A DNA stretch of 64,000 nucleotides. Origin: Octopus sinensis (taxonomy: Eukaryota). The notes under the pieces were generated by a model. That model did no database searches. It was given only the letters and a program-made list of their open reading frames with translations, and was not told the origin of the DNA. Position 1 is the first letter of the stretch. Each line of letters starts with the position of its first letter. The translations under genes were made by a program, and so were the position numbers. Positions 1 to 64,000 of this stretch are shown in pieces. The stretch is from NCBI RefSeq assembly GCF_006345805.1, contig NC_042999.1, positions 65,720,001 through 65,784,000 of the forward strand, read 5' to 3'.

Positions 1-372
1 TATATACATATATATATACATATATATACATATTATATACATATATAATATACATATATATATTACATATATATACATCTATATATACATATATATATAT
101 ATTATATACATATATATACATATATATATATACTATATATATACATATATATATACCATATACATATATATACATATACATATATTATATATACATATTA
201 TATATATATATATATCTATATATATATACATATATATATATATACCTATATATACATATATATATATATACATATATATACATATATATATATACATATA
301 TATACATATATATATATATATACATATATATACATATATATAATATAATATAATACATATATATACATATAT

Positions 373-407
<35 letters not shown>

Positions 408-408
408 C

Positions 409-441
<33 letters not shown>

Positions 442-610
442 CATATATATACATATATATACATATATATACATATATATATATATATACATATATATAT
501 AATATATATAATATATATATATATATCCATATATATATACGTACGTACATATATATATATTATATATATATATGTGTGTGTGTGTATAAATGTATTATGT
601 GTGTGCACGT
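1..610. repeat. Compound (TA)n/(TACA)n microsatellite
   Basis: Directly visible. Confidence 0.95.
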
Positions 611-1325
611 ATATACATGCGTAATGAGAGATGGGGAGTCCCTTATGGCCATTGGATTGCATCAAATGCCATTTACATGATTGGTCACTTTACTGTTGAA
701 CCAAATTAATGTTTACAAGTCCAAACATTAACAACCAATGTGATTGCTCTCGTGTTGCTTAAAACCAATTATAGACACTCCATTTGCTGCTTTGTGCCCT
801 ACTGACAACGCACATTGATTTTTATTCCATTTTCAAACAGAAACGTTCGAACCATTACATTCTTCTCTCTTTGTGGCATGGCATTAATCGAAGTCTTTAA
901 CTCTTCTATTATCTTTCATGATTGCTAACATGATTGCGTAGACGTTTGCTAGTTTCTTGGAATTTAAACGGAACTTTCTATTTAAAGAATTTGTTAGTAT
1001 TATAATACAACTTTTAACCTTTCCCTATGAATGTAGGTTCACAATTCAGATTCCTAACAAAATTCGAAACAATCTACTCCATCGAAGTTACAATATTTAA
1101 ATAAGGCATGGACACCTTATCACTTTTGATGTTGTTGCATTAACTCCAGCACTCTCCAAATCCAATCCATTAGATCTTCCGAACTGTCACTCCACCGTCC
1201 AGTTGTTTCTACTACTCAGTCAGTGTTCTCCGCTCCCTGGATTAGGCTGAGATGATATAATTCAAGCCAAGCATTTCCGACTCACTTGTCTCTCCTCTGG
1301 ACGACGATATGTCCCTCATTTCTAA

Positions 1326-1556
1326 GGCGGCGAGCGGGCAGAAACGTTAGCACGCCTGGCGAAATGCGTAGCCGTATTTCGTCTGCCGTCTCTTTCTGAG
1401 TTCAAATTACGCCGAGGTCGACTTTGCCTTTCATCCGTTCGGGGTCGATAAATTAAGTACCAGTTACGCACTGGGGTCGATGTGATCGACTTAATTCGTT
1501 TGTCTGTCCTTGTTTGTCCCCTTTGTGTTTAGCCCCTTGCAAGTAGTAAAGAAATA
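1326..1556 (+). mobile_element. tRNA-derived SINE family A, full length
   Basis: A-box-like GGCGGCGAGC(T)GGCAGAA, B box GAGTTCAAATT, central GCCTTTCATCC..CGGGGTCGATAAATTAAGTACCAG (resembles the Deu/Nin domain). Confidence 0.85.
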
Positions 1557-2134
1557 GATATGTTACTTAATCCAGGCGTCGCTTTAAGAATCACATGCAG
1601 TACTTCCTGTATGTTTTTCCAAACATTTACATATCGACTGTTTCTACTAGAACGCAGTTGTATGTTGTTATTTAATTTTTAATAGATGGAAATGGACTCA
1701 TGTGATAAGCCTGGTCCGCTACCGAGCTCATTGACACAGCTGATTCTAGACCAATCTGTTGAAAATATTTACATCAGATGCGTATTTTCAGGAATCGACC
1801 AGGAACTCTCCTTTATACATTATTTTTCTAAATCCATCATTTACTGAGGGCCTACTAGTATTTTATGACGACATCTATTCTCTTCATAAGCTATAATATT
1901 CTTCATATTATTTGTTTCATATTTTGCCACGAGGACACATAGATATAATTTCCTTCTTGACAGATCTTAGATACGGAGCATTTACTGAGAAGGCCTACTA
2001 GTGTCTTATGACGTCTGCTATTCTTTTCATAAGCTCGTAATATAATTTGTTTCAAATTTTGCCACGAGGACACATACATATAATTTTCTTTTTGATGATT
2101 CCATTTATGTTAGTTAGAATAACACAGAGGAGTT

Positions 2135-2450
2135 GTAAGTCGATAACATCTCTCCTATTGCTCAACTTGTACTTATTTTATTGACTCCGAGATCGTGAAA
2201 TTTAAAGTGGACCTCGGCGGAAATTGAACTCAGAACGTTATGATGGACTAATTGCCGATAAGCATTTTAATGATTCTGCCAGCTCGCCGCTTTAAAGCTA
2301 GTAGTATCATTGTTGAACCAAATAATTAGTGCACCGGGCAAAATGCTTGACAGCACTTCGTCTGACTTTATGCTTTGAGTTCAAATTCCGCCTAGATCGA
2401 CTTTGTCTTTCATTCTTTCGAGGTCGTTGAAATACGTACCAGTTGAGGAC
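2135..2450. mobile_element. Head-to-head pair of SINE A copies (minus 2135-2292, plus ~2325-2450)
   Basis: Homology to 1326-1556 in opposite orientations. Confidence 0.75.
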
Positions 2451-2529
2451 TTCTCCAAAATTACTGGTCTTGGGGCAACATTTGAAACCAATATTATTCA
2501 TAAATCAAACAGTCTTTTCTGAGGAATGT

Positions 2530-3345
2530 TAGAATGCCGGTTGTGCTTTCTCTCTCTTTCAAGAAAAATAGCGATGGCTATTGAAAAAAATGTTCTATTC
2601 GGACCTTAGCGGGTCGGAATTGTCCACTTCAGAAGAAGAATTAGTAGAAGCAGTTAACAGAATGGGCGGATGTATTGGAAGGAAGAAGAGTTTCGCTGAG
2701 GTAACGGAGTTAAAGAGGAATGAACTAGACTTGTCTAAAATGGAAGAGCATCAAAATATGGTACATAAAGAAGGTAGTGACGTGAAGTTGTCGCCTCCAC
2801 AGAATGATATGGAGGACATGATGAAGAAAACTATTGTGTATAAAGTCTATTCAGTGGAACAGAAAAAAGGTAGACCAAGGAGAAACCGAAACAACTGAGA
2901 AGGCGTTGTGCGAGGTATCTAAGGATATGGTGTTTTTGGCAAGTGGAAGCAAATATGGGACGGTGGTGGTCCAGTTCAAGGCGGTGGAACCCACCCATCT
3001 CCCTCCTACACTAGCAAAAATGAAAAAAGAAACATGCACAACAAAGAACAAAGAGTCCCCCTCCCCGCGAAGTGAATTACGTTTACATATTGACAAACAG
3101 AAATACGGAGCTAATTCAAAAAGTAACAAGCTGTGAATACAGAAAAATATCATGCAACACTATATAAAAAGGGTATGAAGATGTGGAGAATACATGAGGA
3201 CATAATAAAAATACCGGTTAATATTGAATGTAGATGTCTGTTGAAAAAATATGGGATCGACGTGAAGAAAGGACTCCCAACGAGTAAATGATGCTGCATG
3301 TGGTGGCGCAGGCAGCTCCATTTCCATTTTCTCATTTCATATTTC
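2530..3345 (+). mobile_element. Probable internally deleted LINE (ORF1-like segment with frameshift joined to a 3'-end-like segment)
   Basis: Overlapping ORFs 2581-2898 and 2834-3136 join into one reading at an A-run; followed by WRIHEDIIKIP…* and a (CATTT)-like tail. Confidence 0.35.
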
Positions 3346-3489
3346 ATTTCATATTATCACTTTTATAATTTTATTTGTAATTTCATTTTAAGTTTTGTGT
3401 TATATGTCCCCACATGTGTATGTATTGTAGCCTCTTAATTTAGCCCCTTGTAGGCAATAAAGAAAACCTTATTCTTTGTGAAAGTTTTG

Positions 3490-4589
3490 AAGAGTACAGT
3501 TCGATTTTAACAGTTATTTTTTCAAACCTGTAATGGAAGTGACAAAAGAGTATATTTTGTTTTATGAGTTCAGTTACGGCAACAACACAGCGGAAAGTGC
3601 GAAGAATATTAATGCAGTATATTCGGATCGGACAATACGCGTAAGCCAGTGTCAACTGCGGTTCCAGAAATTCCGAGCCGGAAACTAGAGCCTAGAAGAC
3701 GAGCCACGTCTTAGAAGATCTGTAGAGCTCGATGAGGACATCCTGCAAAACCTGGTGGAACAAAATCCCATCATAACTGTCAAGGGACCAGCAGAAAATA
3801 TTTTATTTTGTCATTCAACAATTCATTGTCACCAGCGTGCCATCGGAAGTCAGCAAATTGGGTCAATCGATTCCTCACAAACTTACCGAGTCTAATAACA
3901 CACTGAGAGTGAATGTGTTTTCTTTGCTATCACGTCTCACGAAAGAATTGTTTTTGGACTGAATAGTGACTGATGACGAGAAATGGGCTCTCTATAAAAA
4001 TGTCAAGCGCTGAAGGCAGTGTGTAGGGAAAGGAGAAACACCCGCACCCCAGGCTAAATATCTTCACCCACGTAACGTGTTGTTATCTGATAGGTTTAGT
4101 CGACCTTGAATTTTTAACCTAAACCAAACGATAACAAAGGAGGTCTTGGGCTGTTTATGTCAGCGCTAGAAGAAAAATGACCATCTTTGGTTTCAACACG
4201 AAAGTTGTTCTTCCATCAGGCTAATAATGCTCGGCACATACAGCACAAGAGACATTCCAAACGCTGGAGTGGTTTCAATGGGAAACGATTCCCCGCCCAC
4301 CATATTCGCCGAACATTGCCGTTGTGATTATTATTCATTCCGCAGTCTTCAGAATCAACTGGACGGAAAAAATATGAATGTTGTAGACGAGATCAGAACA
4401 ATAATGGAGTATTTTTCGTCACGGACAAAGACATTTTGGAAGAGAGACCTTGCAAGTTTACCAGATAGATGGAAAAAGCAGTGTAGAAAACAAAGTAGAG
4501 TATATTTTAGGTTAAATGAGAACTTTGTTTATCTTAATTTTGAAACATAAAAAAAGAATAAAACTCGCATCATTTATGGCATGACCCAA
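3490..4589 (+). mobile_element. Decayed mariner transposon (left TIR lost)
   Basis: Fragments YEFSYGNNTAESAKNIN, IPHKLT, IVTDDEKWALYKNVKR, CDYYSFRSLQNQLDGK. Right TIR …GCATCATTTATGGCATGACCCAA resembles that of the 18979 element. Confidence 0.85.
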
Positions 4590-5299
4590 CATATATATAT
4601 AAAACTTACAAATCGACCGCAATTTTCCACTGGTATTTATTTCATTGAGAATGGAAGATTGAAAGGTAAAGCTGACATCGACGGGATTTGAACGTAAAGA
4701 CGAAATGCCAATGATATACTCGAATAACTCCCAATCTCAAATGTTGAATTTTAATTGAAAACCTACTTCCTTTAATTAATGATAAATAACATTTTCGTCG
4801 GACTTCCTTTAACGATGTTTGAGTTTCCACTGCTTACGTTTTTAATGCAGGTTTAAAATAAATTGAAAACACAGCACCCCACCGGCGTCAACATATCTTA
4901 ATACTACTGACTAGTGATTTCTATGGTACTAAATCGATGGTGATTATCTTCTAAGCACTAGAACCAGAGTTACCACATGTGGTTTCCTCCTATCTCTTCA
5001 TATATTAACTTAGAGAAAGCTTAGGCTGGACTTGCGACGTGTCATACCGATATGATGACATCCAGGTGTGAGGTGCTTGGCCTGTGCTTCACAGTCTGAA
5101 ACATAACAAAATACCAATATTCAACTGCATTTCAGATAAAGATTTTCTTATATTCTTAGTAATTTTTCCTCTCATTTTTGTATCACTTTTAAGAATGATC
5201 TCTTCTGCATATTCACATATAAAAGGATGATCAACTTAACTTTTTGTAAACGTTCAATTTCTATTAGTCCTCTCTACTATATGCACAAGGCCTGAAATT

Positions 5300-5463
5300 T
5301 GGGGGAGGGGAACAGTCGATTATATCGACCCCAGTGGTACTTAATTTATAAACCCCAAAATGATAAAAGGCAAAGTCGACCTCGGTAGAATTTAAACGTC
5401 AGAACGTTGCGATGGGAGAAATACTGTCCCGTGTGTTAACGATTCTACCTGTTCACCGCCTTA
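5300..5463 (-). mobile_element. SINE family A
   Basis: AAAGGCAAAGTCGACCTCGGTAGAATTTAAAC, reverse complement of the family core. Confidence 0.75.
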
Positions 5464-6124
5464 ATGACTTTCTTAATAGTGAAAGAACTTGCATGTCACG
5501 CTAATTCTAACGTTATCAAGATTGACAACAAATTAAGCAATCGATGCAAATATAAATGGCTCAGATTGCTAATTAAAATATAAATGTATACATTCAAATT
5601 ATACCGAGCGAAAGATAGCAAAGATAAAAATGTTAACTGCATACACTTGTTGCTCAGGTGCAAGTTTCACGTGCTCTTCAGAATTAGGCATTTAAAATAG
5701 AAACAACTTATTTATTTATACAGAATGAATTACAAAATTTTATTTTTGTGCAGTTATGTCATAGAAGAATGCATATTTGTGTATATACACACACATATAC
5801 ATGTTTATGTATAGTAATAGAGTAGTGTATTTTTCGTAACGCATTGTCTGATATATGTAAACGTTTCTCATTAATTTTTTACAGCCAAAGTTATTCAAGA
5901 TATAAAAAAAAACCCAGCTTGTGCAGATTGATGGTTATAGAGATTCCATTCAAATAATTGTCGTGCTTTCCCTCCTGTAGAAAAATTCACTTTTAACACT
6001 TTGTCACTTATGACACTATGTTTGACAATTCAGTCACGTAATCAGAAAAGAAAAAAGAAACGGTAAAGCCAATTATTTTTTTTATATATTTATATTAAAG
6101 TTGGGGCGAAAGAGTACAACAGGG

Positions 6125-6268
6125 GTCTTCACCACCCCCTACCGGAGCCTCGTGGAGCTTTTAGGTGATTTCACTAAACACACACAACGCCCGGTCTGGG
6201 AATCGAAACCGCGATCTTCCGACCGCGAGTCCGCTGCCCTAACCACTGGGCCATTGCGCCTCCACAAT
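6125..6268 (-). mobile_element. tRNA-derived SINE family C; related copies ~17765-17942 (-), ~25915-26150 (+), ~62225-62510 (-)
   Basis: Minus strand GGCGCAATGGCCCAGTGGTTAGGGCAGCGGACTCGCGGTCGGAAGATCGCGGTTTCGATTCCC has A and B boxes, followed by a non-tRNA tail. Confidence 0.75.
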
Positions 6269-6311
6269 GCCGATTATAAAACATATTTTTAATTTTTCAG
6301 TTGGTTATGCC

Positions 6312-6419
6312 ATCTAGATTATTCTAAGACTTAGAATATCTAGATTATTCTAAGACTTAGAATATCTAGATTATTCTAAGACTTAGAATATCTAGATTAT
6401 TCTAAGACTTAGAATATCT
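6312..6419. repeat. Perfect 4 x 26-bp palindromic minisatellite
   Basis: Unit ATCTAGATTATTCTAAGACTTAGAAT at 6312, 6338, 6364, 6390. Confidence 0.95.
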
Positions 6420-7169
6420 GCATTTTACTATATCTATAAAACCTCTCATCTAAATATTGTAGTTAGCCTGCCATCATTTGAATTAGCTGTTGATGGAAAA
6501 ACATCCAGTGAGGGCATACTTAAGACTTACTTCTATCTAACTACCCATTTCTTTATTTATCTATCTATCTATCCATTCCCATCTATGTCTCTCTCTATCT
6601 GTATCACTATCTATCTGGCCGACTCTCTTGTTTGTTGTGACTTAGTGGTTAGGTTATTCGGCTCAAAATCGTAAGTTCGTCAGTTCAATATCCGGTGGTG
6701 CATTGCGTTCTATTTCACGCAGCTTCACTCCACTCATTTGGTAAAAAGGATTTGTATCTGTAATTCACTATCTGTGTCATGCTGAATCTCACTGAAAATT
6801 GTGTTAAGAGTACGCCCTGTTTCTTGAGGGCTCGACCACTTGCACGTTCATTTCACGAGCAGGCCGTTCTGTTCATCAGAACAACGGGAGCACTCGTCGT
6901 AATCGACGGAGTGCCAGTATATATGTGTATATAGATATATGTGTGTGTGTATATGTACATCTGTGTGCGCGTGCACGCGCACACACAAACACACACACGC
7001 ACATATATATATTTCGCTTTTGTATCTGGTTTGCAAGATCCTTTATGTGAATTCGTGTGTTGAAGCAAATTTTGTTACGTCTGGGGACAGACAGATTGTC
7101 TTAATGCCTTATTATCTAACACGCCCACTGGTTCGATTTCCACTCATAATTTATGTTTGTGATTCTTCC

Positions 7170-7216
<47 letters not shown>

Positions 7217-7218
7217 CT

Positions 7219-7252
<34 letters not shown>

Positions 7253-8391
7253 CAGGCACACACGAATGTATGTTTATGCGTGTGCGTGCGGATGTCTGGG
7301 TGGATGCATATTTGAGTAGGTGGAGTTGAGTTTACGTCGTCAATCATTGATGAAGGACAATCGAGCAGAATAGCAGGTTATGCAAGACTTTGATGTCATG
7401 CTGTCACGTCGTTGGAAGACGTATAAATGTGCCTAGACATGCATGCTTCTATATTATCAATTTGGATGACAGCTTTATGGTATGTGTCTTGTTTCTAATT
7501 ATGGATTATCAATGTTTTCACATAGCACCAATTCATAGAAAGTTGACTGAGGTCTACAGACTCAGAACCATGCAATGCCCTTAAGTATATGCACAAAAAC
7601 AAAAACTAAGTATATGCACAAAAACACAGCGGCACACTCCCACACACCTATATAGCTGTATTCATTTACATGTTTTATTAATTAGATTGCAACCATGCAA
7701 TTGTACCGCTTTCAAGGTTTTAGTGGAATAAATCGACACCAACGCATGTTTTTAAAGCCTTGTACTTATTCTATCTGTCCTTTGAGCGAATCGCTAGGTT
7801 ATGGAGACGTAGAGGAACCTAAACCGTGGTGAATTTTAGTTAAGAGACAAAAAACAAAGATAGACACCCACAGACAAATATATATAAATTTGCATATGTG
7901 TATTTATGATTTATATGAGGTGTAGTGAAAACGTATCCGATCTTGATTTGTTTTTTTGTTGCACAAAATGACAATGCATGAACTGTGTCCGAATATGTAT
8001 AAGGTGGCGGTGTCCTTCCTGATCATGAGCGAATGTTTGCATGTCAGTAGTTTGCGCTATTCGCCCGCAGGGACGCGTTTAGTACAGATGTGAAGAATGT
8101 GCTGTGTGATTTTTCTTTTTGAGACAAGACGACCGAGAACATTGAGCAGTCGTAGAGGGGGGTGTAGATAGAGAGCCGACAACTGTTGAAGGGTTATTCT
8201 TTGTATTACTTGTCCCCTTTTTTCTCGTTATGTGGGTATTGCACTCATTTGTTTCCGTAGTTCATGTTGTATACTGTTGGTAACGTCTTGTACCCATATA
8301 TCCATGTGTGTGTGTGTGTATATATATGTGTATATTATTATTTACTTGAACGACACGTACCCATTTCCAAGTATGTATCTGTATATATATA

Positions 8392-8430
<39 letters not shown>

Positions 8431-8861
8431 GCTCACACAAACACAAGGACACACATATACATATGTATGTACATTGGTATTTATGTGTGTATATAGATAT
8501 GTATACATGTGCGCGAGCGTATGTGTGTGAAATCAAACCTGATTCAATAGCCTTCTTAATGAATGCCATTGAATTATATACATTCCTTCCCGAAAAAAAA
8601 AAAACACGATGTTCAAAGCTGAAGTAATTTTGAACATAGGCCTCCTCGATAAGGGTCCTGAATGACAATAATGGTGATTGCGTGTGTTACACAATTGCAT
8701 ACTAAACCCTGCAATAGCTTCTCCGTTTCCCACCGTTTCCGTGATTCTTATGATGTTACATTTCATCAACTTTGAAACTATAATTTCTCCAGCCACCCTA
8801 AGGAATAGATATTCATTATTCCAATGGTAAAGCTGAGAAACGGCCTGAACCATTACTTATT

Positions 8862-9812
8862 TACTACGCACAAGGGGCTAAACACAGAGAGGACGAACAA
8901 GGACAGACAAACGGATCAAGTCGATTACATCGACCCCAGTGAGTAACTGTTACTTATTTAATCGACTCCGAAAAGATGAAAGGCAAAGTCGACCTCGGCG
9001 GAATTTGAACTCAGAACGTAGCGGCAGACGAAATACTGCTAAGCATTTCACCCGGCGTGCTAACGTTTCTGCCAGCTCGCCGCCTTTTGTCCACGCCGGA
9101 CGAAACAATTAGCGGAATTTCATCCGTTTTATGTTAGTATTTCAAATTCTGCATAAGTCGAATTAGTTTTTATCTACCGGGACTAATGAATTAAGCAGCA
9201 ATTGAGCACTGGCGTCGATACAATCGACCTGCCATCCTTCAAAAACGGTAAGGTGTAAAGCAGAAGTCCGGGCAAGTTGTTTATGGAAGACCAGCAGTTT
9301 CCCATGCATTCAAGCCTCCCTTCTCCACACCACTGATGTTGCTGAAAGGTAAGGCAAAGGCCGATACAGGTACGTACAAGTGATGTCGCAACTCATTTCT
9401 ACACATAAATGAACTAGAGCAACGTGAAATAAAGTGTTTTGCTCAAAAGCACAACACACAGCTCGGTCTGGGATTCGAACTCACTACTCTTTGATTATGA
9501 TCCCGAAGCCCTAACCCCTGTACCTTCACATCCCTCACAAAACAGCGTTAATATTTCAAATCTTCTGCCAATTCAGTGGCGAGCTCGCTGAATTGTTAAC
9601 ATATGTTAGACAAAACGCTTAGCGGTATTTCTTTCGGCTGGCAGAAAGAAAGGCGGCGAGCTGGCAGAAACGTTAGCACGCCGCGCGAAATGAGTAACCG
9701 TATTTCGTCTGTCGCTACGTTCTGAGTTCAATTTACGCCGAGGTCGACTTTGCCTTTCATCCTATCGGGGTCGATTAAATAAGTACCAGTTATGCACTGG
9801 GGTCGATATAAC
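8862..9812. mobile_element. SINE cluster: A (-) 8862-9086, degenerate A (+) ~9090-9235, C (-) ~9405-9525, A (+) 9651-9812
   Basis: Homology to family cores elsewhere in the window. Confidence 0.8.
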
Positions 9813-10864
9813 CGTGCTCTGTGGTTTATGTAACCGATTAAGCTACTTCTGTAAAATATGGAATATTATGCCTATGGTAGAAAGAGTATACAGATAGCCG
9901 GTAGCTTCGTCTGACTACCTTATCACTATATGATGGTGAGTATCGTTGAGGTGATAGTGAAAACTCGGAATACATCATTTGCGGCGGCTATTCTTACTCT
10001 CATTTCTAGTGATTTATCTTTTTTTTTCATTTATACTCATCAAGCAAGTCATGAAATTCACAAACTCTCACGCCTCAAATTCGTTGAAAATTATAAGGTT
10101 TACGCCATCAAATGTAATCGATACTTGTGACTTTTGACACAGTTTCAAGAACGATGCCAGTTTATTATGTTTTAAATATGTTTTATTAATTTTGCCCTGA
10201 CACTGTACACGCCCACTTGTAAAATGTAATTAAATTGTATTCAGGCAATTTTGTCTTTTCTCATATAACTGAAGTTTTAAAATAAAATCGAAAGAAAAAA
10301 GAAAACTTGTCATACGTTCTTTATAATCTGTGTTGAGAAGTAGTTCATTTTACTCTTCTGCTAATTGCATTACAAGGAGATTTCCTATGGCTTGTAGACC
10401 GCAACTGAAAGCAAGCATACACGCATCCATGTATTCGTCCATACACGAATACACGCAAAGACACCTATACGCACATTGAAAGATACACGAGAAAGCTCGC
10501 TCAGAAGCACACAAGTTACATACATAGACACACGGTCATGTTCGTTTTATGTTAAAGGCACGAATAAACCACGTGTATTTTCTGTTAGAATTGAGGATAT
10601 GGATTTCTGTCTGAAAATAAATAAATACGTAAATAAATAAATAAAATAACTATAAAAAGCTTTTTTATTACAGAAATATTTAATTTTCTAGATATCTCAA
10701 CATTATCCACGCGTTGTTATTTTGGTTTCCCATGAATATATTTTGAACTAGACTTGGCACACAACCAGTTTTTCTGAAAGGGAACTTTCTTTTTTCGTTA
10801 TCCTATTATTAGTACTGTCATGGCTATGAAAACACGAGTGACATTTAATTTATTATAGTTGTTA

Positions 10865-11090
10865 ATGTTATCATCATCACCATTACTAGCAGAACTACTA
10901 CCACCACTACCACCAACAATATTATCCCCACCACTGGAACCAACACTATCACTACCGCCATCATCATTATCATGACCACCACCACAACTACCACCAACAA
11001 CTCAATTACCACTAGCACAACTTCCTCCTCCTCCACCACTATATTCATCATCATCTTCACCACCAACATCACCACCACTACTACTACTTA
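10865..11090. repeat. Degenerate trinucleotide (ACC/ACT/ATC)n repeat
   Basis: Directly visible. Confidence 0.9.
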
Positions 11091-11134
11091 TAGTGTAGTG
11101 ACTCCTAATTACATTAACCGTTTTTTTTTTAAAT

Positions 11135-12034
11135 CATGAGGTTTGGTGCCAACAAGTCTCCTCAAATCTCAAAAACCTTTCCTAGGATTTTTGCAGAATA
11201 GAAGATGATATTATTCTGCAAGTCGTCTATGTGAGTTTCAATTTCTTTCAGTCCTTTTGGTAGCATTTTGGCTGCTGTCCTAAGGGTACCAAATACTGCA
11301 GGTAGATTGCTGTTTTGGTCTTCCACAGTCTTCTCATATAATTATTATTATTATCATCATCATCATCCAAATTTCACCGATGTCGACTTCGAGTTTCATC
11401 CTTTCGGGGTCGAAAAAATAAGGACCTCAAAAGATAATACTTTCTTTAAGATGTGCGCTGTGCCCAATTAGGCTGCTTTTTACAAGACGCCAATCTTGCA
11501 TGGGATTTCCAGTTGCCTTAAGAAGTTTTGAAGTTTCAATGGAATTGAGCCCAACGCTCCGATCACCGCTGGTATCACTTTTACATTACCCTCTCGCATT
11601 CCATAGTCTTGCCATTTCCACTTTCAACTCGGAGTACTTGGTGACTTTTTCAACCTCTTTTCTCACAACATTCATGTCATTTGGTATGGCTACATCAATG
11701 ATCTGACCGTATTTGTCTCTCTTGTACAATATGACAATATCCAGCCGACGATGTTCGGTAACACGATCCGACTAAAAATCTTAGTCCCTGAGTATCATTA
11801 ATTTTCCACCCTCTTGCATAACTTTACTTGGTACATGCTCATACCAGTTCTCTGTTACTTCATATTGGTATTTACGGCATAAGAGCCAATGAAGACACAC
11901 TCACACTTTATCATGGCGACGCTTGTATTCTTTTTGTGCAAGGCTCTCACATCCACTTACAAAGTGGGTCACATTTTCCATACACTTTATTATCATTATT
12001 ATCATCATTATTGTTGTTGTTGTTATCATTATTA

Positions 12035-12068
<34 letters not shown>

Positions 12069-12790
12069 TACTTCGCAGAGGTCTCGGTCTAGCTTGCACT
12101 TATTGATGCTGTGTGAGATGGCTGCAACTGGTTGTCAGAGGTGACACAGGTTCTCTTTCCGCAAGTTGCAAGCTTTGGTACTTGGATGTTAATGATTGTG
12201 GAAGACAGTCAACCCTCAGACACCAGTCTCGAAATCCTACCTGTCCCCAATCAAGCTGTTTTTTGGGACTGCTGTGCCCTCATGTCAATTTTTGTTCCTC
12301 CGATATATTTCTCGAACCTGGTTGTCAGTGCTTTTAGTGCCCCTACATTTACAAGGATAACAGTCACTCTCCTCATTGCCCACATTCTTGCAATTTCGTC
12401 TTTCACTAATCTGTATTATTCCACTTTCTCCAGCTGTTTATCATCTCTGCGTGCATTTCGAAGTACAGTAATATCTTTGATATTAGTATCCTTCCTCCTT
12501 TAATCTACCACAATAATGTCTGGTCTCCGACTATCCATTAGGGGGTTATGTTGGATGCATTTCGAAGTACAGTAATATCTTTGATATTAGTTTCCTTCCT
12601 CCTTTAATCTATCACAATAATGTCTGGTCTCCGACTATCGATTAGGAGGTTATATTGGATTGTAAAATCACACAGGATCTTGTATTCATTGTTCTGAGTG
12701 ATACCCTTTGGTTCGTGTTTGTGCCATTTCTGTGTTCTGCCCAGGATCGGGATGTGCCAATGTTCGTTGCAGGCTGACTAAGTCAGGAGA
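11135..12790 (-). mobile_element. Three serial 3' fragments of R4/Dong-like (RLE-type) non-LTR retrotransposons (~11135-11335, ~11470-11985, ~12065-12790)
   Basis: Minus-strand translations ENVTHFVSGCESLAQKEYKRRHDKV, HRRLDIVI…IIDVAIPND, SRRPDIIV, VFGTLRTAAKMLPKGL; separated by (AAT)n-rich tracts. Confidence 0.8.
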
Positions 12791-13757
12791 GGTCGATGCA
12801 GTTGATGACTAATTAGTACTTCCATAAGTTAATGAGTATGTGAAATGCATGAAAGGAGTAGAATAATGAAACCTCTTTATGGTAATCTCTGTTCCAGCGT
12901 TTAAAATTGCTTGAGATATTAACAGAAGGAAAGGCAAGAAATTTGTGTAATGTTGGGCACAGTTGATTTGCTACTTGTTAGATAAATGAATAAGGAATTA
13001 AATCATATGAGGAAGAAAGAAAACGGACATTCTCTCATGCGGTTTGCGCAACCTATGCACAATAGAGGATGCCTATACTTTATAACTGGGTAACTTCTGT
13101 TCCTTTAAGTATCTTTTTATCTATTGCTACATAAAACATTGCAAGCAAGTGATATATGGCAATAATTACATGATTTGATGCACTGGGATGCTGTCATTTC
13201 ATTAGCATGTTAAATAACACTGGAAAATTATGCAAAGATGAAAGAAGCAGTCAAACCATAGCGATATGTGAACTAACAATAAAACTGATTTTCCTAATCA
13301 CATAGTGCAGCGCTTTACCTGTTCTACAAATTTTCTGCTTCATTTCATCATGTATAAGATTGAAATTTTCATGCTATAAATGAGTGGCGCAATTGATTAG
13401 CAAAGAAAGTCTTTTGTATTTCATATTGCGTCTAACTTGTAGATCAAATATGATTATAGCTGACACACAAAAAATGCTAAATAACCTTTGTCTACTCCTG
13501 ATGTAAGCACTAGGACAGTCATTTGAAGAGAAGCGCCATTCGAATAGAGCGATCCGATACTTTAAGTATCACCACGTGAGATTCGAAACCGGAGTACAAA
13601 GAAGAGCGAAAAATACTGCTTAACTAATTTGCCACCTGCACTTCATTATGTATTACGGGGAAATTTAGAGACTCTTTATTACTTCTTTTATCAATAATTC
13701 TGGGTAGTAAAAGTAAAGTACTTTTCCGAGTTATATGTCCGGTTTCCCGGTTTCCAT

Positions 13758-13829
<72 letters not shown>

Positions 13830-13834
<5 letters not shown>

Positions 13835-14112
13835 CAAATACCAACAGAACGGAACAACCACCAAGAAATCCTACCACACTCTACACCAGAAAAGTACACC
13901 TAAAACACACCCCACACTACCTACACCAACCCCAAAACACCTACAGAGGCCCACCACACCAGTTCGAAAATAGACATACCAACAGAGCAGAACAACTACC
14001 AAGAAATCCAAACACACTCTACACCAGAAAAATGCATTTAAAACGCACCCCACACTACCTACACCAACCCCAAAACACTTATAGGGTCCCACCACACATT
14101 CCACGAACCTAA
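13830..14112 (+). pseudogene. ORF1 fragment with a 138-bp (46-aa) tandem duplication
   Basis: Units start at ~13839 and ~13977 (TNRTEQPPRNPTTLYTRKVHLKHTPHYLHQPQNTYRGPPH / TNRAEQLPRNPNTLYTRKMHLKRTPHYLHQPQNTYRVPPH). Confidence 0.5.
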
Positions 14113-14209
14113 GAGCCACAACATACAATACTATAAAATACAACCCACATAACCAAACCAAAACGCTACTACCAAACATCCACCCCAGGAACCAACCATA
14201 CAACCATAA

Positions 14210-14452
14210 CAAACAACAAATGCACTACGGAGGAAACAACTACCAACACATATACCTGATGAACTAAGACGGAACACTAGGTTCAACAACAGACTCCAGA
14301 ACAGAGCACCACAAACTCACTCTGACAATTATAACAACATGAGACAGATAAATAATAGCTTTGAACATAACTACACCAACCATTTTTTAGACCTTACACA
14401 CAGGAACAGGGACACACGATGGCAAAGGACAAACAAAAGAAACCTCAGGTAA
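14210..14452 (+). pseudogene. C-terminal remnant of an upstream ORF1 (…NYTNHFLDLTHRNRDTRWQRTNKRNLR*) overlapping the RT ORF
   Basis: 80 open codons between TAA 14207-14209 and TAA 14450-14452. The stop lies 34 nt into ORF2, whose frame is -1 relative to this one. Confidence 0.55.
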
Positions 14453-16716
14453 TTAAGATAATCAATCTCTCAAACAAAGAACTTACACCTAACGAAATAA
14501 GCATACTCTCCAAAGGACTTAAATTTACACCTACCCCACAACGTTCTAATTACTATGAAATGAAAGATGATATTTCGGAATTTTGCAGAAAACTAAGACT
14601 CACCGAGGCATTTCAAGACAAACAAATAGAGGAGGACTCAATAGCTAGAAACAAGAGCAATTACACCCCCACCAAGGGAAAGAATAAAGCCTTAGACCGC
14701 TATTGTGACTACATAACTAATTTCCCGTTTCAATTCATCAAGAAACAAAAACACAGCCCTAACTTCAACAAAAGAGAATGGAACGACCTCATCAAACTAA
14801 GAGAAGACAAAACAATAACAATTAAGGAGGCAGATAAGGGCAACGCGATAGTAATAATGAATACAAACGATTATAAAAATTTAGTGCTATCCCTATTAAG
14901 AGATGAAACGTATTATGAAAGGGCCCAACAGTATAACCAGCAAAAAATAATGCATAACCTTAGGACATTAATCAACACATACCAAGAAGGACTCACGAAC
15001 AAGGAGTATGAATACATCACTAACTTCAAATACAAATCGAGTTTGTTCTATGGTATCCCTAAGGTACACAAAAGCCAAACCATTAGAGAAACGTGCAAAA
15101 CATCCACCGACACACTCATCAAAATCCCTTCACCAAATGATCTTAAACTAAGACCGATAATAGCAGGGCCAGCATGTGAAACTCACCGCCTCAGCAATTT
15201 CTTAGACACACTTCTTAAACCTTTCCTAAAACACATCAAAAGCTACGTAAGAGACGATATAAATATGCTCAACCACCTCCCTAAAACAGTCAATGAGAAA
15301 ACCCTTCTAGTATCATTCGACGTAGTTAATTGTTATTCTAACATCCCTCACAACCTAGGAATAGAAGCAATCACCTTCTGGCTGAATAACTACCCCTTTG
15401 AACTCCCAACTCGCATAAACAAAGACCTTATAATAGAAGGACTTAGATTCATTTTAGAGAACAATTATTTTATTTTTGACAATGATTTCTACAGGCAAAG
15501 ATCGGGAACAGCGATGGGCACGCGTACTGCACCATCTTTTGCCAACCTAGTGATGGGATACCTCGAGAAAATACTATACCGGATAACACTCGAGAAATAT
15601 GGAAACACCTTCGCCACCTATATCCATAACAACTGGAAAAGATACCTCGATGACTGTTTCATCATCTGGGACAAAGGTATAGAGAAACTTGAGGAATTTA
15701 AAATATTATTAAATGGAATAAATGACAATATACAATTTACGATGGACCACAACGAAAAAGAATTACCATTTTTAGACATCCTCATTAAGAAAAACGGCAA
15801 CAAAATAGAGACAGATATCTACTATAAACCGACAGACTCTAAACAGTACCTACCCTTTGATTCATGCCACCCACGACACACTAGAATGAATGTCCCTTTT
15901 TGTTTAGCTAGAAGGATTTGCACCATAATATCAGACACAAACACCCGACACACACGCCTCCAGGAACTTAGAACCACACTCACAAATAGAAACTATCCAC
16001 AGCCCCTAATAGACAGTGCAATCCAACGGGTACTTAAATTAAGTATAGAAGACCTGAGACAAACAAAACCAAAAAAAAAAAAACAATTAAAAACCCTTCC
16101 CTACATCTCTACACACAACCCACTCAACAATGAGGCCTTCAACACCATACTACAAAGCACAGCCCTACTAAAGGGAGACCCAAAGATGAACCGGATCCTC
16201 GAAACACACACCATCATTAAAAGTAAACGGCAACCAAAATCCTTGAAAAGGATTTTAACCCAAGCTACACTGCACTCAACATCAACCACAAAACCAGCAG
16301 TTAGAAAATGTGGAAGGCCCAACTGCGGAATTTGTGTCATCTTGAAAGAAGGATCAGAATTTATACTGGAACAAGGCCACCAGTTCACCATTAGAACAAA
16401 CTTCACCTGCGCATCAGAAAACTTAATTTACGTCATAACATGCGCAGGCTGCAATAGGCAGTATATAGGCCATACAAAAAATAGCTTACGTAACAGGATG
16501 GCGGTGCATAAATCACAAATTAGAAACCCTGATTACCGCAAAATACCGGTCAGCGGACACATAGATAGATGTGCTGGAAATGTAAATCCGAAATTTACAA
16601 CTAACCCGCTCTATAAATTCAGTGACAACGCAACCTTCACACAACGCCAAAATAAAGAACTATATTTCATAAAAAAATTTAGACCAAGTTTAAACACCCT
16701 GGGCCAGGAATACTAA
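14419..16716 (+). CDS. Penelope-like retroelement polyprotein (RT + GIY-YIG endonuclease), probably Neptune clade; uninterrupted 765 aa
   Basis: PLE RT motifs GIPKVHK, LRPIIAG, SFDVVNCYSNIP, GTAMGTRTAPSFANLVMG, RYLDD, LPFLDILI, YYKPTDSKQYLPFDSCHP. Cys linker CGRPNCGIC. GIY-YIG motifs NLIYVITCAGCNRQYIGHT, LRNRMAVHK, ELYFIKKFRPSLN. Confidence 0.95.
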   Translation: MAKDKQKKPQVIKIINLSNKELTPNEISILSKGLKFTPTPQRSNYYEMKDDISEFCRKLRLTEAFQDKQIEEDSIARNKSNYTPTKGKNKALDRYCDYITNFPFQFIKKQKHSPNFNKREWNDLIKLREDKTITIKEADKGNAIVIMNTNDYKNLVLSLLRDETYYERAQQYNQQKIMHNLRTLINTYQEGLTNKEYEYITNFKYKSSLFYGIPKVHKSQTIRETCKTSTDTLIKIPSPNDLKLRPIIAGPACETHRLSNFLDTLLKPFLKHIKSYVRDDINMLNHLPKTVNEKTLLVSFDVVNCYSNIPHNLGIEAITFWLNNYPFELPTRINKDLIIEGLRFILENNYFIFDNDFYRQRSGTAMGTRTAPSFANLVMGYLEKILYRITLEKYGNTFATYIHNNWKRYLDDCFIIWDKGIEKLEEFKILLNGINDNIQFTMDHNEKELPFLDILIKKNGNKIETDIYYKPTDSKQYLPFDSCHPRHTRMNVPFCLARRICTIISDTNTRHTRLQELRTTLTNRNYPQPLIDSAIQRVLKLSIEDLRQTKPKKKKQLKTLPYISTHNPLNNEAFNTILQSTALLKGDPKMNRILETHTIIKSKRQPKSLKRILTQATLHSTSTTKPAVRKCGRPNCGICVILKEGSEFILEQGHQFTIRTNFTCASENLIYVITCAGCNRQYIGHTKNSLRNRMAVHKSQIRNPDYRKIPVSGHIDRCAGNVNPKFTTNPLYKFSDNATFTQRQNKELYFIKKFRPSLNTLGQEY

Positions 16717-16885
16717 AACAAAAGATAAGTCCTCCGAAAAGGAGAAGCAAAATTCCACCACGGCCGCTACCTTAAACAGACACTCGCACTGACGGAAATA
16801 TGCCTTAGTAAAAAAGGGAAAAAAATTCTTTCGTGCAAATCTGACCCTGATACATACGATACAGCTAAGGGTCAGACCCGATTCT

Positions 16886-17275
16886 GATTGGTCAACAAGT
16901 TGATGACGTCTAGTTCTGCTAGAATGGACAGGATACAAACAGGGGACAGTCATTAGTCAGAATATTGATGACGTCCTTTTCTGCTTGACTAGTCACCTAA
17001 CAAGTACAGACAGGGGGCAGATCTAATGTAGCTATAAGTCGTGATTGGGCAGAATCTGGATGACGTCCCGTTCTGCTTGACTAACGAAGCGACTGGTCAA
17101 AACAGGAAACAGACAAGAGGCAGTTATACGATTGGACAAAATAATGATGACGTCCCGTTCTGCTTGACTAAAGCCACCTAACGAAACGATTGGTCAAAAC
17201 GTTGATGACGTCACGCTACGCTGGACTGACCACCTAACAGGCATTATAAAACCGAGCAATTCACAAGACTCACTA
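16886..17275 (+). promoter_or_regulatory. Candidate PLE pseudo-LTR promoter: 5 x (CCAAT box/ATTGG - 12 nt - CRE-like TGACGTC), TATA box, Inr
   Basis: ATTGG at 16887, 16952 (ATTAG), 17044, 17131, 17189; TGACGTC at 16904, 16969, 17061, 17148, 17206; TATAAAA 17245-17251; CTCACT with A at 17272. Confidence 0.65.
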
Positions 17276-17733
17276 GAACCACCCAGCGAACACCCACCAT
17301 GGGTCATCACAATTGCTTAAGGTAAAAATGAATTCCTCGCTCTTTCGGAAACATCAATCTTCTGTATTGACTGCTTTCCACCACTTTGATCTGTTTTTTG
17401 TATTGAATACGTATCGCCACCGTGGGCCACTGCTTCGAACACTTTGAACATATAGCATGAATGAACTTACTTCAAACTATATATCAACTATACATGAACT
17501 CTAAGATGTCTGACTCCGTTGTGTATTATAAATGAATTTCTTGTGTTTGACGGCATGAGCTGTCTTTTTTTATATATAACCTTTTTTTGATAAATTTCAT
17601 TTCAGGAACTGAAACATGTTATAATGTATATATAAAAATTAAAAATTGTTTAATATAGCAGCATTTTCGAACTTCATTTTTTACAAATATATACCTACTC
17701 GTATACGAGCTAATCTTAATATAAATATATATA

Positions 17734-17764
<31 letters not shown>

Positions 17765-18824
17765 CCCACATGGAGGGGAAGCCGGTCCTTCACAGGATTA
17801 CTCATTTTACCAACCGAGTGGACTGGGGAAATGAAGTGTCTTGCTCAAAAACAAATCGGGTCACTCGGTCCAGGAATCGAAACCACAACCTTAGGATCGG
17901 GAGTCCAAAATCCTAACCACTAAGCTACGCATCTCCACAAGTGTAGGTGGTGATATATGAAATAATATTTCTTTCAGTTGAGAACTATAATGAATGTCGG
18001 AAACGATCAATTGAAAACACTTCATCTATCCATCCCGAAAATTCGAAATCTGAACGTAAGGTAGCAGAAAATCTGCATGACAATTTCGCTGGCTTAATTA
18101 TGTATTACGAGGCAATTTACAGACCTCTGTTACTTTACACCTCTTCCTTACAGCACTAATAGTACAAAGGTATATACTATACTACATGGTCACTGTTTTA
18201 CTTGAGAACTGTATTAAATAAATTGTAATTTGTGGATACGATGTCGTAATGTATTCCCAGTCGGACGAAATTTACTTTACTTTTCCTGTTTATGAGCTTG
18301 GCAAACGCAAGATGGTCACGAATATATTTCGTATTTCCCTTGAAACATTGAACCACTATAATTTCTTCCCACTCAGAAATGGAAAAAAAATAATAATATA
18401 ACAATTTAGCAATCAATAATTCTACAGACTTTGACAATAATGATGACTAATCATTTAAAAATATTCCTTCTACAATAACGAAAGAGCTTTACAAGTAACT
18501 GTACGATCAATACAAATAGTTTTCTCACAAAAATTGACCTCATGCTGGTCCCACCAGCGGTCGTTTCATTTTTAAGAGTACCTCCATTCTATTGCTTGTT
18601 TCATCTTGAAGCTATAATTATGTTGTGCAGAATACGAATAATTTTGGCAATGCCGCTGGTTTTATTTTATCTTCGATAGATTTTCGCTCTTTTCAGTGGC
18701 GGTTCACAAAATATAGGAGGCAAGAAAGTTGTTTGCTGATGTTTATTTGTACACAGAGGCACACATACACGAACACACATATGTATACAAAAATATATAT
18801 ATACATATGTGTCGCCATGATAGA

Positions 18825-18928
18825 TCGTTAGGCACTACACACATTCTTTTCTCTCCTTGTTTTTTCTGTCCCTTTCTGTAGAAGAGCGTAGGCTCGAAAC
18901 GTAAAATATTTTTTTCGTAAACTCTCCC
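18825..18928 (+). mobile_element. Short PLE 3'-end fragment with hammerhead-like motif (18872-18906)
   Basis: CTTT-CTGTAGA-A-GAGC-GTAG-GCTC-GAAACGTA-AAA; ends …CTCTCCC|TA. Confidence 0.6.
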
Positions 18929-18978
18929 TATACATATGTGCGTGTGTGTATGTATATATGATTTATATGTATTATATA

Positions 18979-20240
18979 TTGGGTTGGTCCATAATTATTG
19001 CGCCTCTTTTTCAACAAATTCTATTTAACAAAAACGTTAAGAATATTCAACGAACACCTCTTTAAATGGCGTCGGCTTTTTCTCATAAAAATGCATATCG
19101 AAAATCCTATCCACATTCGTCATATTATGCTCTACCACTTCGAGGAATGTTGACATGCAGCACAGATATTTCGCATTCTCGATGAACGTTTTGGTGAAGG
19201 AACAAGCAGCAAAAGCCAAGTTAAAACATGGTTCAGGAAGTTCAAATTGCGGGATACAAACCTCGCAGAAGACAAAGCAAGCGGTCGATCATCAAATGTC
19301 AACAAACAGGCACATATGGCAGCCGTGAAAGAGGACGAAAGCTTGACAAAGGGAATGTTGGCCGAAGACTCCAATGTGGACCATTGGACCATCGTTCGTC
19401 GTCTCAAAAAGCTCGGAAAAGTATGGGAATAGCCTTGATGCGTCTCCCACGAACTCTCCGATAACGACAAAACCGAACGTGTCTAAATTTTACCAGTTTG
19501 CTGCAGCGAAATGAGCAAACTCAGTTTCTGAAGAATCTCGTCACTGGAGATGTATCGTGGCTTCTCTTCAAAAACGTCAAATGAAAGGCTTGCGTTTCCC
19601 CAGGTGTTTAACCGAAAGGCGTCCACTGTAAGAAGGCAATGCGGTGTGTTTGGTGGGACAGAAGCGGTATCGTTCACTGGGAAATTATCTAAAACGGGAT
19701 TTGTTATTGGTGGAATGACAACGATAAGCGTCACCAGTGGCGGATTCCGGACAAAAACGGTGAGCGGAAATTAAATAATCACAGAGACTTTTATCTAACT
19801 CAACTTGAACGCATTCTTCGCGATGCAATCGAGACGAAAAGACCGCGTAAAAAGAACCATATCGTCTTCCACCTCGATAATGCGTGTCTACATGTTGAGC
19901 GGTGTGTCGTCGAATCTATCGTTAATAAGGCCTGGGAGCTGCTTCGTCATCCGCCATAATCTCCCACAGAATCGCCTACAGATTATCACGTCAATTAATC
20001 GCCGAAAGATTTGCTCGCTAACAAAGTTTCCGACGACTTGGTTGACTTTATAGCCGCCGTCAGAGTGGATTGCCTCTAAGAACTGTAACCTCTTCGCCCG
20101 TGAAAACGGCCGTCTGCCAAGCAAATGGGAAGCTGTAATTGAAGTATAGGGTGAATATGATCCGAAATATGTTACATGTTATTGTTTTTGTTGAAAAAAA
20201 TTCGTTGAAAAAAAACCGCAGTAATTATGCACCATCCCAA
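18979..20240 (+). mobile_element. Full-length but inactivated mariner transposon (1262 bp, TA TSD)
   Basis: TIRs TTGGGTTGGTCCATAATTATTGCG / TTGGGATGGTGCATAATTACTGCG, TA on both sides. Broken transposase with HWTIVRRLKKLGKV, LVTGDVSWLLFKN, SPTESPTDYH. Confidence 0.92.
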
Positions 20241-20264
20241 TATACACGGTATGTATGTATATAT

Positions 20265-20790
20265 CCCCTTGACCGACCAGTCTGTCGGGCGTCGATTTGA
20301 CAACGCTGGACACAGCACGCTGTCCACTCCTCTCTGGATCGCGTCTTCGTCATCCACGTTATCCCAATCGCCCTCCTGAAATCGTAACTCCACCGTCGTG
20401 GAGGCCTTCTGAGTGGTTGTTTCTGCTCGCGCGGGTATCATTCGACAACTGCGCGGGTCCACTTGCTGCATGTATATTCTACGAAGACATCCCTCATGCT
20501 GGACTTCTGTCTGATGACCTCGCTACTGATATGCTCTCTCAACAAGAGTCCAAGCATTGACCTCTCCATGGCTCTTTGAGCCTTTACCAACCTCTGTTCT
20601 TCTCTCTTTGTTGTAGCCCATGTTTCACTACCATATAACATCGCTGGTAAAACTGTTCTATTGATGAAGTTGGCGCGGGTGGTCCTGTCCAACCTTCCCT
20701 TCAGCACATTCCTTATGTCATTAAAGCGTCTTCCATCCGGCCCTTACTTCTCCGTGAGATCTCCTTTTCGATATCTCGGCACATATTCGC
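20265..20790 (-). mobile_element. RTE-clade LINE 3' fragment
   Basis: RANFINRTVLPAMLYGSETWATTKREEQRLVKAQRAMERSMLG…RRPPRRW. Confidence 0.85.
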
Positions 20791-21254
20791 TTCCTGTCCC
20801 AGGTAGACATATTACTTTACCTCCTCTATTTCATCACTGCCGGACACCATTCGAACTGTTGGTACACACATATATATATATAAGTTCAGCAAAATTTAGA
20901 TTCAGATGAATATGGTACTTAAGTCAGAGGAACCAGAATTTTGTATGGCATTATCCATATAAATCCATGGCATGATTATAATCAAAATAAGCAACAAGTA
21001 TATCTTAGGCAAATGGTACAATCTTTTCATGCTACTTCGTTTTATTAAACACTAAGTATTACATCAATTTTAAAGTGTTGAGCAATCTTCCGCCATTTAT
21101 AGAAGTTTTCCATCAAACGGACAATACATATTCTTATTTCTATTTCGTTTGCCAACATTATAAAGAGGGTGGATATACAGACAGAGAGGTTGATTCCATT
21201 CTTAAGAACATGATAGTATTAAAATTTACTCTGACTATAGATTTTTCACTTAGT

Positions 21255-21319
<65 letters not shown>

Positions 21320-22799
21320 ACATATGTGTGTGTATATATGTGTGTGTGTGTATAAATCCTACTTTTCCAGTTACCATAGGTATTATTTCTATTGTTTGTA
21401 GCGTCTTTCAATGGTTAGATGGATTCTGTGAAGAAATGGAATTGATAATGCTGCCCTCCTTTCCGTTTGTTGCCATAACATCAAGCTCGTCTCAGTTATC
21501 AAACAGCACGTTATCAGACGCTGACTTAAATACACACTTATCTATTCCATGTTGTTATCTCAATATTTTCTGCAAAATATTGAACACCTACACGTCCTTA
21601 AACACTAATCCAATGTAATATCAACTGTAAATTCCATATAACGAAGCGCGGCTTTGACACACTAAAGCACACCACTTCGGACATTCTTAAACCTTTTTGT
21701 TCTGTGCTAGCCCTTCCTGGAGATTCTACACACATTCCCGCACCTACATATTCATCTCCATGTTTTTATCGAAGGCTCGTCCTTCACTACATATAGTAGT
21801 AGCGTCGGTAGGGCTTTTCTGTTTTGCATTCTGTATTTCATTTATCACTTTATGGTCTGCAGTGAGCGAACTAGTAATTTTCCTAGATTGTTTACAGAAG
21901 CTGCTTCTTTTGCAAATTCCTCGATTCGATGGACTCAGTTTGATTTTAATTTCCCTAAGTGGAATTTTTACGTGAGATTATCTTCTCTTATTAGGTTATT
22001 TATTTAAGAACGTTAAGACATATGTTCTTAGGTTCCCAAGAAGTGCTTGCGCTCTCTCTCTCTCACTGAAGAATATATTTTTTGTTAATCGCGGGCTTTC
22101 ATTCTGCAACATATTTACTGTATATAACGTCCATTATTAACATATATTGCTTCGATTTTATGTCATTGCTAGCATAAAATTATTTGTCCCACCACTTTAA
22201 GCCCTTTCGTGTATCACATCTTGTATACATGTTATTTCCCTGCCATTCATGCAATATGTATGATACACATTCCCAATATTTTTTCAACCACCAGCACATA
22301 TGAAACGAAAGCTTTATGTTACTCGGTAGTAAATACTTCGAGGTCTAACTAAAAAGTATAAAAGACTAGACTTGACGTTTTGTACAAACAAGTCAAAATG
22401 CTTCGGAGAAGCAAGGGTTAAGTTAATACACTGATCAGTGTTCGTTTTCCAAAAACCTCATATATTTCACATTATTTACGTTGAAGTAGAGGTTATCTGT
22501 TAATTAAGGCCAGAGAGGATTCATAAACATTAAACTCAGCATATGGTGACAAGTGAATAATGAAATATAGACAAACGTTGGCAATATGTTCAGTTAATAA
22601 TTTATTGTTTTCATGAACTGATTGTATCGGTCATCCGTATAATTTATATGTTTTAACGTTGACCTAGTTTGTTTGTTTTCTTGTTTTTAGTTATTTTCGT
22701 AGACTGCGTTATATAGCATTTCATCTCATTCTTTCTTTGTAGCGGTACTAAAACCACCGATAGTTATCCGAAGCGTGGTTATATTTGTTTCTGTATTGC

Positions 22800-23176
22800 T
22801 CAAAGGGGACTAAACATAGAGAGGAAAAACAAAGGTATTAAGTCGATTACATCGACCCCGGTGCGTAACTGGTACTTAATTCATCGACCCCAAAAGGATG
22901 AAAGGCGAAGGTGACCTCGGCGGAATTTGAACTTAAAACGTAACGGCAGACGAAATACTGCTAAGTAATTTTCACGGTGTGCTAACATTTCTTATTTCTT
23001 TATTGCCCACGTCGATTACATGGACCGTACTGCGTAAGTGGTACATAATTTATCGAGCTCGAAAGGATGAAAGGCAAAGTGGACCTCAGCAGAATTTGAA
23101 CTCAGTACGTAACGGCAGACGAAAGAGCGCTAAATAATTCGCCCGGCGTGCTAACGTTTCTGCCAGCTCGCCGCCA
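22800..23176 (-). mobile_element. Two tandem SINE A copies
   Basis: Repeated GATGAAAGGC…GAATTTGAACT…GGCAGACGAAA. Confidence 0.85.
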
Positions 23177-23630
23177 GCGACGTTATATTGCTAGATGAAA
23201 ATTTTGTGAATGAATAATTTGATTATATTCGTATTATAAAATATTATTGATATTATGTCTTAAAAAGCGAATTATTATTATATCCTTGTGTAATACAAAA
23301 TTAAATCTTCTTGCATCGTCTTCAATTATTTCAATTATGTACGAATCGTGCGTAAAAATAATTTTTATTTACGTTGTGTTATTCATACTTTTTACTTCAG
23401 TTCGTTCCTACCGCACCTCCGTCTAGACAGTAGTAAGATTTATTTCAAAGAAAAAATTTTGATTAATTTGATTCAATTAACATATATGTAGGAGTTGCGG
23501 TGTGAAGAAATGTTTCATTTCCAACGATATGATTTACGTGGCACATTGGGAAAATATCTCCTAATTTAGACCCGAGCCGACGCAAAAAGTTTGCGTGGAT
23601 TTCGTAGGCAGGTGGAAAATAAAATAAAAG

Positions 23631-23698
<68 letters not shown>

Positions 23699-23757
23699 CA
23701 CAAAAGACGGAATTTCGATTATCTCTACGTGGTAAGTTGCAATGTAAAAAATATATA

Positions 23758-24915
23758 GGGACAGGAATGGCTGTGCTAAGGAGCTTGCTTCCCAACTGCA
23801 TGGTTCAGGGTTCAGTCCCACTGCGTGGCATCTCACCGTGGACAGCTGTCTTCTTCTATAGCCTCGGGTCGACTAAATCCTTGGAGCGGATTTGATAGAC
23901 AGAAGCTGAAAGAAGCTCGTCGACTCGCGCCATTTCCGCTCTACCAGTCTGTGTTTGGATTGTCTTTGCACAGGAGCCAACCGGACTTCCGCCTTCACCG
24001 TGAGCAGGATTTAATCTTCATTCTTCGCTCCTTTACGTCATATGGGATCAATTCCCCTCCACTCTTGATCTGACTCCCCAGCTCTCCTCTCTTCATCTGA
24101 TATTTACATTCTCTCTTAATTCCTACCCACCTCTCTTTTCGCTCTGACACCTACTTCGTCTCTTCACTCCTACCCACATTCTCTCTTTATTGATACCCCC
24201 TCCACCTACACCCCATCCCAAACCTCGACCCCACACCACATCCCCCAACTTCACGCCCAGACTGCACCGCACCTCAGTCCCATCCCACACCCCACATCAC
24301 ACGAGCTCTGACCATTTCCCAGCATTCACACTACACACCCACACGCCATCATCCACACACACTTTCACCCACACATCCACACATTACAGACGCACACGTT
24401 CACATGTCAACGTCATTAGCCCTTCTCTACAGACACACTTTCCCAAATACAGCCCCCTCGTTTTAGGATCAACAATAATTTATTATCTCCCCTTCTTCCT
24501 ACCTCTCCTGTCAAACCATTTTCCCGACCAGCCGCCATGCTTGTCACTTGATTCACAATCTTTTTAATTATCTCTGTTTATTTTCTCTTATTCCTTTATG
24601 TTGAAGAGTGTAGGCTTGAAACGTAAAAGACTCACTTCCCGAGCATCAAACTATTACATCTGCTTGTTATTTATACACTTGTCTTCGTCTTTTGTTTTTC
24701 TGTAAATTTTACTATATATATATAAATTTGTGTGCCTGTGTTTGTCCACAACAATCGCTTGCCAACCGATGCTCGTGTATTTACGTCCCTGAAAGTTAGC
24801 GGGTCGGCAAAAGTTATCGATAGAATACGTACTAGGCTTACAAGCAATAAGTCCAAGGGGCGATTTGTTTGAGTAAAGGCGGTGCATTCAAACAACTGAA
24901 ACAAGTAACAGAATA
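23758..24915 (+). mobile_element. SINE B split by a PLE insertion (5' part 23758-23922, 3' part ~24725-24915)
   Basis: Both parts align with the intact copy at 46389-46870. Confidence 0.75.
23923..24712 (+). mobile_element. 3' fragment of a second PLE family (GIY-YIG C-terminus, pyrimidine-rich 3' UTR, hammerhead-like motif), nested in a SINE
   Basis: Translation VFGLSLHRSQPDFRLHREQDLIFILRSFTSYGINSPPLLI* fits the R..E..LI..L.....G.N end of PLE GIY-YIG domains. Ends at (TA)n. Confidence 0.7.
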
Positions 24916-25772
24916 AAAGAGTATGAAATACAAGAAGGAAAATGCACACACTTCACATAGTTTTTATATTTTTATAAATATATTTAATATTGTTTGTCGA
25001 CCGGTTTCGCTTTCTCTAATCATGACATTAAAATTATTGTCCTTCGTATTTTCTTAAGATTTTAGTTCATGTTGTGTGTGGAAAAGTTTGTGAATGAATG
25101 ATTCAATAAGTAGAAGAATCTAAGGGGGTGGTAACTGGTGATAGGGGAGATAATTGTTCATCTCTCGGGGAGGGGGAAATAAACAGAAAACTCAAACGCT
25201 AAGGTAAAGAGAAGAAATATGTACAGTATCTGTCTGATAGATTCTTTTGCGGTAACACCTAGAGAGATATTCATATAATATCCAACCAAACTTCAGTTAT
25301 CCCCCTCTACCATTGCAAAGAAAATATCTCTATACAACAAAGTGTAAATAAAGAAAAGTTATTCATCGAAAAATACAGAATACGTCTAACTATTAACGCA
25401 TAACCAACTTTAATGTCAGTATATATTTTAATTCATGATCACATATGTGTCACTCTACACAATTCTTCTCAATAGTTAAGCGTTTGAGTTTTTGTGTATC
25501 TTCATCTCCTCGAAATATGAACAATAACCTCCCCTATCCACAATAATAACGATCAGCGATTATCTCCCTTTAGAATTTTCTACTTGTTCACTCATTCATT
25601 CATAAACTTCTCCACACACAACATAGACTAAAACCTAAAATACGAAATGATCATTTTAATGTTATGATTATCGAAAGTGAAACGAGTCGACAAACAATAT
25701 GAAATATATTGAAACTATGTGGTGTCCATTTTCCTTTTTTTATTATATGTGTGTGTGTGTGTGTGTGTACAA

Positions 25773-25805
<33 letters not shown>

Positions 25806-28124
25806 TGTATGTATGTATGTATGTATGTGTGTGTGTATGTATGTGTGTGTGTATGTATGTGTGTGTGTATGTATGTGTGTGTGTATGTATGTGTGTGTGT
25901 ATGTGAGAAGGCGAAAGTCTTAGTGGTTAGAGTATTGCACTGAGGATCTCTAAGATCGTAGGTTCAATTCCCAGACTGTGTGTCACGTTGTGTTCTTGTG
26001 TAAACCACATCTCTTCACGTTTCTCCAGTTCACTCAGTGGTAAATGGGTGACTCTGCGATAGAATAGCTTTCCAATCAGGGAAAATATTGGCCTGCTTTA
26101 CTAACTAAAATGGTGACATCATTCGAAAGTAAAAACAATGAGAAACGCTTTTGTAAACAGCGATGTATAACAATCGCTTAACAACAGTTGTTGGCTCGTT
26201 TACGTTTCCGCGTTAAAATATAAGTATTGAGATTGATTCGTTTAATAAATTCCAAGGTTGTACCCCACTATGTCTGCAGTGTAATGACTGAAACAAGTAA
26301 AAAATCTATATGTAATATAGATAGCAGTAGCTTACACATATTTCCTGCCTACCAAATTCATTCGCACCTTATTGGTGGATCCGATGGTAATAATTTCAGG
26401 TGCCGTGAAGAGAGACTGAAATCGAAACCACGTGTTTGAGAAGCAAACTTTTTAACCACAAAGAGATGTCAACGCCTATATTACTTAAATCTAATCAACT
26501 TAATCATAAGATCTTTTTTAAAATAAATCTTACTACAGTCGAGACGAAGGTGCGGAAGAAATGAATCGGAGAAGAGTGGAATAAATAGGACATATTTTTT
26601 TTTGTACAGACGATTTGTATATAATTAAGATAATTGAAGACTACATAAGAAGACTTAAGTTTATAACATATAATATTATAAAAAAGTCATATTTTAAAGA
26701 CGTAAGATCTATAATTATTTATGGTAAGACTATAATCAAACACTTCGTTCATAAATAGACCTAAATTTCAGAAACATATTTTACGTAGCAATATAGCCAC
26801 GCCTAACCCTCTTTGCGTAGCATACATACACAAAGATCAAATTACAATTAGTACTATAAAGAAACTAAGCAAAGTAACTAAAACAAAGTCATATGTATGT
26901 TTTTGTGCTGCTGCCTCCCTTCACCGTTTGACAACCTGTGTTAGTGCCTCCTTCTTGACAACCTGTGTTTGATTATAACATTACTACTTACTCGTTTTTA
27001 CGTAATATTCCTAAACGTAATGCAATTACTAGTTTCATAATGTAATCTACGCGGTTGCCAAAAGAAAACGATAGAATAACTATAAGACATAAAAATTAAG
27101 TACTGTTTGACTAAACTTTTCTACGCCATGTTACATTTTGGCTGCAGTCCAATGACTGAAACACCTAACAATTAAAATAATGGTATCTTTGTTTTTAATC
27201 AAATTTAGTCGGATCTCAATTTGCATAGTGACATTCCATTTTATGTAGAATAAAGTAGGTGTCACGATTTTTTTCCATCTCATCTCTAATTAGGTTTCCG
27301 TGTTTATCGACATTTTAAATATTATAATTTCACTTTTGAACATCTATTGTTATGTCGCATAGAATAATTTTCTGTAATAGCAGAAATATTATTTGTTTAA
27401 ACTAATCAACTATCGAATTCGTTTGTTTACTTGGACAACAGAACCATTCGATTTGTCGACTTTCATAAACAGTTTAAAAATGTGTTTAGACATATTTAAG
27501 ACATAGTAATCTTGTCTACAACTACACTCGACACATATTCTCTTCTTCCCTACTTATTTTTCACGTCTAATTTTGTTCTTCAATATATCTTCAATTATTT
27601 TTCGTCTCCAACTACGTCATCTTATTTACTATGTTACACCATTCGTTAAATGATAGTATTTTGACTTTTCTGCTGCGATATTACATACATTTACTAAATA
27701 TTTCTGATGAGCTCTTATGTAGAGATTGGAGTTAGCAGATTGCAAAATATTTTCTGTCTACTTCTGACAAAAAGGCTAGAAATTATTGGGGAGCGTGGCT
27801 AGTCCATTACATTGAATTCGATGTTCAACTTGTACTTATTTGGTTCATAACCAAATTTATGAAAGGCAAACTCGACCTACGTATTATTTGAGCTCAGAAA
27901 AAGGCACATGCAGGGAATAAGTAAACCATGAGAGACTGTAAGATATGAACTTTTCACGTACGATTCATAAAAGTAATGCGATTATCAGTTTCATAATTCT
28001 CAGTACATAATGAAGATTTATTGTCAACATCGTCATGAGAAATCCGGCAAAACGAACAAAAATACTCAGAGTTAAATACTTAACAGTGACCTAATTTAAG
28101 ATTTAAAATGCATTTCACAAATAT

Positions 28125-28926
28125 ATATTTATTGTTAGGAAAAAGTTCCTGGACTAGTTACGCTTAATAAAAAATAACTTATTTTCTTAAATTTTAACAT
28201 CAATTCTTAGGTAATAGTCACCTTGCACAGCAATACACAAGTCTCAGCGTTCCTGCTACTTTTAAACTCCGGCCTGGAATTCGTTTTGCAGAAGCAAATC
28301 GTAGACATTCTGCGATTCATTCTAGATCTCGACAACGGTGTTAAAACGTCGACCTTTGAGCTACACTTTCAGATTGAGGAAGAGATGGAGGTCCGTAAGT
28401 GCTAAATATGGCGGTGAGGAGAGTTCGGTGACATGGTACACTATCGTCGTAAAGAATCGAATTCTTCGCCCTCCTCATCAGCAAAGCTGTTGACAATCCC
28501 TAGACGTTCCTCATGCACAAGCTGCTGAATTTTCCCCCCATTTCCGGGGGTAACGCTCGTACCAGGTCTTCTAGGTCGCTTATCACCCTTCAGGGCTATC
28601 CACGCACGTTTGAAGCACGCATAACACTTGAAAATTACATATGACTCATTGCCTCCTCACCGTTAGCTTGCCAAATCATGCTCAATATCGCTGTAGCCGT
28701 CTTCCCAAGTTTAACGCAAAAATTCATGTTAGCTCTTTGTGCGAGCTTCTTGCTCATGACAAAACCACAGACTAAAGTATACACGCGATAAGGGAAAAGT
28801 ATAAGTTTTACAACTTGCGAAGTGAACACAGCAATGTCACTTGGCACACTGCCTCATAAAGATAACAGCTAGCTCTCCCTGTGCATGCAATCGTGTACGG
28901 CCATCTGTTGGCACACTACAGGACTC

Positions 28927-28928
<2 letters not shown>
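28125..28928 (-). mobile_element. Internally deleted mariner-like element
   Basis: N-terminal transposase fragment QRANMNFCVKLGKTATAILSMIWQANGEEAMS; one TIR-like end AAAAAGTTCCTGGACT. Confidence 0.65.
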
Positions 28929-28966
<38 letters not shown>

Positions 28967-28969
<3 letters not shown>

Positions 28970-29142
28970 AGAATTTACGAAAAAATAAAAGACGAAGACA
29001 AGTGGTGTACAAAACAAAGAGATGTACTAATATAACGCTCAGGAATAGAAAAAGTCTTTTACATTTCGAGCCTACGCTCTTCTACAGAAAGGGATACAGA
29101 AAAAAATCAAGGAGAGAAAAAAATGTGTGTAGTGGCTAACGA
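28967..29142 (-). mobile_element. Short PLE 3'-end fragment with hammerhead-like motif (29056-29091)
   Basis: Minus strand CTTT-CTGTAGA-A-GAGC-GTAG-GCTC-GAAATGTA-AAAG; ends …ATTCTCCC|(TA)n. Confidence 0.6.
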
Positions 29143-31081
29143 CAGACAGACAGATGTTATACCCTTATTGAATGATTAAAATTTGATAGAATCGAATTTG
29201 ATAGAATGATTAAATTTGATAGATTCAACAGACAGATTCTAATTTCCTTTCTATGAACACCCATTTTTAAACTAAACAAATGTTCTGGTCCAGGCATTCC
29301 TGATAATAAAATGCAATGGAATCGCAAACATGAACAGTCATCCGGTATTTGAGCGCATTCTCATTCTATCAGTTCTTCAACTGTTGCCACTCTACTACCG
29401 TAAGCTCTCTCTGTTAAGTATCCTATGAAAAGTCGAGAAGTGTGAAGTCAGCTGAACGCGGAGGATATTCTACGAAACTACCCAGTCGAATTCACCTATT
29501 TGGCAAAACTTCATCAAGGTAATGGTAATAAAACACCATATGTTTAAAATCGTCATGAATGTACCGCATTAGAGTTTGTCGCAGTAAATGCAAATCAGTG
29601 GGACCTGTCACATTATCTACAAAGGATAACGATCAATTTAATCCTGGTAAGGATAAGCCGTCCCATAGAATAACTTCTCGTGAGTAAACATTATGTTCAT
29701 CCGTAATACATGGCCACTCATATCTCCAGCAGGTGTAATTGTGACGGTTGATCGAGCCATTAAATTTAAACGTTGCCTAATCACTCCAGGCAATATTTGT
29801 TGGAAAGTAAACTCTTCTATGGCTGTTGTGAAATATCACTCGTAAAGCGATACTAATCGGTCTGGATCGTCTTCAGTCTCGCAAAGTATCTTTCCAGGGA
29901 GAACGCTTCAAAAGGTAATGCATGCTTAATTTAGAAATTCCTATCCCAGGAGCCTCTTGATGCACAGGATTGTTTTGCGCTCATTTGTGTTCTTCGATAC
30001 CCATGGTCTTCCCGAACGGTTCTTTGTGTAAGCCCTGGGCACAGTTCTATCTACGTCAAGCTTATTTCTAATTCGAGAAATGGTAAGTCACATTAGTAAT
30101 CTGTGTGAAACACCGCCTCCCCTAAACCTCTTCTTTACAATTTTACTGCGTCTTGAAACTTCCCGTAGCACTTTGGCGTAAATCTCTTTTGTTTAAATCT
30201 TAGTCTAGTTCCCTTCATTATGTCTAATAGTTTAATTCTAAAAGCAAATAAAAGTTGAACTTATTTGCTTTTGATGTGTGTATACATTCTTGTGGACAAC
30301 CTGTATGCATGTGTATGTTAGTGCGACTAAGTGTACTTGTACGTGTGTGTATGTGTGCATACGTGTATTTGCTGTATGTTGTGCGCACGCTTTGCTTGTA
30401 TGATCACGCCAAACCATAATGCATATTTCAATAATTTCACAAAAATTGTTAAATTATATGAAATAGCATCGTTACAGCTAATGATTTCTATAATTCTATA
30501 TAGACAGAACAAGTATATACTTGAAAAAAAAAAAATACAGCGAATTTTTGCATTACTTCAGAAATTTTTTCTTAACGTATACTTTTTTTTCCCTTTCACT
30601 TCTTCCATCACAGATGCCCCATCAGCTTTCAGAATACAAATTCTCGTATTACGTATTTATTAATCTTGAGAGAACTGGAGTGTCTTAGAATATATCTAAT
30701 TATATACATCAGGTTAAGAACTATCTTCTAACACAGAACATCAGTCAGCTTTTCAAGAAAAAAAAAAATAGGTAACATAAAAGTTACTTCGATATTTTTA
30801 TATTGTCACATTTTTGGTTTTTCCAACTATATTACCGTCAGTATCATAAAACTTATGACTAGTGAACGGTAGAGACAATAAATAAGATGTGAGGTGTCAG
30901 TGTCTGTGGATCAATTTTATCTTCTATGTATATACGATCAAGCGCTAAGTCCCTCTGTCTATTCGTCTCTCTCTTTATACATTCATACACTTATATATGC
31001 ATGTATGTATATATATGCTTACATATATTTAGGTCCATATATGTATGTATTTGTACATATGCTTACATATATTTAGGTACA

Positions 31082-31136
<55 letters not shown>

Positions 31137-31307
31137 TAAAACGAAGTAATGGTGCCAAGCAGTGTTTGCGTATATTCCCAATTTAGGTTAGTTGAAATAT
31201 GTTTGTCACATACTTCAGTTGCTAAAGGTAACTCCACGGTAACGGTAGTGTCTTTGGCCTTTAGCATTTGAAGTATGTGACAAACATACTTCAATTAACC
31301 AAAATTG

Positions 31308-31382
<75 letters not shown>

Positions 31383-31384
<2 letters not shown>

Positions 31385-32220
31385 CGTTGGGTAACCAAAA
31401 GAAACCGGAATTTAGCAATGTTGTTGTATTCACTTAGTTTTACATGTTTACACTTATCGCCTTAAAAGGGTTCTACATTTGAAGAAATGCATCGGTCCAG
31501 GCGCGTTTTTCACTATTCGAAGCAGTGCTGGAACTCTTGCGAAGTGATAACTTCTAATGCCTCCCTCATTTTCTTCACTTCTTCCACGTCTGCAAATTCT
31601 GTAGCTTTCGAAAGAGGTGTGGATTATCATCCAACTATTCTTTCAGTTCACATCACGCATTCTGTCGTGAATGCTTTTGATCTTCCGTAAGCAAGCGAGG
31701 CACAAATTTTTCTGCAATTCGCTTCATTCACAATTCCTCGTTCAAAATTGGTTGGCAGCAGATCCAGGAGACACAATCATATCAACAAGTTCGTCAATTA
31801 TTCAGTGACGGTGCTCTAAGATCAGTTCATGAATTTTCATGATGTTTCCAGCTCGATGGTTACCTGAATGAGGTTGGTCTTCAAGCGACAAGTGACCATT
31901 TTTAAAACGTGAAAACCACTCGCAAACTTGTGTTTCGCTCATGACAGGTTCTTTGAAGTTGTTTGAACCATGACTGCTGTTTCGGCTGCCATTTCACCCC
32001 GCATAGAACAGAATTTCACAGAAGTACACTGTTCCTTTGTTTCAGCCATCGTAGAAATCGCTGAACAGGGGAGAAACATTGCACAATAAAGAAGCACCAC
32101 GTGACCGTAGATGACGGCTCCGGGCGGCAGATTAATGCCTAAGGGCTGCTTCAAGTAGTTTCTAGCGGTCGAAGCCCGAACTACAGAAAACATTTCCGGT
32201 TACTTTTATGTACTCCCTCC
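31383..32220 (-). mobile_element. Internally deleted mariner-like element
   Basis: TIR-like ends GGGTAACCAAAAGAAACCGGAA / GGAGTACATAAAAGTAACCGGAA; fragment EQCTSVKFCSMRGEMAAETAVMVQT. Confidence 0.65.
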
Positions 32221-32227
32221 TACATAC

Positions 32228-32278
<51 letters not shown>

Positions 32279-32286
32279 TACACATA

Positions 32287-32441
32287 TCGCTAGCCACTGT
32301 GCATTCTTTATTTTCTGTCCTTGTTTCTTTCTGCGTTCCTTTTGTGGAAGAGCGTAGGCTCTTCCCCGAGCGTTAAACTAATACATCTGTTTGTTTGTCT
32401 ACACCACCTGTTTCCGTCTTTTGTTTCTTTTTGTGAATTCT

Positions 32442-32444
<3 letters not shown>
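32287..32444 (+). mobile_element. Short PLE 3'-end fragment with rearranged hammerhead-like motif
   Basis: Same family as 28967-29142; GGAAGAGC-GTAG-GCTCTTCC replaces the GAAACG segment; ends …ATTCTCCC|(TA)n. Confidence 0.55.
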
Positions 32445-32525
<81 letters not shown>

Positions 32526-32802
32526 ATACTTTCTCGAGTCATTTGTTCGGTTTCTACCTGGAGGGACGCCCGATTAGTCATTTTCAGGCAGCTGTGTGGA
32601 ATTTAGCAACGCTAAATGAGGAGTTTTGCTCAAGAACATAACGCGTCGCCCCCTCTAGGAATCGAAACCACAATCTTTCGATCATGACATCACTATGTCA
32701 TGTGTGTGCGTCTGCGCACACACATACACACACACACATACACACACACACATATGTACACGCACACATACACACATAACTATATATACACACACATATA
32801 TA

Positions 32803-33406
32803 CAGGGTGCGGTGAATATATTATTTAAATTACGCAAAAAATATGTAAAAATATCTTGTAATACTGAAGAGTAAATTTATTCAATGAAATCGCCATTAGC
32901 TTCAACCACGGTCTGTAGAGAACTTCGGAATCTCCTGCAACTCTCCTGGACCGTGTCCTTGTTTACGTTGGTGAATATAACCATAATCCTTGCCTTCGGT
33001 TCATCCTTGGGGTTACTAGGAGTGTTCTTGGTCTCTCGCTCAACTGCTCCCCGCACATAATAATCAATAATTGAGTCTGAAGCAGTGTGGGAAGATGAAT
33101 GGAGGCATAACGTCACCATCACTAGTTATCACTCCAAACACCATGATGATCACTGTATGTTGTCTTCAAATTGTCACCGAACCACTCCGAAATGTTCGCA
33201 CTGGAGCTTCCGGTGAGAATGGCAAGCAGTACAGCATGACGTTTATAAATTTTTGGCCCAGTAAAATGCATCATGGTGACAATTTTCACATAGACGGTGC
33301 CCAACTGACCCTACTATACTGTGTAATCGACAAAATCAAAGACAAACAATGCGCACGCGAACACTAAAAATATAAAATGGCGGCAATTTACCCATCGCAC
33401 CCTCTG
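32803..33406 (-). mobile_element. Non-autonomous Tc1/mariner derivative, maT/DD37D-like
   Basis: TA-flanked CAGGGTGCG… / CAGAGGGTGCG… termini; C-terminal fragment IDYYVRGAVERETKNTP…CRRFRSSLQTVVEANGDFIE. Confidence 0.7.
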
Positions 33407-34699
33407 TATATGTGTATATAATGTGTATAGTATATCTATATATACATATATATTTATACATACACACACACACACAGATATTCTTGCATGAATATATTTG
33501 CACGTTTTACCTTAATATGCGATTGTATATGAATTCATACCCTCTCTTTGTGTTCTTGCTCATAGAACGACATATAAACATGTGCGCGTATGCTTATTTC
33601 TGGAAATTCAAATGGAGAATCTATAGAACGTCCTAATATTCTGCTCTAGAAATGGAATGTATTTGAAAGATAACATATAGTTTCCTTTCTTCCACACTCA
33701 TTGCATTTACAAGCATTTATGCAAATCTCTTTTCACATAACCCCGATTTTCTGTGATATGTACGAATGCATCTGCAGCTTTCATGCAAGAGCTGTAATTT
33801 TTGCATTAGTCCAACATTGATCGTATTTTTCGCTACAGTAAATGCTACATGTATATTGACTCTGCAAATGCAGCTACAATAGTACATGACTTTTCCACCA
33901 CACCACGTAAAACAGTATTCGGTCATTTATATATACAGCAAATTGCCGCATTTTTATTGGAATATCCCCCATCAGTATTTCTTATGTTTTTGATGGGGTG
34001 AATATATTTTGGTTCCTGATAACAATTTCCTCAGTTGCCTACGAAATAAAAACAGTTTTCCTTAGCAAACTCCGTTATCATGTGTCACTGTGCTGTAAAT
34101 ACCACCTGAATAAAATTCAGGTTATAGATAAAGCAATAAAATGCGGCCGGTCTTATTTTTTCTCTCCTCCGAAAACATTAACCTGCAGCCTTGATATTTC
34201 AATATGTATGTGAGCAGCGTTTCAACTAAGCTGTCTTCCTTGAATTTTCCCGCCTTTTACCTACTCGTATGTATTTATCTTTTTATTACATTGCATCTAA
34301 AGATGGTATTTAGTTGTCGAAGTGGTTTCGTTCTCTGTCGATGATTTTCGACATTATGTAATACATTTAGGTTGTGTGTTGTATTTTACACTGATTCCTG
34401 TTTCTTCAAAGTGTGAATAATGACTTGATGCTTATCGCAGTAGGATATATGGTGCCCTAAAGTTTGTGTTGAATATTCTGTATCAATTACGTCAATCACA
34501 AATAACATCAAGTCCGACAATAAGTTTCTCACGACAAATGTTTTAATCCCTTTTTTCACTCATTGTCTTGTAAGTGAAATCTGAAACCCCCGGTAAATCT
34601 TGCTGCGATCTGTGTTTTGAGGGTTTTTTTTTATCATTCAGGGATGTTTTTCAAGAAAGGTTGTTCATGTAAGAACAGCAATCACAGTTGTCGGTTATA

Positions 34700-35110
34700 T
34701 TTTGGGTAATCTCCGAAAGATTGCAAAGACAAGCGACCGAAATGGGATTTTTCTGAAAGATTACTGGACAAATGTTTCTAGTCAAGGACCATAACATAGA
34801 GAACAGAGAGTCTCTCCATGATGAGCTGCTACTTTTCCACCTTTCGAGATCACAGCTCCAGTTATAAGGACATGTAATAAAAATGTAGGAAAGAATCACA
34901 AGACAGATTCTTCAAGCTGTGCCAACCAGCAGAAAACCTACGAGAAGAACAAAAATGAGTTGACTGGTTAATATTCTTAGTCACAATTGATCACCCTTGA
35001 GAATCCAGCTGAAAAATATTATAGCGAGTTCAGGGCCCTATGGAGGAGATGCCTGAGGAAGCTATCCCCACGACTGTCAAAGGGCTACTGGGTGAAGAAA
35101 ATTGATGGAC
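34700..35110 (+). mobile_element. Highly degenerate R4-like RT fragment
   Basis: KGYWVKK motif, resembling GYWLKK at 42960. Confidence 0.35.
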
Positions 35111-36217
35111 ATTTTTTTCATCAATTTTCACGAAAATATAATCTTCTGGCGATTTCATACTGTACTCTTCCACATATTTCTAATGACTGATTTTGCTATG
35201 CAATGCTGTACATCCTCAACGAATGTATGTTGAGGGCACAACACCTTCGTACACGGTATAATTTTTCGAGATATCTTTCATAACTTTTTACAGAATGAGC
35301 TGGTTCAGTTCCAATATAAGTTGGAATTTCGTCACTTAATTTTGCTACCAACCACAGTTGATCAAAGGTCTCATATTTCGCAATACGACATGTAGTAGCA
35401 AACCTCGTCTTATTTACCAATTCGAGTTTTGATGCTGGAACGCTGCTTTCAAGGCGTTTCTTTGCAGTGTTTCAAAGAGGATGACTAGTTTAGGTTTACA
35501 AGGCTTTGAGTATAGATAGATTCAACGAGATTGATATTACGCACATCAATGCAAAATTGTGTGGGAATCTTTATGAAAGTATATATGTTAAATACTCTAA
35601 ACATTTGCCAACGTGTAGTGCCAAAGGATGTGTCGTGTCCTCTACGGATTACCGTATCAATTTGCGCTTCTATGTGATATCAGCTAGAAAGCACTCACGT
35701 AAATATATGGGGAAAGAAAACAAAATAGACAAACAGGAAATGGCACTGCCTGACATTTCGGAGGTACCCGGTTTCCAGAATAAGTAAAAGACGAGAAAAA
35801 AACATAACGACTTCCATTCTCGATAAGGTACTAACGAAGTGACCGCTGGATACACAAAAAATTACATCATACACTTCAAATTACATCATACCATCTGAAA
35901 AATGATGTCTAGCGTAATGTTGCCCTCACAATGCTACACTTGAAATAATGACGGTATTATAATGAATGTAATACAGTCGGTTTTTGACAAACAAGCCCAT
36001 ACTTGTCTGAAAATATATTTCATATAAGCAATAAAACCTCGAAGTATATTTCATGAAGTAGCCGGTGCCCGGCCGGCATTAGATGTCTGAAGCTGTCATG
36101 ACTGTACACACAAGCATACACACACACATATGTATATAAAATATAATCACACACACACACACACACATGTATGTATGTATGTATGTATGTATGTATGTAT
36201 GTATGTATGTATGTATG

Positions 36218-36261
<44 letters not shown>

Positions 36262-36605
36262 TATTCATACATGATATGTGCGTGTGTGTTCATCTATAAA
36301 TTGTCTTGCTGTCTTTTAATTGTGTCAATCCGCTGCCATACTGGGCACTAGCTTGAATGATTAAGGAGAGCAGATCAAAAGTAATGCTTTCGTATTTCAA
36401 GTCTGGCATTCATTCTATCGTCTATATTTGGATTAATTGGTGAGAAACGAGCACAGACATAAAAGCTAACACACACACACACGCAACTCCACTCATACAT
36501 GTGCAAAGAGAGAAAGAGAGAGAGAGAGAAGGGAGGGCGGGAAGAAGGAAAGACAGAAAGCGTGAGATATAGCGAAAGGCAGAGGTAGACACCCATATAT
36601 ATATA

Positions 36606-36829
36606 TGGCGAGCTGGCAGAATCATTAGCACACCGGGCCGAATGCCAAGCGGTATTTCGTCAGCCGCTACGTTCTGAGTTTAAATTCCGCCAAGGTCGAC
36701 TTTGCTTTTCATCCTTTCGGGGTTGATAAATTAAGTACCAGTTACGCACTGTGGTCGATTTAATCGAATTAATACCGTTGCCTGTCCTTGTTTTCCCCCT
36801 CTATGTTTAGCCCCTTGTGGGTAATAAAC

Positions 36830-36832
<3 letters not shown>
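36606..36832 (+). mobile_element. SINE family A
   Basis: Full-length match to 1326-1556. Confidence 0.85.
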
Positions 36833-36874
<42 letters not shown>

Positions 36875-37054
36875 AAGTCTATGACCAACTTGGCCAAGCG
36901 TTGATATCGGCTGGGTGAGCATTGTTGCCGGAGAAGTCAGCATTGCCCAATGAAGAAGAGGAAGAGTCCATCAGTCATGTTGCCATGGTTTGATAATATG
37001 TCCGGCCAAAACTTCCGGATGTCGACTTGTTCTTCTTTCTAATTCTATAAAATT

Positions 37055-37320
37055 TCGCTATAGACAACATTGCGTGTTCTGCCCTGAGGAGCATACACAA
37101 AAAGAGCGTTTCTACTCCCCACACGGGAGCAGGCCACATAAAGTTGCCCTTGTAAAAAGCACGGCTCCCCCAAATGCATGCAACGCCACCGATAGTGTTT
37201 GGCCTTGGGATTTGTTGGACATGGCGAAGCGTAGCCTCACCGGGAACTGCGATCTGCGGAAGTTAAATGGTATATCTGACATCGAGGGATAAAGGTGCAT
37301 CCTTGATATTGAAAACAACT
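37055..37320 (-). mobile_element. Helitron PIF1-type helicase C-terminal fragment
   Basis: [27 protein letters not shown] and, in another frame, YAPQGRTRNVVYSEIL*. Confidence 0.85.
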
Positions 37321-37443
37321 GATGAAGGGTCGTTCTTTATGTCACTTGTCTTCTTTTCCGTTTGTTTCTCCCGTTGTTCGCATATCCAAGTTTGCCTTCG
37401 TATACCATGTTTACGTTTTATCACGTCTTGTACCCATATATAT

Positions 37444-37474
<31 letters not shown>

Positions 37475-37646
37475 GTCTATATATATATGTGTGTGTGTGC
37501 GTGTGTATATATATACTGCATGTATATATATGTATATATATATATATATGTGCATATATATATATGTGCTTATATATATATATACGTGCATATATATATA
37601 TGTGCATATATATATATATATGCATATATATATATATGTGTGTGTA

Positions 37647-37682
<36 letters not shown>

Positions 37683-37749
37683 CATATTTGTATACAACTG
37701 CGCTACCTGTTACTGGGGCAATATTCTTTTCTGATCTAAGCACAAGACA

Positions 37750-37937
37750 CCAAATTTTGGGTGAGGCAGCCAGTCAATTAGATCGACCCCAGTACGCAGC
37801 TAGTACTTAATTTATCGACCCCGAAGAATGAAAGGCAAAGTCGACCTCGGCGGAATTTGAACTCAGAACGTAACGGCAGACGAACTACGGCTACGCATTT
37901 CGCCCGACGTGCTAACGTTTCTGCCAGCTCGCCGCCC
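37750..37937 (-). mobile_element. SINE family A
   Basis: Reverse-complement match to the family core. Confidence 0.85.
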
Positions 37938-39374
37938 TAACGTGGAGGCAATATTTTAATAAAGTTTTCCAAGTTACGGCGCAGGAGACCGAACAAAAAG
38001 ATCCTGTAAATGCGACGCGAACACCTCATCCGCTGAGACGTTTTGAACACATACATACACAAACGTATGTGTACACGTATATTTACGTGTATCATTCAGA
38101 GTATACACAAACATGTAGAGAAATAGAGGTATATTGGTGTATATCTGTATAATTGCGCATAATTGTGTGTGTGTGTGTATACATACATACATACATACAT
38201 ACATACACACACACACTCATGTATATATATTGCTTGATTGGTCTATATATGTGCGTATAACCATCACCCTCCCTCCTTCTTGGTCTGTCTATCTTTGTCA
38301 CCGTTCTGTATATCCTTTTCTTCTGTACGTGTATATGAATGGATATATGTATGCATGTGTGTTTTCGTATATGTGTCTAAGCAAATGTGCCCGTGTTTAC
38401 GCGCGCGTTTTTGAGTGTGCGTATGTATGTGTGCGTGTTTCTCTCTGTCTGTCTGGCCGGCTGTGTTTGTGTGTTTAGCTAATATATATAAATGAATACC
38501 TTTTATGATATATCCGCTTCAGCGTTTTAGTTTATTCGTTTCCTCTAGGTAATTTGTTTTATAAGTAATATTAAATGTATACAATTATGCTTTATTTGAT
38601 GTCTTATTCAATAAAATTGGAATTGGTAATAATGGAACATTTGTTACAATTAAATTATGTCTGATATCTCATCATAATTTATCAAATAAAAAAAAAAAAA
38701 CATGAAATATAATATTTGAAATAACCAAAATAATTGAATATGTATTTTGGCGCATAGTTATTTCGTATATTACAATAATGTTTTTATTGTAAATATTATG
38801 AACGGATACACGTCTTAAAGTCTTTATGTCCATGATATAAGTATCAAGTTAATATATATTAAACTTATTTATATCCAGTATATTGTCCGAAGAAAGTGAA
38901 AACCAAATAACACACACAGTCATACGTGTATACAAATACACAGTCAAGCATAAACACACACACACACACACACACTGAATGCTAGAAGTGCTAACAAATT
39001 GTTCTTGTACGTTCATATATCTGGATCACGTTCGCGTATGAGAAAAAATTGTATCGTATAACTTCAAGACTTACATATAATGAATAATTTTGTCATGATG
39101 TATTTATCGATTTGCTGTCTGCTGTTGAATATTTCCAAAGATAAAACCACGTGGCCCAGGATTTTTTTTTATTTTATAGAATATCTTTTAGATCTTCATG
39201 TACAAACTACATAGACATACACAGACAAACGCATACAAACAATATTTATTACATTATGCATATACTGTATATTACAAAACTCTGTATATATGTATATATA
39301 CGCACACACACACAATACACACGGAAACACGTACACATATACAGATGCATATACACATGCATATACACATATAG

Positions 39375-39910
39375 TTCAAATTTACAGGAAAAAAAAGATA
39401 GGTATAGGAACAACAAACAGGTGTATTAGTTTAACGTTCACGAAAAATGGAAAAGTCTTTTGTGTTTCGAGCCTACGCTATTCAAGAGAAAGGAATACGA
39501 TAGTTCAACACTCCAGCATGGTACAATTAGGGTGGGGGTGAGGACACGTTGGAGGTATTTGGAGGTAATTTCTGTGGGGCAGTAATAGAAGTTTGAAAGC
39601 AGCGGAAATGAAGCTGAAGCCTGGCAAGGGATTTTTAGGTGGTGGTGAAGGAGGAAGGATTTATAATTAGGGCATGCTGGAAAAAGGAGAAAGAGAGAGT
39701 GAAAGAGCAAAATAGATTTAAGGGAGAGTGAATAGAAAAGTTATTAACGTACGGAGTTTAGATCTGAGAAAGTTCAAAGTTGTGGTAAATCAGAGCGAAT
39801 TACATCATCGAAAATAGCTAGTGAGATACATAAAGGTAAGTTCAGAAAGAGTATGAAGATCCAATGGTAATCTGGGTGGAGTGTTGGGATGTGGAGGAAG
39901 AGAAGTACTG
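39375..39910 (-). mobile_element. Degenerate PLE 3' fragment with hammerhead-like motif (~39457-39491)
   Basis: Minus strand CTTT-CTCTTGA-A-TAGC-GTAG-GCTC-GAAACACA-AAAG, preceded by pyrimidine-rich sequence. Confidence 0.5.
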
Positions 39911-39911
39911 A

Positions 39912-39981
<70 letters not shown>

Positions 39982-40134
39982 ATCCAAACACAACAACGCG
40001 AGGACGTTGAGTCGAGCAAATCGACTCCAGAATTTATTCTTTGTAAGCCTAGTACTTATTCTATCGCACTCTCTTTTCAAGTGATGTTAGAGGAGGAGGG
40101 GGACAAACACAGACACACAAACATATACACACAC

Positions 40135-40188
<54 letters not shown>

Positions 40189-41334
40189 ATCAGTATGTGT
40201 GCATTTATCTGTGTTTATTCTTTACAAAATATATCACATACATACGGACGCACACCTACACGTAGTCACATGCACAAACCAACACAAATAAAATAAAAAT
40301 ACACCAATTATTCAGATTTTAAAATTTGTAATTGGTGAAATGTAATTAAGGTATTACAAATATTTTGATTGCTCAAATTGAACGTCGTCAAAGCAAATTC
40401 AATCTTTTACATACACAACTGACAACTGATTAATATCCAACAAATTGTTGTTTTTCAATATATTTCTTTCTTTAATTTCATTTAGATGACAATTCCCATT
40501 ATAATCATATTCAGAAATCATTGCATAAAAAACGTTGAAGATATATATGTTATACGCCAGATTCTTCATCTTTCATATGTTTCAACAATTAAAAGAATAT
40601 TTTTTGTATATCTTCTGTGATTTTCCTGTGATTGCGTTTGTAATTTTAAAAGCTTTCAAACTGTAGAATGATGAAGTGAATGTACTTGCTGTATTTTTTT
40701 TTATCTTATTTCGAATCTTGTGATATGATGGAATTGATTAACTGATGGTACATCGACCGATAAAATTCTCTTGTGCTGACAAGGGAAATCAATGCGTTTT
40801 GAGATAGAGAGACATAGGTATAGCTGTGAATATAAAATTTTGTATCCATGACAACAGATTACACACAATTGATCGTATTTACTTTGACTTATTCTGTTTA
40901 TTGTGACATTTGCAGAGTTGTGGAAATATCGTGCAGCCGCCTTTAGTTTTAATGAAGTACCTTCCCAAGAATTGTATTTGGTTAACATGGCAAATTACAT
41001 CTGTTGTTAACCAATTGATTTTCCCTAAGCCGCAGCAGTAGATGGGTAGAATGGAAATATTGACATCCTCCAGGCAGATCGGTTGCCTTCAATATTTTGG
41101 TCTGACAAAATATCTTGCAGGTGTGGGCTATTCTACAGAATGTGATAGATTTTTACATAACTACTTCACCCGAGACTCTTCTAACATACCTGTTTAAATT
41201 GTTAATTACTATGAGAAAGCATGGTTGGTAATAACTTGATTGAAAAGCTCAAAGCACGAACCCTAATTTTTCCAACTGAAATCCCAAATTATTGGCATTA
41301 CGATATATCAGATATTGATCAGTTTACAAAAGTT

Positions 41335-41928
41335 GATTATTCTTTTCTACTCTAGGCACAGACACGAAATTTTGCGTGAGGTCCAGTCGATTAGATCGAC
41401 CCCAGTACGCAACTGGGATGAAAGGCAAAGTCGACCTCGACGGAATTTGAACTCAGAACGTAAAGACAGACGAAACACCGCTAAGCATTTCGCCCGGCAC
41501 GCTAACATTTCTTATTTCTTTATTACCCACAAGGGGCTAAACATAGTGGGGACAAACAAGGACAGACAAAGGGGTTCAGTTGATTACATCGACCCCAGTG
41601 CGTAACTGGTACTTAATTTATCGACCCCGAAAGAATGAAAGGCAAAGTCGACCTCGGTTGAGTTTGAACTCAGAACGTAAAGACAGGCGAAATACGTATT
41701 TCTTTACTACCACAAGGGGCTAAACCCAGAGAGGACAAACAAGGAGAGACAAACGGATTAAGTCGATTATATCGACCCCAGTGCGTAACTGGCACTTATT
41801 TAATCGACCCTAAAAGGATGAAAGGCAAAGTCGACCTCGGTGGAATTTGAACCCAAAACGTAGCGGCAGATGAAATACCGCTAGGCATTTCGTCCGGCGT
41901 GCTAACGTTTCTGCCAGCTCGCCGCCTT
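41335..41928 (-). mobile_element. Three tandem SINE A copies
   Basis: GAAAGGCAAAGTCGACCTC at ~41420, ~41638 and ~41820. Confidence 0.85.
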
Positions 41929-42035
41929 ACAAAAGTTGATTATTAAGACATTGTAGTTTGACGATTTGTTAAAGCAACCTGTTGTAATACAGAAACAATT
42001 CTCTATGTATGTGTATGAATGTGTGTGTATAGGGG

Positions 42036-42075
<40 letters not shown>

Positions 42076-42759
42076 ATGTAAAATAGCTTTTATCATGGCT
42101 GAAATTATGACAAAGTCACTTGGCAAGTTACACCAAGAGTATATCGGTTTCTTCTCTATAATTTCTCGTTATTTTCTTGCACGCACTTGTTCAGGTATAA
42201 GGCACATAATAGTCAAAATACCTTTTCCTTCGGATCTTCCCTCTTATGACTGTATATAATGCTATCTACAATGTCACACGTAAACAAACTTCCATAATGT
42301 ATGCGAAAGTGTTTTGTTAAAATATTTCGTAATACCTTTAGGAAAACTATCAACAAGCTAAGAGAAACAATTCCAATTACGGAAGTTATATTACATCTCC
42401 CTCTTTAAGGTCGGCATAAAGAATGCTAACCACTTGACGATGCAGCTATGATTCTTTACAGTGGCAAAGAATCGTACCTCCTCAGTTATTTGAATGGCGT
42501 TTAAGCAAAGCAGGAAAATACAGTTAAATTATTTGCTGTATATTCTCATTGTCAGCATCATTGATAACTAAATATATAAACTGAAGGCGCTGCAAACGGA
42601 ATCTCTTTCATTTCAATATCCGTAAAATCCTCTTAGATGTATTTTTCGGTTTTTTGCAACCAAATATTTCTGTACAATTCTCTCAATTTTTTGAGTAGTA
42701 TTTTATACTATTTTCTGTGATGTGAATTCCTCAATTTCATAAGATGAATTCGCAGATCA

Positions 42760-43480
42760 GCAACTGGAAACAGGTTTTTTTTTTCCCGTGAGGTAGATAA
42801 GTGGTTGGTCTATAATTGCTAGCTGTATTACTCTTGCTTTTATCTTTTATAAAGCGTATTGTTCTCCCTCTAGTCCTCAAATATTGTATTATTTCTCCAT
42901 TTAGGCAATCTTGAAGTTGATCCATCAGCCTTCCATATAAACTACTGAATTTCTTTAGCCAGTACCCTTGAACGAAATCTGGTCCTGGGCCCTTCCAATT
43001 CGGCATTTTTCTAGCACTTTGCTCATTACCTTACTAGTTAATTTTAGATCTGGCTGCTTTTCACTCATTACTTCTTTACTCATTTTCATTAACCATAGTA
43101 CTTCTCCTTTATGATTGAGTGACTTATCCCAGATATTACTCCAGAACTAGAACTTTGTAGCTGCCTCTGCACTAGGTTTCTCATCTTCAGTACTTCGTTC
43201 TCCGCTATCTATTTAGTTATAAAATCTCCTCTGGCCTATCTCAAATAATCTATTCTGTTGAAACTGATCTATTCTTTTCTGATATCTGGAGAGCTTACGT
43301 ACTACTGCTATGATACGCTGTTACAACTCTTCTGTGACTGCGCCAAATCGTTTCTCCTTGACTAAGTATATTTTCTCAAGAGAAGATTTGCATCTTGTGT
43401 TTCCCAACGTTTTCAGTTTACATTCTTTCGACTTCCCGATCGAAAAATAACTAACAATCAAATATTGGGAGCAATGATAA
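42760..43480 (-). mobile_element. R4/Dong-like RT N-terminal fragment
   Basis: FWSNIW…MPNWKGPGPDFVQGYWLKKF…ASNYRPTTYLP. Confidence 0.75.
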
Positions 43481-45314
43481 CAACTAAAATCCTTCTGTGA
43501 AGACTGCTGGCCTCTTGCCTATACTAAAAGCCTTTATAGGTTTTTGCAGTACTTGGAGCGTTCTAAACAAAATTTATAGCATTTGTTCCTGTTTTAAAAA
43601 AAAACTTTAAAATTCAAATCGATCAAATTTCCAATCAATTACTGAATCTATATAATCGGCTTACCCTCCACAAAAGTGGTGCGCTTATACTAAAATTAGA
43701 AATAATAGTAAATATCATAACATTTCTTTCTTTAGGGGCCACAAAATTATCAGAATTTATTTCACCTTCATAGTCTTCTGTGTTACCGTCAGTAATTTTG
43801 CGTATGGGTTGTAAGTTGCGCCCGATTAACTAATAGAATCTATTCCATATTAAATATCAAATTCCCATCGGAACACTTGGACAATGAGCGGTTCTCTGCT
43901 GGAGTACATTTGCCACAACGCAATTCTCTCTATATTAAATCTATTTACACATGTCGTACAAAACACTGCTTAGTGTTTTTAATCTTTTCGTACCAGAGAT
44001 TTTGTAGAGCAGTAAGTTTCCTAACATACGTATATTTGCTTGTCAGCACATGAATGTGTACTATAAACACACTGAGAGACAAACAGACAGACAAACCGAC
44101 ACACATGCACAAAATTGTGTCCGTTGCGTCTATTTAACTACGTACACATATGTTTGTGCAAGCTTGTATAAGTTAAATGTTTGTATATGTGATTGTGCAT
44201 GTGAACGTGCGTGTGTTTTCAAATGCCTTTGGTAATTTTTATTATTCTGAATTTGTTACAGTTGCGGAATAGATCACTAAAGTACAATTCCTTTAGGCAG
44301 CACTTTTTGTGCAAATTGACAGTGTTGCAATGCCAGAGCCAATTTTAGAGAACAATGTAAAAACACGATTAGATTGCACGGTCGCTCCAGATCATCAAGA
44401 ATGCTAAATACTTCCAATTTACATACAGTTTGTGAACAGTATGATAAATATAAGCATAACTTTTGCTTATTAACATATTAGTAATCTAGTTTCCGATACG
44501 TATTGTTTCCTTTGCGAATATATCTGGAAATTTATTTATATAAATACAGATTATGTGCATACATATCTACACACACACACAAAAAAAAACATAAACAGAT
44601 AGATTTATAAATCAACACAGAGACATGCATAAACGTGCGTAGCGATGTGTTAGTTATTCATAAATACCATGCTAGAATTATTTTCTCTCTCTCTCTCACA
44701 CACACACACATCTAAGAATGCTGCCAACATGGCAACATTCGGTAATTTCTTGAAAACGGGGTCATAACACCGAAATATTGAAAATAAGGTGAGTCTACAT
44801 TGATTCATATAGTTTTTCTTGTAATTTACTTTGTATTTACTTCGCATTATCCTGGCCTTACTTCGATCATTTATACAATATATTTTACACAATGCTTCAT
44901 AGTAATTATCTATATATAACTCTTAATTTTAGCAAAACGATGTGGCAGTCGGTATCATCTGTCGCTTTTGTGACCTCTATTAATCTTGTCTCTAGCTTCG
45001 AATTACTAATAAGGCGCCTTCTTAAATTTGTTGTTTAAGCTTTTACCTTTTTGAAAATCAGTACATATGTTCAGCGCTTTTTCTTATAAGGCTGATTGAA
45101 GAAGTTGAGTTTAAACCTAGGCCTTAAGAGTCGCCGATGAGGATTAAGATGGTCTAAACCAGAATCCGAAATCACAATCTGATTATGTACGCTGGGGTCT
45201 CCCTTTCTCAGTATTAAGTTGATTGCATTTGTGGCTTTTCAGTTATTTTTACTCTTATTTTTAGCTAAAAAGGTCCTAATGAGTAACATCTGTTACTCCT
45301 TTGACCTCTATTAA

Positions 45315-45352
<38 letters not shown>

Positions 45353-45775
45353 CACACCTATGTTAGGGATAATGTCTAGTCACGACACGGTCAAATATTT
45401 CAAATCTCCTTGTGTCTACTGTTGAAATGCTGAAGTAACTCGCCATCTTCTTATCTTCTAAGTAAACAATGAAAATAAAGCGCATTTGATTTCTATTTAT
45501 GAAGGATTATTTCGATGACACCACCGCAAATTTTTTTTCACTCTCTTAACACACTCACACACATTTATATGCACATACACTCATCTACGTATACACACAT
45601 ACGACACACAAACATAACAATTTTGAGCATACACAGTACTACCACCTTTATGAATTAGTAGAATCTTTAAGACACATAAGATACACATATTCTGTTTTCG
45701 CATACATTAAATCATTTCTGCAAATTCAGCCTGATGAGATAATTAGTAACATTCCACTTTTGTAATTCTTAATTC

Positions 45776-46163
45776 GGATCTTTTCGGTTTGAACAGCAGT
45801 TTCTTCTAGCGGGTACATATGAAATTGTCACCCATAATTATGACCCAAGTATCGATCTATTGCATTTCAATCTGTTTTAGGGTTGGTTAGGGTTAGGGGT
45901 GGGGGGATGGGTATCTTTTTGTGTTTCACAAACGTAAATAAGCCCAAGCTGTTTCTTAAACGAGGGACATATTCATACGGCACAGAATGTTTTTTAACAC
46001 AATGTTCGTAATCGATTCGTTGAAATTGAAGAAAAAAAACTGCAAACATCTTACAAACTATAGACTTTTCTCAATAAAGTCAAGTATACCAGTATACGAA
46101 GTTTAAATTTTTTTAGTTATCTACAAATTATGTTAAAAACTGCCGTTCAAACCGATAAGATCC
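45776..46163. mobile_element. MITE with GG-starting TIRs and 8-bp TSD (Merlin-like), copy 1
   Basis: TIR GGATCTTTTTCGGTTTGAAC…/…GTTCAAACCGATAAGATCC; perfect TSD CTTAATTC (45768-45775, 46164-46171); internal TTAGGG-like tract. Confidence 0.8.
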
Positions 46164-46388
46164 CTTAATTCATTTACAAAATCTTCGTATAGATGCAATA
46201 TTAATAATATAATTTTTATCTGATCTGATTAAGCTTTGTTGTTTTCCCTTCTGTTATATGGAAGTGTGCGCAGTTAGAGAGAAGCAATATGACATAACAT
46301 AATTTCAACAGACGCAGGGGAAACTTAAGAGGTTGTGAGCACCACTTTAGTAAACACTAATATCATTTTCCGTAATATGTAAACAATA

Positions 46389-46564
46389 GGCGTAGGAGTG
46401 GTTGTGTGGTAAGTAGCTTGCTTACGAACCACGTTGTTCCGTGTTCAGTCCCACTGGGTGGCATCTTGGGCAAGTGTCTTCTACAGTGGTGCTCAATAGC
46501 CTCGGGCCGACCAAATACTTGTAAGTGGATTTGGTAGACGGAAAGCCCGTCGTATATATGCACA

Positions 46565-46645
<81 letters not shown>

Positions 46646-46870
46646 ATATGTTTGTGTGTCTGTGTTTGTCCCCCCCCCCAACATCGCTTGACAACCGATG
46701 CTGGTGTGTTTACGTCCCCGTTACCTAGCGGTTCGGCAAAAGAGACCGATAGAATAAGTACTATGCTTACAAAGAATAAGCCTTGGAGTCGATTTGCTTG
46801 ACTAAAGGCGGTGTACCAGCATAGCCACAGTCAAATGACTGAAACAAGTACAAGTGTAAAAGAGAAAAGA
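46389..46870 (+). mobile_element. tRNA-derived SINE family B with internal (TA/TG)n
   Basis: GGCGTAGGAGTGGTTGTGTGGTAAG…GTTCAGTCCC…CTTGGGCAAGTGTCTT (CORE-like), microsatellite, then conserved 3' tail. Confidence 0.85.
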
Positions 46871-47129
46871 GAGTAATTCGATTAGCCGACAAAATAATAA
46901 AATATCGTTATTGGAAAAAAAGAAAAATTATGATATATTAATGTTCAATATTGCCTAATGTGTTGTTCTCCCAATATCAAAGCACCATTTCCTCGAAGAT
47001 GTTGGCCTTGTGCTAAAGTTGAAATTATTATTATTATCATAATCATCAAGTCAACCAACAGGCAGATTCTTTAGTACACCAATCAAAATGCTTAGCGCCA
47101 TTTGACCCATTTTGACGGTTTGAAGACGG

Positions 47130-47522
47130 TCATTGAGGGTCTAGGGAATTACATCGAACCCAGGGCTGAAGTGATATTTATTTTATCGATCCCGAAAGAA
47201 TGGGAGACAAAATCGAGCTCGCCGGGATTTGAAATTAGCACGTAAAGAAGGACGAAATGGTACTAAGAATTTTGTCCAGCGTGCTAACGATTCTGCCGAC
47301 TCGCAGACTTACCAATAATAATAATAATAATTTAGGCAGAAGACCAGTAATTTGGGGAAAGGTGGCTAGTTGATTATATGAACATCAGTGATCAAATGGT
47401 ACTTAGTTTATTGACCCCGAAATGAGGAAAGGCAAAGTCGACCTCGGCGGAATTTGAACGCAGAACGTAAGACGAATGGAATACCGCTAAGAATTTTGCC
47501 CGGCGTGCTACTGATTCTACCT
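47130..47522 (-). mobile_element. Two degenerate SINE A copies
   Basis: Core motif at ~47200 and ~47430. Confidence 0.7.
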
Positions 47523-47809
47523 TATAAATATCGTTCACTGCATAAAATCTCTGACCTTGGTACTTAGGAAAATGAACCTGGGCACCAACTAAAGGAAAAA
47601 TCCAAAGCAATTAACCACCTCTCTTCATGAATGATTTGTAACTGTATGGCAAATTTGAGACACACGGTCACTGTTTTAGCACTGATATTAGAAAGACATC
47701 TGATTAAGGCTGGAGGGTATAGCAGCCGAATGGTTGTGTTAATAACAAACAAGAGGAGGACAAATATGAGTCAAATGTAAATAATGTAGAACAATAACAA
47801 CAACAATAA

Positions 47810-48420
47810 TAATAGAGTTAATGCTAAGACGAAATAAGCCAGAAAAATGAAGCAAAACTACAAAATCAAAGATTTTATAAACCTCCCCGAAACCAAGGAA
47901 TTATTGAAACAACGAATACAACTGAAAGCCCAAGGTATGACAAAAATGTATGGCAAAAAGATCAAATTTTAACGACAAAAAAGGTAGTCAAGACGGATGC
48001 AAAGAATCTGGTACCATTTAAGAAGAGTGGTCCCGGTACGCGCACTCGCGTACCCGCGCATCCGGGTTAGCTAGTCGTAACTATGCGATCCAACAACGAC
48101 TACCTAACAAAGTAAATAAAACAAAACCACAAAGTAAGGATCGACTAGTCACGACTAGCTAGCGCGGATGCGCGAGTACGCGAGTGCGCACACCGGGACC
48201 ACTTTTCTTAAGTAGCACCAAGAAACAGACTGGGAAATTGGCAAAAGCAAGATAGAAGTAAAGGAGCCACCTAAGACAGAGGAAATGCCAGAGTTCTGGA
48301 ATAAGATATGGAGCGACAAAAAGAATATAATGCTGATGCTTCCTAGATAGACCGTGAGAAAGTGAGACTGAAGTTGAAGAAAATAAATAGAAGAGCTAAG
48401 ATATGTTCTTAGAAAGTCTC
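47810..48420 (+). mobile_element. R4/Dong-like ORF fragment interrupted by a MITE
   Basis: LLKQRIQLKAQ…EIGKSKIEVKEPPKTEEMPEFWNKIWSDKK; preceded by an AAT/AAC tract. Confidence 0.55.
48022..48207. mobile_element. GC-rich fold-back MITE flanked by TTAA (Kolobok-like termini)
   Basis: ~62-bp TIRs GAAGAGTGGTCCCGGT…; TTAA at 48018-48021 and 48208-48211; interrupts an R4-like fragment. Confidence 0.6.
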
Positions 48421-48659
48421 ACAAATAGGCTGTCTCCCGAAACCACCAATAACACAACAGTCTGTGTCCGATAGCTGAAAGGAACGCGTAGGCGTTACAA
48501 CTTGTTTATAGAAAAATCAGTAGTTAGTGAAGTCAGGAAAGGTGAAAATAAACAATTTCCGTTGAGCATAACCAAAATACAAGAACTTTAATTAAGAGGT
48601 CAATAACATTTATGGAATAAATAAACAGTTCTTTAGAGAATATTTAGAGAGTTCTTTCA

Positions 48660-49055
48660 CTTACCTGAAATGTGAAGACTTGTTTTGACGAACTGTTCTT
48701 CACCTGTCTAATGATGTATTTTCTATCTTTTTGATCTCTTTTCTTTTCAGAATTTACACTTACATCCGAATTCACGGTACCATTCCGTCCTCTTTACGTT
48801 GCCAATTTCACTATTTTCGCGGCCAGTTCAAAACCTTCTACCGTTCACATTAACCGCCGTAATCATCTCACACATCAACCACTTGGCACCGGATACTACA
48901 TGAAACCCCCCCCCCCCCGCTCAACTCGACTTTCATTACGTCCCACATCATCTTCCAGCACCAACTACCTCGCAATAGCAGTCTTTGTTTTTCACCCGCA
49001 TGGTAAAAGCGCGCCAAAATCAGACTGCCTACGCTTTAAACAAACACGTGACTAC
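48660..49055 (-). promoter_or_regulatory. Possible promoter and first non-coding exon of a minus-strand host gene
   Basis: Non-repetitive CpG-containing island; E2F-like TTTTGGCGCGC (49019-49009); CACGTG (49045-49050); GTAAGT donors at 48763 and 48664. Confidence 0.3.
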
Positions 49056-49267
49056 AAAGAATTATTCTTTTCGTCTTCGTTTGCAAAACCAGAGAGCGGT
49101 GTTCTAATTCCCTTCATACAAATGAGAAATTATCTGAATACAATATTTTTTTCGTTAAGGCGGCGAGCTGGCAGAAACGTTAGTTTAGCCACTAAAAACA
49201 CACGAACTATATATTTGGTGTTACTTTGCTTCAGCGTTATTTATTTTTTATATTAATCTTAATCTTA

Positions 49268-49310
49268 TTTCGGCCAGAGTTCTTTCGTCACACTCCTGTG
49301 GCCTCATCAG
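49268..49310 (-). ncRNA. Canonical hammerhead catalytic core (helix I/cleavage strand not identified)
   Basis: CTGATGA-GGCCA[CAG]GAGT…ACTC-TGGCC-GAAA on the minus strand. Confidence 0.45.
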
Positions 49311-50025
49311 TGGTCCTTTGCTTTCTTCTTTCTTATTTGTGTGTCTCATCTTACTAACGGTCAGCCGTTTTGCATTTTGTATTCCTATTGTATGTGTCTT
49401 CATTTGCGCATGCGTATACCTCTATGTGTGTCTATGTTTAGTTAGTGTGTGTGTATCACGTTCTTTTATATATATTTTGTTTGTATATATTATTTGAGAC
49501 GGTAGGACATGATTTCACGGGAAATTTATGTATATTTCTATCAAGTCTCGTAACCATGTACAAACAATACTTTTCTCTTTCACTAGAAAGATACTTGCAT
49601 AAAAACGTTTATAAACTAAAGGTCATCCATATAACTTAACAGTTACGCAATTGGTAATTATAAATATTTGGTTTAAATGTTTCTTTCTACTTATTTTAAA
49701 CTTTGTATAGCAGTATTTCACATAATTATAATTTTACATAACTTTTTTAGTACTCAACTTCTACTTAACATACATTTAATTGGTTTGTAATTTAAGTACC
49801 TACTATACTTCAATAAGGTGGTGAGATCTTGCATAACACAATAAATGTTCGTTTGAATGAGTGTAATTGTATTTTAAATTGTATATATAATAAGGCTGGC
49901 ATGCATTGGCGTATGCATGAATATATATATATATATATTTGAATATATGCATGTATGTATGTATGTATGTATATATCTATATATCTATATATATATCTAT
50001 ATATCTATATATCTATATATATATC

Positions 50026-50083
<58 letters not shown>

Positions 50084-51217
50084 TATATATATATTATATA
50101 TATATATACACACATACTCTTTTACTCTATTACTCGTATCATTCAGTTTTATTTCAAGATTTTTGCCAATACAAGAAGAGCGGGTTTCCAACTTAGATCA
50201 AAGGCTCCATCATTCGGATTTCAACAGCATCAACAGGGTATTTTATATGTATGTATGCATGCATGCATTTATACGTGCAGATTTGTATATTTCTTTTTTA
50301 TTATGTGCTCTTATTCATAAAGGTGCATGTCTAATGTATGTTTGTGTGTATATATGACGGCAAGTCAAATATTATACGCAATATAGTTTTTCTAACTTAT
50401 TAAAACAACAGCATGGGTCGAATATTTACATCATTTTTAAAATACACTCTACTTACTATTTGTAGCTCACTCTTGTCTGGCCCACAATCCACTCGCACAT
50501 ATTTCTACTCGGTAGAGCTCTCTCCACGCATTGTATTAAAAGTCTATGTCTTGCTGAAATATTATTTTGAAATTCAAATTTCATCTTATTTGGAAGGTGA
50601 AATTTTTTCTCTCAAATTCTAATGCACTCGATATTCGAGATGAGTAGCAAAGTATACCTATAGTGACAAAGAAAAAAATTGTGATTTCACCCATGATGAT
50701 AGGACTAGAACTATAACTAAGATCTTCTATTGTTCGCCGATAGAAATAAACAAAAATCCGTGAGGGAATATGCATTCATTGTATACTTCCAACTTAACCT
50801 ACTTCTGGATCTCTAACAATCTACACCGGTATTATGCGCATCAACTATCATTGTATGTAAGATTGAGGGATGTGAGTAGCGTCCTCACTGATGAACAAAG
50901 ATGCAGCAGTTCTAGATGAGGCTACTACAGTAGCAATCTGCTCCAATGAAACGAATTTACCTCTTCCACAAAAACTATCAAGGATAAGTTTCCGCGCGAT
51001 TCACATCATCGGTTTTTTTAATCCTTGGATTTTCCTTTATGTCGGCAACGAAGAGTAATACATCTCGTTTCAGTTATTGAGTGTCATATCTGATTTCTCA
51101 AAGGGTCCTAAGACTCAGATTTGCAGCCTCAGATTTATGTTGGAGATGACAGTCCACTCTATGCAACAACTTTACCAACAATGTATGTTCAATAATGTCA
51201 GTGACAAAGAGTGTTGG

Positions 51218-51643
51218 GGATCTTTTCGGTTTGAACGGCAGATTTTTCTAGCGTTGTCATATGAAAGTGTCAGCCATAATTATGACCCTAGTATTGATCT
51301 ATCTGTTTTAGGGTTAGGGTTAGAATTAGGGTTAGTTAGGGTTAGGGGTTGGGGGAAGGGTATCTTTTTTTCTTCAGAAATGTAAATAAACCCAATCTGT
51401 TTCTTAAACGAGGGACATATTCATACGACACAGAATGTTTTCACCTCAATAGACGTATTGATTGGTTGAAATTGCAGAAATTGAAGAAAAAACAACAAAT
51501 ATCTTACAAACTATAGAATTTTCTCAATAAAGCCAAGAGGATAAGTTGTTTTATAAACACATTCTACCAGTATACGAAGTTTAAAAGTGCTTAGTTACGT
51601 GGAAATTATTTTTAAAAAACTGCCGTTCAAACCGATAAGATCC
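51218..51643. mobile_element. MITE with GG-starting TIRs and 8-bp TSD (Merlin-like), copy 2
   Basis: Same TIRs and internal sequence as copy 1; TSD AGTGTTGG/AATGTTGG; TTAGGG tract 51308-51360. Confidence 0.8.
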
Positions 51644-53169
51644 AATGTTGGGTGACAGGGATGAAGGAATTTTGAATCAGATTGTGTTCGATGCAATATA
51701 TTTTCTGTCATGCAATCGTGGAGATTATACCAAACCTACTGAGAATAGATGGTGAACAGGAACAGAATAGAAATCAGATATACTCGTCTGCTTGCTTAAT
51801 TACTAGGACGTTGCGGATTCTCTCAAGGTAGTGTTCCAGGCTGCTTAATTTTCTTTGAACCATCATGTCTGGCAGGCATTTTAGTATGCTACAAAGACAT
51901 ATCAAGTAACTGTATTATTTCTGAGGAGGAGATTGAGCTGTGAATATGGAGCAGGAACTATCGTAGAAAACACGGCTTTCTGAAAACGCCTCATTTGAAA
52001 CCAGTATTGCAAAATATTGTACAAAGTTTTCATATCCCATAGAATATAGAAAATAATTTATTCGTTCGTTATTTTACCTTTTAAATTTTATTTATTCATA
52101 TTCAAATCATGTTTACGTAAAGTATTCTATCTGCAACATTGCTGGGTTATAATTACATTTCAAACAAAATATATAATGTAACACCATCGTTTAAAAAAAC
52201 ACCTCATCAAATACAAAGCAAAAATTTACGTATATTCAAATATTTAATACACAATTACAGACACTATAGGGAATTGGAAATATTTATTTTTGCATTGTTT
52301 CATTTTGAAATTTGCTTATAAGTTTACACTATTCGCTATTTATTTAATATACTATTTATTTAGTAACCGGCTTATAATATTTCTTTTTCCGTATGAATAC
52401 ATATATTCAAACCTTACACAGTTCAACATTCCTAGTCTGTGGCATTGTAAAGGTGAGGGATTAGCCAGTAGCTCTACGGTGTCAAGGTCTTTCTGGGGTC
52501 TACTATATTAGGCGTAATGTGCAGTATGGACGTATATTGCATTCTCCTGGTGCATCATTCTTCCTGTACTCAATGCTGAATACTCTTTTGTTTAACAGCT
52601 TGTTTCTTTGATGCGTCTAGTTAATTTATTTCACTTTTGTTTGAGTATTCTGGTTTTACCTCTTATTATTCTTTTTCCCCATGCTTTGTTTTATTTCCAA
52701 ATACCTGGTGCATTCTACATATTGTTGTATAGCCGTGCCAAATAATTGTTCATTCTAATTATTTAAAATTATATTAACCATCAAATTAATTCTAAAACGT
52801 ATCTAACACATTTATTTTAAATTTAATCACTCTAATTATTTTCATTATCCTTATTAACTCTAAATTATCTTAATTATCTTAATTATTTCAAATGATTTAA
52901 CAAGTTGTAAATACAGTAGAATTCATATGTAATTTCACGAAGCTGTCGCGGAAACAATCTATGAGTTATTTAAAGCTACACTGTCGATGTTGTTAACCAC
53001 TGACATTGTGCACGTCATATCTCTCCTGATTCTCCACTCCTTTACTTATTCCATAGTCTACACCTTGCACACAAGCACTGCCTCCTCGCATAACAATTCA
53101 ATTCACAGCTTGTTTTTTGTTCCCAAGATCCACATTTTATTCTCTCTCTCTCTTAATCTCTCTCATTCT

Positions 53170-53188
53170 GTCACTCTCTCATTTCCTA

Positions 53189-53220
<32 letters not shown>

Positions 53221-53292
53221 CCTATCTATCTACCTATCTATATGTATCTATCTATCTAACTACCTATGTATGTATGTATGTATGTATGTATG

Positions 53293-53334
<42 letters not shown>

Positions 53335-53335
53335 C

Positions 53336-53382
<47 letters not shown>

Positions 53383-53520
53383 CCTATCTACCTATCTATC
53401 TATCTACTTATCTATGTATCTATTTATCTACCTATCTATCTATCTACCTATGTATGTATGTATGTATGTATGTGTATATCTATCTATCTATCTATCTATC
53501 TATCTACCTACCTATCTATT
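53170..53520. repeat. (ATCT)n/(ATGT)n compound microsatellite
   Basis: Directly visible. Confidence 0.95.
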
Positions 53521-53707
53521 TAATTGGTTTCAGTTTGCTCAAAATCAACCACACTTTCTTCTACTTCGTGGCCATCGCAGTCTGTCCTGCCAGATGGTTT
53601 TCTTCCCTGTCTTCTTCATCCGTCTTATTTCCATCACTCTTCTGTCCCCTTTTCTCTCTCACTTTAAGCTGTTTCCAGTTTCTTTCTATTAGCGAGATAT
53701 ACATACA

Positions 53708-53800
<93 letters not shown>

Positions 53801-53867
53801 GTATATGTTGAGTTGAACTGGTTTCACCTCATGAGCTGTGGTCTTGCTAGGGCACCGCCATACAACA

Positions 53868-53906
<39 letters not shown>

Positions 53907-54009
53907 AGTATTATGTAGGTATTTATATATATGTGTGTGTGCGTGTGTGTGTGTTTGTGTGCGTGCGTGCACATAGATAACTTAGATTGGTTTCGGCCAA
54001 TATCGATCC

Positions 54010-54170
54010 AGGCCATGACTAACTCAATAGCACGATTGGCGTCTTTCGCAAGGCCATGGTCGGCCCGAGGCTATAGTAAAAGATGCTAGCCAAGGTGCCA
54101 CGCAGAGGAACTGAACCCAGAATCCATGCAGTTAGGAAGCAAGCTTCTTACCACACTGCCACACCTGCGC
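54010..54170 (-). mobile_element. SINE family B 5' part
   Basis: GGTCGGCCCGAGGCTATAGT…AAGGTGCCACGCAG…ACTGAACCC. Confidence 0.75.
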
Positions 54171-54789
54171 GAACTTGTTGTGCACAGAAGAAATGATTAC
54201 AACTGAAGGCATTTGAACATAGGTCTCTTTGCTTAGAGGTGACGTTCGCTAAAACAGAAGCAACCACATCGATAACAGCAACAACAAGAAAAAGAAAAAA
54301 ACAACAACAACAATCATTCCCATAAAAAATAAGAAAATCTTATCATAATTATAACAGCAGAGGCGATCATAATACATTTGAATCGTAATTAATGTGAAAA
54401 TGGCGTATTATAAAGTAATGTTATTGGGAATAAAATTGGAATTGATAATACAAAACAGTTGTTACATTTAAATAATATCTGATATCAAAAATAATATTCT
54501 AACAAACCAAAAAAAAAGGGAATAAAAATGAAATGGAATAATATGAAAAGGAAAATCGATATATTTTAATGTGTATTTTGGCACATAGATAATCTGAAAA
54601 GTATAGCATTACTTCTCCTTTCTTAAATATCATAAACGAGTACACACAGCTTAAATTGTTAAATATTTAAGAAAATGACGAGAACGTTCAAGATAATATA
54701 TTTTGATTAAATATTAAATATATCTCAGAACGAAAAATACACACGTCTACAAATGTACACGCGCACATAAACGTACAGACATATATATA

Positions 54790-54862
<73 letters not shown>

Positions 54863-54893
54863 TATTCTATATGTGTGTGTTTAGGTACGGACA

Positions 54894-54957
<64 letters not shown>

Positions 54958-55029
54958 TGTATGTGTATGAATATGCATGTAAATACATGAATATATATAT
55001 ATGCATACGTATAATACAAATATCACACC

Positions 55030-55130
<101 letters not shown>

Positions 55131-55669
55131 ACTTATGCATAGATATACGCATCCATGTTTTGGACGCCTATGGTGCAATATCGGTTTCTACAGTTCATTA
55201 TGACTCTCTGTCGTAATTTTTCTGTGGCATTCAGTATGATGAACATAATTACCCACCACTTGCAGACCCTGCTTAATAAGTGTCAAATATGCAGCCATTT
55301 ACTGTCAAACTTAAATAGAATGGATGAGGTTGTTATATATTATTTTCTCTACAACTCGTTCTAGATTAAACATCTTCATCTCCTTAATAGACAGGCTTTC
55401 TCTATGAGCTCCTAGGCATTTAACAACATCAACTTTAACTTCCTTAAAATTTACATCTTTTGCCTATATCACAGTGATTTATTCACATTTTCTATAGGTG
55501 AAGAATTTATAAAATAATAAATACATTCTCGTGAAATATTTTACAAAACAGCTTTTAAGCTAAGGTTTTACTTTTTTCTACAAGAATCTAAATTATTGTA
55601 ATATTTCAATTCCTTTTAAGAGATATTTAAATATGATCTTAGAAAATATGCTCTCATAGGTTGATCTTA

Positions 55670-56100
55670 TTCCAGGTTCACGTTATCAGAAAATCCACCG
55701 AAATTTACTGAATAATTTGGAGCAATGTTTAAAAGAAACGATACGTTTTTGGAAGTATTTCTAAAACAGTCTAAAACAGCACCATTTCTAAAACAGTCTT
55801 GGAAAAAACCTACAATCATTGAAATCTATGGACCTGGAAGCCAGACCACAGGTAGCTTACACCTGAATCTTCCTCAACGTTTGTGTGGCTTAGAAGAAGG
55901 AGTTGTAATTGCATAATACCGACAGTATTTCTTTTCACAGGAAACGCCAGATGATTTGTGAAAGAAATGAAGCTGGGTGGTGATTTTTTCGTACAATACA
56001 AAAACGCTCTAGCAGAGATGCTCTTCCGGGAAAGTTTCATAATTATCCTACCTTTTCTCTGGGATATAGCGTACCATACTAACCTATGGCACACTGTATT
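55670..56100 (-). mobile_element. Possible degenerate L1/Tx1-like 3' fragment
   Basis: Weak protein-like resemblance only (…KKSPPSF…RW…). Confidence 0.25.
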
Positions 56101-56797
56101 TTCTCTAGAATTGTTTCCTCTTCCACTGCGCTACTATAGTGGAGAAAACTCATACGGTGTCATGATGCACGTACGATGTGCATAAGTATTTTTCGGTTAT
56201 CTTAGATAAACAGCAAAAGATATTCTATTAGTACCATTCGTATTGATATTGGTCAAATTAAACCCACCCTTCAACATTTGAAACTACTCTTTTAAAATCA
56301 TAACATGATTTGGGCGGTGTTTGCATGTTCCACTTTCAAGCAAATCTTTATAGAAGCTACCGATAAAGAACATCGTGCATATTAGCACATTCTAGTCGTC
56401 GATGTACGGACTTAAAATGTCTAAAACGAAACGTCTTACGCGAAAAACAGTTACATTTTCAAACTCCATATTGTATTGATATTGAAACACAACAACCGCG
56501 TATCTACATGGATGATTTAGCATTAGAATTACATCTGTCTTTATTTTCAATTAGGTTTCTGCATTGTTGACGTTCTCATCTGTTTTGGGAATACGTTCAA
56601 CTTTTTTCTGCCACATCAATCATTTATAAATCTTCAAATATAACATCCAGCGTAACCTTTAAAACTGGTGTTTCTAGCACACACACACATACACACTCAC
56701 GCACAAACTCAAACAAACACGCACGCACGCGCACACACACACAGACACGCACACACATAATATATACATACATATATATATAATGATTTTAGGGAGT

Positions 56798-56846
<49 letters not shown>

Positions 56847-57445
56847 GTTCTCTCTCTCTCTCTCTCTGTATATATAATATATATATATATTATATATATA
56901 TATATATATATACATTGTACATTTAAACAACACACAAGGGGCATCCATCATGAGATTCCTTGCACCCTAGAGAGGACAGTTAAATTACAAATCACTATTA
57001 GGGATAAAATTTCGAAAGGGATGAAAAATAAGGACATTTACCATCTGTATTTATATGAATAATATATAACCTATTGACTAAATTTTTACACGGTAGGCCA
57101 CTGGTAATGGAAATTTCAAATATGTCTGATTACCCTTGACATTATTGATATATATATATATTATATATATATATAGATATATATATATATATTATATATA
57201 TATATATATATTCATAATATATTCTCCCTGAGTAATTAAATTATTTTTATTACTGAAAAGAACGAAACTGCAGCCTAAGAGGAACCGAGTTAGTAAACGT
57301 TTTTATCTTCATTTCACTAAATTATCAAGCTTCTGTGTTTCTAGTACATACTTCGCCTTTAATGTACTTATATATGAATAATATATGGCTTGTGCTAGAA
57401 ACACCAGCGATAATAATTAATTTTATTTTATCGCATTTTGAATTT

Positions 57446-57485
<40 letters not shown>

Positions 57486-57769
57486 ATTATATACACAAAG
57501 TATGGGTGTTTGAGTGACGGAATGATTAACAATTAGATAGGCTAGGTAAGTTTGTAACGGTTACTAGTGCTCCAATGTTATAGGCGAGGCGGTAGATATA
57601 GTGCCATAACAGATTTCCGATGCAGTGAATACATAATTGTTAAAGAGGACATTAAGCTAAGGCAAACATCACACATCGTATACAATACTCCTCCTGGAAA
57701 CAGCTGCACGTTTTTTAATTTTTTTTGCACTTATAATATTGTATACGATTGTTGTCTTCTTTACCTTTA

Positions 57770-57808
57770 ACAATTATATATATATCTATATATACCTATA
57801 TATATATA

Positions 57809-57843
<35 letters not shown>

Positions 57844-57866
57844 GTATATATATATATGTATATATA

Positions 57867-57897
<31 letters not shown>

Positions 57898-58027
57898 CAT
57901 ACATACATGTAAACAAGCACATACACAGACATATATATATACACAGATTCAAATACACACACACACGTATATATATATTATATATATTATATATACATAC
58001 ATGCATACACACATACACACACACACG

Positions 58028-58058
<31 letters not shown>

Positions 58059-58140
58059 CATATATACCTGTATGCATATATATCTAGATAGAGTTAGATA
58101 GACAGTCAGACAAGCAGACAGACAGACAGACAGATAAATT

Positions 58141-58174
<34 letters not shown>

Positions 58175-58496
58175 CAAATAGATAAGTAGGCAGATAGAGA
58201 AATACGTCCATTCGCTCGTACCTTCAAATAAACGCATACAGCTACCTTTACGTTTTACCTAATGAATATTTCATTGGGCTTTGTTTCTGCCGAGAAATTA
58301 CTGGAGTTCAATCACCACAAGGAGATAATCGATATTCCAGCAACTGTGTATTCCCAAGGAAGCATTCTTCTGAGGATTTACATCGTTAAGGAGCAGACAA
58401 TAGTGGAGGTGACCTTGGCATACACCACCGTGTCACACTATTCTCAATTATACACACACACTCGTACATACACCCCACCACTACACAAAAGAAATG

Positions 58497-58549
<53 letters not shown>

Positions 58550-58688
58550 GAAGCGATAAATATATAAAGATACATGAAAATATATGTATATATATATAAA
58601 GACACACACACACACATACATATATATAATGTATGTATATATATACATATATTATTATATATATGGTTATACACACATATATATTATC

Positions 58689-58719
<31 letters not shown>

Positions 58720-58816
58720 CGTATATATATATGCATACGTATATATATGCATATATATATATATACATATTTATATTTATCTGATTATATATATATGGTT
58801 GTATATATATATATGT

Positions 58817-58862
<46 letters not shown>

Positions 58863-58877
58863 ATATATATGTGTGTA

Positions 58878-58958
<81 letters not shown>

Positions 58959-59110
58959 CATGCAAACAAGCATGCGCAGCTATATATACATACAGATTCA
59001 GATTCTTATCTTCTCCGCTTCGTCACTTTATGTATTTACATAAGTGTGTGTGTCTGTGTGTATATTTGTGTGTGTGAGTGTGTGTGTATGTGTGTGCGTG
59101 CGCGTGTATA
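57770..59110. repeat. Long compound TA/CA/GATA microsatellite field
   Basis: Directly visible; interrupted by unique sequence at ~58200-58480. Confidence 0.9.
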
Positions 59111-61017
59111 TGTTTATATTTCCTTACCTTTATGCATACGTGTTTACGAATATACACATCACAAACACTTTCTCTTGCAGAACGAATATAATATGTCTTA
59201 TATAAATTATCTGAAATAATAACTGAAACTTCTGCTGGACATTATGTACATCTCTTAATTTTTTTCCCCCGCGTTTGTCTTTTGTTCGTTTATCAATGTA
59301 ACTTATTTTCCTGATAATTTTACATCAGATTCGACAGCCTAGAACGTATATAGACATTTATTTGATTTTAATCTCGTTATAGATTAAGCAGTGTCCATAT
59401 TCTATGAGGAATATGCATAATATAATTTGCCATACTTGCTTGAAATTGGCATCGTGTTATATCAGTCTAATCTTCAATTAAAACATTTCCAGAGAATAAT
59501 ATATAGATTAGTTGTCATTCAATGTCTCTCATAAAACTCATTGATTGCATTATATTCAACAGATACATTACTTCATGTTCTTAAAGTGCCAATTGTTATT
59601 CTATTTCCAGTTGTTGTTGTTGTTGTTGTTGTTGTTGCTGTTGTTACATATATTTAGAGGTGAATTTTGATTTTGATGTTGATAAGTTTTATATCACGAC
59701 TACATTTCAGAATTCATTGTTATAAGTGACAAAAACGTTGATTGAATCTTCGAGAAATGCCAAGAGAACACGTTGGTCGATCAGACTTTCTTTAATTTTT
59801 TATTCAACTTTGTTCAGATGAACAGTAATCCGAATTTTACGTATAGGCACAAATTCATAAATGTGTTTTGAAAAGAAATCGTTAATGGAATTTACGGGTG
59901 TACATTAATACTAAATGATTTTGTTGTTCTCTTATCGCAGATTTTAATCTAGCAGAACTCTGACCAAAGATATTCCAACCGTGACCAAAATCTCTTTATT
60001 CAGCCGTAGCGTGCATAGTATCACATTAATCAGTGAATATTTCGTTTAGCATTCTACATTAAAAGTTGAAGTTTGTTTTTAGCCAGTAACGTCAGCAGTC
60101 GAAAACCCCGAACTTGATAGCTTAATGTGTTTTTATAACAACTCGCGATACACCAAATGAGTCTCTGACGACGAAACATCAAAAACGATTACCAAGTCTT
60201 CGCGTTTCTATGATTTGTTTCAAATTTTGGCATGAAGCGCAGCAATTTCGGCGGTGAGGAGTAAGTGTATTAGATCGACTCCAGTTTGTAAGTGGTATTT
60301 ATTTTATCGACCCTGAAAGGATCAACGGCAAAGTGGATCGCGGCTGTATTTCAACTCAGAGGTATGATGTAACCTCATCAGCTGGTTCGCTTCGCCCTCA
60401 GTCTTCACAGGACGTACTCGTGTGTAACGATCTCCGGCTTTATGCAAGGAATATACTGAAATATCGAAGGATATAAAGTGTGTCTCTATGTTGTGGGTCA
60501 CGTGCTCCACAGTGACATTGCTGGATAACACGTTTGCTCATTGAAATTTGATACATGGACGTTTAGGAATCATCTGCAAATTCCACCATAACTCGAATTT
60601 TCGCATACATAAAGTGACAAACCCTTCAGTAATTTCACCCCGAGTTTTGCAACTCCTCAGCTACCATCAACATTATCCTTGAAACCATAGGAGAAAGCAA
60701 GTTACGAGTGGCTGGCAGACGAACAGTGATATAAAAGGGAGTATCCATCCATGAAATTACTTGTCAACTATTCCTCTTGAGAAGCAATACATATACCAAC
60801 CATTCAAAGACATCTCTTTGAAAAAGGATGTTTAAGAATTTTATAAGTAATGCTTCGGTTGTAACAGTTGTAAATGTAACTTCAATCCAGATTAACATTA
60901 ATCTAACACACATATGGTCGAAAGTATTTTTCACTGACCGCTTATTTTTTGAGACTTGTGTGTCGATGACTATATACATACATACATACATACATACATA
61001 CATACATACATACAGAC

Positions 61018-61061
<44 letters not shown>

Positions 61062-61129
61062 TATATAATATATATACATATTATATATGTGTGTGTATGT
61101 GTGTGTGTGTATGTATGTTCATGTCAGGT

Positions 61130-61440
61130 CACTTTCTAGTGCTACTGGTAACATGTAACCCAGTACAACCTGTTGCATGGTCGGGTCGTCGGCGACTAAA
61201 CCAGCAACCCCACCAAGGAATGAAAAACAAAACCCGTCAAAGGGCGGAGGAACTCTTGAGAGTCAACGGCCATCCAATAAATGTCTTAAGGCTGTACCAT
61301 GCGCGGGGACATAGAAATAATCGGACTGAATACCAGATCATGCGGTTAAACTATTGGGAATGAAGGACTCCTAGCCTTTGTTAGGGCATTCTTCTAGAAG
61401 GTAACTCAGGTAACTGGGATAACACTGACATAAAACCTGC
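61130..61440 (+). mobile_element. Possible RTE-like LINE 5' UTR fragment
   Basis: GC-richer segment with AAACCAGCAACC…CCCGTCAAAGGGCGGAGGAACTC, recalled from RTE 5' ends; no coding support. Confidence 0.3.
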
Positions 61441-61671
61441 AGCTCAGTGGTTACGGTTACCGATGATGTTGAATTGTTTTTTCTTTTCGGATTATGGCTG
61501 TTGTTGCTTAGTAAGTGGGATTGACTCAGTGCACAGCCTTTCCTCACTTAAAAAATATCTTATTGCACAGGCATTACGCGATAACAGCATGGATTAAGCT
61601 TCGTGCAATGGCCATACTCGATAACGAGGGGACAGCCACTATGTATGTATGTATGTATGTATGTATGTATG

Positions 61672-61705
<34 letters not shown>

Positions 61706-62518
61706 TGTATGTAGCGGTTTCGTAAAGTAAAATGGTAGAATAAGTACCGGAGTCACGAAATAAGTACTGGTATTGATTTGCTTGACTAAATTCTTTAGAG
61801 CATTGCCTCAAAATGACCACAGTGAGTAAGGAGAAGCAATCTAATGATAAAAAAATATATTTGCTATGTTTTGTATATTTATTGAGCTTCAAATCATCGT
61901 GTCTGATGCTAAGTATGTGCTTGGTAATATATGTGTGCTGTTTATAGATAACATCATGACTGAAACATCGTCGCCTCTGTTTTGTAATACCTATATATAT
62001 TTAGACATATAGATTTGTAGATAAAGATATAACTACGTACGAGATTTCATTCATTGATAAATGGAAAAACTGATATATAAAGAAGTCGACAAAAATATGC
62101 TTATGAACATGTGTGTATAAATGTGGGCCTAATGTAAATCTATCTAGCTATCTCTCTCTCTCTATATATATATATGGAGCACCGCTTTATATATATATGC
62201 ATATACATATATATATAAAGCGGTGCTCCATCGGTTACGACGTAGAGGGTGAGTACCAGTTGATGCGATCAGTGGAATAGCCTGCTCGTAAAATGAATGT
62301 GCAATTGGCTCAGTACTCCACAAACACGTTTACTCTTAATGTAGTTCTCGGAACGATTCAGTGCGACACAGAATGTGAGGAGGCTGGCCTTTTGAAATAG
62401 ATGTACTACACATTTTTAGCAGCTGAGTGGACTGGAGCAACGAAAAATAAAACGTCTTGCCCAAGGAATTGAACTCATGATCTTACGATCGTGTTCCGGA
62501 TAACCTTACTAACTAATA

Positions 62519-62578
<60 letters not shown>

Positions 62579-62709
62579 GTTTATACTCTTTTATTCTATG
62601 ACTTCCTTCAGTATCAGTATTTTTGACTACGGCCATGCTGGAGCACCGCTTTAATGTTTTCTTCGAACAAATCCACCTCACAGTTTATCATTTTAATATT
62701 TTAATGCTA

Positions 62710-62985
62710 GTATTTTTCTCTTGGGCTCTTCTGCCGAACCGCTAGGTTATGAGGTACGTAAACGCACCGACACCGTTTGTCAAACTGTGATGGGGGACAA
62801 ACACAGACATAAAGACACTCACACACACAGTCATATACATCTATATATGTACGACATGTTTCTTTCAGTTTCTGTCTAACTAATCCAATTTGGACTATAG
62901 TCATGACTATAGTAGAAGGTTTGCACAAGGTGCCACTCTGTGGGATGAACACAAAACCATGTTGGTGGAAAGTACACATAGATAG
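62710..62985 (-). mobile_element. SINE family B
   Basis: GCCGAACCGCTAGGTTA…AAGGTGCCAC matches family B. Confidence 0.7.
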
Positions 62986-62996
62986 GGGAAAGGTAA

Positions 62997-63037
<41 letters not shown>

Positions 63038-63681
63038 CATACATACAGAGAGAGATAGTGAGAGAGAGAAGGGAGGCAATTTTCCTCCGACGCTAAAATA
63101 GTCAGAAGTGTTATTTCTGTTTTTTTAAGATTGAATCTCGCAGAAAGAACTCAATAACCAGAAGGTGGTATTAAATTTTTCAGCAAACCATGTCATTTTT
63201 CTCTTCCAAAAAATAGGAATTCTTCTCTAGTGCATTTGAACAGTTCCCTCCTTCCAAATTATATACAGATGGCATTTGTCTACTGAAGGTATACTGGAAC
63301 ACAGTTGCCAAAAAATCCATCCTTTTGAATGGTACACAAAAATGTAATTTTGAAGCGGAAATTTTAGCGATAACAACAATACTAGCGTTTATGTAGTGTT
63401 TCAGAGCAAACTTGATGTCAGCACAGTCTCGTACTTCTTATATCCTGATGTTCATGTAACTAGCATAAAAATAATGTCGGTTAATGCTATATTTTAGAGG
63501 ATTTCATTCATCACAAATTCAAATTAAACTTATGTTGCTTCTTATCCTTAAGACGTAAATTTTAAATTACAGACCACTGTATACCCACAACTGCAGCATT
63601 GAAAATACATCGACGGAAGCTCAAAAGCAGTTTTCATTTTCTGCAGTTTACAATATAGATTATTAACAAGTTTATTTTGCA

Positions 63682-63760
63682 GCAGGGAGCAGGATAGAAG
63701 GAACAGGGAGCAAGAAACAGGGAGCAAGAAACAGGGAGCAAAGAGCAGGAAACAGGGGTC
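63682..63760. repeat. 14-bp purine-rich minisatellite (AACAGGGAGCAAGA)
   Basis: Two perfect and about three degenerate units. Confidence 0.8.
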
Positions 63761-64000
63761 AAAATCGATTAAGATTTTGTATTTTAACAATTCCAGAATG
63801 AGGTAAACTGAATGGGTCACACATCCAACAAGATATCGTGTCATTATTACTCACTTTTCAAATCGTTCTAGGCAGAAATCTAGCTGTTTGAGGAAATTTT
63901 TGCCTATTATTCTCCCAAGTTGGTGAAAATAAATACCAATCAGATAGTGGTGCCGTTATATTCAGTGATATTATCCACTGAAATGCGTTACTCAGTGCAT

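What the first reader, a model, noticed from the sequence alone, without database searches (positions are those of the whole stretch)
16886..17275. Fixed-spacing CCAAT+CRE repeat array directly behind the RT-GIY-YIG ORF
Seen: five modules, consensus GATTGGnCAnAAnnnTGATGACGTCnnnTTCTGCTTGACT, with periods of 65, 92, 87 and 58 bp. The 12-nt gap between ATTGG (ATTAG in unit 2) and TGACGTC is exact in all five even though the gap and inter-module sequences diverge. The last module has a perfect CRE (TGACGTCA), then TATAAAA and an Inr-like CTCACT 27 nt after the TATA T. Known: ATTGG is the reverse NF-Y box, TGACGTCA binds CREB/ATF bZIPs, and PLEs carry the next copy's promoter in a 3' pseudo-LTR. 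Inference: a stereospecific NF-Y/bZIP composite enhancer multimerised by the element, potentially cAMP- or stress-inducible, that could drive read-out transcription into host DNA. Alternative: RNA hairpins (e.g. GCAGAA…TTCTGC in unit 3) presenting UGAUGA.
Basis: partly seen in the sequence, partly recalled or inferred. Interest (0 to 1): 0.75.

Follow-up and report, generated by a model that had tools for sequence, protein, structure and literature searches.

The report
Retroelement promoter array of CRE sites
The five repeats are real and lie in the 3' untranslated region of a Penelope-like retrotransposon, where related elements also cluster the same bZIP-type (CRE) motif just upstream of a self-cleaving ribozyme, so the array is most likely the element's transcriptional promoter/enhancer.

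Summary
Five modules (ATTGG/ATTAG, 12 nt, TGACGTC, then TTCTGCTTGACT-like) sit at 16885-17229. They are followed by the window's only perfect TGACGTCA, a TATAAAA and an Inr-like CTCACT.

The array lies inside a 5'-truncated Neptune-type Penelope-like element (13830-17718) inserted in a (TA)n microsatellite. It sits between the RT/GIY-YIG stop codon and a candidate hammerhead ribozyme (17580-17627).

No copy of the same family exists in any database searched. In 24 related families whose UTRs no longer align, the stop-to-ribozyme interval carries TGACGT/ACGTCA at 14.7 per kb. The ORFs carry 0.30 per kb and the post-ribozyme sequence 0.43 per kb. The half-sites occur in both orientations, and the modules have duplicated independently in several families. 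In full-length tandem copies the cluster lies 150-250 nt upstream of ORF1.

This supports a promoter/enhancer built from CRE/ATF sites in a U3-like position. The CCAAT box is particular to this family. Its fixed spacing cannot be told apart from shared descent of the duplicated units. Inducibility is untested. The RNA-hairpin and ribozyme readings of the units are not supported. I found no paper describing CRE clusters in these elements. Interest is moderate.

The parts
13761..13829 (.). (TA)n microsatellite flanking the element's 5' end (insertion target)
   Evidence: Read directly. Relatives L001, L002 and L005 also end in (TA)n.
13830..14452 (+). Remnant of the ORF1 C-terminal low-complexity tail. 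The copy is 5'-truncated, has 4 in-frame stops and is open only from 14210 to 14452. It contains a 138-nt tandem duplication at 13838-14097.
   Evidence: tblastn of relatives' ORF1 proteins hits 14282-14452 (..FLD..RNRDTRW..). Translation. Duplication.
14419..16716 (+). Intact 765-aa ORF2: reverse transcriptase plus C-terminal GIY-YIG endonuclease (Penelope-like element)
   Evidence: ORF list. Pfam RVT_1 and GIY-YIG. 552 relatives found, best 58% identity.
16885..16927 (+). Module 1: GATTGG (CCAAT box, reverse) 16886-16891; TGACGTC 16904-16910
16950..16992 (+). Module 2: ATTAG (mutated CCAAT) 16952-16956; TGACGTC 16969-16975; TTCTGCTTGACT
17042..17084 (+). Module 3: GATTGG 17043-17048; TGACGTC 17061-17067; TTCTGCTTGACT
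17129..17171 (+). Module 4: GATTGG 17130-17135; TGACGTC 17148-17154; TTCTGCTTGACT
17187..17229 (+). Module 5: GATTGG 17188-17193; perfect CRE TGACGTCA 17206-17213 (the only one in the window)
17245..17274 (+). TATAAAA (17245-17251) and Inr-like CTCACT (17269-17274; A at 17272). If 17272 is +1, the CRE lies at -66..-59 and the CCAAT box at -83..-79.
   Evidence: Read directly. TATAAAA occurs at 0.38 per kb on the + strand, so its placement has roughly a 0.015 chance. This is an inferred core promoter, not a shown one.
17580..17627 (+). Candidate minimal hammerhead ribozyme. Core UUGAUAA (U3-A8 variant), helix II UUUC/GGAA, GAAA plus the palindrome ACAUGU, predicted cleavage after 17620. It is embedded between perfect 12-nt inverted repeats at 17567-17578 and 17627-17638.
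   Evidence: Covariance model built from 23 relatives gives 14.9 bits, E=0.68 over the whole window but at the expected place. Model covariation. Inverted repeat I9.
17621..17718 (+). 3' tail of the element after the ribozyme
   Evidence: Aligns with the post-ribozyme tail of relative L002 at 66-77% identity.
17719..17764 (.). (AT)n microsatellite at the 3' junction
   Evidence: Tandem Repeats Finder. Sequence.

Best explanation
The array is the upstream promoter/enhancer of a Neptune-type Penelope-like retrotransposon. It occupies the interval between the ORF2 stop codon and the hammerhead ribozyme. This interval is carried at the 3' end of the element's RNA, as U3 is in an LTR element. It becomes the promoter of the next unit when copies lie in tandem (pseudo-LTR). 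Each module offers a CRE/ATF-type bZIP site (GATGACGTC). In four of the five modules there is also an NF-Y-type CCAAT box (CCAATC on the opposite strand). The unit was multiplied by local tandem duplication. The last module, with a perfect TGACGTCA, lies at about -60 from a TATA box and an initiator-like site. Here the element is 5'-truncated and has no downstream copy, so any transcription would run through the ribozyme and the (AT)n into host DNA.

Shown: the motifs, their positions, their enrichment across related families, and their location upstream of ORF1 in tandem copies. Inferred: binding by CREB/ATF and NF-Y, promoter activity, the start site, and any inducibility.
For: (1) The motifs are real and non-random.
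(2) The element's anatomy puts the array inside the 3' UTR. There is (TA)n on both sides, a ribozyme candidate at 17580-17627, and a tail homologous to relative L002.
(3) In 24 related families whose stop-to-ribozyme intervals do not align with each other, ACGT occurs at 18.4 per kb there, against 1.9 in ORFs and 1.1 after the ribozyme. TGACGT/ACGTCA occurs at 14.7 per kb against 0.30 and 0.43. Eighteen of the 24 families have at least 2 ACGT (all loci). Control 4-mers (TCGA, GCGC, CGCG, CCGG, GTAC, AGCT, TGCA) are not enriched.
(4) An unbiased ranking puts ACGTCA first among 6-mers: 17 of 26 loci, 61 occurrences against 1.6 expected.
(5) Half-sites occur in both orientations (25 left-only, 18 right-only, 9 full palindromes). 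This fits a dimeric protein reading double-stranded DNA.
(6) CRE-bearing modules have duplicated independently in relatives: L032 89 nt x3, L015 51 nt x2, L010 17 nt x2, and L002 21 nt x2 (read).
(7) Full-length relatives show the order stop codon, CRE cluster, ribozyme, leader of about 100-180 nt, ORF1 ATG.
(8) More distant PLEs (27-33% identity) have no half-CRE in their 3' flanks.
(9) Published work places the promoter and start site of Penelope and of a Chlamys element in the pseudo-LTR (PMC2377424; PMC8557442).
(10) Within the array, the 9-nt GATGACGTC is the longest invariant run (P=0.03 by column shuffling).
Against: There are no expression data, mapped start site or binding data. No second copy of this family could be found, so constraint within the family is untested. 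In relatives the last CRE is 3-50 nt from the ribozyme, whereas here it is about 375 nt away, so the geometry differs. The CCAAT box is not a feature of the lineage. The TATA and Inr matches are weak evidence in AT-rich DNA. Six of the 24 related families have at most one ACGT, so the motif is not obligatory. The only PLE promoter characterised experimentally (D. virilis Penelope) is TATA-less and internal (PMC2377424).
Confidence: 0.65

Rival explanations
1. The motifs act in the RNA. The ACGU/UGACGUCA palindromes in the 3' UTR would serve as self-complementary contact points that bring two RNAs, or two pseudo-LTRs, together so that the dimeric hammerhead (palindromic helix III) can form. Alternatively they would be recognition sites for the element's ORF1 or RT protein.
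For: The cluster is always transcribed as part of the 3' UTR and lies next to a ribozyme whose helix III is an intermolecular palindrome (ACCGGU/ACAUGU). The motif is itself palindromic. CATG is also mildly enriched (7.9 against 3.3 per kb).
Against: Other palindromic 4-mers (CCGG, GCGC, TCGA, GTAC, TGCA, AGCT) are not enriched, so generic self-complementarity is not what is selected. Most sites are half-sites (43 half against 9 full), which make poor RNA duplexes but valid bZIP half-sites. [quoted passage not shown]
Confidence: 0.12
2. The array is a neutral minisatellite. It arose by replication slippage in a fast-evolving UTR, and the shared motifs are inherited from one unit and have no function in this family.
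For: The units are 65-86% identical in the core, as expected of duplicates. Spacing is kept throughout the core, not only between the two motifs. The within-array test is only weakly significant (P=0.03). This copy is a truncated, probably dead insertion.
Against: The same motif recurs in the same interval in 18 of 24 non-alignable related families and is about 40-fold enriched. Independent duplications of CRE-bearing units occurred in other families. The motif is invariant while the 12-nt spacer keeps only 4 of 12 positions.
Confidence: 0.1
3. The cluster is a DNA landing site for the element's own endonuclease or Zn-finger linker. It would direct new insertions next to existing copies and so create the tandem (pseudo-LTR) arrangement.
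For: PLEs are typically found in tandem. In vitro the anole PLE cleaves near the ORF/pseudo-LTR junction (PMC11167929).
Against: Insertions of this clade sit in (TA)n microsatellites, not next to CREs. The anole enzyme prefers AT-rich DNA (PMC11167929). TGACGTCA is the textbook site of a host transcription-factor family.
Confidence: 0.05
4. Each unit is an RNA hairpin presenting UGAUGA, or a degenerate copy of the hammerhead ribozyme.
For: UGAUGA resembles the hammerhead CUGAUGA box. Module 3 can form a GCAGAA/UUCUGC hairpin (z=-2.35).
Against: The other four modules fold no better than shuffles (z -0.2 to -0.9) and adopt different structures. The module-3 hairpin shows no covariation across units (77.3% of cells paired against 76.8% in shuffles). 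The clade-specific hammerhead model finds nothing in 16886-17275 at E<=10. Rfam finds nothing. No GAAA-palindrome-UH half follows in register.
Confidence: 0.02

Closest known systems
Pseudo-LTR promoter of Penelope-like elements (D. virilis Penelope; Chlamys-3_cRei)
   Same: Regulatory sequence and start site lie in the 3' part of an upstream partial copy. The element therefore needs a tandem arrangement to be transcribed. A hammerhead ribozyme lies in the same pseudo-LTR (PMC2377424, PMC8557442, PMC4209133).
   Different: The Penelope promoter is described as TATA-less and internal (Inr plus DPE RGACGTGY). Here the candidate is an upstream, TATA-containing promoter with multimerised CRE and CCAAT sites. 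I found no paper that mentions CRE or CCAAT clusters in PLEs.
CRE-containing enhancer repeats in retroviral LTRs and viral enhancers, e.g. the three imperfect 21-bp repeats of deltaretrovirus LTRs and the 19-bp CRE repeats of the cytomegalovirus immediate-early enhancer (from general knowledge, not tested here)
   Same: Several imperfect tandem modules, each built around a TGACG(T) core, lie in the U3-like part of a retroelement upstream of a TATA box. Module number varies between lineages.
   Different: The element class is unrelated (PLE, with no integrase and no true LTR). No viral transactivator is involved. The modules here also carry a CCAAT box and a third conserved block (TTCTGCTTGACT) whose reader is unknown.
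ERSE / ERSE-II composite elements (CCAAT-N9-CCACG; ATTGG-N-CCACG) bound by NF-Y plus ATF6 (from general knowledge)
   Same: An NF-Y box lies at a fixed distance from a bZIP half-site. The orientation ATTGG, gap, bZIP site is as in ERSE-II.
   Different: The gap is 12 nt, not 1 or 9. The bZIP site is TGACGTC, not CCACG. The definition is not met.
Minimal dimeric hammerhead ribozymes of PLE pseudo-LTRs (Cervera and De la Pena 2014)
   Same: The neighbouring feature at 17580-17627 and its homologues in relatives have the minimal type-I architecture with a palindromic helix III. The U3-A8 core variant was reported in that paper (PMC4209133).
   Different: This concerns the flanking ribozyme, not the array. 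The array units themselves do not fit the ribozyme. An A3-U8 core variant is seen in relatives L001 and L003-L005.

Membership tests
Penelope-like element, Neptune-type (host element of the array) | [quoted passage not shown] | tested here: met
   Pfam RVT_1 and GIY-YIG. KGLKF and ADKG are invariant in the alignment with relatives. 552 relatives found.
Penelope-like element, Neptune-type (host element of the array) | CX2-5CxxC Zn-finger linker before the endonuclease, and a CCHH motif within it (PMC8557442) | tested here: met
   C631, C636, C639 (CGRPNCGIC) and C675, C678, H697, H714 are invariant columns.
Penelope-like element, Neptune-type (host element of the array) | Insertion into (TA)n. 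Upstream ORF1 with a coiled coil, joined by a frameshift (PMC8557442, Fig. 1 legend). | tested here: met
   (TA)n on both sides. Relatives have a 403-444-aa ORF1 overlapping ORF2. The window keeps only the ORF1 tail, in the frame that needs a -1 shift into ORF2. The coiled coil itself was not tested, and no phylogeny was made.
Penelope-like element, Neptune-type (host element of the array) | Hammerhead ribozyme near the 3' end or in the pseudo-LTR | tested here: inconclusive
   Relatives: strong, with covariation. Window copy: 14.9 bits, E=0.68 over the whole window, but at the expected position with the U3-A8 core. Rfam models miss it.
Penelope-like element, Neptune-type (host element of the array) | Pseudo-LTR (partial tandem) arrangement | tested here: not met
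   This copy has no upstream or downstream repeat of its 3' region (self-comparison empty). It is a solo, 5'-truncated insertion. Relatives L003, L010, L017 and L027 do show tandem arrangement.
cAMP response element (CRE/ATF site) | 8-bp palindrome TGACGTCA, or half-site TGACG/CGTCA | tested here: met
   Five TGACGTC sites, one of them a full TGACGTCA.
cAMP response element (CRE/ATF site) | Bound by CREB/ATF bZIP proteins and confers signal-dependent transcription | not testable with these tools
   Indirect support only: lineage-wide enrichment, orientation independence and promoter-like position.
NF-Y CCAAT box | Intact CCAAT pentamer with favourable flanks, typically 60-100 bp upstream of the start site | tested here: inconclusive
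   Four of five modules read CCAATC(A/G) on the minus strand. Module 2 is CTAAT. Module 5 would lie at -83..-79 from the putative start. There is no enrichment in relatives. Some ACGT-less relatives do have CCAATCAG-type boxes. Binding was not tested.
ERSE / ERSE-II (NF-Y plus ATF6 composite) | CCAAT-N9-CCACG or ATTGG-N1-CCACG | tested here: not met
   The spacing is 12 nt and the second site is TGACGTC.
Hammerhead ribozyme (as a reading of the array units) | CUGANGA, helix II, GAAA, helix III, UH in register with helix I | tested here: not met
   No hit of the clade model in 16886-17275 at E<=10 with filters off. No Rfam hit.

The most novel reading that the evidence does not exclude
The CRE cluster is the ancestral, signal-responsive promoter of a whole Neptune-type PLE lineage that is common in molluscs. 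Transcription of these retroelements would then be wired to CREB/ATF signalling (cAMP, stress). In this family the site has joined an NF-Y box at a fixed phase (ATTGG-N12-TGACGTC, which is the ERSE-II arrangement plus about one helical turn) to form a cooperative composite element that was then amplified five-fold. Solo truncated copies such as this one would act as portable inducible promoters firing into host DNA at (TA)n microsatellites.
Probability: 0.2. Interest if true: 0.65.

Novelty: new variant of a known kind. Interest (0 to 1): 0.45.

Why it matters
Transcriptional control of Penelope-like elements has been dissected experimentally only for Penelope of D. virilis. A CRE cluster conserved immediately upstream of the ribozyme in many otherwise non-alignable families would give this retroelement class a defined promoter architecture that can be tested. 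It would link the elements' expression to a well-understood host signalling pathway. It would also identify a source of portable CRE/CCAAT/TATA promoters scattered through invertebrate genomes. In practical terms, the pair 'CRE cluster plus hammerhead' is a useful landmark for delimiting pseudo-LTRs when annotating these elements.

Tried and rejected
(1) Rfam at gathering threshold on the whole window, and at E<=10 on 13700-17800, gave no hammerhead or other credible RNA family. The hits were only AT-microsatellite artefacts.

(2) I read the units as circularly permuted hammerheads by hand. Helix I and helix II cannot form. The clade-specific covariance model confirmed there is no match in the array.

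(3) Hairpin alternative: per-unit folding and pair counting show no conserved structure.

(4) Search for other copies of the same family. There are none in the window. The best full-length protein relative is 58% identical. A C-terminal fragment query designed to surface partial high-identity copies gave at best 67%. An exact DNA pattern of the module found nothing in genome contigs or viral contigs.

(5) Aligning the window's 3' UTR with relatives' UTRs: only the post-ribozyme tail aligns. The array region does not.

(6) The ERSE/ERSE-II reading is rejected on spacing and on the second motif.

(7) The Hydra-clade assignment is rejected because the GxKF, DKG and CCHH motifs are present.

In the L010, L072 and L073 family individual copies have lost CREs and ribozyme bases alike. 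I therefore used cross-family recurrence instead.

(9) The sigma-70 promoter scanner was not used because it does not apply to a eukaryotic element.

Full report
**1. Observation**

The repeat finder returns one family of five copies starting at 16887, 16952, 17044, 17131 and 17189 on the + strand, with spacings of 65, 92, 87 and 58 nt. The pattern ATTRGNCANAANNNNGATGACGTC matches exactly these five places in 64 kb, against 0.01 expected. GATGACGTC is exact in all five and absent elsewhere, against 0.22 expected.

The 12-nt gap, the perfect TGACGTCA in module 5 (17206-17213), TATAAAA (17245-17251) and CTCACT (17269-17274) are all as described. That TGACGTCA is the only one in the window.

The aligned module core is 43 nt with no indels and 23 invariant columns. 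The 9-nt GATGACGTC is the longest invariant run (P=0.03 by column shuffling). The TTCTGCTTGACT block is intact only in modules 2-4. The long units carry an extra spacer of about 30 nt (family D2).

**2. Context: what the array sits in**

The ORF at 14419-16716 encodes a 765-aa reverse transcriptase with a C-terminal GIY-YIG nuclease. It carries the KGLKF and DKG motifs, a CX5CxxC linker and a CCHH motif. Together these are the published signature of the Neptune/Nematis-type PLEs, not of the Hydra clade (PMC8557442).

Relatives (best 58% identity) come largely from bivalve-symbiont metagenomes and MAGs. The host of the window is therefore probably a mollusc, but this is an inference and is not established.

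Relatives carry an upstream ORF1 of 403-444 aa that overlaps ORF2. The window keeps only its C-terminal tail, with stop codons. The insertion is bounded by (TA)n at 13761-13829 and (AT)n at 17719-17764. Relatives also end in (TA)n. The post-ribozyme tail aligns with that of L002.

The element is therefore a solo, 5'-truncated copy spanning about 13830-17718, and the array is internal to its 1-kb 3' UTR. There is no second copy in the window.

**3. The ribozyme landmark**

Relatives carry a minimal type-I hammerhead with a palindromic helix III (GAAA-CCGG/CATG-U-H) downstream of the stop codon.

An alignment of 23 of them shows strong covariation in helices I and II. There are 72 compensatory cells against 24.7 in shuffles, exceeded in 0 of 500 shuffles, and the covariation score is 0.63 against 0.18. 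Core positions 3 and 8 co-vary as C-G, U-A or A-U.

A covariance model built from this alignment finds a 14.9-bit match at 17580-17627 in the window. This is not significant window-wide (E=0.68). It is, however, at the expected place, about 100 nt before the 3' end, and has a U3-A8 core like the closest relative L008. The model finds nothing in the array.

**4. Comparative test**

No copy of the same family exists in the databases. I therefore asked whether the homologous interval of related families shares the motifs.

Across 27 loci the interval from stop codon to ribozyme has ACGT at 20.2 per kb, against 2.05 in ORFs and 1.8 after the ribozyme. TGACGT/ACGTCA is at 15.1 per kb against 0.41 and 0.54. 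Seven control 4-mers are not enriched.

After collapsing to 24 families whose intervals do not align with each other, the figures are:

| Motif | Stop-to-ribozyme interval | ORFs | After the ribozyme |
|---|---|---|---|
| ACGT (per kb) | 18.4 | 1.9 | 1.1 |
| TGACGT/ACGTCA (per kb) | 14.7 | 0.30 | 0.43 |

Eighteen of the 24 families have at least two ACGT. ACGTCA is the top 6-mer in an unbiased ranking, with 61 occurrences against 1.6 expected. Half-sites occur in both orientations: 25 left-only, 18 right-only and 9 full.

CRE-bearing modules have duplicated independently: L032 89 nt x3, L015 51 nt x2, L010 17 nt x2, and L002 21 nt x2 (read). PLEs at 27-33% identity have none.

In full-length tandem relatives the order is stop codon, CRE cluster, ribozyme, leader of 100-180 nt, ORF1 ATG.

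CCAAT is not enriched overall. Some ACGT-less families do show CCAATCAG-type boxes in the same interval.

**5. Mechanism**

The best reading is a Pol II promoter/enhancer in a U3-like position, built from CRE/ATF sites and, in this family, NF-Y boxes, and amplified by tandem duplication.

With A17272 as +1, module 5 places the CCAAT box at -83..-79, the CRE at -66..-59 and the TATA at -27. This is a conventional layout.

It agrees with published evidence that PLE promoters and start sites lie in the pseudo-LTR (PMC2377424; PMC8557442). It differs from the TATA-less internal promoter described for Penelope.

Binding, activity, start site and inducibility are inferred, not shown. The fixed 12-nt spacing is equally expected from common descent of the units. 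The CRE-to-ribozyme distance here (about 375 nt) is longer than in relatives (3-50 nt).

**6. Rivals**

- An RNA-level role for the palindromes is disfavoured because other palindromic 4-mers are not enriched and half-sites dominate.
- A neutral minisatellite is disfavoured by the cross-family recurrence.
- A landing site for the element's own nuclease is disfavoured by the (TA)n targeting.
- Hairpin or ribozyme-derived units are rejected.

**7. Novelty**

Full-text searches combining Penelope-like elements with cAMP response element, TGACGTCA, CREB or CCAAT found nothing relevant.

The kind of thing, TF-site multimers in a retroelement's promoter region, is well known. Its presence and conservation in PLE pseudo-LTRs directly upstream of the hammerhead appears not to have been described. 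I rate it a new variant of a known kind, of moderate interest.

Noticed in passing
window 17567-17638: Candidate minimal hammerhead ribozyme (UUGAUAA core, a U3-A8 variant; GAAACAUGUU; predicted cleavage after 17620). It lies between perfect 12-nt inverted repeats at 17567-17578 and 17627-17638. Rfam misses it; the clade-specific model gives 14.9 bits.
   Followed up: partly
window 24977-25710: A second, different PLE family is present as two inverted 3'-terminal fragments (arms 74-87% complementary). Hammerheads lie at 24992-25030 (-) with 28.1 bits, E=3.7e-4, and at 25657-25695 (+) with 15.5 bits; both have the core AUGAUUA (A3-U8). An endonuclease C-terminus remnant lies at about 25296-25402. 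The fragments abut a (TG)n/(TATG)n microsatellite at about 25750-25905. Their stop-to-ribozyme interval has no ACGT.
   Followed up: partly
loci L001-L044 (alignment A3): Hammerhead core positions 3 and 8 co-vary across the clade. C3-G8 is canonical. U3-A8 occurs in L008, L009, L017 and the window. A3-U8 occurs in L001 and L003-L005. The U3-A8 variant is published; I did not find A3-U8 in the paper I read.
   Followed up: partly
window 17295-17322 and 17595-17605: An ATG in a perfect CCACCATGG context lies 28 nt after the putative initiator. Seven codons later there is a donor-like AAG|GTAAAA at 17320/17321. An acceptor-like TTTCATTTCAG|G lies inside helix II of the ribozyme candidate. Together these suggest a possible 284-nt intron overlapping the ribozyme, reminiscent of the Penelope 5'-UTR intron. 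This could be chance in AT-rich DNA.
   Followed up: no
window 13838-14097: A 138-nt tandem duplication (89% identity) lies within the A/C-rich remnant of the ORF1 low-complexity tail. That frame has four stop codons, so ORF1 is dead while ORF2 is intact.
   Followed up: partly
protein hits P0028, P0033, P0055, P0060, P0079, P0088, P0112: Full-length PLE RT/GIY-YIG proteins are deposited as proteins of bacterial symbionts (Candidatus Thiodiazotropha MAGs, Solemya velum gill symbiont). This is almost certainly host (bivalve) retroelement contamination of public bacterial assemblies.
   Followed up: no
window 17800-17950 (-) and 25900-25960 (+): Both PLE insertions are followed by sequences that look like tRNA-derived SINE heads (box-B-like GGTTCRAWTCC). 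ARAGORN calls no tRNA gene in the window. This is an impression from reading only.
   Followed up: no
loci L014:1-20, L021:1985-2010, L025: Related families that lack ACGT motifs carry NF-Y-consensus CCAAT boxes (GCCAATCAG; CCAATtagCCAATCA) 70-110 nt upstream of the hammerhead. This hints that CCAAT and CRE are alternative building blocks of the same promoter interval. The counts are too small for statistics.
   Followed up: partly
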